Below, piece after piece: positions 1 to 64,000 of a DNA stretch of 64,000 bases (within the stretch, counting starts at the first letter, position 1; every line of letters begins with the position of its first letter). Source of the stretch: Ministeria vibrans ATCC 50519. Its lineage: Eukaryota; Protista; Filasterea. The stretch spans positions 3,004 to 67,003 of the forward strand of contig CALSCP010001478.1 in the NCBI GenBank assembly GCA_943704425.1, given 5' to 3'. The notes under the pieces are model-generated. The model ran no database searches, was not told the DNA's origin, and saw nothing but the letters and a program-made list of their open reading frames with translations. A program made the position numbers and the translations under genes.

Positions 1-1186
<1,186 letters not shown>

Positions 1187-1344
1187 AGCGTCGCGTGTGT
1201 GGTTCATGGTGTGTGTGTTTTTTTTTTCTCGTCTGCACATGTCGGCGGTGTGTGTGTGTTTGTGTGATTGTTATTTGTAAGAAGGAAAATAGTTTGAATG
1301 TAATCACTACAATAATGTGGATATCTTTCAAAAATGTACACTTA

Positions 1345-3028
1345 TTACAAGACGTCTGCTCCATCTTCTTCTTCGCGAGGCCGCTTCCTTCTTGGCGACA
1401 TGTGTGTCACATCAACAATGCCACAGTGTGCCACTGCATAGGCCACGGTGCACTCCTGTCGGTTGCAGCTCTTGTAGAGTGATGCCTCCCGCACACGCCC
1501 CGTTGCATCCCAATGCAACACCACCCGATGCGTCGCCGTGTGCGCCCAACTCTCACCCAATGCGGGCACAAGAGACGAACTGCTACTCCCACTACCACCA
1601 CCACCACCACCACCACCAATACTACTAGATGCCCCACTAGCTCCTGCACCACTCTCGCTTCGTCGAATGCGCGTTGTCATTTGGTTCATCATCACAATCT
1701 ACACAACTCAAGTCTTACTACAACGTCTTATTATTATTATTACTATTATTAATTATACCGCCAACTTGTGCTGCGTTGCCATCGCCATGAGCGCCTGAGC
1801 CATACCATTGAGCAGTCGTGTGCGCAACGCCATGTCTTCGAAGTCGTGTCGGAAGTGAAAGGCAATGCTATCAATGACAATCACTTTGACCTGCAATATA
1901 CGAAGAGAATATAATAAACTCCCCGAAACACAGAAGAAGTAGCTCGAAGATGTACCGTGGGGTGCTCTTCGAGAAAGGACGGTAGAATGTGCATCAGAGC
2001 CAGCTGTTCAATGTAATCTTGTACACGGAAGTAGTGGATTCGTTGAAGCACCGAATCCACCGTGAGCTACACCGAAGAGATATTGACGATTATTATTATT
2101 ATAATTATTATTATTACTAATTTTTGATATACATGAAAGAAGTAATTGGATGAAGTAATTACTCAATGAAGAAGAAAAGACATAATAAAATAATAATAAT
2201 AATAATAATAATAATTATTATTATTATTATTATTATTAAAATTATTGTATGTTACCTGCACATTTTGCCGCGCGCAAACATCAACGAGACCTTGTGCAAT
2301 GTCCATGGCACGCTCAATGACAAAAGAGCCCTCAGTATCCACATAGATGGCATCTCCTTCGACGCCACCACACACGCGTGGAAGTTGCGCATTGACAGCC
2401 AACTGTATCCTAAAGCACAATCAACAGTTTGCAAGAGTCGATTCTTACACAGCCACAATCTGTCTTTGTACCCTAATTGAGTCTTTCCAATGCCCGGAAG
2501 TCCGCACACCTCCGTGATGTGCTGCATAGCGACCCCTCCGCCGAGCATTTCGTCGAGTGCTTGCGAACTTGTCGTCAACGCCCGTTGCACCTCTTGCTCT
2601 TCCAACAAGTCCAACGCAGACTTGCCAATCGCTCGCCTGCCGTCCCCAATGCCTGCTGTGAATGTTCTCTTAAGCCCAGGGGGCTCGCTGCCGTCTGCGC
2701 TTCCTCCAACGGCTGCAAATGGAAACAGTCAATGGATCATCCTGTTCGCGACACGAACGAAGCAAAGAACACCAAATGCAACAAGTGTACCATGTCGAAC
2801 GCAGTCAATGATCTCCAGAGCAACAGCGGGGTCGACGTCAAGCTCTACGAGGGGGGCAAGGGGAGGGTCAGAGCACGACGGGAACGCGACGCAAACGCGC
2901 AACAGCGCACCATTGCTCAACACGGTCGGCCTTAGCTCCAGCACGTGCGACGCAAGCTCAAACCCATTGTCAAGCAGCAGCTTTCGATGCGACGCCGCCA
3001 AAGGTATTGCGCGGAGGCTTCTAGACAT
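1345..3028 (-). CDS. RAD51C: DNA repair protein RAD51 paralog C, 7 exons
   Basis: LDEMLGGGV, Walker [42 protein letters not shown], Walker [44 protein letters not shown]. All junctions are GT-AG and keep frame. Confidence 0.92.
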
Positions 3029-3176
3029 ACGATGAATAAATAAAACTGAAAAGTGCAAAATAAGTGAAAATATTTATACGATATTTGTCACATCAAAAGG
3101 AGAAAAGAGAGATATTGTATAAAGCACATACACACTCTCTCGCTATCTCTCTTTCTCTCAATCACCGTACCCTATA

Positions 3177-3211
<35 letters not shown>

Positions 3212-3249
3212 GACTTGAGTTTCTCTCCCTCTTCTCCCTTTCGCCGCTT

Positions 3250-5447
3250 TCACGTTGCTTTTACAGGTTCGGCGTCTGCCCCTTGCGACGCGGTCTCTCC
3301 TCCCTCCGCTGCCTCCACTTCCCCCTTCGCCTCCTTCGCTTCCTCATTGGCCTCGTCTGCATCTTCGTTATCTTCATCCGAGTTGTCGTCCGAGTCTTCG
3401 TCCTCCCCGTCCAAGGGCGTCGGAGGGCGCGCAAGTTCTGTCGGTCGCATCCGCACAAACACATTCGCTCCCTCATGTTCACGCAAAACATCCGTATACT
3501 CTTTGCTAGACCCTTCCCCATAGACCAACGGAGTACTTTCGCTCGCACCCGCACGAAACCTACAGGTACAAACACAGTCAATCAATGCAACGGCGTTGCG
3601 ACTCTGTCCTACCAAGCTTCCCCTTCGCGTGGCCAGTTCAAGCGGTGCGGGCCCGCTCGCTCGCTCGTCATAACCATCGGTATCAGTCCAGTACCATGCT
3701 CCAAATGATACCGTCGCACCATTGCCCAGTGCTTCATATCACCTACAAAAAATTACAACAACAACAACAACATTAAAACTTTGAACGTGAACAACCGCTG
3801 GCTTTTTTTCACCTGTGGCAAAGAGCAACTCGTCAAACTCTTCGTCAACATAGCGCAATGAGAAGGCACGGTCGCCCTTGGGATTGGGCTGGTACTCGCC
3901 GTACGAGACGAGTCCGCGTGCCGAGTCGCGACTCGCATGCCACTCTTTGCCCACCGCGCGACGCACCAGCTTCCAGTAGGACGAGTCGAAGTCGAGAAGG
4001 TACGGCTGAGGCTGATGTTGTGTCGCAGCCGCCGATGCAGATGCCGTCGAGATGGCCGATCCCCGCAGCACAGCAGGAACATGCGAGCGAAGGGTCGACG
4101 CACGCTCAAGACGGAACACAGCGTACGCATCGAGCGTCGAGTAGAAAGGCACCGGCAGACCCGCACTGTCCACTGCCACAAGCGAACCCCCCGAACTGCT
4201 GGCAGCACCCGCCGGCCCACAAGAGCCTCGTGCGTGGCGCAGCGCCACAAGATGCTCAGACGCATTCACTGTGATAAGCAGGAAGCGTGACTCAGCGCCC
4301 AACGACCCCTTTCCGTCCAACATGGGGTTCTCCAGGGGCGTCAACATGTCCTCCGCACCACCTCTTCCTCCTCCTCCGTCCCCTTCCACCATGCACAAGT
4401 GGTACTTGGGTCGTGACATGCTCTCAAGAATCACCAGTCCTCCATCAGCAGGAATCAGTCGAAACTGCGAGGCACTGTCGCTCCCTCCATTGCCTGTCAC
4501 TGCACCACTGCTCGTGATTGCAAGATACTTCCCAGTCGCCTGACACTCCAACTGAAGCATCCCACCCGCCAGAGCAAGAGTGTCCACGGGTGGAAGCAGA
4601 CGCAGCGGTAGCTCACGCGCCTGTCCGGGCACAGTACACCCTTCTAACACAAACAACGACGACGCATCCACCATGACATAATTGTGCCGTGCACTCCCGT
4701 CCGTGCCGACCGCCACAAACACATGCTTGGGATCAAGCTGCATCGAACGCACCAACACCTCAAAACCACTGCCATGGCGCACCAGTTGAAACCGCTGCCA
4801 CCCCTGTTGTGACCCCTTGGTGCCCACCGTGCGTCCCTGTGGGTTCACAGCCAGTCGGTGTTCTTCGTTATCGACGCTCTGCAACACCACCGAGCCCAGC
4901 CCACCGTCCATCACTCGAAAGTGCGCTAATCAAAAGTGAGAAGAGGAGAAAAAAGAAAGAAAATAAAGTAAAAAAATGAGACAATCGGTGTGTCATATCA
5001 TCTTGTCTCACTCATACATTGTAATAGGTCCTCCGAGTCTCCGTCGATTTCCCCTGCAGCATCAATGCCCAGGTAGCCTCCGGTAGCCTTGCTCCGCAGG
5101 CGCACAACATCCCCATCGCCACACTTGCTCGCGTACACCTTGAGCAGCGCCTCTGTCTCGCGCTCTCGCTCAGTGCGCGCAGTCGAACTCTCGCCAGCGA
5201 GTGCACCCCGTTCGTCGCCTCCGGCGTTCTCAAACGCTTCACTCGCTTCAGCAAGGCCTTTCAAACAAAGCATTATTTCGGTGGTTAAAAACACAAACAA
5301 TCAGAGCATCTCTCTATCACTTTGTTTCTTTCTCCTCTCTCTGTATCACTTTGTTTCTTTCTCCTCTCTCTCTATCACTTCGTCTCTTTCTCCTCTCTCT
5401 CTATCACTTTGTATCTTTCTCCTATCTCTCTATCACTTCGTCTCTTT

Positions 5448-5540
<93 letters not shown>

Positions 5541-6404
5541 CTGTGTTTCTTTCTCCCTCCTTTCTCTTTCTCTTCTTGATTTTCGCAGTACCTTTGAGGT
5601 CTGTTCTGTGCGACGAGGCTGCCGACGATGTCATCAATTTGGGAGGCGCCGACATGCGCGAGCCTGCCTGAGGAGCCTTTGCGGCAGCTGTTGTTGATAT
5701 TGCAGTTGTGGTGGTAGCTGATGATGATGCTGCTGTCGTGTTCGCGGTGGCGGTGGAGGGAGGCGAATGGACAGGGCCACCCACAATGGCATTGTAATCA
5801 CGCTCAGCGCCTTCCCTGCACTGCGCCTGGTACTGTCGCAAACATTCGGAGAGCGCATCGATCCACCGGTCGCGCACCGCTTCGCTGTCCGCCAATATGT
5901 AGAAGGTTCGATTGGTGGTCATGACGGTGAACATGGTCCCCGTGCGCTTCGCCACGGCAAGGTCGCCCGGCGTTGAAATGCGCACGTCAACCACCTCACG
6001 CAAGTCCATATGGCCCTTCTCGCTCGTCTGCGGTGGCGGGGCAGTCGCGTAGTAGCGCAGGACCAGCCCGTCCAGGACAAACCAGCGCGACTTCCACGAC
6101 TTGACTCGCTTGCCTGCAAGCCCAAACGAGCGCAACGGGACAGAGAGAGAGTGAGTGAGAGAGAGAGGAGAGGCCAAAGTTCAAAAAAAAAAAATGCAGA
6201 GAATCGATAGCGAAAAACACAAAGGGTCGTTCTCCGCAAGACGGCGTGTGTCAAAGAAGGATGAGAGAACCAGCGAAGCGGGAGGGAGGGAGAGAGAGGG
6301 AGAGAGAGCGGGAGAATGAGGCAAAAGGGAAAGAGAAGAGCGAATGTGCATTGCGCTGTACCTCGCTTTGTGAGCCAGCCACTCATGACCGGCTGGTGAG
6401 ACAT
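3250..6404 (-). CDS. PH domain + two fascin/FGF-like beta-trefoil domains + fibrinogen-related-like C-terminal domain protein, 6 exons
   Basis: PH: MSGWLTKRGKRVKSWKSRWFVLDGLVLRYY...GHMDL...TFYILADSEAVRDRWIDAL. Trefoil repeats: VVRLRSKATGGYLGIDAAGEIDG and MLQLECQATGKYLAITSSGAVTGNG..SQFRL. C-domain: YWKLVRR..WHASRD..G..SYG..FS..FDELLFATGD..YGE..GANVFVR. Acidic tail. Confidence 0.75.
5311..5560. repeat. Intronic composite minisatellite: CTATCACTTTGTTTCT units within (CT)n
   Basis: Several tandem ~28-bp units tctctctatcactttgtttctttctcc followed by a (CT)n tract. Confidence 0.85.
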
Positions 6405-6570
6405 CGTGAGAAGACAACACACTTGCGAGTATGGCACTGGATTCACTAAAATTGCTGTTTGGACTTTGGACTTTGGACTTTCGCGTTTGCTAAAAACGTT
6501 TGTTTAACTGATTATCAATCTATGAATCTTATCGGAATAAAAAGTGAAAAGAGCAGAAAAATCAAAACGC

Positions 6571-6788
6571 AATCAAAACGATGCAATGTAGATGATATGT
6601 TAGTAATGTTATATGAATACTATGTCAAAAAAAGACTAGATACAAAACAAAACGCAGTGCAATACTTCCGCCGTAGACTGAAGAATCAAAACGATGCAAT
6701 GTAGATAATATGTTAAATGAATACTATGTCAAAACAAGACTATATACAAACCAAAAGGCAGTACAATACTTCCGCCGTAGACTTGCAG
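6571..6788. repeat. Imperfect tandem duplication, two copies of ~105-113 bp, intergenic
   Basis: aatcaaaacgatgcaatgtagat...gaatactatgtcaaaa...caatacttccgccgtagact starts at 6571 and again at 6684. Confidence 0.9.
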
Positions 6789-6855
6789 GCAAGAATAAAG
6801 AAGTACCCAAAAGAAGCCCATAAACCCACTGTATATAAAGGTTTTAATATGTTTA

Positions 6856-7430
6856 TCATTTGGTTGAGAATTTGAAGACTGTTGTGTGAGCATAAGTTTC
6901 GCCAGCACGAAGAACAATTGAGGGAAAGTGTGGGTGATTTGGAGAATCAGGAAAACTCTAAAGAAAAATCACGAGTCAGAGAACCAACCCCCCCCCAACA
7001 CCGAAACGGACCTGAGTTTCGAGACAAAATCCGGCGTGTTTTCCATACGTCTGGCCTGCACGTCCCTTGATGGTCCCATCAAGGAAGTTTCCTGTGTAAA
7101 ACTGGCACGCAGGAGCACTCGTGGAAACCTACATATAGACAGAAAAAGAAACATGAACGACAGAAAACGACGCGCATACAACGAACAGTCATTTTTCTTC
7201 CGGAAAGCGGCTCGGAAACGGTACAAAAGGGCTCGAGAGCACCCTGCTCTGTCTTGCTGAGAACATAGTTGTGATCGTATCCGCCGTTGGTGCCTTCCAC
7301 CATTCCCAGTCGTTCCCCAATGCACTGTGGACCACTGTAGAAGTCAAACGGTGTGCCAATCACCGACAGCACCTTGAAAAACAAAAGAAAACACCCGGAG
7401 TCACACACATACACACAATAAGTAATCACA

Positions 7431-7471
<41 letters not shown>

Positions 7472-7644
7472 CTCNNNNNNNNNNNNNNNNNNNNNNNNNN
7501 NNNNNNNNNNNNNNNNNNNNNNNNNNNNNNNNNNNNNNNNNNNNNNNNNNNNNNNNNNNNNNNNNNNNNNNNNNNNNNNNNNNNNNNNNNNNNNNNNNNN
7601 NNNNNNNNNNNNNNNNNNNNNNNNNNNNNNNNNNNNNNNNNNNN

Positions 7645-7738
<94 letters not shown>

Positions 7739-8648
7739 CTTTGCTTATTTTTTCTTCTCTCAATCTTTTCGTTTGATTTACTTCTCCTGTGGGAATGAGT
7801 GTGGCATCCACTGGCGTGTAGAACTGAGCAGCAAGCGAGAGACAGTGATCGTGAACAGTGCCAAACCCCGCAAGATTGAAGTAGGAGTGGTTCGTAAGAT
7901 TGCAGAGCGTCGCCTGGTCCGTGGTCGCCTCGTATTCGATGGTGAGTTCGCCGCTGTCGTTGAGCGTAAAGGTTACAGTTGCGTCCAGCGACGAGGGATA
8001 ATCTTCTTCGTTTGGTTCGCTGGAAAGAGTAAGTTCACAACAATCATGTTACAATGAACTATTTTTGTGTTTGCGCATGAAAATAATATAAACAGCTGCC
8101 CTTCCGTCATAACATCTCGACATACCTATTAAGAGCAAACGTGACGTGGTCTTCCTGCGCACTGACTGCGAGCCACACACGTTTGTCAAAGCCATTCTAA
8201 GGCAAAACACACATAACATACAATTATAAATAATATTATACATCATGAGATGTTTCGAGTGCGCACCACGCCGCCATGCAGATGGTTGGGCCCATCGTTG
8301 GTTGCAAGCTGGTAGTGGACCTGGTCCAGGCGGAACTTGCCGTGTGCAATGCGATTGGCGACGCGTCCGACGGTGCATCCGAAATAGGCGTTGGACGCGC
8401 CACACAGATACGGCGCGAGCGTGTCGTGCCCCAGGACAACCTCGCCAAGCTTGCCGGCGCTAGAAGGAGCGTCAGAATGGCGTTTTTGATTGAGAAGGAG
8501 CGGAGAACCTGTCGGGAACGCGAATGGACGTGATTGTCGCGCCGTACGTCGACACGGAGACGCTCCACCCCATGCTGTTCGTGATCGTGTGCAGTACAAT
8601 GTCAGTGCCGTCGGGCAGCGTGCCGTGCGGCTTTTCACTCAGTCCCAT
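6856..8648 (-). CDS. GALM: Aldose 1-epimerase (galactose mutarotase); one intron spans an N gap
   Basis: [96 protein letters not shown]. Confidence 0.95.
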
Positions 8649-8868
8649 TTCAAGCAAGAAAATAATAATAATAATAATAATAATTATATTCAAGGTATAA
8701 CAATTATGAGAACCATTACAATAACTATTATTTTTCACAAGTTCACTCAGAATAATAATAATACAAACAATATTAAATTTTAGACTTTAAAGATATATAT
8801 CTGTCTCTCGATCCTCTCTCTCTCCTCTCAAAAGCGCAAACATGATCATACTATATGAAAAAATGGTT

Positions 8869-11800
8869 TTATTCGAACGGGCTGCTGTCCAACACGCGCA
8901 CCGCATCGGCCGGAACCAGACCAGACTCCTCACCCAACATACACGCATACCAGTCCTCGTCAACACGGTCCATTACGGTCAGAAGGTCGCCCTTTTGGAA
9001 GCGCAATTCCATCTCATCTGACGGAGTGTTGTCCCGCAATGCCAAACACTGTTGCTCCTCTTCGTCACCATCGTCGTCGTCACCGTCGTCGTCGTCACCG
9101 TCGTCATCGTCGTCGCCGTTCTTTTCCTTCTCCGTCTCCGTCACTTCCTTTTGATCTTCATTGTCTTCTTCCGTCACTCGCGCCGACACTACTTCTGCCT
9201 CAATAGACTGCATTCCAAACGTATCCACATCCGCTGTCACACACACAGGCTGCTCCACCACCATTCCCTTCTTCTTCTTCTTCTCCTCCTCCTCCTCTTC
9301 TTCTTCTTCTTCTAACTGTGGCTCATACATGTGCTGCTGCACTGGTAACGCCGACAACACAGCCGCATCAGATGTCGCCAAAAACGCCGTCGAGTGCGAG
9401 CGACCCTGTGCGAACAACTGTCGTGGTGGCAACGAACGGGGAGACTCGCGCTGCTGCTGCTGTTGCTGCTGTTGTTGTTGTGGTTGCAGTTGTGATTGAG
9501 ATCGTAATGGCGCGGTGAGCGAGTTGGGCTGTTCGGGAACAGTCATGATGTGTTGGTGAGCGAGCGGTGACTGAGGAGAGGCACTGACAGAGGCAGCGAC
9601 TCGCTTGAGCCAGCCTCCGAGTCGTTTGCCAGTGCCACCTCCTCCACTGCTGTCCGTCTGTCCCGCAGGTGTCATGCCGCCAATACCTGGTGAAGGCTGT
9701 ACTGCCTGTGATACAGAGCGCAGCACTTGCAGGGCACTCGAAGGTCGCGATGGAGACTGCGATTGATCTGCGCTAGAGTCGGGCTGAGACTGCCGGCGGG
9801 ACTTGGCGAGGAATCGAGCCGCAGCCAACGCTATCTTACTCTGCGGTGGCTGCTCTTGAGTCTGCTCCGGCACCCGAGCCTCCGTCTGCTGATGCTGCTG
9901 CTGTTGTTGAAACTGCTGCTGTTGCTGTTGAAACTGCTGCTGCTGCTGTTGAAACTGCTCTGGGTGCTCGGCTTGTACCTTGAGCCAATGTTGGCGTTCT
10001 TTCTCCTCGCGCCGACGGGCCTCAAAGTCGGGGAAGAGGCGGAACTGCAGACGATCAATGCGCTGGGCTAGATCCATCACACGCATCCACTCTTCGCGGT
10101 TGCACGACGCCATAAACGCAGTCTCGTTGTACACGCGGAAGAGACCTTCGGGGTAGCGACGAAAGTGGTCGAGCCAGCCGGCAAAGTGGTGGTGGTTGAG
10201 ACAACCACAGACAAAGGTGCGAAACTTCATATCGGGATCATTATTCATCTCGGGCCGTTGGTTCAGCGACATCACTTGCTTGCGCGCCGCTTGTGCCTCG
10301 GCCATGACCAACTCTCCAGCGCCTCCCATCACGCGCATCGACAGATTCATTCCCACGGACGCCTCTATGAGTGACCAGATCGACGAGGGCCCAAGCAGAC
10401 CCTTAAAGCGAGCCGTCTTCATGCCATCGCTAAGGACTCCTGCAATGGCCGAGCACAGCCGACCACGCACCATCGAGCCAATGCGTGGGTTGCAGTGGTC
10501 GTCGCCAACAAGAACCGGGTCAAAGGGCGTACCGTCTTCACAGGGTCCCGCACGATCCAACTGCTCCGCAAAGAACTGCTCCAATGCCACCGTTGCTTCG
10601 CCCAGTTTGTTGATCAGCGCCGACCGCAAGTCGCTCTGGGCATTCTCAAGACGGTCCGTCTTGGCTGTGGCGGCATTCGCAGCTGCCAGAGCAATCCGCT
10701 GGTCCTCTTGCGCTTGCAACGCCTGTCGTTGCTGCTGCTCAAACAACAGACGCTCCTGTGTAAAGTCCAACTGTTCCAGCTCGGTGCGATGTGATGCAAC
10801 GCCGCTCTGAGTCTGTCGCTGATGTTGATCTTGCTGCACCATTTGGTGTTGTTGTTGCTGTTGTTGCTGTACACGCAAAGGAAGAGTAGTGGCCACTGAT
10901 TGCGACTGACTCGATCCTTGCCTTTGTCCTTGCTGCTGCTGTTGTTCTGCATCGTGCTTCTCGCGGGCGGCCGCCTTGTCCTGCTGTTGCTGTCGCCACT
11001 TTTGGAGTTGTTGGTCGCGCAAGATGCGCTCACGTTGCTGCTGTGTCATGGCAGGTGTGATGGAGGCAGAGGCGCTGGCCGAGCTCTCAATGGTCGGGTT
11101 GATCGTCGATGCAGTAGCAAATGCAATCGTAGTAGGTGTGTCGACAATGGTCGTCGGTGACGGTTTGGTGCGGTTGACAAACCAGCGATGGTGGTCATTG
11201 CTGTAGATGACGCGCAAGTCGGGCCCAAGGTCAAAAGTGCGAATGGAGCTTTCGGCGTCGGGAAAAAAGGGCGGGTGATGCTCCGACGACTCGTGGAGTT
11301 TCCACTGTCCATTTACAAAGTGCAGGAGACAGCCCGAGAGATCAATGAAACTCATTTTGCTGCCAGGACCGCCACGAGTCGCTTGCGTGAGAACCACCTT
11401 CATGACAGAAGGAAACGTGACCACAAAGGCACCCGATGACGAGGGCGCTGGTGAGGCAGAGGGGGCGACAGGCGGTGGTGTTGTTGTTGTTGATGACGAC
11501 GTTGTTGTTGTTGGTGGTGGGGTGGACACTGCGTCAGAGGATAGAGGCGTGGAGGCGGAGAAGGTAGAGAAGGGCTCAGCGGTGTCGTGAACGGGCGAAG
11601 GGGGAAGCAAGAGAGGTGGAGGCGATGGAGATTGAGCTCGCACGTCGAGCGAGGACTTTCTCGGTGACTGAGAGCCATTTGAGATCACATTGGCGGTGAT
11701 AGGAGCAATCGGGGCACGAGCAGTCGTACCAATCGCCGTGTTGGTGCTGCTCGCGGAAGGTGGCAGTGACGACGACGAAGCAGGAATTGCTCGCACTTTC

Positions 11801-13101
11801 ACGGGTGAATTGATCGGCGTCGAGTGTGGTGTGGCGGGCGACAGTGGGGCGTCGTCGGATGCCTCCATTTCAAGGGCCTTTTCGCGAAGCGAGCGAAAGA
11901 CGGGGCTGGGGTCTTCATCGACAGGCGCCTTGCGGGCGGGCACAGACGCAAAGAGATCCTCAATGGCACGCTCGTGGTCAAAGTAATAGCCACTCTCAAC
12001 GCCAACAAGCTCGTTCTCGTCGCGAGGCATAACAAAGCTTCCGGCACGGGGCTGTGAGGCAGCGTGTCGCTCGGCGTCAGTGAGTGCGCGGGGAGAGCCG
12101 CCAGCAGTGGGAGGAGGCGGTGGCTTGTTCATAGTGGTGCGTGGAGAAGAGGAGGCTGACGTGACCTTGCGCAGATGATCAAGCGGGTTCACCATGTCAG
12201 GCAGGACATCTTCAGATGTGGCGGGAGTGACAGCAGTCGAAGCAGTAGCAGTGGGGTTTGCATTCATTGTATTATCAGTGGCCGAGTGTGTGTCAGAGGA
12301 GGCTGTCGTTGGTGGGCTCTGAGGTGCGCCCGGAGCGTCGTCTTTGCTCTTCTTTCGTCGATGTTGAGTCTACAATCGAAAGAATCAAAGAGAGACAGAT
12401 ACAGGCAGACAGAAGAGAAACAAAAAAAACAAAGAGAGAGAGAGGGGGGGGGGGGGGGGNNNNNNNNNNGGGGGGGGGAAGGAACAGAGTGATAGAAGAA
12501 AGAAACAAAAGATAGAAGAAGAAAACAAACTGATAGGAAAAAAAAAGAAACAACGAGGTATAGAGGAAAGAAATAAAGTAATCGAGAGAGAGAGAAGAGA
12601 ATCAATACCTTTTTCACTTTGCGGAGTTTGTCAGTGACAAAGAAAGTGAAGCGGTGCGCCTCATCCTGTTCGGTGCCATCACCAAGGATGTTGCGAAAGG
12701 GCCGGATGTGGCTCTCGAGAAGCACTTCATGCCCATCAATCTCATCGATGCGGTACATGTAGCGCGCATTGGGTGCCTAATAAGAGGATGAAAGTGCGTG
12801 AGGAAGGAAGAGGAAGGAGTACGAAAATGTCAGCAATACTCTTTTAAGGACATCTGAGCGCGCTAGAACTTCTTCGACGGTGATGGATGTGCTGGCAATA
12901 AGTGGAAAGTTGGAGAGTGCTTCAAAGACGCCAAAACGAAGGGCGATCAGTGAGGCAGAGGGTCGAACAATGTGACATCTACGAAGCAAAACTGAGTAAG
13001 AAACAACTGCCAAATCCTTCTTGGCACATGAATTCACATACACTCGACTCAATCTCTCTCTCTCTCATAAATCACTCACAAAGTTGAATCACACACACAC
13101 A

Positions 13102-13157
<56 letters not shown>

Positions 13158-13459
13158 TACATACTTATATGTAAATAATTATGTACAATACAATATATAT
13201 TATAAAATATATATAGTGACTCTCTGTCTCTCCTGCTCAGTCATACTGATTGATTTCGTCTGGGATGACACAGCCTGGTTCGAGTCTACGCACTGTACAG
13301 TTGTGCTCAATGTACCATCCGCGAAACTGCGCTGCGTACGCCGGAAGACTCGCTCGGATTTCAGATTCCGTCAAATGTTGATCCTACTCAAAAAAAAAAG
13401 ATCAATACAATATTACTTACAATAAACCGAATAAACAATCGGGCGATTCAATGCAAGTG

Positions 13460-13541
<82 letters not shown>

Positions 13542-14598
13542 TTGAGTGTGGGTGTTTGTGTGTTTGTATATGTACACGTATGCGTGGGCATAGAGTGTGT
13601 TTAATGTGCTACCTTTGCAAGGACAGTGACCACTGACTTGTCTGGAAGCACAGCAAAGAGTGGTAAGCGATGTGACTCTGTTCGATCCGTCGGTGCCTCT
13701 GTGTCAGATCGCTTCTCAGGCTCGTCATCGTTTCCGCTACAGAACATTAATAACAATGGAATTATACTTATAATGGTTAATACCCTAACATGCTGAATGT
13801 TTCGTCCTCTTGGCACTCGTCGTCGTCTTCCGGCATGAGCGAGTCGATAATGTCGCTGAGAACTCGATCAGGAAGAGAGCTACAGCAGAGAGATAGTGTG
13901 TGTGTGAGAGAGAGAGAGAGAAAGAAACAAAGTGATAGAGAGAGAGAGAAACAAACAAAGTGATAGAGAGAGAGAAAAAGAAACAAAGTGATAGAGAGAG
14001 AGAGCACAGCCAACGTTACAGATGACGGTCAAGCGAGTGGCAGAGGGCACGCGTACCTTTTGGGGCGGGACGAGCCGGTCGTCCAGAAGTCCATCATGTC
14101 CACAATGTCGCCCATCCACTCCTGCGTCTCGGTTTCCGTCTACACAGACACACCTTTATAAGCAACGCCCGCGTGCCATGCGCACCCCGGGAAGGCAGTG
14201 CGGCGCGTGGCGTACCGTGGCAAGCAGCGTGAATGTTTTGCTTGGCGTCGCGACATCAAAGGCCATTCCGGAGAGCTCCTTCTTCACATTGGGAGTCATT
14301 GAGATGTGTTCGATGTCGGCCAGCGACAGCGCCCCGCTCGGCTCGGTGTCGTCCGCCTCACGGTAGTAGTACAGAAAGCCATCGGCTGTAGCAAATTGTC
14401 GTTTTAACACTCCAAAAATTTGAAAAGAACGAAAAAAAAAAAAAGCAAAACCTTTCAGTTGAAAATATCTCCTGTTCCAACGCTTGACGTGGTCACTGCG
14501 TTTCAACAAGAACCCCGAGCGCTCCTTGGGCGGCTACGGAGCACAGAAATGGATGAGACGGTCGATGAGGAAACGACATATTATTATTATGATACCAT
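8869..14598 (-). CDS. PH + (possible ubiquitin/RA-like region) + RUN + SH3 protein (RUSC-like), multi-exon with a ~3.5-kb last exon
   Basis: First exon is ATG only (14596-14598), then PPKERSGFLLKRSDHVKRWNRRYFQLK.DGFLYYY..PSGALSL..TFTLLA.TETETQEWMGDI (PH). RUN: LCSAIAGVLSDGMK...SSIWSLIE...DMKFRTFVCGCLNHHHFAGWL..LFRVYNETAFM (~10030-10640). C-terminal SH3: CLALRDN..EMELRFQKGDLL..DWY..GLVPADAV. Confidence 0.8.
13905..14003. repeat. Same minisatellite, reverse orientation (AGAAACAAAGTGATAGAGAG)
   Basis: Three aaacaaagtgatagagagag units. Confidence 0.85.
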
Positions 14599-15002
14599 AG
14601 GTCACAAGAAGAAGGAGGAGGAGGAAGGGCGGCAGGCGACGTGACACGCAACTCACCCAAGAGCCAGCTGCGGTAACTGAGCAAATGGAAAAGAATCAAA
14701 AGAGTAATGACTGACTGGTATGAACTCCAAAATCTAATAATTAAGTCATGACGCTTATCACACGTTGCGAAAGGGCACTTAAGAAGTGTTAACAGGAGGC
14801 TAGTCACTCAGTACTGACTACTGACTACTCACTACTGCCACTCTGCCAGTAGTCAGTAGCCTCAGCCTTTTGCTTTCGTTCTTGACCCTTCTTAAGCTTC
14901 TTTACCCGATCGATCGTTAAAATATTTCTTATTATTATTCGTTTACGCCTTTTTTTCCAATATTAATTATTTTTTTAAAAAAAGAATTAAAAAGGGAAAA
15001 TA

Positions 15003-17507
15003 ATGCTAAGGCTCTTGCTGGTACTGCTGCCGGTGGCGGTTCTGGGTGTGTGGGAGGCGTGCCCTATCAACAGCTACCGGGCGAGCGAGGGGGCGGCCTC
15101 GTGCCTTGCGTGCGTGTGTTACGGGCACGGCTCTGCAACGCTCTACGCTGCATCGGGCGTCGTGCAGATGTGCAACCCGCGCGGGGGGCAGTGCAACTGT
15201 GACCCAGCGTCGAACACGACGGGTCCGCACTGCGCGTCGTGCCGGCCCGGCTTCTTTCGGCGTCTTCAAGGGGCGTATGTCTTCTCGGCCGACGACCGAT
15301 GCACGAGCTGCAGCTACGAGAGCCCTCAAGCGTGCGCCGTGTCGACCCTCAGCGACGGCTGCGCCCCCTGCAACTGTCTCTATGGCCTCTCCGGCAACAC
15401 TAGCGACTGCGACGGAGACTCGGGACGATGCGCTGGCTGCTCAGGCGTTGGTTGCTCTGATCCGGGCGCTGGAAACCTCTTTTGGATCGCTCTGGTTGTG
15501 TCGCTCCTTTACATTATCAAGTTCTCTCTGTGGCTCCTCATCCGCCATCGCATCGCGTCCGCACGCGGCGAAGGCTTTGCCCAGCGCTCTTACAAGGTCG
15601 ACAATAACCCGGGGCTCGATGGCATTGCACCTGTGGCCCGTGCCACTAAACCGAAGACGAGCAGCAGCATCGCGAGCTTTGGCAGCCGTGGCTCGGGCGA
15701 CGCATCGCGCTCGAAAAAGTCCAAGGGCAAGGGATCGGACACGCTCTCCGAGTCATCCTACGACTACGATGCCTTCCCCATGATGACCGTTGCGCCCATA
15801 CCCAGCAATAGCGGTCGGGTTTCGTCGACACGCGACGCACAGGCTCGCCTAGAAGCAGAGGAGGAGGACTTGCGTGTCAAGTCGGTGGCTCAGGCTCGGC
15901 TCGAGCGGGAAAAGCTCGACGCGCGCATCCAACGCAGCCCCATGGGTTCGATGCTGGGCGGCCGATCGGTCCAGGCACCCGTCGAGTCCATTGTCATGAG
16001 TCCCTTTGATGGTGATTCGGATGATGTTGGCGAGGACGAGCACAGCGACAAGCCAAAGGTGCGCATCAACCCGTTCCGCAAGACACCCGCCGATCGCAAC
16101 TCGTTTGTGGTCACGTGCGCCGACTCGTTTGACCCGAGTGACGCAAAGGAAGTGGCTGCGACGGTGGCGACAAAGGGGACGGCCGACGACGACATCGACG
16201 GTGGCATTGATGGAGCGCTTGAAAACAACAACAACGTGGACGAGTTGGGCGAGTACCTTGAGATGGAGCCTGCAGCTCAAGCGGACGAGTATGTGCAGAT
16301 GACGCCCTACGGCGACAAGAACGAAAAGGACGATGGCGAGTCAGCGATGTTGCAGAGCACGCCGACGGGTTCGGAACATGACGAAGGACCACCACAAATG
16401 GAGGAGGAAGAAGAAGAGGAGCATGAGGAAGAAAAGGAAGAAGAAGAGAAGAAAGCGGACGAAAAGGTCGCTCTATCGTTTGCGATTGCTCCGCTGTCGG
16501 ACAAGGAGGAAGAAAAGGAGGAAGAGCGTCCGGCTAACACATTGTCGTTTGCGAATGCTCCGCTGTCGGACAAGGAGGAAGAGAAGGAGGAAGAGCGTCC
16601 GGCTAACACATTGTCGTTTGCGAATGCTCCGCTGTCGGACAAGGAGGAAGAGAAGGAGGAAGAGCGTCCGGCTAACACATTGTCGTTTGTGAATGCTCCG
16701 CTGTCGGACAAGGAGGAAGAGAAGGAGGAAGAAGAAGAGCCCTTTTCGTTTGTGCGGCACTCATTTATCGAAGGAGACACTCTCACTTCAGGAGATGGGG
16801 AAGACCAACGGCCGACAGAGGCGACAGCAAGTGTCACAGCAACGACGGCGACCTCACTCCCAAACACGTACTCGTTCAAGTTTGACAGCGACGACGACGT
16901 TGGGCTTGCCGACAACGAAGGAGATTTCGTGGACATGGACTCGGTGCAGTTCGTCGCGGCACAAAAAGCGGCATCTGCAGCGCAAGAATTGTCCGCGTCA
17001 AAGGGAGAAAGCGAAGAGGAGGAGAAGGCGGATGAGGAGGAAAAGCCGAAAAAGTCACTCTACTCCAGTGTCGACTTTAGTGTCGACGTGCGTCCCTCGT
17101 CCAGCACCTCTCTCCCACGCGTACCGCCTACAACAGAAAAGGCCGACGACGATCTCGAAGAGGCAGCACAAGACAGCAACAGCAGTCCACCAGCGGCGTA
17201 CACCAGTCCGATTGCGTCTCCGCCTCGTGCTCGCGTGTCCATGGTCACAAGCGATGCGGTCATGTTCGACGACGATATTCCCGAGGGAGACGGCTGGGTG
17301 AGCGACAGCAAGGATGACGATGGTGTAGCGGAGAGTCCGCCTCCCTCGGCACCTGGCGTTCTTCGCTCCGCCATGAAGAAGAAGAAGAAGATGCCATCGT
17401 TGCTGCGCAAGGTGTCTTTCAACGGCGACGTTGTTGCTGTCGCTGGCGTTCCGTTTCCCAACGAGATAATCTCCGACGGCGAAGATGAAAATCCTTTTGG
17501 GTTTTAG
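15003..17507 (+). CDS. Single-exon type I membrane protein: signal peptide, Cys-rich laminin-type EGF ectodomain, TM helix, long acidic disordered cytoplasmic tail
   Basis: 834-aa ORF. Signal peptide MLRLLLVLLPVAVLG; CPINSY..GAASCLAC (GCC2/ephrin-receptor-like Cys motif); CVCYGHGS..CNPRGGQCNC..TTGPHCASCRPGFFR (laminin EGF); TM LFWIALVVSLLYIIKFSLWLLI followed by RHR. Confidence 0.85.
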   Translation: MLRLLLVLLPVAVLGVWEACPINSYRASEGAASCLACVCYGHGSATLYAASGVVQMCNPRGGQCNCDPASNTTGPHCASCRPGFFRRLQGAYVFSADDRCTSCSYESPQACAVSTLSDGCAPCNCLYGLSGNTSDCDGDSGRCAGCSGVGCSDPGAGNLFWIALVVSLLYIIKFSLWLLIRHRIASARGEGFAQRSYKVDNNPGLDGIAPVARATKPKTSSSIASFGSRGSGDASRSKKSKGKGSDTLSESSYDYDAFPMMTVAPIPSNSGRVSSTRDAQARLEAEEEDLRVKSVAQARLEREKLDARIQRSPMGSMLGGRSVQAPVESIVMSPFDGDSDDVGEDEHSDKPKVRINPFRKTPADRNSFVVTCADSFDPSDAKEVAATVATKGTADDDIDGGIDGALENNNNVDELGEYLEMEPAAQADEYVQMTPYGDKNEKDDGESAMLQSTPTGSEHDEGPPQMEEEEEEEHEEEKEEEEKKADEKVALSFAIAPLSDKEEEKEEERPANTLSFANAPLSDKEEEKEEERPANTLSFANAPLSDKEEEKEEERPANTLSFVNAPLSDKEEEKEEEEEPFSFVRHSFIEGDTLTSGDGEDQRPTEATASVTATTATSLPNTYSFKFDSDDDVGLADNEGDFVDMDSVQFVAAQKAASAAQELSASKGESEEEEKADEEEKPKKSLYSSVDFSVDVRPSSSTSLPRVPPTTEKADDDLEEAAQDSNSSPPAAYTSPIASPPRARVSMVTSDAVMFDDDIPEGDGWVSDSKDDDGVAESPPPSAPGVLRSAMKKKKKMPSLLRKVSFNGDVVAVAGVPFPNEIISDGEDENPFGF
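16476..16733 (+). repeat. Coding 69-bp tandem repeat (~3.7 copies; 23-aa unit APLSDKEEEKEEERPANTLSFAN)
   Basis: gctccgctgtcggacaaggagg starts at 16488, 16557, 16626 and 16695; copies are near-identical. Confidence 0.95.
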
Positions 17508-17838
17508 AACCTCAATATTCATAATAAATCTTTGTAACAAAGCATCATAATCTAAATAATAATATTGTTTGAGTCATAACAATAACAATCTTTTTTTGAC
17601 GTCTTTGGCATTTTGCAGAGCACTTTGAACCACATTAATAATTGATTATTAATTCAATAAATTATGGCGAAGACAAAAAGAAAATCTGCTCCTTGTTTAC
17701 TAGTTGTAGTGAACAAGTTTTCGTTTTAAAAGTTTACTCATGCGTCAAGGGAGACAAATAAAAAGAGAGAAGTTTTTACAGTCAAAGTAACACTTAAAAC
17801 TTAAAAGAAATAGAATTATTATTATATCTTATCGCGTC

Positions 17839-20683
17839 ATGAACTCGCTGGTCTCGCTTGGACTCGTCCTTACGGCAATCGTTGCGTGCGCGTCGGCCGC
17901 CGGTCAAAACGAGTGGAAGTCTCGTGTGATCTATCAACTTTTGACCGATCGATTCGCCCCGTCGTCGCCTCCGTCGTCGCCGTGCGGCGATCTGCGCAGC
18001 TACTGCGGTGGAAACTTTGATGGAATCGGTACGGCGTGGGGCAGTAGTTGCGGCGACAGTTTGTCGGTCAAACGTTCGTTTTGTTTCGTAACCGCATTCA
18101 CAATTGCGCCCGCAGAACCACGGGTTTCCTTGAATAGAATTGGCATGGTGTCATTGACGATACTATTTCCGCGGAGAGTGATCGAGAATCGCGCTTCGGT
18201 TGGGGGTTTCTTGCTTTTTACGTGATATATCGCAAAATTGTTGGATCCATTTGAGCTGACCAATCGAGCAATTCGCATCCAACGCCTGCGCACTTGGTGG
18301 TATCACGTTTGTTTGTGCAGTATGGCCTTGTTGCAGCGAACAATGTGGTCTTTTAAGACCTGTCATTTGCGTTAGGATGATTTATCATTGATTGTGTGTT
18401 TCATGACAAACTGTATTATTATTTTATTATAATAATTATTATTGTGTGTTTCATTCGTGGCATTTTTGGTTATTAATAGTGTATTTCATGCGTGGCATTC
18501 GTATTAATTGTGTGTTGCATACGTCTTGGCGTTTGAGCTCGGATGACATGAACATTGATTGTGTGTTTGATGTAGTGAGTAAACTGGACTACATCAAGGG
18601 GATGGGCTTTGATGCGATTTGGATCTCACCGATTCCCGTCAACACTGACGGAGGCTACCATGGATATTGGGCGCAAGACATCTACCAAGTGAACGGTACG
18701 GAAACGAAAAATAATAATCAGCTCTCTCATGATAATTAATTGTTTTGTTCACAGAGCATTACGGAACCGAGGCTGATCTCAAGGCACTGGTTGACGCTTG
18801 CCACAAGCGTGGAATGTTTGTTATGCTTGATGTGGTTGCGAACCATATGGGCAACCAGCCTAATGGCAACTTTGACGACTTTAGTCTGTTTAACCCGTTC
18901 AACTCGAGCGACCATTACCATGACTACTGTCAAATTGAGGTAAACAGAAAGTAATGAGGGGAAAACGAGGTCGAGAGAGGAGCGAGAGAGAAAAGACAGA
19001 GGGGGGGGGGGGGGGAGACGGAGAGATAGGAACAAAGTGATGGAGAGTAAGTAAACGAATGGTGCTTGTTGAGTAGGATTGGAACAACATGGACCAAGTG
19101 CGCAACTGCCGACTGGCGAATCTGCCGGATCTCAAGCAGGAGAATGAGTGGGTGTCCAAGACACTTTGTTCGTACGGCGTAGCAACATATTGATAATAAT
19201 ATTATCATTAATAATAATTTGCATAATCGTCGATATTTATTGTGATAGATGGGTTCAAGCGACTGTTGCCAAGTTTGGGTTCGATGGAATTCGCATTGAC
19301 ACTGTTCCCGAAGTGCCCGCCGACTTCTGGGCTAACTACGCAAAGGCATCGGGTGTCTTTACCATTGGTATAGTTATAATTATAAGAATAATCATTATGT
19401 TGTATATGCGTTGTATGTGTGTGACAAAGATGGCGTGACTGCCATTACTGAGAGAAAGAGAGAGGAGGGAGAAAGAAACAAAGTGATAGAGAGAGGGGAG
19501 GGAGAAAGAAACAAAGTGATAGAGAGAAAGAAACAAAGTGATAGAGAGAAAGAAACAATGAGAGTGAGAAAAAAACATTGCATCTCAGTTTGCTCACTGT
19601 CAATTCTCTTTCTCTGTTCGTGTCACACAGGGGAAGTGGACAATGGCAGTGTGGACTACGACAAGCCGTACCAGGGCCCACTCGACGCGATTCTCAACTA
19701 CCCGCTGTACTGGACTCTGCGCGATGTGTTTCAGGAGTCCAAGACCATGACGGAGATCCAGAGCCGCTTTGCCGAGGAGAAGCAGAAGTTTAAGGACGTG
19801 ACTGTGCTTGGTGTGTTTCTGGATAACCATGACAACCCGCGCTTCTTGAACATCCGCAACTCACAAACAGCGCTGAAGAATGCGCTTGCCTTTGCACTCT
19901 ACTCGGTGGGCATTCCTATTGTGTATTATGGAACAGAGCAGGTACGGAAGAAGAAGTGAGCGATGATTCCTGATGCTGAGTGTTCTACGTAGGGGTTTAA
20001 CGGTGGAAATGATCCCGTAAGAGAAAGAGTGACAGGCAGACAATCACAAACAATCACGCACACTTACTATTTATTATATTTTTCCATATATGTCTCCTTT
20101 CCCGCTCTACTCTCACACAATTTTCTTCTCTAAATGCACAGGACAACCGTGAGTCGTTGTGGCCCTCGTACGACACTCAGCACCCACTCTACCAGTTCAT
20201 CAAGACATGCAATGACCTCCGCGCAAAGGTCGGTGCGCAGACAGTTGCAGAGTCTGAGCACATTCAGCGTTTTGTCGACGATACCTTTTACGCCTTTTCT
20301 CGGTACAGCATTACACACACACACAAAAAAAAAAAGTCTCATTCACTCACTCGACTGTCCTTGTGCAGTGGAAACGTTTTTATCGCGACGACCAATGGAG
20401 AATCAACACAGACACGCACCATCACATTCCATCCGTTCCATGATGGTCAAGGTATGGCGCACACAGAAACTCCCAGAGAGAGTGAGAGACGAACATCCAG
20501 AGAGAAAGATCACAACGAAACCACTCAACGTTAATATGACACTGATCTTTTTTTTTTTTGTGTGTGTGTGTGTGTCCAGTGCTGTCCAACATTTTTGATC
20601 CGTCCGACACTGTCAATGTGGCGAACAATCAGTTTCAGGTCAACCTTGACTCGGGTCTGCCGAAGATTTACTATCCGCAATAA
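17839..20683 (+). CDS. Secreted alpha-amylase (GH13, Taka-amylase-like), ~10 exons
   Basis: Signal peptide; [73 protein letters not shown] (nucleophile D), [31 protein letters not shown]. Confidence 0.96.
19449..19560. repeat. Same minisatellite, reverse orientation, in an amylase intron
   Basis: Three to four gaaagaaacaaagtgatagagaga units. Confidence 0.85.
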
Positions 20684-20771
20684 TAAAAAAATACTCTCAC
20701 ACACAAACCAAAACTCCTTGTCCCTCTGGCATAAAAATAGATAGAAAAAAATATAATTATTATTCAATAGG

Positions 20772-20944
20772 TCATCTTGCAAAGAGACGCTTGACGAGCA
20801 TAACCTGTCCTAACCCGCACAGAATCACCACCAGAGTCTCTAGAACAGACCACCAGAGCACACGCGAGGCATTTTCTTCGGCCAGCTGTCGCCCTGCTGC
20901 CTCTTTTAGTCGATGGTGGGTCTACACAGTGTGTAAGCGTCGCA

Positions 20945-21028
<84 letters not shown>

Positions 21029-21867
21029 CCCTCGCTCTTCATTCACTCTTACTTGGTAGTCTAAGACTTGCTTCATGTTCACGTGGATCGTTGCCATTGA
21101 CGCTTCGAGTTGAGTAAGGGCCGTGGCCGTCTTGCTAATGTCCTTGGTGAGGTAGTCGTCCTCGCTCACCTTGACCACATTCAGGTACACTGTCTTGTGC
21201 GCAATCGTGCTCATCTGATTGCTGAAACACATCTACAGAAACACACGTGGTGGTATTGGGCATGTGGGCGTGCTTGCGGAATGCCACGCACCTTGATAAA
21301 TCCGTCTTGTTCGGGTTTGTACGTGACACTGTCGTATTGCACTTTGGTCCTACATGGACAAAAAAAAAGAGAGTGAAAACTTGTCGCACAAAAGACAGCA
21401 AGAAATAGAGCAAAAGCAGGTGTGTTTGGGGTAGAGGTGCACACATCACCAAACAGTATGGGGCCAGGCGAAGGAGGCGGCCGTTGGGAATGACGTGGAA
21501 GCGCTCGTTGGACGCGCGACTTACTTGTGAGCGATGATCTTGTCGTTGCCGTCCTTGATTTCCACATCCACGTCCAGGTTGGCACCGTACACCACCTGCA
21601 TTGCAATACAGACATGCCACATGTACGTGTGAGTGTCGTTTGGAGGACGAGTCTTGCTTGTGTGTGGCGCAAAGCGAACATTCAATCGATGCAGAAAATG
21701 AGCCTTACCTGAAAATCAATCACATATTCGTCTCCCGTTTTGACGTCCTCTTGGAAGCACTGCATGGCACGCTCCTGCAGTTCAAAAGTAAGCTCATTTG
21801 CAAGGGCCAGATCAGCGATGAGCAGCATGACAAGCGTCGCAAGCAAAGTCACTCTTCTCATAGTCAT
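20772..21867 (-). CDS. p24/emp24/gp25L (TMED) cargo receptor, gamma-subfamily-like
   Basis: Signal peptide, GOLD domain ELTFELQERAMQCFQE..DFQV..GANLDVDV..MCFSNQMSTIAHKTVY, coiled coil LTQLEASMATIH..LDYQTHHRLKEAAGRQLAEENASRVLWWS, TM, tail KRLFAR. Confidence 0.92.
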
Positions 21868-22129
21868 CGTCTAAGAGAGTGTTGGGGAGGAGGGGAAGGC
21901 AGCCAGCTACACTACAGCAAGGCGGAAGAGAGGGAAGGGAGAGAGAAAATGAATAACAAAAATACAAAATACAAATTAACAATTTAATAATTATTATTAT
22001 TATTTATTTTAACTAACACTAAATCACTACTAACTTGATAATAAAAGATCGATAAGTTTGATTATCAGTAAAATATTTTAGTACTAATAATTTCCATTCT
22101 TCAATCACAAAACATGACGTCTAGCACTT

Positions 22130-24256
22130 TCACGGTCTAGCAACCGTCACTGTCTCAATGTGTCCCGTCCTCTGAACCACAGCCAGCACCACATTACTCC
22201 CATACCCATACATCTTAGTGTCCCAGTTGACTCCCGCCAGTGCAGCCGCCCCAACTGTCATTCGCTTGCACACCAGTGGTTGGCCGTCTTCCCGTCCCAC
22301 TCGCTTAACAACATCATCATACTATAAGCCCCCCACAGAGAAAAAGTGAGAAGAAAGAAAGAAAGAACGAAAGAAAGAAAGAACGAAAGAAAGAAAGAAA
22401 AGAAAAAGAACAAACAAACAAAGAGTCAATAACACTGAGAAGCACCATAATTATGAGGTTACCGTGGAGAGCGGATGGATCGCAAACAAATCTGTTTCGC
22501 GATGATTTTCCGCACAAATATCTACCGTCGAAAAAAAAAACAACAATAATAATTATTAATACAGTCGAAAAATAATAATAATGCTAATAATGAAAATAAT
22601 AATAATAAATTTAGTATTATTATTCATTATTATTTTGCTTGTTTTAGTTGCTGATGTACCCTCTTCTGATTTTCCGTCAAAATGCAGCTTAAGGGGACCG
22701 GGGTGGGCAGGCAAAGGGGTTTCAAAGCCATCGAGTAGAGCGACGTCATTCTGGTCGACAGAGCACTCACTGTCACTGCTGGGCTCACTACTGGCACTCG
22801 ACGTACGACTGGAGCAATCCCTTGCTGCTCTCGCGTGGTGCCCCTGTGCATGTTTGGGGTGCCGTTGTTGTTGTTGTTGCTTGTTGAGTTGGTCGCGGCT
22901 GTGCAGGTACAGTCGGAAGTTACATCGCCAGTACCTAAAAAAATCGGAAGGGAGAAAGAGACAAAGTGATAGAGAGAGAGACAAAGTGAGAAAGAGAGGA
23001 GAGAGAAGAAGAAAAAAAGGATAGAGAAAACAAAGTAGATAGGTTAGTGCTTTTCGCTTTGTATTTTTTTGTTTGACGGACGACTAACCGGCAAAAATCG
23101 TATGAGCCGGGAAGGTTCGAGTGCAGGATAAACTTAGAAATGGTGTGGGAATGAGCATTGAAGAGAATGTCAATGCCCAATTGATAGTAATTCCAAAAGT
23201 AGTCGGTGGCTGGAGGATCCGCGGAAGAGAGGGCGGGAGAGGGTTTGAGGTCTGCGTCGCTCTCTTGGGGGTTGAGGGCGGCAAAGTGGGAGGCCGAGTC
23301 GGTCTGGTAGAAGACGTTGGAGGGTAAGCCGAGGGTTGCAAGAACATCTTGAGGGGAATCGCCGCAGAGAAGACGGGTGCGGCGCTGTTGGAAGTAGAGT
23401 GCGGCGTGGAGGGTGTCGACGTGGACAAGCTCACTGGTGGTTAGGGACGCGCCGGTGCAGGGGTTTGGCGTTGGTGCTGCGCTGCTGGTGGTGGTGGTGC
23501 TGCTGCTATGTGTTGGTGAGGTGAGGGTGATCCGCGAGGCGTTGCAAGGCGTCGTCGGGGTTGGGGGTGCACTGGCGTCATCGGACGACTCCAGGTCGAT
23601 TGGAAAGTCAAAGGTGATGCCAGGGTAGCTCAGCTTGTAGATGTGTGTGGCGCTGTTGTAAGTGCCCGGCTGCCATGGCCCAAAGGCTTGGTAGACGCTC
23701 TCAAACGAGGCATGGGTGTAGGGGGAGCAAAAGGCTTCGCCGCAGTAGCGCAAGGTCACCTTGGCCGGCACAAGCTGGTGAATGTCAATGAGGTCGAGTC
23801 GCTGAGTGACCGGCTCGAAGACGAGACGCATTCCAAAGGTGTTCAAGACGATTTCAATGTTGCGACTGGCCGGGTCCTGCAAGAGGGCGGTTAGCAAGGG
23901 CCCGGTGGCGGAGGGAGGGAGGGAGGGNNNNNNNNNGGGGGATGATCTGCAAAGGGAAAAGAGGAGAGGATTAGGGATTGCGTAGCGAATGCCGAAAAAA
24001 AAAAAAAAGAAAGAAAGAAAGAAAGAATGAAAGAATGAAAGAATGAAAGAAGTGGCGGCACTCTCGCGTGCAGTTGGTGCCTCTCACGACCACCATTGGC
24101 ACGGTGCATTGCAGCAGAAGCAACCGCAAGCGCCACACAGTCGGAAGAGAGACCATTGCGAAAAAGTGAACTTACTTCGAAAGAGACTTTATTTGACACG
24201 CTGGCCGGCTTGTCGTGGAGCGGCGGTGCATCTGTCGCTGCGCCCACGACACCCAT
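22130..24256 (-). CDS. PHAF1: UPF0183 family protein (phagosome assembly factor 1 / C16orf70-like); 5' exon structure uncertain
   Basis: GMRLVFEPVTQRL..I, ASFESVYQAFGP..PG.Y, LSYPGITFDFP, GDSPQDVLATLG.P, DYFWNYYQLGIDILFN..KFILHSNLPGSYDF.RY.RCNF; last exon ends ..GHIETVTVARP*. Confidence 0.85.
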
Positions 24257-24589
24257 GTTGGCGAGAAGATGACTAGGGAAGACGCGTAAAAATATTGTGA
24301 CTAAACTATAAGATTAATTCAATTCAAACTTCATTCAGCCATAAGCACGCCATAAGAACAATACATGCTTGGCTTAATGCTTGCCTGAGTGGAATCACCG
24401 AATCAGTATCCACTATTCAGTGGGCAGTGGACAGTGAGCTTTATGACGAAACAAACCCTTCAAACAAATTTTCATTTTTTCAAACCTATTGTTATAATAA
24501 TATTCCTATTATTCATATTTTTCGCAAGCGCGCGCATTTCAAACCGCCCTCCTAAAAGCAAGCGACAGCATCGTTTGCGACACTTCCCC

Positions 24590-26164
24590 ATGTCTCGTCC
24601 ACATGTTCCTGGGTACACCCTGGGCAGAGCCCTGGGCAGCGGTGGCTTTGCTGTGGTCTACACAGCGACGGAAAATGTTACAAAGAAACGTTTTGCTGTC
24701 AAAGTAGGCATTACAAGTTGAATTTGCACTGTCTGTTGTTGCGACACGGGGTCTCCGAAGCCATGTGTTGCGTTCCTCAGGACACCCTGCACCATTTTTC
24801 TCGATTTTCAGTGTTTTCCGGGCGATTTTTTTTTTTTTTTTTTGCTCACTGTCTTGCTTTGTCTTGTAGGTGATCAACAAGCAAGGCGCGGCTGCGTCGG
24901 GCATGTCAGACCGTGTCAAACGCGAGTGTGCTCTCCATTCACAGCTGTCCCATGCGAACATCGTCGCTTGGAAGGAGTGCGTCGAGACGGAACGCGACAC
25001 TTGTATTGTCATGGAAGAGTGTCTTGGCGGAGACTTACAGGCGGCTCTGCAGCGGAAGGCGCCCCTGCCTCCGGCACGCAGCATTGTGCGCGACACTGCT
25101 ATGGCCATTGCGTATCTGCACGCGCGTGGCATTGTTCACCGCGATGTCAAGTTGAGCAATCTGCTGATCACCAAGTCGGGTCGGGTCAAACTGTGCGACT
25201 TTGGCCTGGCTGTGTGTCTACAAGCAGCACAGGGCGACTCGAGTGCCACCATCTGCGGCACGCCCAACTTCATTTCGCCAGAGGTCGTCGCGCGCCAGCC
25301 ACACGGTCGTGCCGTGGATCTCTGGTCGCTTGGTTGTGTGCTCTTCGCGCTGCTAACAGGCCAACCTCCTTTCGAGGGTGGCGACGTTTCAAGTACGCTG
25401 GAGCGAGTCTCCAAGGGCTCCTTTGCCTTTTCCACGTTGACTACGACGGATGCAGCCACGCCGGCCGCTCGTCAACTCGTCCAGCTGCTCCTCACAGCGA
25501 ACCCTGCGCATCGCCCCAACGCCACTCAAGTCCTCTCTCACCCATTCCTCCACGAAGATCCCACCGTCATCAAAGATAGCAACAGTAACCTCAGTGCCAA
25601 CGACAGTGGACTCGGCCACTCCACCCTCAGCACAGTATCATCAACAACAACACCAACACGGTCCTCGGCAGTCGACACTCTTCCCCTTCCGCCCCTCTCC
25701 ACCCTCCGCCTCCGTCCTGTCGTCCAGCGCACTCGCTCTGCGCGTATCCAGCTCGACTCTTCTGGCTTTGTCCGTCTCACTTTTGCCACAAAATCTAATC
25801 CGGATCGTCTTTCGGACGAAATCTTTTCTGTCTCTCCCAACGGCGAAACTGTTAGTCCTCCTTTTTTTGACAATAATTATTTCAGTTAGACTAATTGTTT
25901 GTTTTTTTGTTTTTTTTTTGTTTTTTAGGTGACACTCTCTCGAAAGGACAATGTCACAGAGTACCGCCTGAGTCAACTTCCATCCAAACTTTTTGCGAAA
26001 TATCGTTTTGCCGCACGGTTTGTGTCGCTCATTCAGTCACAAACACCAAAAGTAACACAAAAATTAAGGCTGGGCCATTGTTATGACAGAGCTTGATTAT
26101 ATTTATTATTATTATCATTGTTATTATTATTATTATTAGTAGTAGTAGTATTATTATTAGTATT

Positions 26165-26210
<46 letters not shown>

Positions 26211-27161
26211 TATTAGTATAAGTATTTTTATTATTATTGATGATGGACTCATTCACTTAAACAACAACAAAAACCATTGCAGGTGACGCTGTACGACGAA
26301 CGGAGCAAACTGTGTGTGATGGAGCGCCCAGGAGACATTGAATTGCGGGACTATGTGACAGGGGAGACAGTGCAACGTGCAGGAGAAAGCGGGCAAGTGA
26401 GTGTATGTGTTGGGGAGAGTCCGAAGGAGGAGGAGGAGGTGGTGGAAGGAAAGGGGACGACGGGTGGTGAAACGGCTGTGTTTGCGTTGGGTGCGATTGA
26501 GCATGCGAGTGCGATGCTGGAGTGGATTGCAACACAAGAGAAGACGAAGACGAAGAGGAGAAAGGACGAGAGAGTTCTTGAGTTGCTTGAACGGTTTGCT
26601 GTGCTGTGGAAACACGCGAGTGCAATTGCGAGTGCTCTCGAGGAGACAAACACCAGCGGCACTCTGGTCTTTCCCGTTGTGCTTGGCCGTCGTCCTTCTT
26701 GTGCTCCTTCACTCCACACACAGCTTTCAGCCCTCGTACCTTCTCAACAACAACAACAACAACAACCACAGCTGAGAGAGAGCTTTCTTCACACATCATC
26801 CGATCAGAGTACACTGAACGCGCCACAGTCACAGCATACACGGCACAGTGGCTCGTCGCTCGGCTCTCTCTCTCTTCTCTCCTTCTCCTCTTCCTCCCCC
26901 ACTAGCTCCCCTCGCATTGCGTTTCTTCCTCACGTCGGATGGTCCTTCCGTCGCAGCACTGGTGACCTGTGGGTTCTCTCTCTTGACGGCCATCGCCTCA
27001 CTCTCTCAAACGACCTCTCATCCCTCACTCTCTTTAACGTTGACTCTCCCTCTCTCCCACAACACTTTTCACTCGACAATATCTCTCTGTTGCCTTCCCA
27101 TCTCACTCAAATTCTTGCTCATTTGCCCACTTTTGCTGCCAAACTCAAGCAATCCCTGTAA
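24590..27161 (+). CDS. PLK4: Polo-like kinase 4 (SAK), 4 exons
   Basis: Kinase LGSGGFAVVY..HRDVKLSNLL..DFGLA..TICGTPNFISPE; DSGLGHST; cryptic polo boxes PPLSTLRLRP..QRT, KYRFAARFVSLIQSQTPKVTLY, FPVVLGRRP; PB3 FLPHVGWS..GDLWV..DG. Confidence 0.93.
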
Positions 27162-27248
27162 CCAACCGGCCCAAGTATTTTTATTATTTATTTTATTATA
27201 ACAGTTTTTATTTATCAAGAAAAAAACAAACGTATGTGTGTGAAATTG

Positions 27249-28162
27249 TCAACGGTAGAGCACAAAGACACTAATGAAGACACCCTGATCGAGATTGAGG
27301 GTGGCATGATGCCAGTTGGACGGAAAGTAGATGACTGAGCCCTCCTCGACAACGCAGTCCATTGGTCTGAGGGGGGCCGCGAGGGACGGGAGCGTCCCGT
27401 TGACCCACGCGAGGGTGGTTGCGTCTGGGTCAAACGAGGGCCGCTCGTCGGGTGGATAAAGAAACCAGCGTTTGCGACCGTGAACAGATTCGCTGTAACC
27501 TGTAGGATTATAATTAGGGTGATAAGGTTCGTTAGGGTTGAAATTAGGGTGAGCGTTACACATGTCATTTGGGCTATGGTGTATACCTGCTCCGTGAATG
27601 TGAAAGGGAACCCCCGTGTTTCGACCGGCGAGCCCAAATGAAATGGCCGTTTCGGCACTCGTGGGAATGTATGGTGGAAAAGTGTACTCATCAAAAAGAG
27701 CCTATTTTCCCATGATAAAAAGGTGTTTTTCTTTTTTTTTTTTTTTTGGTTTGTTTGGTGGACGAATACCTTCCATTCTTCATGATCATTGTCACCAAAG
27801 AAGTATTGTGTCTCATTTCCGCGCACACTCAATTGTTGTTCCCCCATCATTTCGCCTAAGGAGTTGCTTTCAGTACTGACGAGACAGGTCGGGTGCGGTG
27901 CTTACGAATGTAGTGCGCCAACTCAACGGGCTTCTTCTCGTACGAGTATGAGTTGGCGGTGGACAACAACACAGAGCGATCGCCCCAGTCGGCGAGCAGG
28001 CGATGTCGCGTCGTGAGTGCACGGAAGCGGTTGACGTTGTCCGTGTCACGGCGCTCAATGATGACAGGACGCTTCTCCATGTATCTGTGTGAGGAACCAC
28101 GACTGTGTGAGTGTATGTCTGTGTATGTATGTGTGTATGTGCATGTGTCTTTGTGTGTATGC

Positions 28163-28215
<53 letters not shown>

Positions 28216-28468
28216 TTCTCTTTGTCTTTCTGTCTCTCTGTGTGTCTATGATTCGTCTCTGTGTGTACCGGTCGTGAAACTCCGTAAGCGGCATGTCGCT
28301 CGTGATGCGATCGACGGTGCACTCCTGCGTGGCGCCATACTCGTTGTCGGGGTACTTGATCCAATCGCGGAGTGTGTCAAATTCAGCGCTCTCTTGCGAC
28401 GCCGAGAAGGTGTTCGTGGCCGCACACAGTGCGAGCGAGACGCCCACAATATACAGTGTCGCGCGCAT
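27249..28468 (-). CDS. JMJD8: JmjC-domain 2-oxoglutarate oxygenase with signal peptide (JMJD8-like)
   Basis: Signal peptide MRATLYIVGVSLALCAA; CTVDR..EF..RY..RPVII; LSTANSYSYEK; NETQYFFGDND; SFGLAG..TGVPFHIHGAGYSESVHGRKRWFLYPP; IYFPSNWHHATLNL. Confidence 0.88.
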
Positions 28469-28591
28469 CAAACGACACCAGCAGCAAGTCCGCTTGACAA
28501 GAGCAGTACAACACTGATTATCAAATGACAAATCAAAATTATTACAATAATTACTCCTCGTATTCAATTTAGTTTCGATTCTTCATTTTCA

Positions 28592-28964
28592 ATGAATATT
28601 CGACTGTTTGGAGCACTGCTGCTTGGCATTGTACTGGGATATGGTGTACAGATGTATACCAGTGTCGCGATGGCGCCCGCGCCTTGTGTGCCGCAGAAGG
28701 TTGTCGTCGAAACAGTCGTTGAGAAAACGGTCAGTGTGCCCTCTGCGCCACCAACGAAGATCCCCACGGCCAGCGACCCGGTGACGTTCAGCGAGCGGGG
28801 CGACCACGACACACGGCGGCACATCTGCGTCATAGTGCGCACCATGCCGGCGCACACGGAGGGTCTGCTGCAGCAGTTCCTCTACAACATGGTCACGCAG
28901 GAGTACCGCCACTTCGACGTGTTTCTCATGGACACGTCCGTCTCAGGTACGCCCCGCTCCTAAG

Positions 28965-28998
<34 letters not shown>

Positions 28999-28999
28999 C

Positions 29000-29077
<78 letters not shown>

Positions 29078-29114
29078 CATGGACACGTCCGTCTCAGGTA
29101 CGCCCCGCTCCTAA

Positions 29115-29149
<35 letters not shown>

Positions 29150-29863
29150 AAAGCGTGCCTGCTCTCACGCGACTTGTCAACGACTAATGAGTGCACTGCA
29201 GACGTCCCCTTGGATGTGCGTCTCAAGGCCTTGCAGGAGATTGTGGACGCCGTCGATGACCCCAGAATACACGTCAGTACGTCGAGCCACAGCTCTTCTG
29301 ACCCCAGCAAGGTACCCCCTCCTCCGTGTGTGCCTGTTTATGCTCTCGTGACAAACAGAGGGAGATAGACAAAGAGACAGAGAGAACACAGTGCAGAGCG
29401 TGAGAGAGTGTAATCCCTCATATTAATGATATTCCCGGTTAGAACTATGCGTATTCTCCAACGGAACGCGAACGAGTTCGTCTTGTCTCGGCGACCAAGG
29501 ACCGTCCCGAGTACTGCCAGTATTTTATGTTCACCAATGGCGACAATGTCTACCACAAGTCGTTTTTCAAGTAAGAAAATTATAACGGCACTTTCATTAT
29601 TGTACTGTACTATGCATTGAAAAATTATCTGATTCGTTTCATTTCGTTTTTTTCTTCTCCTCTTTCTTATGGCAGCGTGTTTGCTGCGAAAATGCGATCT
29701 GACTATATGATTATTGCGTCGTCGTTTCTGCACCATGACGTCCAAGGAATTCGACCGATTCAGGCGATTCTGGAAGACGACCGGAGAATGGATGGAGCAG
29801 TACGAGAATGAGAAAGAGAGAAAGGAGGGGGAAAGAAACAAAGTGATTGAGAGAAAGGAGAAA

Positions 29864-29962
<99 letters not shown>

Positions 29963-30212
29963 AGTGAGACTGATTGGGGAGGGGGGGTATTTTGTTGTTA
30001 CGCAGATTGATCTTGGAGCAGCGCTAATCCGCAAGTCAGAAGTGGCGCGTTTGTCTCTTCTGGCAGTGGCCCAAGACGACGTCGGGGGCTACTGGAACAT
30101 TGACTACAAGTACTTTCGGCGCATAATTCACGACCTCATTCGGAGCAAGGGCTCTGCGGCTGCACAGCGCTTGCTCTACGTCCATCCGGTTCCCATGTAC
30201 TTCCACCAGTAG
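28592..30212 (+). CDS. Type II membrane GT-A fold (GT2-like) glycosyltransferase
   Basis: N-terminal TM/signal anchor and Pro/Thr stem; ICVIVRT..L..QEY..FDVFLMDT; YFMFTNGDNVY (DxD-like); IDLGAALIR; DYKYF; C-terminal MYFHQ. Confidence 0.65.
28925..29115 (+). repeat. Exact 40-bp direct duplication of an exon end and 5' splice site (28925-28964 and 29076-29115), each copy followed by (CA)n
   Basis: ctcatggacacgtccgtctcaggtacgccccgctcctaag appears twice, 151 bp apart. Confidence 0.9.
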
Positions 30213-30447
30213 GAACCCGTCTTTCAGTGTCCGCATTTTCCCTTGTCGAGTACTCTACGTCAACTTACACACACGAACCACATACAACATATAAAGAGAG
30301 ATTTATTTCTAAAACATTCATTATAATAATAATAATAATAATAATTAATGCTGTGGTGGGGAATGCGAAAACATGCCCTGAAAAAGTAAAACAAAGGGGA
30401 AAAAGTGTGTGTTCGTATGTGTGTGTCATTCATTTGTGAGTGGATGA

Positions 30448-32286
30448 TTAGCAACGCTGTGATGGAGTGGACGAGAGAGCAGAGGTGGCGCTATTTTCTT
30501 CGAGGGGTGGTGGTCCTTCGTCGCCAATCAGCGGGTCTGCGTCTGCATCGATGAGAACGGGCGTGGAAGGAGCAAGAGGTGTACTGTTGCCGTCGACGTC
30601 GGAGGATGATGGAGGAGGAGGAGGAGGAGGAGGAGGGGCAGAGATGAATTCAAGGGGCGACGGAGTAACCAGATTAGAGTTGGCGTGCGTTGGCGGAGCA
30701 GGGTCAATGCTGATGGTGGGGACGTCGGATGCGTCATATTGACTATATGAAGGAATGTGTGTTGTGAGTGGGATTCATGTGTGAGTGTGTGTGCGAGTTA
30801 CTCCATGGATTGCTTGCGGGTGGAGACAACTTCAAAGGAAACGTTGGACACGCTGGAGACGCCGCTCTCGGGGCGGGGGGCAGAGCGGTCAAGCTGACGA
30901 GTTACGACAGTCGCGATCGGAGGGGGATGCGCCACAGTAGCCAAGGTGGTGGACTGCAATAAGGATGACAGTGCGTGAATAAGTAGAGTAAAGAGTCAGC
31001 GAGAGTATTGTTTGTGTGTCTGTGTGTGTATCACTCTTTCTCCCTCTCTGAGTAAGCTGAGTCTTACAGTTCTTCCGGGCGGAGCACTGTTGCGCTTGTC
31101 AAGCACTTTATGTACTTCCAGAGTGGACGAATCGTCACTCGGCGTTGGAGAGTTGGCCATCTGAGACAGACGGAGAGAGTCGCATTAAAAGTATAATTCA
31201 TACAGCTCAATAACAAATTCGAACCTTTTTTATCTTCAACAGTTCTTCTGCGCTTGAACCAGAAGAAGCAAACAGAAGCTGGACATTACTGAAAAAAAAA
31301 CATGCGAGTTAAAACACATAGGGAGAGACTCGACACGCAGATAGAGAAAAGAGAATACAGTGTCCAAGTGGTTTGTGTGCGCATACCGAACGGACGGCCC
31401 CGCTTCGTCCATGTCTGAGCGAGAACGTCTGCGCACGGGCGGGCCTGTCAAAGGAAACCGCGCAAGACTCTCCTTGGGACCCTGCTGGCCACCCTATTAA
31501 AAAAGACGTTATGAATTGACACGCATAAGACTCAATAAGGTTTGAGAAGTATCGCGATACGTTGAGCTGCTTATCAATGGCCATCTGGGTCTCCACAGGT
31601 AGGACACTTGGTGCAAAAGCAAGCTCCTGGGCATTGCGCAGGCTCTGGTCCAGCGAGGCACTCGCCGCATACGCTCGTAGTTCCTGTCGCACAATCGGCG
31701 CGTACCGCACTGTCAACTCGCAGTACCGCCGTCGCTGCTCCACGAGCAGCTCTTCAAGCGTCTCTCGTTGCTGTACCATCAGCTCCTGTGACTTTTCCGC
31801 CGCTTTCGCCATGGCTTTTTGCACTTTTGTGTCGACTTTGTTGCTGCGCGTCGTCTTATTGTGGCGTCGACTGTCAAGTGGGGCGCAAAAGTTCAGATTT
31901 TGATGTTTCTCGCTCTTTGGCGTCCACTTACAGAGTCTGTTTTCCGAGCGTACTCAGTTCGTTGCGCTGCTGTTTCGTCACCTTTTCGTATTTCTTGATC
32001 AGTTTGTCCGTCTGCTTTCGATTCTGCACATCCAGTTTCTACGATGCAATAGAACACAAAGAGTCATTTCCACCGCATCTCCGCCGCCTTCGTCCCTTCA
32101 GGCACATGTATACCTTGATTGGTTCTAAAAATGCCTGCAGATGGTCGCATACTTGGCTGTACTCTTGCTGGACAAGAACCTACCACAAGATGAAAAAAAC
32201 ATGCAGAAACGCACTAATAAGAGAAACGCTCGCTCTCTCTCTCTCTCTATTTCTTTGTATCTTTCTCCCTCCTTTCTCTTTCTCCC

Positions 32287-32370
<84 letters not shown>

Positions 32371-33103
32371 ACAGTACAAACCGCATCTCCTCCTACCTGG
32401 TGCGAAATCAGATTGCTCAGTGCTCCGCCGAGTGTGCTTGTTGCTCCAAGGGCACCAATGGCAGACTGCGCAAAGGCCAATAATTGACGAAAGAGGGTCG
32501 TGTCAACACAAACAACAACAACAGAAAGGAAAGAGGCGCAGGCGTAGGCCAAGGCGCACACACTCACCTCTGTACACACTTTCAGTGACTGCAGAAACAC
32601 CATCGCGGACGCACACGACGCCTTGACGTTTGCCTAAAAATCCAATTGTGGTAAATACTTAATCGTCATCTTGACAAGCGCAAAAAACATAAGTACAAAC
32701 CGCCACAAACACACACACACACACGCTCTCTCTCTCTCGCTCCCTCGGTAATAGCCATGTCACGCTACGCCAGACGCCGTCTCACCGCATGCTTCGTGGC
32801 CGCCTTCACCATCGCCTCCCACTCCAACACTCCTAAACGTGTCTTGTCGTTAGTTCAATCGTCCTATTTCTCGCAAGTCCTTTGCAACAAACACCATCGC
32901 CCCCGTCCCATCGGCCCACGTTCGCCCCTACCTCCTTTCATTCCCGCCAGAGTGTGCTTGCACAGCTCCTCAAGATCGTCGATTTCTACACAATGTAACA
33001 AGCGAAGAGTGACGTCACGATCGATCGGAACAAAAGCGCAGTCGTTACGGTCCATCTGAGCACTGAACTCATCTGGCATGATGTCTGCAAACTGGCTCGT
33101 CAT
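30448..33103 (-). CDS. I-BAR (IRSp53/MIM homology domain) protein with Pro-rich tail, many small exons
   Basis: Spliced protein: LCKHTLAGMKGGVLEWEAMVKAATK...FLQSL...LGGALSNL...DKLIKKYEK...LEELLVEQRRRYCELTVRYAPIVRQE...APSVLP. This parallels MIM (WEDFI.KA.K; ALIEERGRFC.F...RPV; P.KLP). Confidence 0.75.
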
Positions 33104-33252
33104 TGCCTGAGCACACGAAAGCGAACGAGAAAACAATTATATTGCTGGTCGTATTTAACAGTTACTTTGATAAGAAAATATTTTACTCAACGATATGAAA
33201 AATAATTAATAATAATAATAATAATCATAATAATAATAATAAATTTTATTGT

Positions 33253-36200
33253 CTACAATTCGGAAGAGTTCTCAATGGCAAAGACGCGCGTCTCGCCGTC
33301 GGCAAAGATACAGGCAAGGCGAGTCTGTGAGGGGAACACCTGGAGGGTGCGACAGCGACGCTCGGTTGCGTACACGTCTAGCTGCACACCCGTCTGGTCG
33401 TCCCACACGCGTAGTGTGCCATCGCGACTGCCCGAGACCAGATTGACATTGCCCAGACCCGTAATGTAGTAGGCAATGGCGTCGACCGAGTCATGGTGGC
33501 CCGTAAGCAGGTGCACAATGACGCCTTGCTCGGCATTCCACACGACCACGTTGTGATCGCTGCCCGTACTCGCAATGCGCACCTGTGACGCACCCATATA
33601 CGTGCACAACGACATCACAAAGCTCAAGTGGCCCGTCAACGTATGGTAGCACTCGCCCGTCTGCTCCGACCACACGCGCACCGTGCGGTCGTCGCTGCCC
33701 GACACCAAGCGTACATCACCCTTGCTCGTCGTGTAGTGCGACACCGCATTGACCACGTCCGTGTGGCCATTCAGCACGCCAACAGGTGAGCCCGTTGTGA
33801 CGTTCCACGTCCGCACCGTGTGGTCCCAGCCGCCGCTAACAACGCGTCGCTCACCCGACGCCAAACGATACGCACTCACGCTGTTCACCCACTTGCTGTG
33901 GCCCTTGAGCTCGCACTCCACCTGTCCATTGTGCAGCTTCCAAATCTTGAGCGTCTTGTCCTGCAGCGCCATCACCACGCGCCACTGCAGCAGTCGGTTC
34001 TGGAACACGTCGAGGGCGCGCGCCCGACACTGGTCGCTGCCGTCGCCCCCTTCGTAGCGCCCAATCACCCGCGGCACGTCACCCACCGTCCGTACCACCA
34101 CATCCTTGTTGCCCTCCATCGACTGGTGCACCATCACATCCTCACCCTTCACCTCCATCACGACCAACGCACGCGCAGACTGCGCCACGTCGCCTCGCAA
34201 CGACGGTAGCGAAAAACCAGTCGTCGGATTGAACAGACGCAACAGTCGATCGCCGCACGCAACCACCACTCGTGGCTCGCCGTCCATCTCAAACGTCCGC
34301 ATCGCCTGCACCTGCGGCGTCGGCACCTCCCGCACCAGCGAACCCGTTGCCTCCGACATGGTGCGTACCACATCGTCTCCATTGGCACCCATCAGCAACA
34401 GACGCATTCCTCGCTCGTCGACACACGACGCCACGCACACCACGGGGCCCTTGCGTCCCGCCTGAAGCACCGTCTTCTCCGTGCCCTCTTTCACGTTCCA
34501 CACGCGCACTGTACGGTCCGCACTACCACTCGCCACGCACCAGGGTCCATCGGAACTCCCGTCCCTGTACGCACACAGTGTCCACACCATGTGCTGGTGG
34601 CCCTCGAGCACATGTAGTGCCGCGCCGCCACGAACGGTGTCCCACAGTCGCACCGTCCAGTCGAGACCCGCCGACGCAAGGATGGTCGGTACCGACGATG
34701 TTGCCGACGGACAGACACACACGGCGTACACCGTGCCTTCGTGTCCCTCGAGTGCGTGCACCAACGAACGACGACCCACATTCCACACGCGCACCACCGC
34801 ATCGCTGCAAGCCGTGCCCGCAAAGTCGCCGCCCACTTGCCACACGGCAATGCCGTGAACCTTTCCTTCGTGTCCCTCAAAGCGGTGCATCACCTCGTTC
34901 GTCTGCACACTCCACAGGTTGAGTTGGCGATCATCGCCGCCCGACAACACGCGCAATACTCCGTTCAACGTCACAGCAGCAATCGATAGCACTCGTCCAG
35001 AGTGACCTTGCAACGACGCCTCAATCTCGCCACTGTCAGCCGACCACACTTTGACGGTGCCGTCGGTCGAGCCACTGAACACACGCCAGTCTCCCGACTG
35101 CGTCTGCGCCACGTCAACCGCCAAAATGCCATTGGCGTGGCCCTGAAGAATGAGCACATCGGCGCCAATCTGCTCGGGTGCCTGCGGCTGACACGCTGTG
35201 ATGCTCAACTGACGATGACGCAGAATGTCGGCCGTGGCCACCACATGTTCCATAAGCGGCACCCACGCAAGATCTGCCGCGCGCCCACGCCCAGCATTGC
35301 CGCCGAGCGCCTCCAGTTCACCAGCGAGTCGTCGCCACAGTTGCTCACTGATCTGACGAGTGTCCATGTGAATGGCACTCGTCGAGCGCAGAATGGCGTG
35401 CTTGAGGACCGCTGCCGCCGCGCGCATGTCGCTGCGTTGCAACGGCTGAATCACCGCCTGCTTGTTCGTGCGCTTGAGAAACACCGAACCTTTGCGACGG
35501 AAGACGGGCGCGGGAGCCACGGCGGCGCCAGAGCCCGCCACCACATCACGGTCGCCCGGCACAAAGGCAAGCTCCGCAGTAAGAGCAACACCGGCAGCAC
35601 TCGCCGACGTAGAGGACACCTCACTAATGTTGCTGTCAAAACTGGCGCCACGACCGTAACCACGCTCATCGTCTTGCTGTGCTTGTTGCTCCTGTTCGTA
35701 GTAAAGTCGCTCCGCTTCGTCCTCCGCAATGTCATCGCCCCCCTTGTGCGACGAGCTCCATGGACGCGACACGTGCATAAGCGAGGGTGCTCGTTTGGCA
35801 AGCAGTGATAAACGCGACGTCACACGACCCGTCGCCACAAGCTTCTTGGCCGTTGCCAGCAAACCCTCGTCGTTGCCCGCCTCGTCGCCGCCGTCACCAC
35901 CGACCGCATCGGCATTCTCAACGGCCGCCTCGTCGGCCTTTTTTTGCTCGATGCGAAGACGCTCCTGCTTGCGCTCCTCATCCTCAAAGGGCGACACAAT
36001 CTGATCGGTGCGCATGGCCCAAGCCATGCCCATCGCGTGGCGTTTCCGTCGCATCTCCGTCTGACGTCGCTTCAGATCTCGAGTTCCCGCCGGTCCCGTG
36101 CTACTTCCCGACGAGGACGTCCGACTCACCGACTGGTGCCGCGAGGCGTACTCGTCGTCCGACTTGTCCGAGCCCGCAAAGCTTGGCTGGTGCGCGGGCG

Positions 36201-36310
36201 GAGTTCGCTCAGACGGATTGCTGCCGGGAGGCAACGAGGTAGGAGGAGCGGGTGGCAACGAGGCAGGCGGAGAGCTGCTGCCACCGACAGTCGAGGGGCG
36301 TTTCCGAAGA

Positions 36311-36341
<31 letters not shown>

Positions 36342-39300
36342 AAGCAGAGGCTGCAGGCGGTGGCTTAGACGGGGATCGACGAGGCTTGCTTGCGGACCGC
36401 GCTACCTTGATGTTGCTACCACCTCCTTTGCCACCGGTGAGAACGGCGGCTGCCGCAGCACCCGAAGCTGCTTCGGCGGACGCCTTGAGTGCCTCACGTT
36501 CCGACTCGGCCTTGCTGACGTCGTTTTGGTCGCTGTCGCCGATCTGAATCGCATTGAGAATGACATAGTCGCAGTCCTCGAGCGCGTCCTGCACACCCGT
36601 ATTCACGCGCTCCTGCAGCCACGACGCATCAAAGAGGGTTTTCTCGACAACATCGGCGCGTGCACCACGCACTGCATGACGCACCAAGTTGGCCAGGTAG
36701 TGCTGACGCGCGTTGGCGGTCAGGTGAGAAAGCACACCTGCATACGACGGACACAATTCGCTCTGCGACACACCCACAAACGCCTCGACAAGCTGCTGCT
36801 GCAGCGTAACTAGAGAGTCTTGCAGCGCGGCCAGGGCAGGGTCGGTCGCGGAGACGAGCGAGAGGCTGAGACGTCGACTGGAGCTCGCTGCCTTGGTACA
36901 CGAGTCGACGAGGAACTGCCGGATAGCCTCGTCCATGTAAAGGTAAACGGTACCCGCAGTACGACCGGTGAAGCAGCGACTACTGTGAACAAGTTGACGA
37001 CTGAGCAGCATGGCGCGCGCCGATTCGACGCCGTCGCTTGTCTCGTCATGCTTATGGATCCACAGCATGTCGACAACATCCGATGGCAGACGCTTCTCCT
37101 CTTCAAGCACCAACAGGTCACGGAAGAGACTGAGCACACGCCCTTGCAAGGACTCCTCCGATGCCTTGATCATGGCACGCGACACTTCCTCGGCGTATAC
37201 ACAACGGGCCTTGTCGTCGGCAAACGAGCGGGGGCGACGTGGCAACGCGTTGAGGAGGTACGTCGAGAGGCGGCTCTTGTCGGGGAGCATGGCACCGGCA
37301 ATGGCCACGAGTGCCCCGTGGCACTCGACGCGTCGTACCACCTCCAGAGCGTCCGCATCGGCGCCCGTTCGTACCTCTTCGCGCCATTCGGCCGGCTCGC
37401 ATGTCTCCGGCAGGTTTTTGGCAAAGATGGCGAGCGCTTGGGATTCGGCAAAGGCCGGCACACGGTGCTCGGCAAACTGCTTGTCGGTGGCACGGAACAC
37501 CGCATGGGCGACGGTGTCGCGCACCGTCACGAGCATCAGCGATTGGCTGCTCACAATGTCCATCGCCACGAGTACGTCGCGTTCCCAGACACCGTCAAGC
37601 ACAAGAAGACAGCGACGGTCCTCAAAGTGCAGTCGGAGCAGCTCGGCGCGGTCCTCAATGGTATCCGTGAGGAACGACACGCCCACAATGTCCGCAAGCT
37701 CCTGCTGCACCGAGTGTGCCGAGACCCCTTTGCCAACGTCAATCCAAATAACACCGTCAGGAAACACGTCGCGTATGCCTCGGTTGCGCACAGCGGCCAG
37801 AGTCAGCGTCGTCTTGCCCGAGCCAGCGGGGCCCACGACAGAGACGCCCGAGACGGCGAGTTTGCGCAGACGCACTGCCAGTCGCTGCACTTCCGTCTCA
37901 GCATCGGGATCATTGTAGGAAAACGAAAAGTCACTGGTGTACAGCGATTCAACCTTCGCATCACTCTTCGACTGGCCCTTCGCCTTGCTCTTCTTGGCAT
38001 TCTTCTTAGTCTCCTTCTTGGCATTCTTTGTCTTCTTCGTCTTTTTCTTGTCCATGACCTTGGTACTGCCCTGGTCTCCCTCCCCGTCTTTCTCATCCTC
38101 ATCCTCATCATCATCCTCCGCATCATCGTTGTCCTCCTCTTCCTCATCATTGACATTGCTGCTCTCATCAATGGCATTGAGACGCGACGCAAACGAGTCA
38201 GGCTTGAGCGATTTTGACATTTTGCGCCCCACAGCCATGCCACTGAGGCCAGTCTGGCGACCGCGCCGGGCCTGTGCAAAAAGTGCGATGGAGTTGTACA
38301 GCTGTGTGACGGCTTCATCGTGCGGAACGTACGCCAGAGGGAGACCGGGAATGATCCCGTACAGAGCAAAGGTCGACATGCCCTGCAGCGACTCGCGGCT
38401 CTGGATGCTGCCACGCCGTTCGCCAAGAGCCATTTCACGGATGCACGCCGCATGAGCCTCCTGGAGGTCCTGCTGAAGCACTCCCAGCTGTCTATCAAGC
38501 AATCCCACAATATGGCTGTAGAGTGACTCTTTGGCGAGCATGACACGAAGTGAGTGTCGACTGAGAGCCATGACACGCGCGGTGGTGCGTGCAATCTCGG
38601 GTGACAGGGTCTGCACCGCGAGGACCAAGTCGTTGACGGCGTCGCCTGCTTGCTCACGACACAGCGTCAGTGCGGCTTGGAGACCATTGCGTATGGCACG
38701 TACACGATCAATCTCAAAGGCAGCTGCCGTGTGAATGGTGCTGGGCACTTCACCCATCTTCTCGCACTCGGCCAGCACATCGAGCGTGAAGTCGACGAGA
38801 CGGACGCCCTGCAAGGTCAACTCAAGCGGGCTGTTGACATCCACAACCAGCTGACGCGCCTCGTTGGGAGAGTGTGTAGCACCAGCGGTAGTACTCGGAG
38901 CGGCTGGGGAGCTGGGATTGGAGGTGGGACTGCTGACAAGGTTGGTGGTGTTGGACGGGGGAGGCACAAGACCACCGGCGAAACTGTTCAAGGACGAGGG
39001 TGTTATGTTGGATTCAAACGGCGCCAGACGACGGCTGCCAAGAGGTGAGAGGACGTTGAACGACGACGATGGCAACGTGAGAGTTTTGGACTGTTTGTTG
39101 GCGCCGGGAGCGACGGTCATGGACCCTGGTGTGCCCATGGTGGTAGTTTGGCTGCCGAGGGCGGCGTTGTCTGCGTCGACGTACACGTTGGGCACCAAGG
39201 AGCACTTTTGGCGCAAGAAATACACCCATCGGTCGCGTGTCCACACAACGCGATTGCCTGCCAGCACGTCGTTGGCGACGAGAGGCGCACGGCCCTTTTT

Positions 39301-40240
39301 CAGCTTGGATTTCGGCACCTTGATCTGCAGCGTGGCCGGAGACCCTTCGTCGTCGTCGTCGTCGTCGTCGTCGTAGTCGTCGAGGTTTGCCGACGCATCC
39401 CGTTCGGCGCTGTTGCTACCGCCCGTCTCGCTTTCCGGCACAATACGAAAGGCCATCTGGTCGCGCTTGCCCTGCTGCGACACCCGAAACATGTTCTGCC
39501 CTGTCGGCGTAATGCTGACGTCGTCGGCCAGACGAATGCCCTCAAAGTGGCCGGCCTCGTCGATCTCGGTGATGCTGCGGGGCGAGACGGTACACCAGCC
39601 CGACAGGCGATCGAGAACTGAGGTGGCGGGTGCGTCAGGAACGGCATCGGACGCTTGCGACCCTTCCGCCTGCACAGCACCGCCCTCCGCCTCGACAGAC
39701 TCGGCGGACTCCAGACTGGACGAGACGGGCGGTCGCTGCGACATGCTACTGGGCAGCGTGGACAGGGTCGTGCTGAGAGCGACAGCGTCGCCGCCTGTGC
39801 TTTCACGCCGGTTCATTCGTGCGCCCTCTTCGTCAACCCTGCGCCATTGGAGGAGCGTTCAAGAGATACAAGCGGTGAGAAGGGATCAACGAAGCACAGC
39901 CAAGACGTGCTGGCGCGAGGCAAGGACACAGCGAAGCGGCAAAGGAGCCGGAAAGAGGGAAGTGGAAACAATTTTTCTTTCCGAGAAAAAAGATTGATTT
40001 CTCGTCAAAAAAAAGTCGGTCTACAATGAAATAGGAGACGCGAGCAACACACAGCGGCACGTACCAGACCCAGGTGAGATGGGTGTTGTCAAGGAAGAGC
40101 TTGGCAAGGCACCATTTGCCCTTTTTCAAACCCATCATTTTGCGTTTGGTTTCGCGGCGAATGAAGACGCGCCCATGGATCGGCACAATGTAGTCCACAT
40201 ACGTGGACACGGAGTGCGCCGGGTCGAGAGTGTGGACCAT
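33253..40240 (-). CDS. STAND NTPase, Apaf-1/NLR-like: PH - helical bundle - NB-ARC - helical domain - ~14 WD40 repeats; 2 exons (40240-40065, 39838-33253), ~2253 aa
   Basis: Walker A GPAGSGKTT (37807-37833), VFPDGVIWIDVGK, Walker B LLVLDGVWE (37582-37608), sensor LVTVRD, winged helix LPSDVVDMLW..LLSRQLV, YLANLVRH..LFDASWLQERV, and repeated GH...SG..D.T.RVW WD40 units. A phase-2 GT-AG intron joins the upstream exon in frame. Confidence 0.88.
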
Positions 40241-40767
40241 ACAAGGCAAATAAATGATTTATTATTTTTTCATTTTTGATTTTTCAAACTATTCACACTA
40301 TATTTATAGTAACACATTCGCGATCGTGCGGCCTAGAATGGAAGGCTAGGCGCATCAACGGCGTGGTGTGAACTGTAGAGTGCCCACGTACAAGTCGCAG
40401 AGCCTCTCGTCCGTCCAAGTCTGCATCAGACGAATTATTGTCATTGTGACGTTAATTCTCTTGAGATGAGAGTGTCACTATTCACACACACACACACACT
40501 CATATTGTCGTGGCACCACTGGTCCACAAGAGTCCCTTGAGTATGTCTAATGTCTGTCAGTGGGTGACACAGGCGAGATCGGAGTCATAAGCGAGATCAG
40601 AGTGTGGACTACTACTCATCAGTGGATTACTTCGCTATATTATGTGCTTTTCTTCTTCTTCTTTTTATTTTTCTTCTTTTTTACCACTGCTCCTTCTACT
40701 ACTACTTGTTTTTGTTGTTGTTGTTCACGTGTAGATTGTTACATTCAAAATTCTCTCTAGTGTGTCT

Positions 40768-43700
40768 TCAGTGCCTCGTCGAAGACCCCACCGCCTTGGG
40801 CATCTTCTTGCCGAGAGCCTCTTCAATATCACTCTCGCCATAGTAATGAGGAGCAACCTGAACACACAAAAAAAAAAAGTAAATGATCAGTCAAACACAC
40901 ATACACACACACACACACTGAAAAAAGACACTCCGTCACTCACCTCGACGAGCCAACGCGGATCAATTTCGATAATCTGGCGACAAAACTCCTTGGTAGT
41001 GAAGACAAGTTCGTGGTAGACGACGTAGCGCGGCTGTTCGTTGAAGAGAGCGCTCGTTGGATGAATGTGCACCTGCTGCTGGTTCTTCACCGTCTTGTAG
41101 GAGCCCTTGCTGAGACGCGCCGTGTTGTAGAAGAAGCCGGCAGTGACCGCCTTGCGCACGAGCGTCATATCCTGCGTGGTGCTCGGCTCAATCTCCACGC
41201 GCTCCATGAGCTGTGCCAGCTGTTCGCGGACGTCTCTCGCGCGCTTCATCGAGCGGTGCTGGATAAAATTTTCAAAGCACCACTGCGTCGAAAAGTCGGT
41301 GTCAAGCCAGTCGTTCCACACCTTGAGCAGCGTCATGTGGTCGCCGCCGGGCTGGTTGAAGGCAATGCGCGCGTTGTCGGCGTGCACCGCCTTGTCCTTG
41401 GGCCGGTAGAAAATGGCACTGCCCACCGACAGCATGGCGGCCACCGAGCACATCTCTTCGCTGCAGCCGTACTTCTCGCTGGCCAGCAGTGCCTTGCTGA
41501 GCATTGGGTCCAGGGGAAACTCGGCCATGCGCCGCCCGAGCCGCGTCAGCTCGCCCTTGTCGTTGAGCGCCCCAAGCGCATAGAGCTGCTCGAGCGCACG
41601 CACGAGCGTCTCAGCCGGCGGCGGGTCCATAAAGTCAAAATGGATGAGGTCGTTGATACCCAGAGATTTGAGCATGAGCACCACATTGCCCAGGTTGGTG
41701 CGCTGAATCTCGGGCACCGTGTTGGGCTCGAGTTCGTTCTGAAAGGCCCAGGCGGTGTACATGCGAAAGCACTTGCCGGCCGAGACGCGTCCGCCGCGAC
41801 CCGCGCGCTGCTGTGCGCTCGCCTGTGAAATGGGCGTCACCAGCAGCGACTCCATTCCCGTGCGCGGATTGTACGAATTCTGCTTGCTGAAGCCCGGATC
41901 GATCACGTAGACAATGCCGTCAATGGTGAGCGACGTCTCGGCAATGTTGGTTGCAAGAACGACCTTGCGCGAGCCGGGCGGTGTCGGTTCAAAGATGCGC
42001 GCCTGCATATCCGACGGCAGGTTCGCATAAATGGGCGCAATGATGAGCTCGCCAATCTTGTTGCCCAGTCGCCGCGCGCGCTCCTGCAGGATCTCGGCGG
42101 CCGTATCAATCTCCTCCTGGCCCGTCAGGAAAACAAGAACGTCACCGGGCGGTTGGGTGACGTGGATCTGAAGGACAGTGACAATAGCGGCGTCGAGATA
42201 GTCGGCCTCGGGCGCCTTGGTGTAGTAAATGTCGACGGGGTAGCGCCGACCGGGGATGCGGAAGATGGGAGCGCCGTCGAAGAAGTCGGAGAACTTCTCG
42301 GCGTCGAGCGTCGCGCTGGAGATGAGCAGTTTGAGTTCGGGGCGAAAGCGAGAGATGTCCTTGACCAGGCCAAAGAGGACGTCCGTGTGAAGAGTGCGCT
42401 CGTGCGCCTCGTCGACCATCATGACCGAGTAGCTCGCGAGATCGGGCTCGCCAAGAAACTCACGCAGCAGCATGCCGTCCGTCATGTACTTAAGCACCGT
42501 ACGCTCGCTCGTGCAGTCCTCAAAGCGAATGCTGTAGCCCACTTCGTGACCCAGCTTGGTGCCCATCTCGTCTGCGACACGCGCCGCCACCGACATGGCC
42601 GCCACCCGGCGCGGCTGCGTGCACCCAATGATGCCCGCCTTGCTGTAGCCCGCCTCGTGCAGATACTGCGGAATCTGTGTTGTCTTGCCCGAGCCCGTCT
42701 CGCCCACAATGATGATGACCGGAAACTCGTGCACCGCCTCAATCAGCGCCTCGCGATACGAGAAGATGGGCAGCGACTTGCGCACCTCGTCGATGCTCAT
42801 GGCGTGTGCCTTGGCTCGCTCCTCGACAATGTCCTGCTGCGTCTTGCGCTCACCCGTGCCCGTCACGGTGTTCTGACCTTCGGTCGTCTCGCTGAGAATA
42901 AAGTCCACTTGGTCCTCAAAGACCAGCTCATACTGCTGCTCGGCCGCCGAGCCCGCCTGGCTCTTGGCGTCGCGCGCCGCAAACGACATGGTGGCTTTGT
43001 TGATCTGCTCCTCCTCCCACCGTCGCATCTCCGCACCGGGCGCCACATCCACATCCTGTGCATCAGGCTGCCACTTACGTGTGAGTGCCCGCTCGCGCGC
43101 TTCGTTGTTCGCCTTGCCCGTGTCCGTCACGTAGCTCTCGGGCATCACGTAACGATCAATGTTCTCCAGCTCGCGCGCCTGCTGGTGCTGCTTCGCCAGA
43201 TCCAACACGTGCCGTTTGTGCTCAATTTCCTCGCGTTCGCGTCGCGACAGCCGCTTGTCCTTGAACATGCGCTCCTCATCGCGAATGTCCTGTTCGAGCA
43301 GCTGCATCTCTTGTGCCGTGCGCTTCACCAGATACGACCGACGGCTCTCCTCGCGCAACCGCGGCACCAACTCCTCGCGATCTCGCTCGGCCATCTCCAA
43401 ACGTCGCGTGGCTTCCTCGGCCGCCGCCGCGCTCCCCACGGTCACACCCAACATTTTCGTGGCCGCCTTGTCCTTCTCGCGCATCCGCAAGGCAAACGCA
43501 TCGCGCTCCTCTCGATCCGCCTCGCGCTGTCTCTCGGCCTCATCCAGTGCCGCACGCTCCTCTGCGTACCGCGACTTGCGTTCGGGCCGTCGTACAACGG
43601 CGCTCGCGGTCGCTCCGCCGTCGTCGTCGCCGCCGTCGTCGTTGTCGTCGTCGTCGTGCTCGCGTTTGCGCAGTTGTCGTGATTTTGCTGTTTTATCCGA

Positions 43701-44114
43701 CTTGCTGCTCCTTGACGCGCCATTGCGGCCCTTGGCAGAGGAAGACGCGTCGTCGCGGTGCTTGGCAGAGGTGGCGCCGGCCGTGTCGTCGTCCTCGTCG
43801 TCCAGCATGCGATAGGTCGCATTTCGTTGGTACAGCAGCGACGCTCGCCGCTCCTCCTCGACACGCCGCTGTCGGGCCGCCGACGTCTGCGCCGACCCCC
43901 CGGCACGCGGCACGCGACCGAACAGGTCCTTGGCAAACTGTGTGGTGCGCGATGAGGCAGGCAGCATGTCGCTGGAGACGAGGGTGGACGCAAGAGCGCT
44001 GGGCGACGACGCACTTTGCGCCAGCGAACACACAAAATCAACAATCGTGCTCTCGCTCATTCCCGCAATCTCCTGAAGCGAGTCTGACACCCATGTACGC
44101 GTTGCGCGGTCCAT
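40768..44114 (-). CDS. DHX16: Pre-mRNA splicing DEAH-box helicase DHX16/Prp2, 2 exons
   Basis: N-terminal [68 protein letters not shown], and last exon VAPHYY..KKMPK. Confidence 0.96.
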
Positions 44115-44211
44115 CCTAAGTGAAGCTGCAAAAAAATATTTCAAATTTTCAATCATTTCAATCGACAATCATCATCATAATTATTTTTTCAGATGTTCAG
44201 TCATTTTATTC

Positions 44212-44920
44212 ATGAACCGTTTGATTACGCAGTGGCAACAGGCACGTGAAAGACGCGACAACATCTGTTCGCTTGGATCGCAGGCACTTGGAGCGGCCAT
44301 GAATGCTCAATTAGCGCGAGAGTAAGAAGTAGAGCGCATGTGAGAGCGCGAGAAAGAGAGAGAGTGTGTGATTGAAGTGACTGGTTTGCTTTTTCAGCCT
44401 TGCTGAAGTGGAAGAGGACGCGAGACGCGCCGAGAAGCTGTCTGCCGATAGCTTTTGCAAGGCTGTCGACTCGATGGAGCCGCTACGTCGAGTGCGCGAT
44501 GATTTGGTCAGTTTTTCATTAGGTCGTTTGTGCTAACGTTTGTCTGACTTGCGCGTCTGATTATCTCGTTAGGTGGCCGTTTGCAATCGTCTGGAAGAAC
44601 TCTGCAACAAGATGGCGGAGTGCTCAGAGAGCACGGCACACGAGTCGGTTGATGCCGAACAGCTTGGTAGGGAACTGCAAAATTGGGAGAGACTGTCAAC
44701 TGACTGAGCGTTGTGTGTGGCAGTCGCCATCTTTCGTGCGTGTGCCAATGGATTCTGGCTGGATGCCAAGATGCGCATTGCTATTCTTGACAATGTCGCC
44801 TCTGTGCGAGACCGCTCTCTTTTGAGTGTTCACTTGTCAGCGTGGGCCCATGCGCCCTGTGTGGACGAAGAGGCGCTTGCACGTCTCAGCCACATCCTTG
44901 CCATGGCGTCGACGTCGTAA
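44212..44920 (+). CDS. CINP: CINP/C1orf109-like small helical protein (~170 aa), 4 exons
   Basis: Exons 44212-44321, 44398-44506, 44573-44666, 44724-44920 splice in frame through GT-AG. The C-terminus RIAILDNVASVRDRSLLSVHLSAWAHAPCVDEE resembles CINP KRTVAKELAHTGDPDLTLSYLSMWLHQPYVE. Confidence 0.6.
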
Positions 44921-45519
44921 TTAAGGTTCCATTCTCAGCTCATTTTCCCCGAGAGAGAAAAGACCCTTATTCCCTTTAAGGAACCGCGGACGGGTTCAGC
45001 GGCATTGACGACGCACAATATTTATAGTAATGTAGCACACATACCAAAATAAAGTTGTATAAAAATGATGCCTTTCTTTTACATTCCCCAGTGTTAGTTA
45101 CAGCTGTGACGTGTTTGAGGTTGTACGGCTGCATTTACTCTTATAGCATCGCCCACAGAATAGTGACCAATTCAAACTTTCTGAGAGAGACACGAGAGAG
45201 ACAACGATCGTAATCTTGTGCTACGTACGGGTTCTGTGGCGTGAGCATCATCCACACAATACATGCAACGCATTACTCTATTGAGTATTGAGTATTGACG
45301 AGGAGCCCAAGCAGGATACACATTCACATGTACTCAGGATCAAACGATTTTTGAATTGAACAATAAGTGAACAACAACATTACAAACACAACACTAAAAT
45401 TAATACTGATTCAGAAATTTCAGATTTTCACTTGTGCCCAACACTTTCCCCACTCTCTCGGCTTGCCCGTTTCCCCCCTCCCTCCCTCCCAAAGACTCTC
45501 CGTGACACTTGGCGGCATC

Positions 45520-48500
45520 ATGTAAGTCAGTGCAGTCTCACTCCCCACACCCACACACCCCCTGCCTGTCGTCGTTCGCGGGTGTTCGCAAGTACTCAAT
45601 CACCCCCGTCTTGGTTGCTTGCCCCGCCCGACACGCCCTCTTGCCTTTGCGCTGAGCAACGAGAGAGGGAAAAGAGCCCATCATTTCGATTTCGCTTCTC
45701 CTTTCATATGAAAGGGCTCTTCCCACGCCCTTCCACAGCCCCCCGACTCGCCCTCTCCTCCCCGTGACACGTGTGGGCGTCCGCAAGAGTAGCGCACTCT
45801 TAATGCAACTGCACACAATGTCATAGTAATTGTGTGTTTAAGGTTTCCTTTCCTCACTCCTTTTGTCTTCTCTCTCTTCTTTCCAGGTCCGCCCTTGTCG
45901 AGTTTGACTTTGAAGGCGAAGAGAAGAACGACTTGCCGCTGAAGGTGGGCGACGTCGTGACTGTTCAGGGCGATGTAAGTGACCAGAACGTTTTTTCTCC
46001 TTTCAACTTTTTTTCACCCGTTACTCTCTTCTCTCTCTCTCTTTCTCTCTCTCTGTCTCTCTCTCTCTTTCTCTCGCTGCACTCCACGTATTGCGTAGGC
46101 CGGCGACGGCTGGCTTGTGGGAGAGTGCAATGGCAAGCGTGGCTCGTTCCCCGCCGCGTATGTGAAGATGATCGACTTGCAGGATGAGCCGGCGACGGGT
46201 GAGGAGGGGCACGACTGCCCGGCCGACACACCGAATTTGCCCGAACCGCCTTTTGCCGGACCCTGTCTTCTCGCCGAGTTTGATTTCCAGTCTACCAGTG
46301 ATCTTGAGCTTTCATTGAGTGATGGTGAATTCATTCGCTTCATTCGTCGCATCGACAGCGAGTGGCTCGAGGGCGAGCGCGCCGACGGCAGTCAGCGTGG
46401 TTTGCTCCCGGCCGCTTACGTCGTCGTCCTGTGCGATATTCCTGCCGAGACAACTTCCTTCACGCCCGCTGCTCTCTCTCTTTCGTCGACTCCCAAGGAG
46501 ATCAAAGAGGAAGCGTCCGCTCCATCCGAAGCTGCAGCACCCAAACCGGCCGCCAAACCGAAGCCAGCATTAACCGCCTCAGTCACCCCATCGCCCCGTC
46601 CTCAGCCAGCGCCCAAGCGCACCAATACCAAGACAATCTTACAAGTGGAGAAAAATCCAACAGGGACAGAAGTGGCCACTGGTACGGCGGAAGAAGCACC
46701 CATCCACTCCACGCCGACCCCCAAACCTCGTGTGTCGCCCGCACCCGCACCCGCACCCGCACCCGCACCCACCACTACCACCCCCACCACCACCACCTCT
46801 TCTATCACTGCTCGTCCCGCTTCCGTCGCCGTCGTTGCGCAGTCTATTGGCCCCAAGCCAGGTACAGCACCTCCAGTGGCGTCCAAGCGCTCTCTTCGCC
46901 CCAAACCCGTTCCCAAAAGCAAACCTGTCGTCGCAAAGAAGCCCCCTACACCCGCTCCCGCTCCCAAACCTGCCATCAGAGAAAAGCCCAAAATAACCTC
47001 CGTTGCGGTGGAAGACGCAGCAACAACGGCACCGCCACCAACAGCAGCAGCATCCGAGCCGTCTACGGCAGCAGACCTTTCCACTCATACAAGCACAGCT
47101 CAAACATCGATCGTATCCGCCTCGACAACACCAGCAACCGTATTTTCCGTCACGGCACTCTTTGACTATGATTCGGAGGAACCGAGTGACTTGACATTGC
47201 GTCAGGGTGACATTGTGGATGTGTTGCAGGTGTGTGAGGGGGGGCTCTGGTACGATGGCTGCGTGCGTGGCCACGCGGACATCCGAGGGCTGTTTCCCGT
47301 CACGTTTGCATCCGCACCTATCAGCGAAGAGGAGGTTGATGACATTGACGACGATGACGACGATGATGCCAAGGCTGTTGTCGGTGATGATGTTGCCGTC
47401 ACTGTGGTGTGTGTGTCGTCGCCCGAGATGAAGCGCAAGGCTGCTACTGCTGCAAGTACGCGTGTCAAGGCGACCGCGACAGCGGCAGAGCCGCCTGTTG
47501 TTTCAAAAAAGTCGCAAGCCCCATTACCACAGCCCAAACCGTCAGCACCAAGCTCCTTTTCAACTCCACCCTCGTCAATGCCATCCTCTGCTTCTGCCTC
47601 ACCGCGACCCATGCCACGCCCCAAACCGAAACAGCGCTCAGATGCAACAACGACTGCTGCCACTGCCGTTCCGTCAGCAGTCAACGAGGACGAACAGCAG
47701 TCGCAACAGCATTCCACCTCGTCGATGCCGGTTGTGCCGCCGTCTGTACTCGAGCGTGTATCCGAGGAAGACACGCACGAGGCGGCCGACGGTCTCATGT
47801 ACGTCGCAGTGGCGACCTTTGTTGCCGAAGATGACGATGAGATCTCATTCACGACCGGCGAGCGTGTTCGTGTTGTCGAAGTGGTAGACGCCGACTGGAT
47901 GCGCGGCTCGCGTGCCGACGACTCCACATGCCGACTGGGACTGTTTCCCTCCAGCTTTGTTACGATCGAGACGACAGTGACGTCGTCGCCTGCGCTGGCG
48001 CATCGCAACAACAGCACCGACCAGAAGAAATCGAAAATGCCGCGTACCGCCTCGGCAAGCTCTGCCTCTAGCGTCGGTATGGTTACTGGCAACGACGCTG
48101 ACGATCTCACGAAAGCGGTCGTGGTCTTTCCGTTTGTGGCCGAGAATCCGGGCGAACTCACGCTGGTGGATGGTGAGAAGATTCACATTACGCAGCAGCT
48201 TGACGAGGAGTGGTACGAGGCGCGCACGGCCGATGGCACACTTGGTGTTGTCCCCATTGCCTTTGTTGAGGTGCTTGAGAATGCCTCCACGCCCACCGCC
48301 GCCTCGAGTGTTGAAGACATTGCTGCACAGGCGGCAGCGTCGGTCGGCGCTACAACCGGCTCCAAACCGCACGCGTCCTCCTTCTCGTCTGTCTCGTCAA
48401 GCACCACGCCCAGTGCGACGCCCCCATCTAGCCGTCACGCTACGCCTACGCCACATGCTCGCCCGCGCACGATGACACCTCAATCGTCGTTAAGCACCGC

Positions 48501-51271
48501 CTCGTCACCACTCTTCACCAAGCCCCTTACTTCCGTTGCTTCCAACTCGTCCGCGTCGTCCTCTTCAGCGCCGTCACGTCGCATTTCTTTTCCCAAACGC
48601 AAATCTAGCACACGCCCTACCATCAGCATTGTCTCGGCTGCGCCCATGGCTGACTCGCCCACCCCTGACTCACCCTCGTCCACCACCTCGTCTACGTCGT
48701 CGATGCCCACCATGACCGCCCAGGAAAAGCAGCAAAAGCAACGTGCCAACGTCGTCAAGGAGCTGATCACGACCGAGGGGGCCTTTGTCGATGATCTGGT
48801 GCTCATCAAAGAGGGCTACGTTGACCGCCTGCGCGCCGACAACGTCCGTGGCATTGACATCCGTGTCATCTTTGCCAACGTCGAAGATGTTCTCATCACC
48901 TCACAGAAACTGTACGCGGCTCTTTTACCCGCACTCGACTTGCCTCCTTACGAGCAACAGATTGGCGAGTGTTTCATTTCTTTGGGCGAAGAGATCAAGA
49001 CAGCCTTTGCCATCTACGGCAGTCACAACGACGATGCTAACGAAGCAGTGATGGTCATCATGAAGGCCGGAGGGGCTCCAGCGCAGTATCTGGTACGAAA
49101 AGGCCATTATTAATATTCGACTGATCACTGTCTGTATGGACACTCGCTCACTCACACATCATGATTGTGTAGACGGAGAGACATCAAGAGATTCGCGCAC
49201 AGACCAATGTGTGGGATCTGAACACACTACTCATTCGTCCGGTCCAACGACTTCTCGTATGATTCTTTCACTAAGCAATGACCGGAAGTTTGAAATTCTT
49301 TGTTTGTCTGTGTCTGTCCGTGTGTGTGTTTTCCTCCAGAAATACCCATTGTTGCTTGCGGAACTGCTCAAGGCGACGCCTGAAGACCATCCCGACCGAA
49401 ATAACATTGTGGCGGCTCTCGACGTGATCAAAGAGGCGGCGCAGGAAATGAACGAGTCAAAGCGACGCAAAGAGGTATGTCTAAAATTGTGAAACAGACG
49501 AATGTGAATTGATTTCGTCCCTCTTTTTTTTTGTAGTTGGTCACGAAGTACACTGGGAAGGAACAATCGAATAGGTATTTGCAAATGCTTCACACACACA
49601 CACACACACACACCATCTAATGTATTGTACTCTGTCTATTTGTCGTGTTTTTCAGTTCACTGTCGTGGCGATCAGTGCGCAAGAAGGGCGGGCGGTTAGT
49701 GCAGTCGACATTGAGCAAAATTGGAGCAGCGGACCGGACGGTTGACCGACACTTTGAAGAGGAAGAACAACGATTCAGGGCATTGGACAAGGCATTGCGC
49801 GCACTAGGGAAGAACGTCGATGCGCATTTGGAAGGAATCAAAGAGGAGCTGTCTGCGCAGGTAGAACTGGCGCAGGCCATTTGTGATTTATACAGTGATC
49901 TTCCGGTACGCGCAGTTTGTTATTATGGAAGCTGTGAGATTGACTTATCCGTTGTATGTGATGATAGGGAGACGCAGGACAGGCACTTAAAGCCGCAGTT
50001 AACGGGATACAGCGCAACGTTCTTCGTGACTATGAGTCCTTTTTGGCCAGTCGGTACGTGACACTCAAGAGATAGAGAGCGTGAGAGAAAGCGAGAGTCA
50101 GCCGAGTGTGTATTGATAATAATTTATTTTTAGGGTTACTCGTCCTTTGGAGTCACTCTTGGCGATGTTTAAGAATCCTATGGTTCTGATTGATAAAGTA
50201 ATGACGTCAGAGACATTGAGTTGTGAAGGAAGTTATTCATGTTTTTTTTTTTCTGCAGCGAAACAAGAAACTGTTAGATTATGACAATTTCAAGAACAGC
50301 GGAAGAGACGACGAAGAGACAACGCTGGCCAAGAACGTGTACAATGCACTGAACGACAAGCTGTTGGCGGAGCTACCGTCGTTCCGAGCGCGCTGTTGTC
50401 GGTTGCTTGTAGCAGTGGTGGCGTCGGTATGACACAGTGTGTTTATGTATGTGTGTGCATGTACGATGTGCTTGTGTGTATCCGTGTGACTGAGCGGGAC
50501 TGAGTTTTTGACTGAATTTCGTATCACTAAATCTTGCCGTTTACTCGTTTTTTTTTGCCTTGTTGCATAGTTGTTACATGCGTTCCGTCAGCTGCAGAGT
50601 GGTATTGTGAATGAGCTGAAGATGGTGAGTGCCGCACTGGCACCGGCGGCGAGTGGGTCGTCGTCGGCATCCCTGCTGGCCGCTGTGCCCACGGAGGAGA
50701 CGATGGAGGTGTTCCGTCGCCACATTGCTTATGCCGTCTCGCAGATCACCGGCATGACTATCATTCCCGCCTACTTCTCCAAAGTATTCGAGTCACAGAT
50801 TGGCAAGAACACTCTGGCGACATCTTCCTTCTCTGCTTCTCCGGCTGCTGTGAGTGCTGCGGGTCGTCGCTCCGGAGCAAACCGATCTGCGCCCGCCCGG
50901 CCCGGTCCTACACGTCCCACAGCGTCTGCACCATCTCAGAACCTTGTCCTTGTTGAGTTTGGTACGACGTCAACTTAATACGTATCATTTTATCTCTCAG
51001 TGTCTCACCCTCTCTCTATCACTTTTTTTTTCTCGCTTTGCTTCTCTCTCTATCACTTTGTTTCGTTTTTTTTTCTTTCTTTTTTTTTTCTGTCCCTCCT
51101 TCCTCTCCGTTAGACTACGACGCAGAGGCAGACACGGAGCTCACCGTGCACGCAGGCGACTCGTGTGTGCTCCAGCGCAAGTGCGATGACATGGGCAATG
51201 CCGAGTGGTGGCTCGTTGAGCTCAATGGTCAGTCGGGTTATGTTCCCGCTGACTTCTTTGCTCAATCTTGA
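45520..51271 (+). CDS. DNMBP: Tuba/dynamin-binding protein-like RhoGEF: 5 SH3 - DH - BAR - SH3
   Basis: Five SH3 domains (ALVEFDF, LAEFDF, ALFDY, VAVATF, VVFPF, each with W..G..P..[YF]V); DH QRANVVKELITTEGAFVDDL..IFANVE..LIRPVQRLLKYPLLLAELLKATP.DHPD..NESKRRKE; BAR TVDRHFEEEEQRF..KRNKKLLDYD..YNALNDKLLAELP; terminal SH3 GNAEWWLVELNGQSGYVP. Confidence 0.88.
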
Positions 51272-51452
51272 GTTCTTTTTCTTTTGTATAATGACATTTT
51301 TGCTACATTTTTTTTTCGAGTTTGATTCTTCTTTCCAAGTACAACACATACACTATAATACTTTATAAATGTCTCATTGTGTATACGAGAGGGTACAAAT
51401 AACAAACGCGTTACAATTCATAATCTCAACCACTCACTCATTGTGTGTGTGT

Positions 51453-51612
51453 CTCTCTATCCTTTGTTTCTTTCTCCTCTCTCTCTCTATCACTTTGTTT
51501 CTTTCTCTCTCTCTATCACTTTGTTTCTCTCTTTCTATCACTTTGTTTCTCTCTCTCTCTCTATCACTTTGTTTCTCTCTCTCTATCACTTTGTTTCTCT
51601 CTCTCTATCACT

Positions 51613-51710
<98 letters not shown>
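51453..51710. repeat. Same minisatellite, intergenic array of 6-7 units followed by (CT)n
   Basis: Repeated ctctatcactttgtttctctct. Confidence 0.9.
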
Positions 51711-51711
<1 letters not shown>

Positions 51712-52075
51712 TCTTTCTTTCTTTTTCACCACTTTTATGTATGTATTAGCAACAATATTACGTCTTTATGATTACAATAGTAACTTTTAGTGATACATTT
51801 TTATTGATTGTTAAGCGAGAAAAGCGACACTCTTTTAGTCTTTCTTTTATTCACTCAACTCTAACTCCGCTAGTCCCCCGTTGTCCGCTGAGTCGATGCC
51901 TAACCAACCCAACTGTAAGCTAGTTTTCCCGACACCAATTCGATTTCGTTTTACCCTTCTTTTTCTAATACATACCTGACTAGCCAACCGAAAGTCCGAA
52001 AGTGACAGAATCACAGATCAAATCAATATTCAGTGATCAGTCACTCTTTAATCTTTTAACTTTCTTTTAATAGTC

Positions 52076-55004
52076 ATGTCGAAAGCAATCCGCACCTTCG
52101 GCAAAAAGCAACAACGTCGGTTTGGCACCGAGTCCTCGTCGTTTGACTCCCTCGCCAGCAAGTACGGCGCCTTCAGTGCAAAAAGAGACAGTTTTTCAAA
52201 AAATATCATCAAAAATTTGAATCTTCCATCTCATCACCACCGTCATCTCGCACGCCGTGTATCCGCGCACACACCCAAGTGCACGTCCCCATGCACATGC
52301 TGCGCCTTGCCGTCTCTCATTGTCGCGTGTGTAGAGTCGCACCGGCAACTGCGAATGAAAATGTCATTCCACGCAACACAGCAAGCCAGACGTCCACTGC
52401 GGCCGCCAAGGACCCCTTCTCAAGTGCGTGGTCGTCGGCTAAGAGTAGCGCATGGGTACGCTGTCCCGTCGTGAACTCATCAGTGTTTTCACACACACAC
52501 ACACACAATCATTGACCTTTTGTTACTATTTTTCAAAATTTTGCTTAGTCGGATTGGGGTTCGTCCGCGTCGGAATTCTCCAGCTGGGGCTCGTCCACCA
52601 CCACCAAGTTGGGCTGCAGCTCCAAGACGGCGCCGACGGTCGTCTCAGCAACCGTCGATGCGCTCCTCGACTCACCCATGCCCAGTCCCTCCACCAGTGC
52701 CACCACCATGTCCATGTCGTCCACGCCGTCTGTCAAGACGCGTCGCCGGTCCGCCTCTCTTTCACTCTCACCCATGGCACTGACTAGCCCCGCGACCCCA
52801 TCTCCCAATCGTGTCCCCGTCACGCCGCAACAGACGACGCCTGTGCTCTCCCTCACTACGCCCGTCGCAGCCACGAGCACACCCGTCTCCTCCTCGACCC
52901 CTCTCAATCCCATCACCATCACGAACACGACCACGGCAAAGCCGTCCTCAACAACAACTGTAGCAACAAGCAGTGCTGCATCGTCCCTCTCCAAGCCAAA
53001 GCGGCGCGTCCAAATCCTCCTCGACGACGATGACGACGACACGGACGACACCAACTCCATTGCGCTCCTCGACACCTTTGACGAGTTCTCCAACACTTCG
53101 TCCTCTTCAAACTCTGCACAGCGCATTCTCTCTGCACAGTCCAGCAGTGCTCTTTCTACCTCTACCTCTTCCTCCTCCTCCTCCTCCTCTTCGTCATCCT
53201 CTGCTAGTCCATCTACGTCCCTCACAGCTCATCTGCGTCGCGCTACCCTCACCACAAACACAAACCAGCTGCGCCGTCGCACTTTTAAGCGACGTGCTAC
53301 TCTGGCTCTCGTTGATCGCAGAGGATCGCTTGCCATTCCAAAGCTACTCAAAGAGGAGTCAGACGACGAAAACGAAAAGGAAGAACAACAAGTTGAAATG
53401 GGCTCACCTGCACTGTTGGCGTCGACCATTCCGCTGCAGTTTGTGAGCACCGAGCGACGCACACGACGCGTCAAGACGGAAGAAGGCGAAACCCAAACCA
53501 AACAACAACAAAAAAAGACCCAAGTGCGCCTGATGAACGACAGTTGTGAGTGGGATGCATTTGCAGCGGCACTCGCAGACGCAGCACAGAAGCAACAACA
53601 GCAACAGCAGCAGAAACAACATCAGGAAACAGCGGAAACAACAGAGTCAACGACGACAGCAGTGCAGCCACACGAGCACAGCAGTGAGGTCACTGCTGTG
53701 GATGAGGCTCAGACGACTCCGCTGAACGCGCTGCTGAGTGCGTGTGAACAGCAGCGGGTGATGGCACTGGAGGACTTCTTTGGGGCCCAGGCCCTGGCGG
53801 GTGTGCGCAAATTGGGCGAAGGGAGTTACGGTGAAGTGTTTTTGGGGCCGTTCGGGGCGGAGAACGAACCGTGTGCGTTCAAGGTGGTCCCTGTGGGCGG
53901 GGAGACGGAGATCAATGGAGATGTACCGCCCTCGGTTGCGTCTATGCTGCCCGAGGTGATGATCACGCGCAGATTGGCAGCACTGGGTGGGCCGGAGGGA
54001 GTGCGCTCGACATGTGACGACGACGACGACGACACGAGTACCACTGCAGCGAGCGGTGTGTGTCGCAGCAATGGTTTCATTGGAGTGCGGGGGGTTGCAG
54101 TGTGCCACGGGCCGTACCCCGAAGCACTGCTAAGTGCCTGGGACGCGTGGGATGCAGAGCGTCAGAGCGAGAACGACCGACCGAGTGTGCTCAGTCATAC
54201 TCAACAAGAGCAACTCTTTGTCGTCTTTGCATTTGCCAATGGGGGATGCGACTTGGAAGGGTTCCGCGTGCGCAGTGGGCGCGAGGCGGTGGGTGTGCTG
54301 GCGCAGACGGCTGTAGCATTGGCTGTCGCAGAGTGTGCTTATGCCTTTGAGCACCGCGATCTCCACTGGGGCAACGTCTTGTGCCTTCACACTACATCCG
54401 ACGCAAAATCCGACCCTAAAACCACGCAGGAGACGACAAACAACAGGAAGAAGACTCGCACAACACGACAGACGACGCGACAGGAGGAAGAGCAGTGGGA
54501 GTCATTCGCACTCACAACAACAACAACAAAAGAGCACAAAACGGGCAAAGTGTGTCTGTGCGAGGGCACTAAAACAAGTGTCATTGACTTCACTTTGTCG
54601 CGCATGAACATCAGTCCCACCAAAGTGCTCTACTACGATCTCAATGACGACCCGCTGCTCTTTGACGGCTCAGGCGACTCTCAATTTGATGTTTATCGCC
54701 AAATGCGGTCCATTGTCGCGCGCAATTCGCCTGAAAACGATCCTCAGTGGCAATTAGACTGTCCGCAGACCAACGTTGCCTGGATCCACTATCTCACTGG
54801 CAAACTCGTCTCAGACAAGCTCAAAGGCTCAAAATTTTCCTCAATCAAGGTAAAAACAAAACTGTTATTTGAGAGTTAATTAATTGACATTTGATTTATT
54901 TGTAGCGACAATTAAAAGGGTTTATGGGACGACTAAAGGACTATGAGAACTGTTTTGAAGTCATTTCCGACGAGCTGTTTGAGGGAATTGTGAAATTTGA
55001 TTAA
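52076..55004 (+). CDS. HASPIN: Haspin (histone H3 Thr3) kinase, 4 exons
   Basis: Long Ser/Thr-rich N-terminus; KLGEGSYGEVF, G.YP..LL.AWD.W..SENDRP, FEHRDLHWGNVL, IDFTLSR, GDSQFDVYRQMR, TNVAWIHYL. Confidence 0.95.
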
Positions 55005-55104
55005 ACCATTTCTCATCATTGTTTATAATAATAATAATTTTAAATTTTTAGTGATAATAATATTAAGGACTGCTTTGATGTGTATTGTATGCATGTGTAA
55101 TATG

Positions 55105-55198
55105 TTAGAGTTCGTCGAGAGTCGCGAGTGTTTCGTCCAATTCAGCCTAACAAGATGGAATGAGACATATTTTTGTTATTATAATATTTTTGTTATTA

Positions 55199-55236
<38 letters not shown>

Positions 55237-55917
55237 GTTGTCTACCTTGATCTCGTTGTACTTCTCGCGCTGCTCCTCCAACTGATCTTCAAGAGCCTGT
55301 CACATACAAAGTGTCACATTACTATTTATATCTATTCGCAGTTCCTTACGCCAATCTTCTTCTCCTGCTCCACCACCTTGCGCTCGGTCGCTTCTGCGCG
55401 AAGATCAGCTTCGTTGAACTTCTCAGTGGCCTCCGACGCACGATCCTGCAATGAGTGCGAAAAGAGAGTCAAAACCGATTAATTTTCGATCCGATTTGGT
55501 TTTTTTTGATCTTTTCTCTTTGATGTAACCACAAACCCATGTCGGGCTCAACCTCAAGCCACAACGCAGCATACGACTCCCATCAACGCCTGGCAGGGCG
55601 CACACTGTGCAGTGTAGTTGATAAAAACCATTTTGCTTCTTTTTTTTTGGGTTTTGCGGCAGAGACAAAAGCAGAAGAAGCGCTGCGTCATCGCACACGC
55701 GAGGGTCTCAGGAATAGTGCATGGGCGGATGTGCAGAGGGAGCGAGCGTGCGGGTGCTTCTGTGGTTTGTGCGGTTGGCCAAAAATGAATCAGACTCTTT
55801 CTTTTGCGAAGAATGCGGTCGAATCAGACGACACACGCGGCGGCAGACGCGCCCAGTGGGCCTTATCTGGCGTGTGAAGGCAGGAGTGGGGAGCAAAGCG
55901 CAGCAAAAGAGCGCAAC

Positions 55918-55960
<43 letters not shown>

Positions 55961-56126
55961 ACATTTTATCGCCATTGCGTACCGATGCGGACTCCAGCTG
56001 GTCCTCGAGCATCTGGACACGTCGTCTGAGTGCCTCCAGCTCCGTGTCGGCGTTTCCTGTGTCGCGGCGCAGCTACGGAATCGTCAGAAGCTGAAACTGT
56101 CAAACACAGTTTGTCGCAAACACAAA

Positions 56127-56157
<31 letters not shown>

Positions 56158-56270
56158 AACAAAAAGGAAACTCAAACCTCAGCGAGTTCGGCCTCGGCTG
56201 CCTCGGCACGGTCGCGGGCGTTGTCGGCCTCATCGCGGAGGGCCGCCATCTTCTTCTTGATTGCCTCCAT
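55105..56270 (-). CDS. TPM: Tropomyosin, 123 aa, 5 exons (56270-56178, 56072-55983, 55445-55350, 55296-55246, 55146-55105)
   Basis: MEAIKKKMAALRDEADNARDRAEAAE...LEALRRRVQMLEDQLE...ATEKFNEADLRAEATERKV...LEEQREKYNEIKAELDETLATLDEL*. Canonical tropomyosin N- and C-termini, continuous heptads, four phase-0 GT-AG introns. Not present in the ORF track. Confidence 0.9.
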
Positions 56271-57091
56271 GTTGAAAAAAAGTGAAATTGATTGTGATAA
56301 TCATCAGATCTTGTGAATATTTGATTGATGAGATCTTTAGCTAACATTAAATAGACTTGACGGAGTAAATAAAAATTAGAGGTGTATTCTGTCATTTTTA
56401 TCTTCGAGACTCGAGAGACCGAGACGAGAATTCTAAGTAATGAGTTGTGTAAGTGTTTATTAATTTTTCTATTACATACAAACACATAATAATAATTATG
56501 ATTGTAATTTATACACTTGTCTCGGGAAGAAGATGCCCGTCAAGACGCACCTCAACTCGCTGCTTCTCACGCATGAAGGCAACACGGGCATCCGTGTAGC
56601 CAGCGGGATGCAACCCCTGCCACTTGCCTTGCGGGTCTATAGCTGGGTGAGCGTGTGGTGGGGCGGTGTCCCATAGTCTCGCGCTGTGTCTCACCTGTGT
56701 CTCACCCATCCGCACCATCTCGGCCGTGCCGCACTGCGTGTCGTCTACAAGCGCAACCACTGGACAGTGATAGCGATAAACATCACATAGAGAGACGTGA
56801 ATATACTTTATATAAGTAATGGTGAAGAGTACCTTCGTAGGAAGAGTGGGCCTGAGATGAGTGGACGTTTCTTGTCACTTTTGTGTTGTCTCCGCTTTAG
56901 CTGAAAAAAAAATCTTACGAGTACAAAATGTCGTTCATTTGCTCCACTAAGAAACCGTCAAAGTCTCAAAGAAGCAAGGGTAATTCACGTGAATACAATG
57001 AGAAAAGAAAAGAAACGTGTGTATATATAAAATTTGATTTTTCTGATTTGATGATTGATCAAAAAATTTTGTCCCACTGCGCTACTCCCCA

Positions 57092-58093
57092 ATGTTACCT
57101 CCGCGCCCCAACAGGAGAAGTAACCACTACAAGTTCCTGCGGAGGCTATGTGCCTTCCGCCAGATGGATTTCCAGCTTGCCTTCTGGCAGCAAATCCTTC
57201 TTCTTGTCTCACCCGCCCGCGCGTAAGCTGCGTCTTTCTCCACTGCCACTTGCCGCCCACCCTCATTCGCCGCTCTTCTACTCCCCCCTGCAGATACAAA
57301 AACATTTTCTATCATAAGCGTAAGAGCGACAAAACGGACAGGACTCAAGTTTGAAATTTGTCTTGTCTCCTCATTCTCTCGATTTGTAGGCACCAAGAAC
57401 CAATGGGCCCGTGACGATCCGGCCTTTCTTGTTCTTCTTGCCGCCTGGTTGTGCGGTGAGGGCAAACGAGCGACGAGAAAGACAGAGAGAGAGAGACAAA
57501 GAGAGAGAACGAATGACTGAAACACACTCTCACTCTCTTAGCGAGTGCCATTGGATTCTCAGTGTACTTTCAGACGGGAGTCGTCCAGTGCATCAAGCTG
57601 CTGTTATGGCTCGTCTTTGTTGACTGTGTCTGTCTCGGTTTAGTCATCGCAACTCTTCTTTGGTACCAAAAAATGAATCATCAATTGACACGACACATTT
57701 TTAATCTTTCGTGTCTCATCTCTTACATTCTCACACACACACACACACTATTTCTCTCTTTTTCTCACTCTTTTCCTTGTTAGGTTTGTGTTTAACCGTA
57801 ACTGTCGGTCACGCCAGTCAGTCCACGCAGTCGACGAAGAACTCGAATGGAGCTACGCATTCGATGTCCATTGCAACGCTTTTTTCCCTCTTCTCATCGG
57901 TACTCCACAAAGTGCACAAAGGAAACTCCCACTCAAATGCCACCTTTTTCTTTTTTAGTTTTACATATCATCCAGTTGTTTCTTGCGCCGATCATCATTG
58001 GAGAGTTTACATTTGCATCGTTCTTTGTGGGGAATTCGCTGTGGCTCATCGCGCTCTCTTACTACGTCTACATTACATTCCTCGGTTATTCCG
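57092..58093 (+). CDS. UNC50: UNC-50/GMH1 Golgi membrane protein; 3' end lost in N gap
   Basis: KFLRRL..FRQMDFQLAFWQ..LLVSP, YKN.FYHK.TKNQWARDDPAFLVL, ELEWSYAFDVHCNAFFP, GNSLWLIALSYYVYITFLGYS. Confidence 0.93.
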
Positions 58094-58234
58094 GTACACT
58101 CAGCACACACGATGCCTCTCTATCTCTTTGTTTCGTTTTCCCTTCTCTTTTCTCTCCCTCTCTCTCTCTCTCTATCACTCTCTATCACTTTGTTTCTCTC
58201 TCTCTCTCTCTCTATCACTTTGTTTCTTTCTCCC

Positions 58235-58269
<35 letters not shown>

Positions 58270-59113
58270 NNNNNNNNNNNNNNNNNNNNNNNNNNNNNNN
58301 NNNNNNNNNNNNNNNNNNNNNNNNNNNNNNNNNNNNNNNNNNNNNNNNNNNNNNNNNNNNNNNNNNNNNNNNNNNNNNNNNNNNNNNNNNNNNNNNNNNN
58401 NNNNNNNNNNNNNNNNNNNNNNNNNNNNNNNNNNNNNNNNNNNNNNNNNNNNNNNNNNNNNNNNNNNNNNNNNNNNNNNNNNNNNNNNNNNNNNNNNNNN
58501 NNNNNNNNNNNNNNNNNNNNNNNNNNNNNNNNNNNNNNNNNNNNNNNNNNNNNNNNNNNNNNNNNNNNNNNNNNNNNNNNNNNNNNNNNNNNNNNNNNNN
58601 NNNNNNNNNNNNNNNNNNNNNNNNNNNNNNNNNNNNNNNNNNNNNNNNNNNNNNNNNNNNNNNNNNNNNNNNNNNNNNNNNNNNNNNNNNNNNNNNNNNN
58701 NNNNNNNNNNNNNNNNNNNNNNNNNNNNNNNNNNNNNNNNNNNNNNNNNNNNNNNNNNNNNNNNNNNNNNNNNNNNNNNNNNNNNNNNNNNNNNNNNNNN
58801 NNNNNNNNNNNNNNNNNNNNNNNNNNNNNNNNNNNNNNNNNNNNNNNNNNNNNNNNNNNNNNNNNNNNNNNNNNNNNNNNNNNNNNNNNNNNNNNNNNNN
58901 NNNNNNNNNNNNNNNNNNNNNNNNNNNNNNNNNNNNNNNNNNNNNNNNNNNNNNNNNNNNNNNNNNNNNNNNNNNNNNNNNNNNNNNNNNNNNNNNNNNN
59001 NNNNNNNNNNNNNNNNNNNNNNNNNNNNNNNNNNNNNNNNNNNNNNNNNNNNNNNNNNNNNNNNNNNNNNNNNNNNNNNNNNNNNNNNNNNNNNNNNNNN
59101 NNNNNNNNNNNNN
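58270..59113. other. Assembly gap (N run) hiding the 3' ends of the convergent UNC50 and V-ATPase B genes; other large gaps at 7475-7644 and 61945-62181
   Basis: N runs flanked by microsatellites or homopolymers. Confidence 0.98.
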
Positions 59114-61711
<2,598 letters not shown>

Positions 61712-61860
61712 CGGAAAGAGAGAGTGAAGTTGAAAAAAAAAGTGATTATCTTGAGATCATTTTATCTTGACTTAATGAATGATTATCTGATTTTGTCTTT
61801 TTTTCAGTCTCACAGTCTCACTCTTTTAACTTTTGTCCGGAATTTGCCTTTTCTGTAAAT

Positions 61861-63017
61861 ATGAGCCAACCCAGTTCATTGATCAAGGTAAAAACACTGA
61901 TAAATCGAAAGAGAAGAGAGCAAAAAAAAAAAAAAAAAAAAAAAANNNNNNNNNNNNNNNNNNNNNNNNNNNNNNNNNNNNNNNNNNNNNNNNNNNNNNN
62001 NNNNNNNNNNNNNNNNNNNNNNNNNNNNNNNNNNNNNNNNNNNNNNNNNNNNNNNNNNNNNNNNNNNNNNNNNNNNNNNNNNNNNNNNNNNNNNNNNNNN
62101 NNNNNNNNNNNNNNNNNNNNNNNNNNNNNNNNNNNNNNNNNNNNNNNNNNNNNNNNNNNNNNNNNNNNNNNNNNNNNNNNNAAAAAAAAAGGAGAGAGAG
62201 TATTGAATTGTCGTCGCACTGCTCTGGTTTGGCACAATGGGGCCCTGTGGACGCCACGACGCCGCCGGGGTGCGTTGTTGGGACTCTCGAGACTCCGCTG
62301 CCGCCCTGTCCACCCTGGATCCTTGCCTGTTATTCTCATTGTCAATCCTTTCGCGTTTTTTTTTTTTTTTTTTTTTCTCTCCTTTCTCTTTTCCTTCTGT
62401 CTTTTGCGCTCTCTCTCTCGCGTCGTCTGCGCTGTCTTGGCGCGTGGCTCCTCGCCGAGGATGGTGTGGATGGGGGTGTGGTGTGCATGACGCGTCGGCG
62501 TGACGGCGTATGGGCCGCTGAGGGGCGCAAGAGCGAAAAAATGTCTGAGGAGGAGAGACATGAGAGAGAGAGAGTGTGTGTGTGTGTCAAGAGACAAAAC
62601 ATCACGAGCAAAAATATGAAACTTGTATTGTCTGTTTCTCTGTCTCTCTGTCTCTGGTGTAGTTTGCTCGATGGGGCTTGCTCTCGGCTGGCCTTACCTA
62701 TGGATTTGTCCATGCACGAACAGTGAAGAAGGAGTACGCAGCTGAGCAAGCAAAGGTACACACACACAGACAGACAGAGAGTCGAAAGGAACGTCTCTTA
62801 CGCTTCGCCGTATGTGTAGAAGGCAAAAGATCAGAAGAAGGAGGCAAAGAGGGCGGCACAGAACGCAGGAGGATGTACGTCGTTTGATCACTCACTCACT
62901 GTGTCCATTCAAACTTACGTCTTCTTCTTACTTGTAGTGATCACAGACCCGTCACACAAAGATTTCAGTCTGGAGAAGGTTCTTCTGTCATTAGACACCC
63001 CCTCTGCAAAGCACTGA
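61861..63017 (+). CDS. ATP5ME: Mitochondrial ATP synthase subunit e (Tim11/ATP5ME), 4 exons (61861-61887, 62663-62755, 62820-62874, 62938-63017)
   Basis: MSQPSSLIK|FARWGLLSAGLTYGFVHARTVKKEYAAEQAK|KAKDQKKEAKRAAQNAGG|LITDPSHKDFSLEKVLLSLDTPSAKH*. Contains the R[WY]..L..G..YG (GxxxG) motif and a charged coiled coil. Confidence 0.8.
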
Positions 63018-64000
63018 GCCACATTTCACAGACTCACTCACTCACTTACTCACTCTCAACTTCTTTTCATCGTAAAAGAAATAATAAACCCTTGTTCGAT
63101 TAAAAAAAGGTCTTGTTACGGGTAGCATTGTAGAGGGTGTCAATCGATAAAGAGTGTTCCTGGGAAGCGTCTGGCGAAGTCGAAAGTACGTTGGAGAGAA
63201 AATTAAGAATCATCACTGTTCGTTGTGAGACAGTTTTTGCGGAGTTATTGGGGCACATCGCGTGACACGTGCCCTGACAGCAAACGGCACCAGCAGTGAC
63301 AGACTCCATCCCAATGCGATTAAAATGCCCCACTCTGCCAGAACAGCAGGTGTGTCTCAATGGGGTTGTTCACGCGCGACACCTCCATTATACTCCCAAT
63401 GTGTGGAGGACACTTTCAATCGTTGCTGCTGTTCCCATTCTTCTCATTGTTCTGCGACTTGTGGCCACCGCACACAGCATCGATGACTGTACACATCAAT
63501 ACATCATCCACCTGTTCACTGCAAGGCTCTTAACCGTGCGCACACATTCCGCGAGAGATTGACGTATGTTTAGAAGGAAGAGTAAACCCGCAAGTTACTT
63601 GTTCGGATATTACGCGCTGTGTCCACTTTGGAATGAAATACCGACGGTGTTACACGGGTATGTCAAATAGACCACAGTTGATAATGCGATTAAATCAACC
63701 GACGTATCACATGAAAATCTGATCCCAAACAGACCCAAATGTGATCGTCCCACTGATAACCGTTGAACTGTATGAAAATAATGAAACTGAATAACTGATA
63801 ACAGGTCAGATTTGTTTATTCATTTTGACAAACACGGCACACTCGGCAGCTACAGGTAGGCATTGGCTGTTGTGCACCGTTTGCAGCAGCGCAGTGATGC
63901 TGATGGTGTGTTGTAGAGTGTGACTTCTTTTCCGCCACGAACTGCACTCTCTGCTCCGTTTGCGCCCACTGCGACCGACCACCGACACGCCCAGGTACGC

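Follow-up and report, generated by a model that had tools for sequence, protein, structure and literature searches.

The gene described here encodes what we think is, on balance, an Apaf-1-type STAND protein: expressed, highly divergent and a singleton in its genome, with an orphan N-terminus in the slot where its relatives carry an effector, and probably working as a propeller-controlled switch that acts by induced proximity. By analogy, we infer that its role may lie in immunity or cell death.

The gene is real, is transcribed from the minus strand of the window (the whole 64,000-nucleotide stretch of DNA that was analysed) and is spliced as two exons:

40065..40240, minus strand: exon 1, with its ATG at 40240 and comprising 58 codons + 2 nt (sequence and RNA contigs)
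39839..40064, minus strand: spliceosomal intron of 226 nt, GT..AG, phase 2 (sequence and RNA contigs)
33253..39838, minus strand: exon 2, 6.6 kb, with its stop codon at 33253-33255 and no further introns seen

An uninterrupted ORF of 2187 aa runs along the minus strand (39816-33253); the two-exon spliced gene gives a protein of 2,253 residues, and the junction codon between its exons reads TG|G in the sequence. The earlier note had proposed a spliced protein of about 2250 aa, and the upstream exon and GT..AG intron are borne out by RNA contigs from four runs (three studies; one run is a polyA RNA-seq library), which carry the splice joint 40065->39838 and skip 39838-40064 (the cut being shifted by 1; 226 nt, with + strand ends CT..AC). 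RNA contigs also span both low-complexity inserts of the protein collinearly, and insert 1 is present in polyA RNA contigs. Transcripts occur both in cultures and in polyA RNA from the environment, with no known challenge in either case. The sampled isolates are nearly identical at this gene in the RNA contigs; one non-synonymous difference between them, S1141P, falls in insert 2.

The central domain is a bona fide NB-ARC (NOD), whose motifs had been read from the sequence in Apaf-1 order; all those quoted are present, FPDGVIWIDVG among them, and the domain is laid out as follows:

38320..38358, minus strand: pre-P-loop motif GIIPGLPLAYVPH (ORF residues 487-499), the likely start of the NOD
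36556..37851, minus strand: NOD, comprising NBD-HD1-WHD and the first half of HD2 (ORF residues 656-1087; Pfam, PDB and hhalign)
37810-37833, minus strand: Walker A, GPAGSGKT (ORF residues 662-669)
37585-37608, minus strand: Walker B, LLVLDGVW (ORF residues 737-744), its second Asp being Gly
37516-37533, minus strand: sensor-1, LVTVRD (ORF residues 762-767), its Arg being R766
37303-37323, minus strand: GLPL-equivalent, its Pro replaced by Gly
36928-36936, minus strand: MHD-equivalent, reading MDE

The Pfam NB-ARC model (PF00931) scores at E 2e-16 and 60.3-62.8 bits against a cut-off of 23.5; whether the central domain scores as NB-ARC had been set beforehand as a test, to which the 60.3 bits is the answer. 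A six-frame genome search gave 65.2 bits. The best solved relative in a PDB sequence search is human Apaf-1 (E 4e-12, aligned over NBD-HD1-WHD), and hhalign against the 44 closest proteins, all 44 of which have NB-ARC, 35 APAF1_C and 34 WD40, covers 366 columns from the P-loop into HD2 (probability 99.9, E 5e-34). Pfam APAF1_C gives no direct score, HD2 being aligned only by this profile-profile comparison with the closest family. GIIPGLPLAYVPH is likely the equivalent of the conserved VPxLPP segment that precedes the P-loop in relatives, a correspondence that we infer rather than read from an alignment.

The motif states were compared with those of the 80 closest NODs. Walker A and the sensor-1 Arg are kept, at positions both conserved in 79 of the 80. 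The second Walker B residue is Gly (LLVLDG, the first Asp being kept), where relatives have D (75/80), N (4/80) or G (1/80); the GLPL Pro, found in 75 of 80, has become Gly; and in place of the relatives' LHD (His in 77 of 80) the MHD motif has MDE. The second acidic residue of Walker B and the MHD histidine have known roles in the nucleotide cycle of NB-ARC proteins.

A count of paralogues, suggested in the earlier note, finds at least 29 NB-ARC loci in the genome, including caspase-NB-ARC-WD40 fusions and TPR expansions; at the two caspase fusion loci L014 and L018 it is Peptidase_C14 that fills the N-terminal slot. Our gene, unlike the recently expanded NB-ARC-TPR clade, has no close paralogue in an own-genome search, and the N-terminus of its architecture matches only itself there. 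No conserved orthologue was found in the databases searched, which appear to lack records from this genome and its near relatives. The NOD scores 72-86 bits (about 30-33% identity) against prokaryote-like proteins, 49 against Apaf-1 and at most 33 against paralogues, a contrast that is inflated because the top scores come from the best matches among 1.8 billion proteins whereas there is one Apaf-1. The named prokaryote-like relatives are cyanobacteria and Anaerolineae, and the nearest carry Trypsin_2, CHAT or DUF4062 in the effector slot. A quick tree, built without animal sequences, sets the NOD on a very long branch (about 10 times the median) within the Apaf-1-like group; an external clade excludes our gene with support 87, leaving it in a polytomy with NB-ARC-WD40 genes of its own genome. 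With similarity to Apaf-1 at only 49 bits, and a tree without animal sequences, there is no evidence of orthology to animal Apaf-1. The degenerate nucleotide-state motifs and this very long branch make a canonical ADP/ATP switch uncertain; with three near-invariant residues lost and a branch of some ten times the median, the NOD may no longer work as a switch.

Among the larger scoring neighbour ORFs are DHX16, Plk4 and an SH3-RhoGEF protein. No caspase matches on the same contig, in agreement with the statement that no caspase gene is adjacent. Runt and integrin-beta genes are present in the genome and a genome search found no LHC genes; together with the Plk4 neighbour, this agrees with the unicellular relative of animals that had been proposed as host, and the gene content looks that of a holozoan, heterotrophic relative of animals. 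The host is a marine single-celled eukaryote, and unlikely to be an alga given the lack of LHC genes in the genome search. For the neighbouring DHX16, full-length identity is 54-66% whether the comparison is with animal, green-algal or chytrid proteins.

Around and beyond the NOD lie two inserts and the propellers:

37915..38220, minus strand: insert 1, about 100 aa, acidic and then lysine-rich low-complexity sequence, between the pre-P-loop motif and the P-loop
35482..36555, minus strand: insert 2, about 360 aa, Ala/Ser/Pro/Gly-rich, splitting HD2 (composition and hhalign)
35170..35481, minus strand: putative second half of HD2 and linker to the propellers (likeness to the family consensus)
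33256..35169, minus strand: about 14 WD40 blades (Pfam and motif count)

Insert 2 is, from its composition, probably disordered, and Pfam and NCBIfam return only low-complexity noise on both inserts and on the N-terminus. The prediction of about 14 WD40 repeats in roughly two propellers holds: WD40 scores at E 1e-51, several propeller models score in Pfam, and the motifs give five canonical blades, then three degenerate, then six more, which we read as two propellers. Fungal HET-E/NWD genes show homogenisation of their WD40 repeats at the DNA level. The WD40 region here has no DNA-level tandem repeats, and repeat homogenisation of the HET-E type was rejected for it; with repeats not homogenised and isolates nearly identical, arms-race evolution is neither suggested nor disfavoured.

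Ahead of the NOD, in the position of the relatives' effector, some 480 residues comprise a candidate PH-like segment and four predicted amphipathic helices:

39196..39837, minus strand: exon-2 part of the candidate PH-like region, with Ser/Ala-rich and poly-Asp inserts (sequence pattern only)
39205-39237, minus strand: candidate helix RDRWVYFLRQK, at the end of the candidate PH-like region (sequence pattern)
38416..38829, minus strand: four predicted amphipathic helices, about 140 aa (AF2 secondary structure, of low confidence)

This N-terminus is an orphan, with no homologue in its own genome or in the databases searched. A word-indexed database search of proteins of 1,203-3,827 aa, six peptide patterns run against metagenomes, and phmmer against 153 retrieved relatives and 20 paralogue loci all returned nothing, and the own-genome search returned only the self match, in keeping with the remark that the architecture was not a recognised one. 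Nor is any CARD, TIR or HET visible, as had been noted: none scores in Pfam, and a CARD/death fold has no match at E <= 10. Of the domains of other NLR types, Pfam finds NACHT at only E 1.1, over the P-loop alone, and no LRR.

The earlier note placed a PH domain at the N-terminus and read exon 1, which is basic (net charge +6), as its first strands. This is unsupported: with each exon's part searched separately, PH has no match in Pfam, PDB or the Atlas, and exon 1 no usable Atlas match, although the genome does yield at least 46 scoring canonical PH domains. An AF2 model made without an alignment, of 537 aa including the exon-2 PH-like part, is unreliable (pLDDT 37).

The amphipathic helical region of about 125 aa noted earlier is indeed predicted to be helical, in two models of low confidence (pLDDT 37 and 49). 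The predicted helices (ORF residues 330-353, 360-402, 406-426 and 431-467) have hydrophobic moments of 0.42-0.58 and lengths of 21-43 residues, unlike the six-helix death fold; they begin about 385-396 residues into the spliced protein, directly before the NOD. There is no hydrophobic segment strong enough to span a membrane. On the AF2 model of the 212-aa helical part, made without an alignment (pLDDT 49), Foldseek found nothing at E <= 0.001; generic long-helix matches (Vipp1/PspA, chemoreceptors) lay above E 0.01 on a low-confidence model and were given no weight. In the Atlas, the helical part alone lies nearest to fungal SesA/MLKL-type NLR N-termini (SesA at 0.87 and 0.82, an MLKL-N/NB-ARC cluster at 0.76), scores that, being below 0.9, are leads only, with a shared-feature count of 131 in the chance or distant-relative range. 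It has no PDB sequence match, and no Pfam profile for HeLo, SesA, MLKL or RPW8 scores on the N-terminus, even at E 10. A four-helix core is reported to be common to the SesA, HeLo-like, Goodbye-like and MLKL-like types of N-terminal domain, and known pore formers to work via their N-terminal first helix (PMC9815663); here the helices are internal, so that there is no free first helix at the extreme N-terminus, which, like the silence of these profiles, weighs against a mechanism of the ZAR1/MLKL/HeLo type.

We propose that, before a ligand or stress signal binds, the WD40 propellers would keep the NOD shut; once one has bound, the NOD would oligomerise and bring the N-terminal modules together, and these, once clustered, could act by induced proximity. 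The proposal draws on what is established for Apaf-1 and other STAND ATPases, namely their cycle of autoinhibition and oligomerisation. Since the second Walker B Asp, the GLPL Pro and the MHD His have been substituted but the Lys of Walker A and the Arg of sensor-1 persist, the altered NOD would be expected to bind nucleotide with little hydrolysis; its ADP-locked state may be weakened, and control would then depend chiefly on the propellers and both inserts. The output could be cell death, recruitment to a membrane or some other response.

A bolder reading is that of a membrane-tethered sensor/executioner, in which a PH domain would anchor the protein via phosphoinositide and the oligomerised four-helix module would perforate or remodel the membrane, as HeLo, MLKL, RPW8 or CC domains do. 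The basic exon 1, the pattern of PH-like strands and Trp-bearing helix, the amphipathic helices adjoining the NOD, and an Atlas neighbourhood of fungal STAND N-terminal domains, of kinds with a four-helix core, are all consistent with it; against these stand the weakness of the Atlas scores, the silence of the PH and pore-former models, the lack of a PDB match or of any Foldseek match beyond generic ones, the internal place of the helices and the want of a membrane-spanning segment, and we judge it unlikely. The same doubt attaches to its more specific form, an Apaf-1-type switch wired to an undescribed membrane-directed effector that would combine a split PH-like lipid anchor with an internal module of four helices, a distant relative of the SesA/HeLo/MLKL superfamily.

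A little less improbable is a constitutive role outside immunity, as a scaffold or regulatory STAND protein whose degenerate ATPase would serve mainly as an assembly platform in ordinary signalling; vertebrate STAND proteins of the NPHP3 type would be precedents. Its single copy, housekeeping neighbours and transcription without known challenge would fit, as would the lost catalytic and regulatory residues and the long, charged and probably disordered inserts, which are typical of regulated scaffolds. However, the failure to find a conserved orthologue, albeit in searches apparently without near-relative records, would be unusual for a housekeeping component, and the nearest relatives bear death-type or defence-type effectors. 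The long branch, the motif losses and the higher scores against prokaryote-like proteins could also suggest a horizontally acquired bacterial-type NB-ARC-WD40 gene, of which a decaying or neofunctionalised remnant is now drifting, but this we consider very improbable: the gene has an unbroken 6.6-kb frame, undergoes splicing and is transcribed, the score contrast is inflated and the quick tree keeps the gene outside the external clade and among those of its own genome.

Apaf-1-like NB-ARC-WD40 proteins are at the core of animal apoptosis, and to our knowledge their history before animals is poorly charted. The NB-ARC repertoire of this genome, whose gene content looks holozoan, has diversified into caspase fusions, TPR expansions and an orphan-headed singleton. 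If the N-terminal module of our preferred Apaf-1-type switch is an effector, it would be a new STAND output close to animal origins; were it membrane-directed, STAND execution by membrane attack, of the fungal and plant type, would also have been present in the animal stem lineage. Should it instead be a scaffold whose ATPase is crippled, the protein would be a natural case of a STAND protein outside the nucleotide-switch regime.

Compared with known systems, the protein differs from a bona fide NLR (NACHT-LRR) in having neither NACHT NTPase nor LRR. In fungal NLR-like proteins of the NWD2/HET-S type, whose N-termini are SesA, HeLo-like, Goodbye or MLKL-like, a helical module of comparable length immediately precedes a STAND NTPase that bears WD40 or TPR repeats; their resemblance to the helical module here is a weak one seen by language model, with no profile match, and our module is internal whereas theirs is N-terminal. 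The repeats of our gene, in contrast to those systems, are not homogenised. The caspase paralogues L014 and L018 belong to the same Apaf-1-like NB-ARC group and also end in WD40, but begin with Peptidase_C14, and their NODs score only about 16-23 bits to our gene.

Closest in NOD sequence are the prokaryotic NB-ARC-APAF1_C-WD40 proteins (cyanobacteria, Chloroflexi, metagenomes), which also have a C-terminal WD40 sensor; their N-termini have a median of about 190 residues, with Trypsin_2, CHAT or DUF4062, and they retain the canonical DD, GLPL and LHD motifs that our protein does not, while our gene, unlike theirs, has an intron and eukaryotic neighbours. From Apaf-1 (1z6t, 3jbt, 5juy) the protein differs in its lack of a CARD, in having about 385 orphan residues before the helical module, in the replaced Walker B second Asp, GLPL Pro and MHD His, and in its two probably disordered inserts of about 100 and 360 aa. 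Nonetheless it has in common with Apaf-1 the order NBD-HD1-WHD-HD2 followed by two WD40 propellers (about 14 blades against 15); the family closest to its NOD has the APAF1_C helical domain, and its FPDGVIWIDVGK aligns to FPGGVHWVSVGK of Apaf-1.

Our analyses bear out the proposal that the minus-strand gene at 40240-33253 encodes a CARD-less STAND protein with NB-ARC and WD40 regions in Apaf-1 order, and the NB-ARC motifs quoted in the earlier note were all found where it placed them. In Pfam searches, NB-ARC scored 60-63 bits (cut-off 23.5) at residues 640-800, numbered here on the 2,187-residue open frame, and WD40 scored strongly over the last 640 residues of the protein; a motif count gave 14 blade-ending motifs in the C-terminal region, as five canonical, then three degenerate, then six. 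The top match among solved structures was human Apaf-1 (E 4e-12), with NBD, HD1 and winged helix aligned, followed by plant RPW8-type helper NLRs. Searched exhaustively with HMMER, a set of 1.84 billion representative proteins yielded 2,936 relatives at E ≤ 0.001, the nearest no better than 86 bits or 33% identity; among the best 44 of these, NB-ARC was present in all 44, the APAF-1 helical domain in 35 and WD40 in 34. A profile of these 44 was aligned to the protein by hhalign with a probability of 99.9% (E 5e-34), over a span that begins at the P-loop and reaches the first half of HD2.

Judged against its 80 closest relatives, the NBD-HD1-WHD-HD2 core (NOD) retains the Walker A residues and the sensor-1 Arg, but three switch motifs are degenerate: the second Asp of Walker B is Gly (D in 75/80 relatives), the GLPL Pro is Gly (Pro in 75/80) and the MHD His is Asp, giving MDE (His in 77/80), in a register that was identical by hhalign. 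From the known roles of the altered residues in NB-ARC proteins, we infer that the NOD may bind nucleotide and hydrolyse it only slightly, with a weakened ADP-locked state. Two low-complexity inserts are also present: one of about 100 residues, acidic and lysine-rich, before the P-loop; and one of about 360 residues, Ala/Ser/Pro-rich, within HD2. A quick maximum-likelihood tree placed the gene in a polytomy of the Apaf-1-like group; its branch is 3.54 changes per site long (median 0.36).

The gene has two exons, which were analysed separately rather than as a joined sequence:

From the ATG at 40240, minus strand, 176 nt: exon 1, read from sequence.
GT donor 40064-40063 to AG acceptor 39840-39839, minus strand: intron, read from sequence.
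39816-33253, minus strand: single open frame of 2,187 codons, read from sequence.

Splicing across a TG|G split codon brings the frame back into register at the acceptor, and the product is of 2,253 residues. Four public runs from three studies, including a polyA RNA-seq library, all gave contigs with a joint omitting exactly these 226 nt. Apart from the intron, the contigs are collinear with the DNA, both inserts included, and are unbroken over each; the shorter insert is covered in polyA RNA, and the HD2 insert is spanned only by contigs of runs whose RNA origin is a guess. Between them, the runs, which carry two organism labels (A and B), showed only two differences, at 35731 and 36396, one being synonymous (D1362) and the other S1141P, within the probably disordered HD2 insert. 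The RNA contigs extend upstream only to 40235. A three-codon upstream ORF (ATG AAA AAA TAA, 40273-40262) lies ahead of the start codon, as does a TATAAATA box at 40308-40301.

The part before the NOD had been read as a PH domain followed by a helical bundle. The helical region was indeed predicted, by AlphaFold2 without an alignment (pLDDT 37 and 49), with amphipathic helices consistently at residues 330-353, 360-402, 406-426 and 431-467; the PH domain, however, is a pattern in the sequence (exon 1 is basic, strands alternate and one helix bears a Trp) that no tool supports, though the genome has at least 46 ordinary PH domains that do score, including one in the window which is unrelated to this gene:

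5839-6111, minus strand: canonical PH domain, 48.7 bits in the genome-wide PH search.

No model for CARD, TIR, HET, death-fold, HeLo, SesA, MLKL, RPW8 or PH scored on the N-terminus, even at E 10; nor did PDB sequence searches with it in three pieces return anything. It has no paralogue in its own genome, and no relative was found among the long proteins of a word-indexed database, in JGI metagenomes or among the retrieved family members. Foldseek gave generic long-helix matches only, all above E 0.01. The sole positive lead came from the protein-language-model Atlas, in which the clusters nearest to the helical part alone were fungal STAND N-terminal domains (SesA, 0.87 and 0.82; an MLKL-N/NB-ARC cluster, 0.76); these scores and the shared-feature count lie in a range that the tool terms lead only. 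Only by analogy could the protein be read as an immune sensor or as an executioner tethered to the membrane, and against this reading the helices sit internally rather than at the N-terminal end, and the N-terminus is without any profile match. No segment reaches membrane-spanning hydrophobicity.

NB-ARC loci number at least 29 in the 29.7-Mb assembly, and 20 of them were fetched; the NOD matched any paralogue at 33 bits or less. Within these 20 were a caspase-NB-ARC-WD40 gene, several NB-ARC-TPR genes, an NB-ARC-WD40 gene bearing an Apaf-1-like winged helix and a fusion gene with DUF4559 N-terminal to NB-ARC (locus L015:1919-6334, contig C1907 of the assembly, G000). Peptidase_C14 (caspase-like) and NB-ARC share one open frame at three loci, in two of which WD40 repeats come next, the layout of a single-chain ‘apoptosome’:

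Contigs C138, C1613 and C328 of G000: caspase-like/NB-ARC loci L014, L018 and L031.

Twelve of the 20 (L021-L025, L027-L033) group in a clade of their own whose branches are very short, including a near-identical pair (L022/L025) on one contig, C2085, and with TPR repeats in the four scanned members where repeats were detected; the pattern suggests an expansion that is recent and lineage-specific.

The scoring neighbours of the gene were DHX16, Plk4 and an SH3-RhoGEF protein, and its contig is without a caspase match, in agreement with the earlier statement that no caspase gene is adjacent. Features nearby include:

24870-27158: Plk4-type kinase gene, divided among two frames or more, with kinase, PB1 and PB2 domains.
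31608-32483, plus strand: 291-codon ORF just downstream of the NB-ARC-WD40 gene, with no Pfam match.

G+C falls sharply to 0.28 at 58001-60000, and is 0.42-0.63 elsewhere in the window. The genome search found no LHC genes but did find Runt and integrin-beta genes, and the stretch was seen again in seawater and algal-culture metagenomes; therefore the host is a marine heterotroph of holozoan-like gene content.

Recent transfer of the gene is not supported, because the external clade excludes it in a quick tree. The most interesting features of the protein are its orphan head and its degenerate switch motifs; the named members of the closest external family are cyanobacterial or Anaerolineae and have Trypsin_2, CHAT or DUF4062 as heads.
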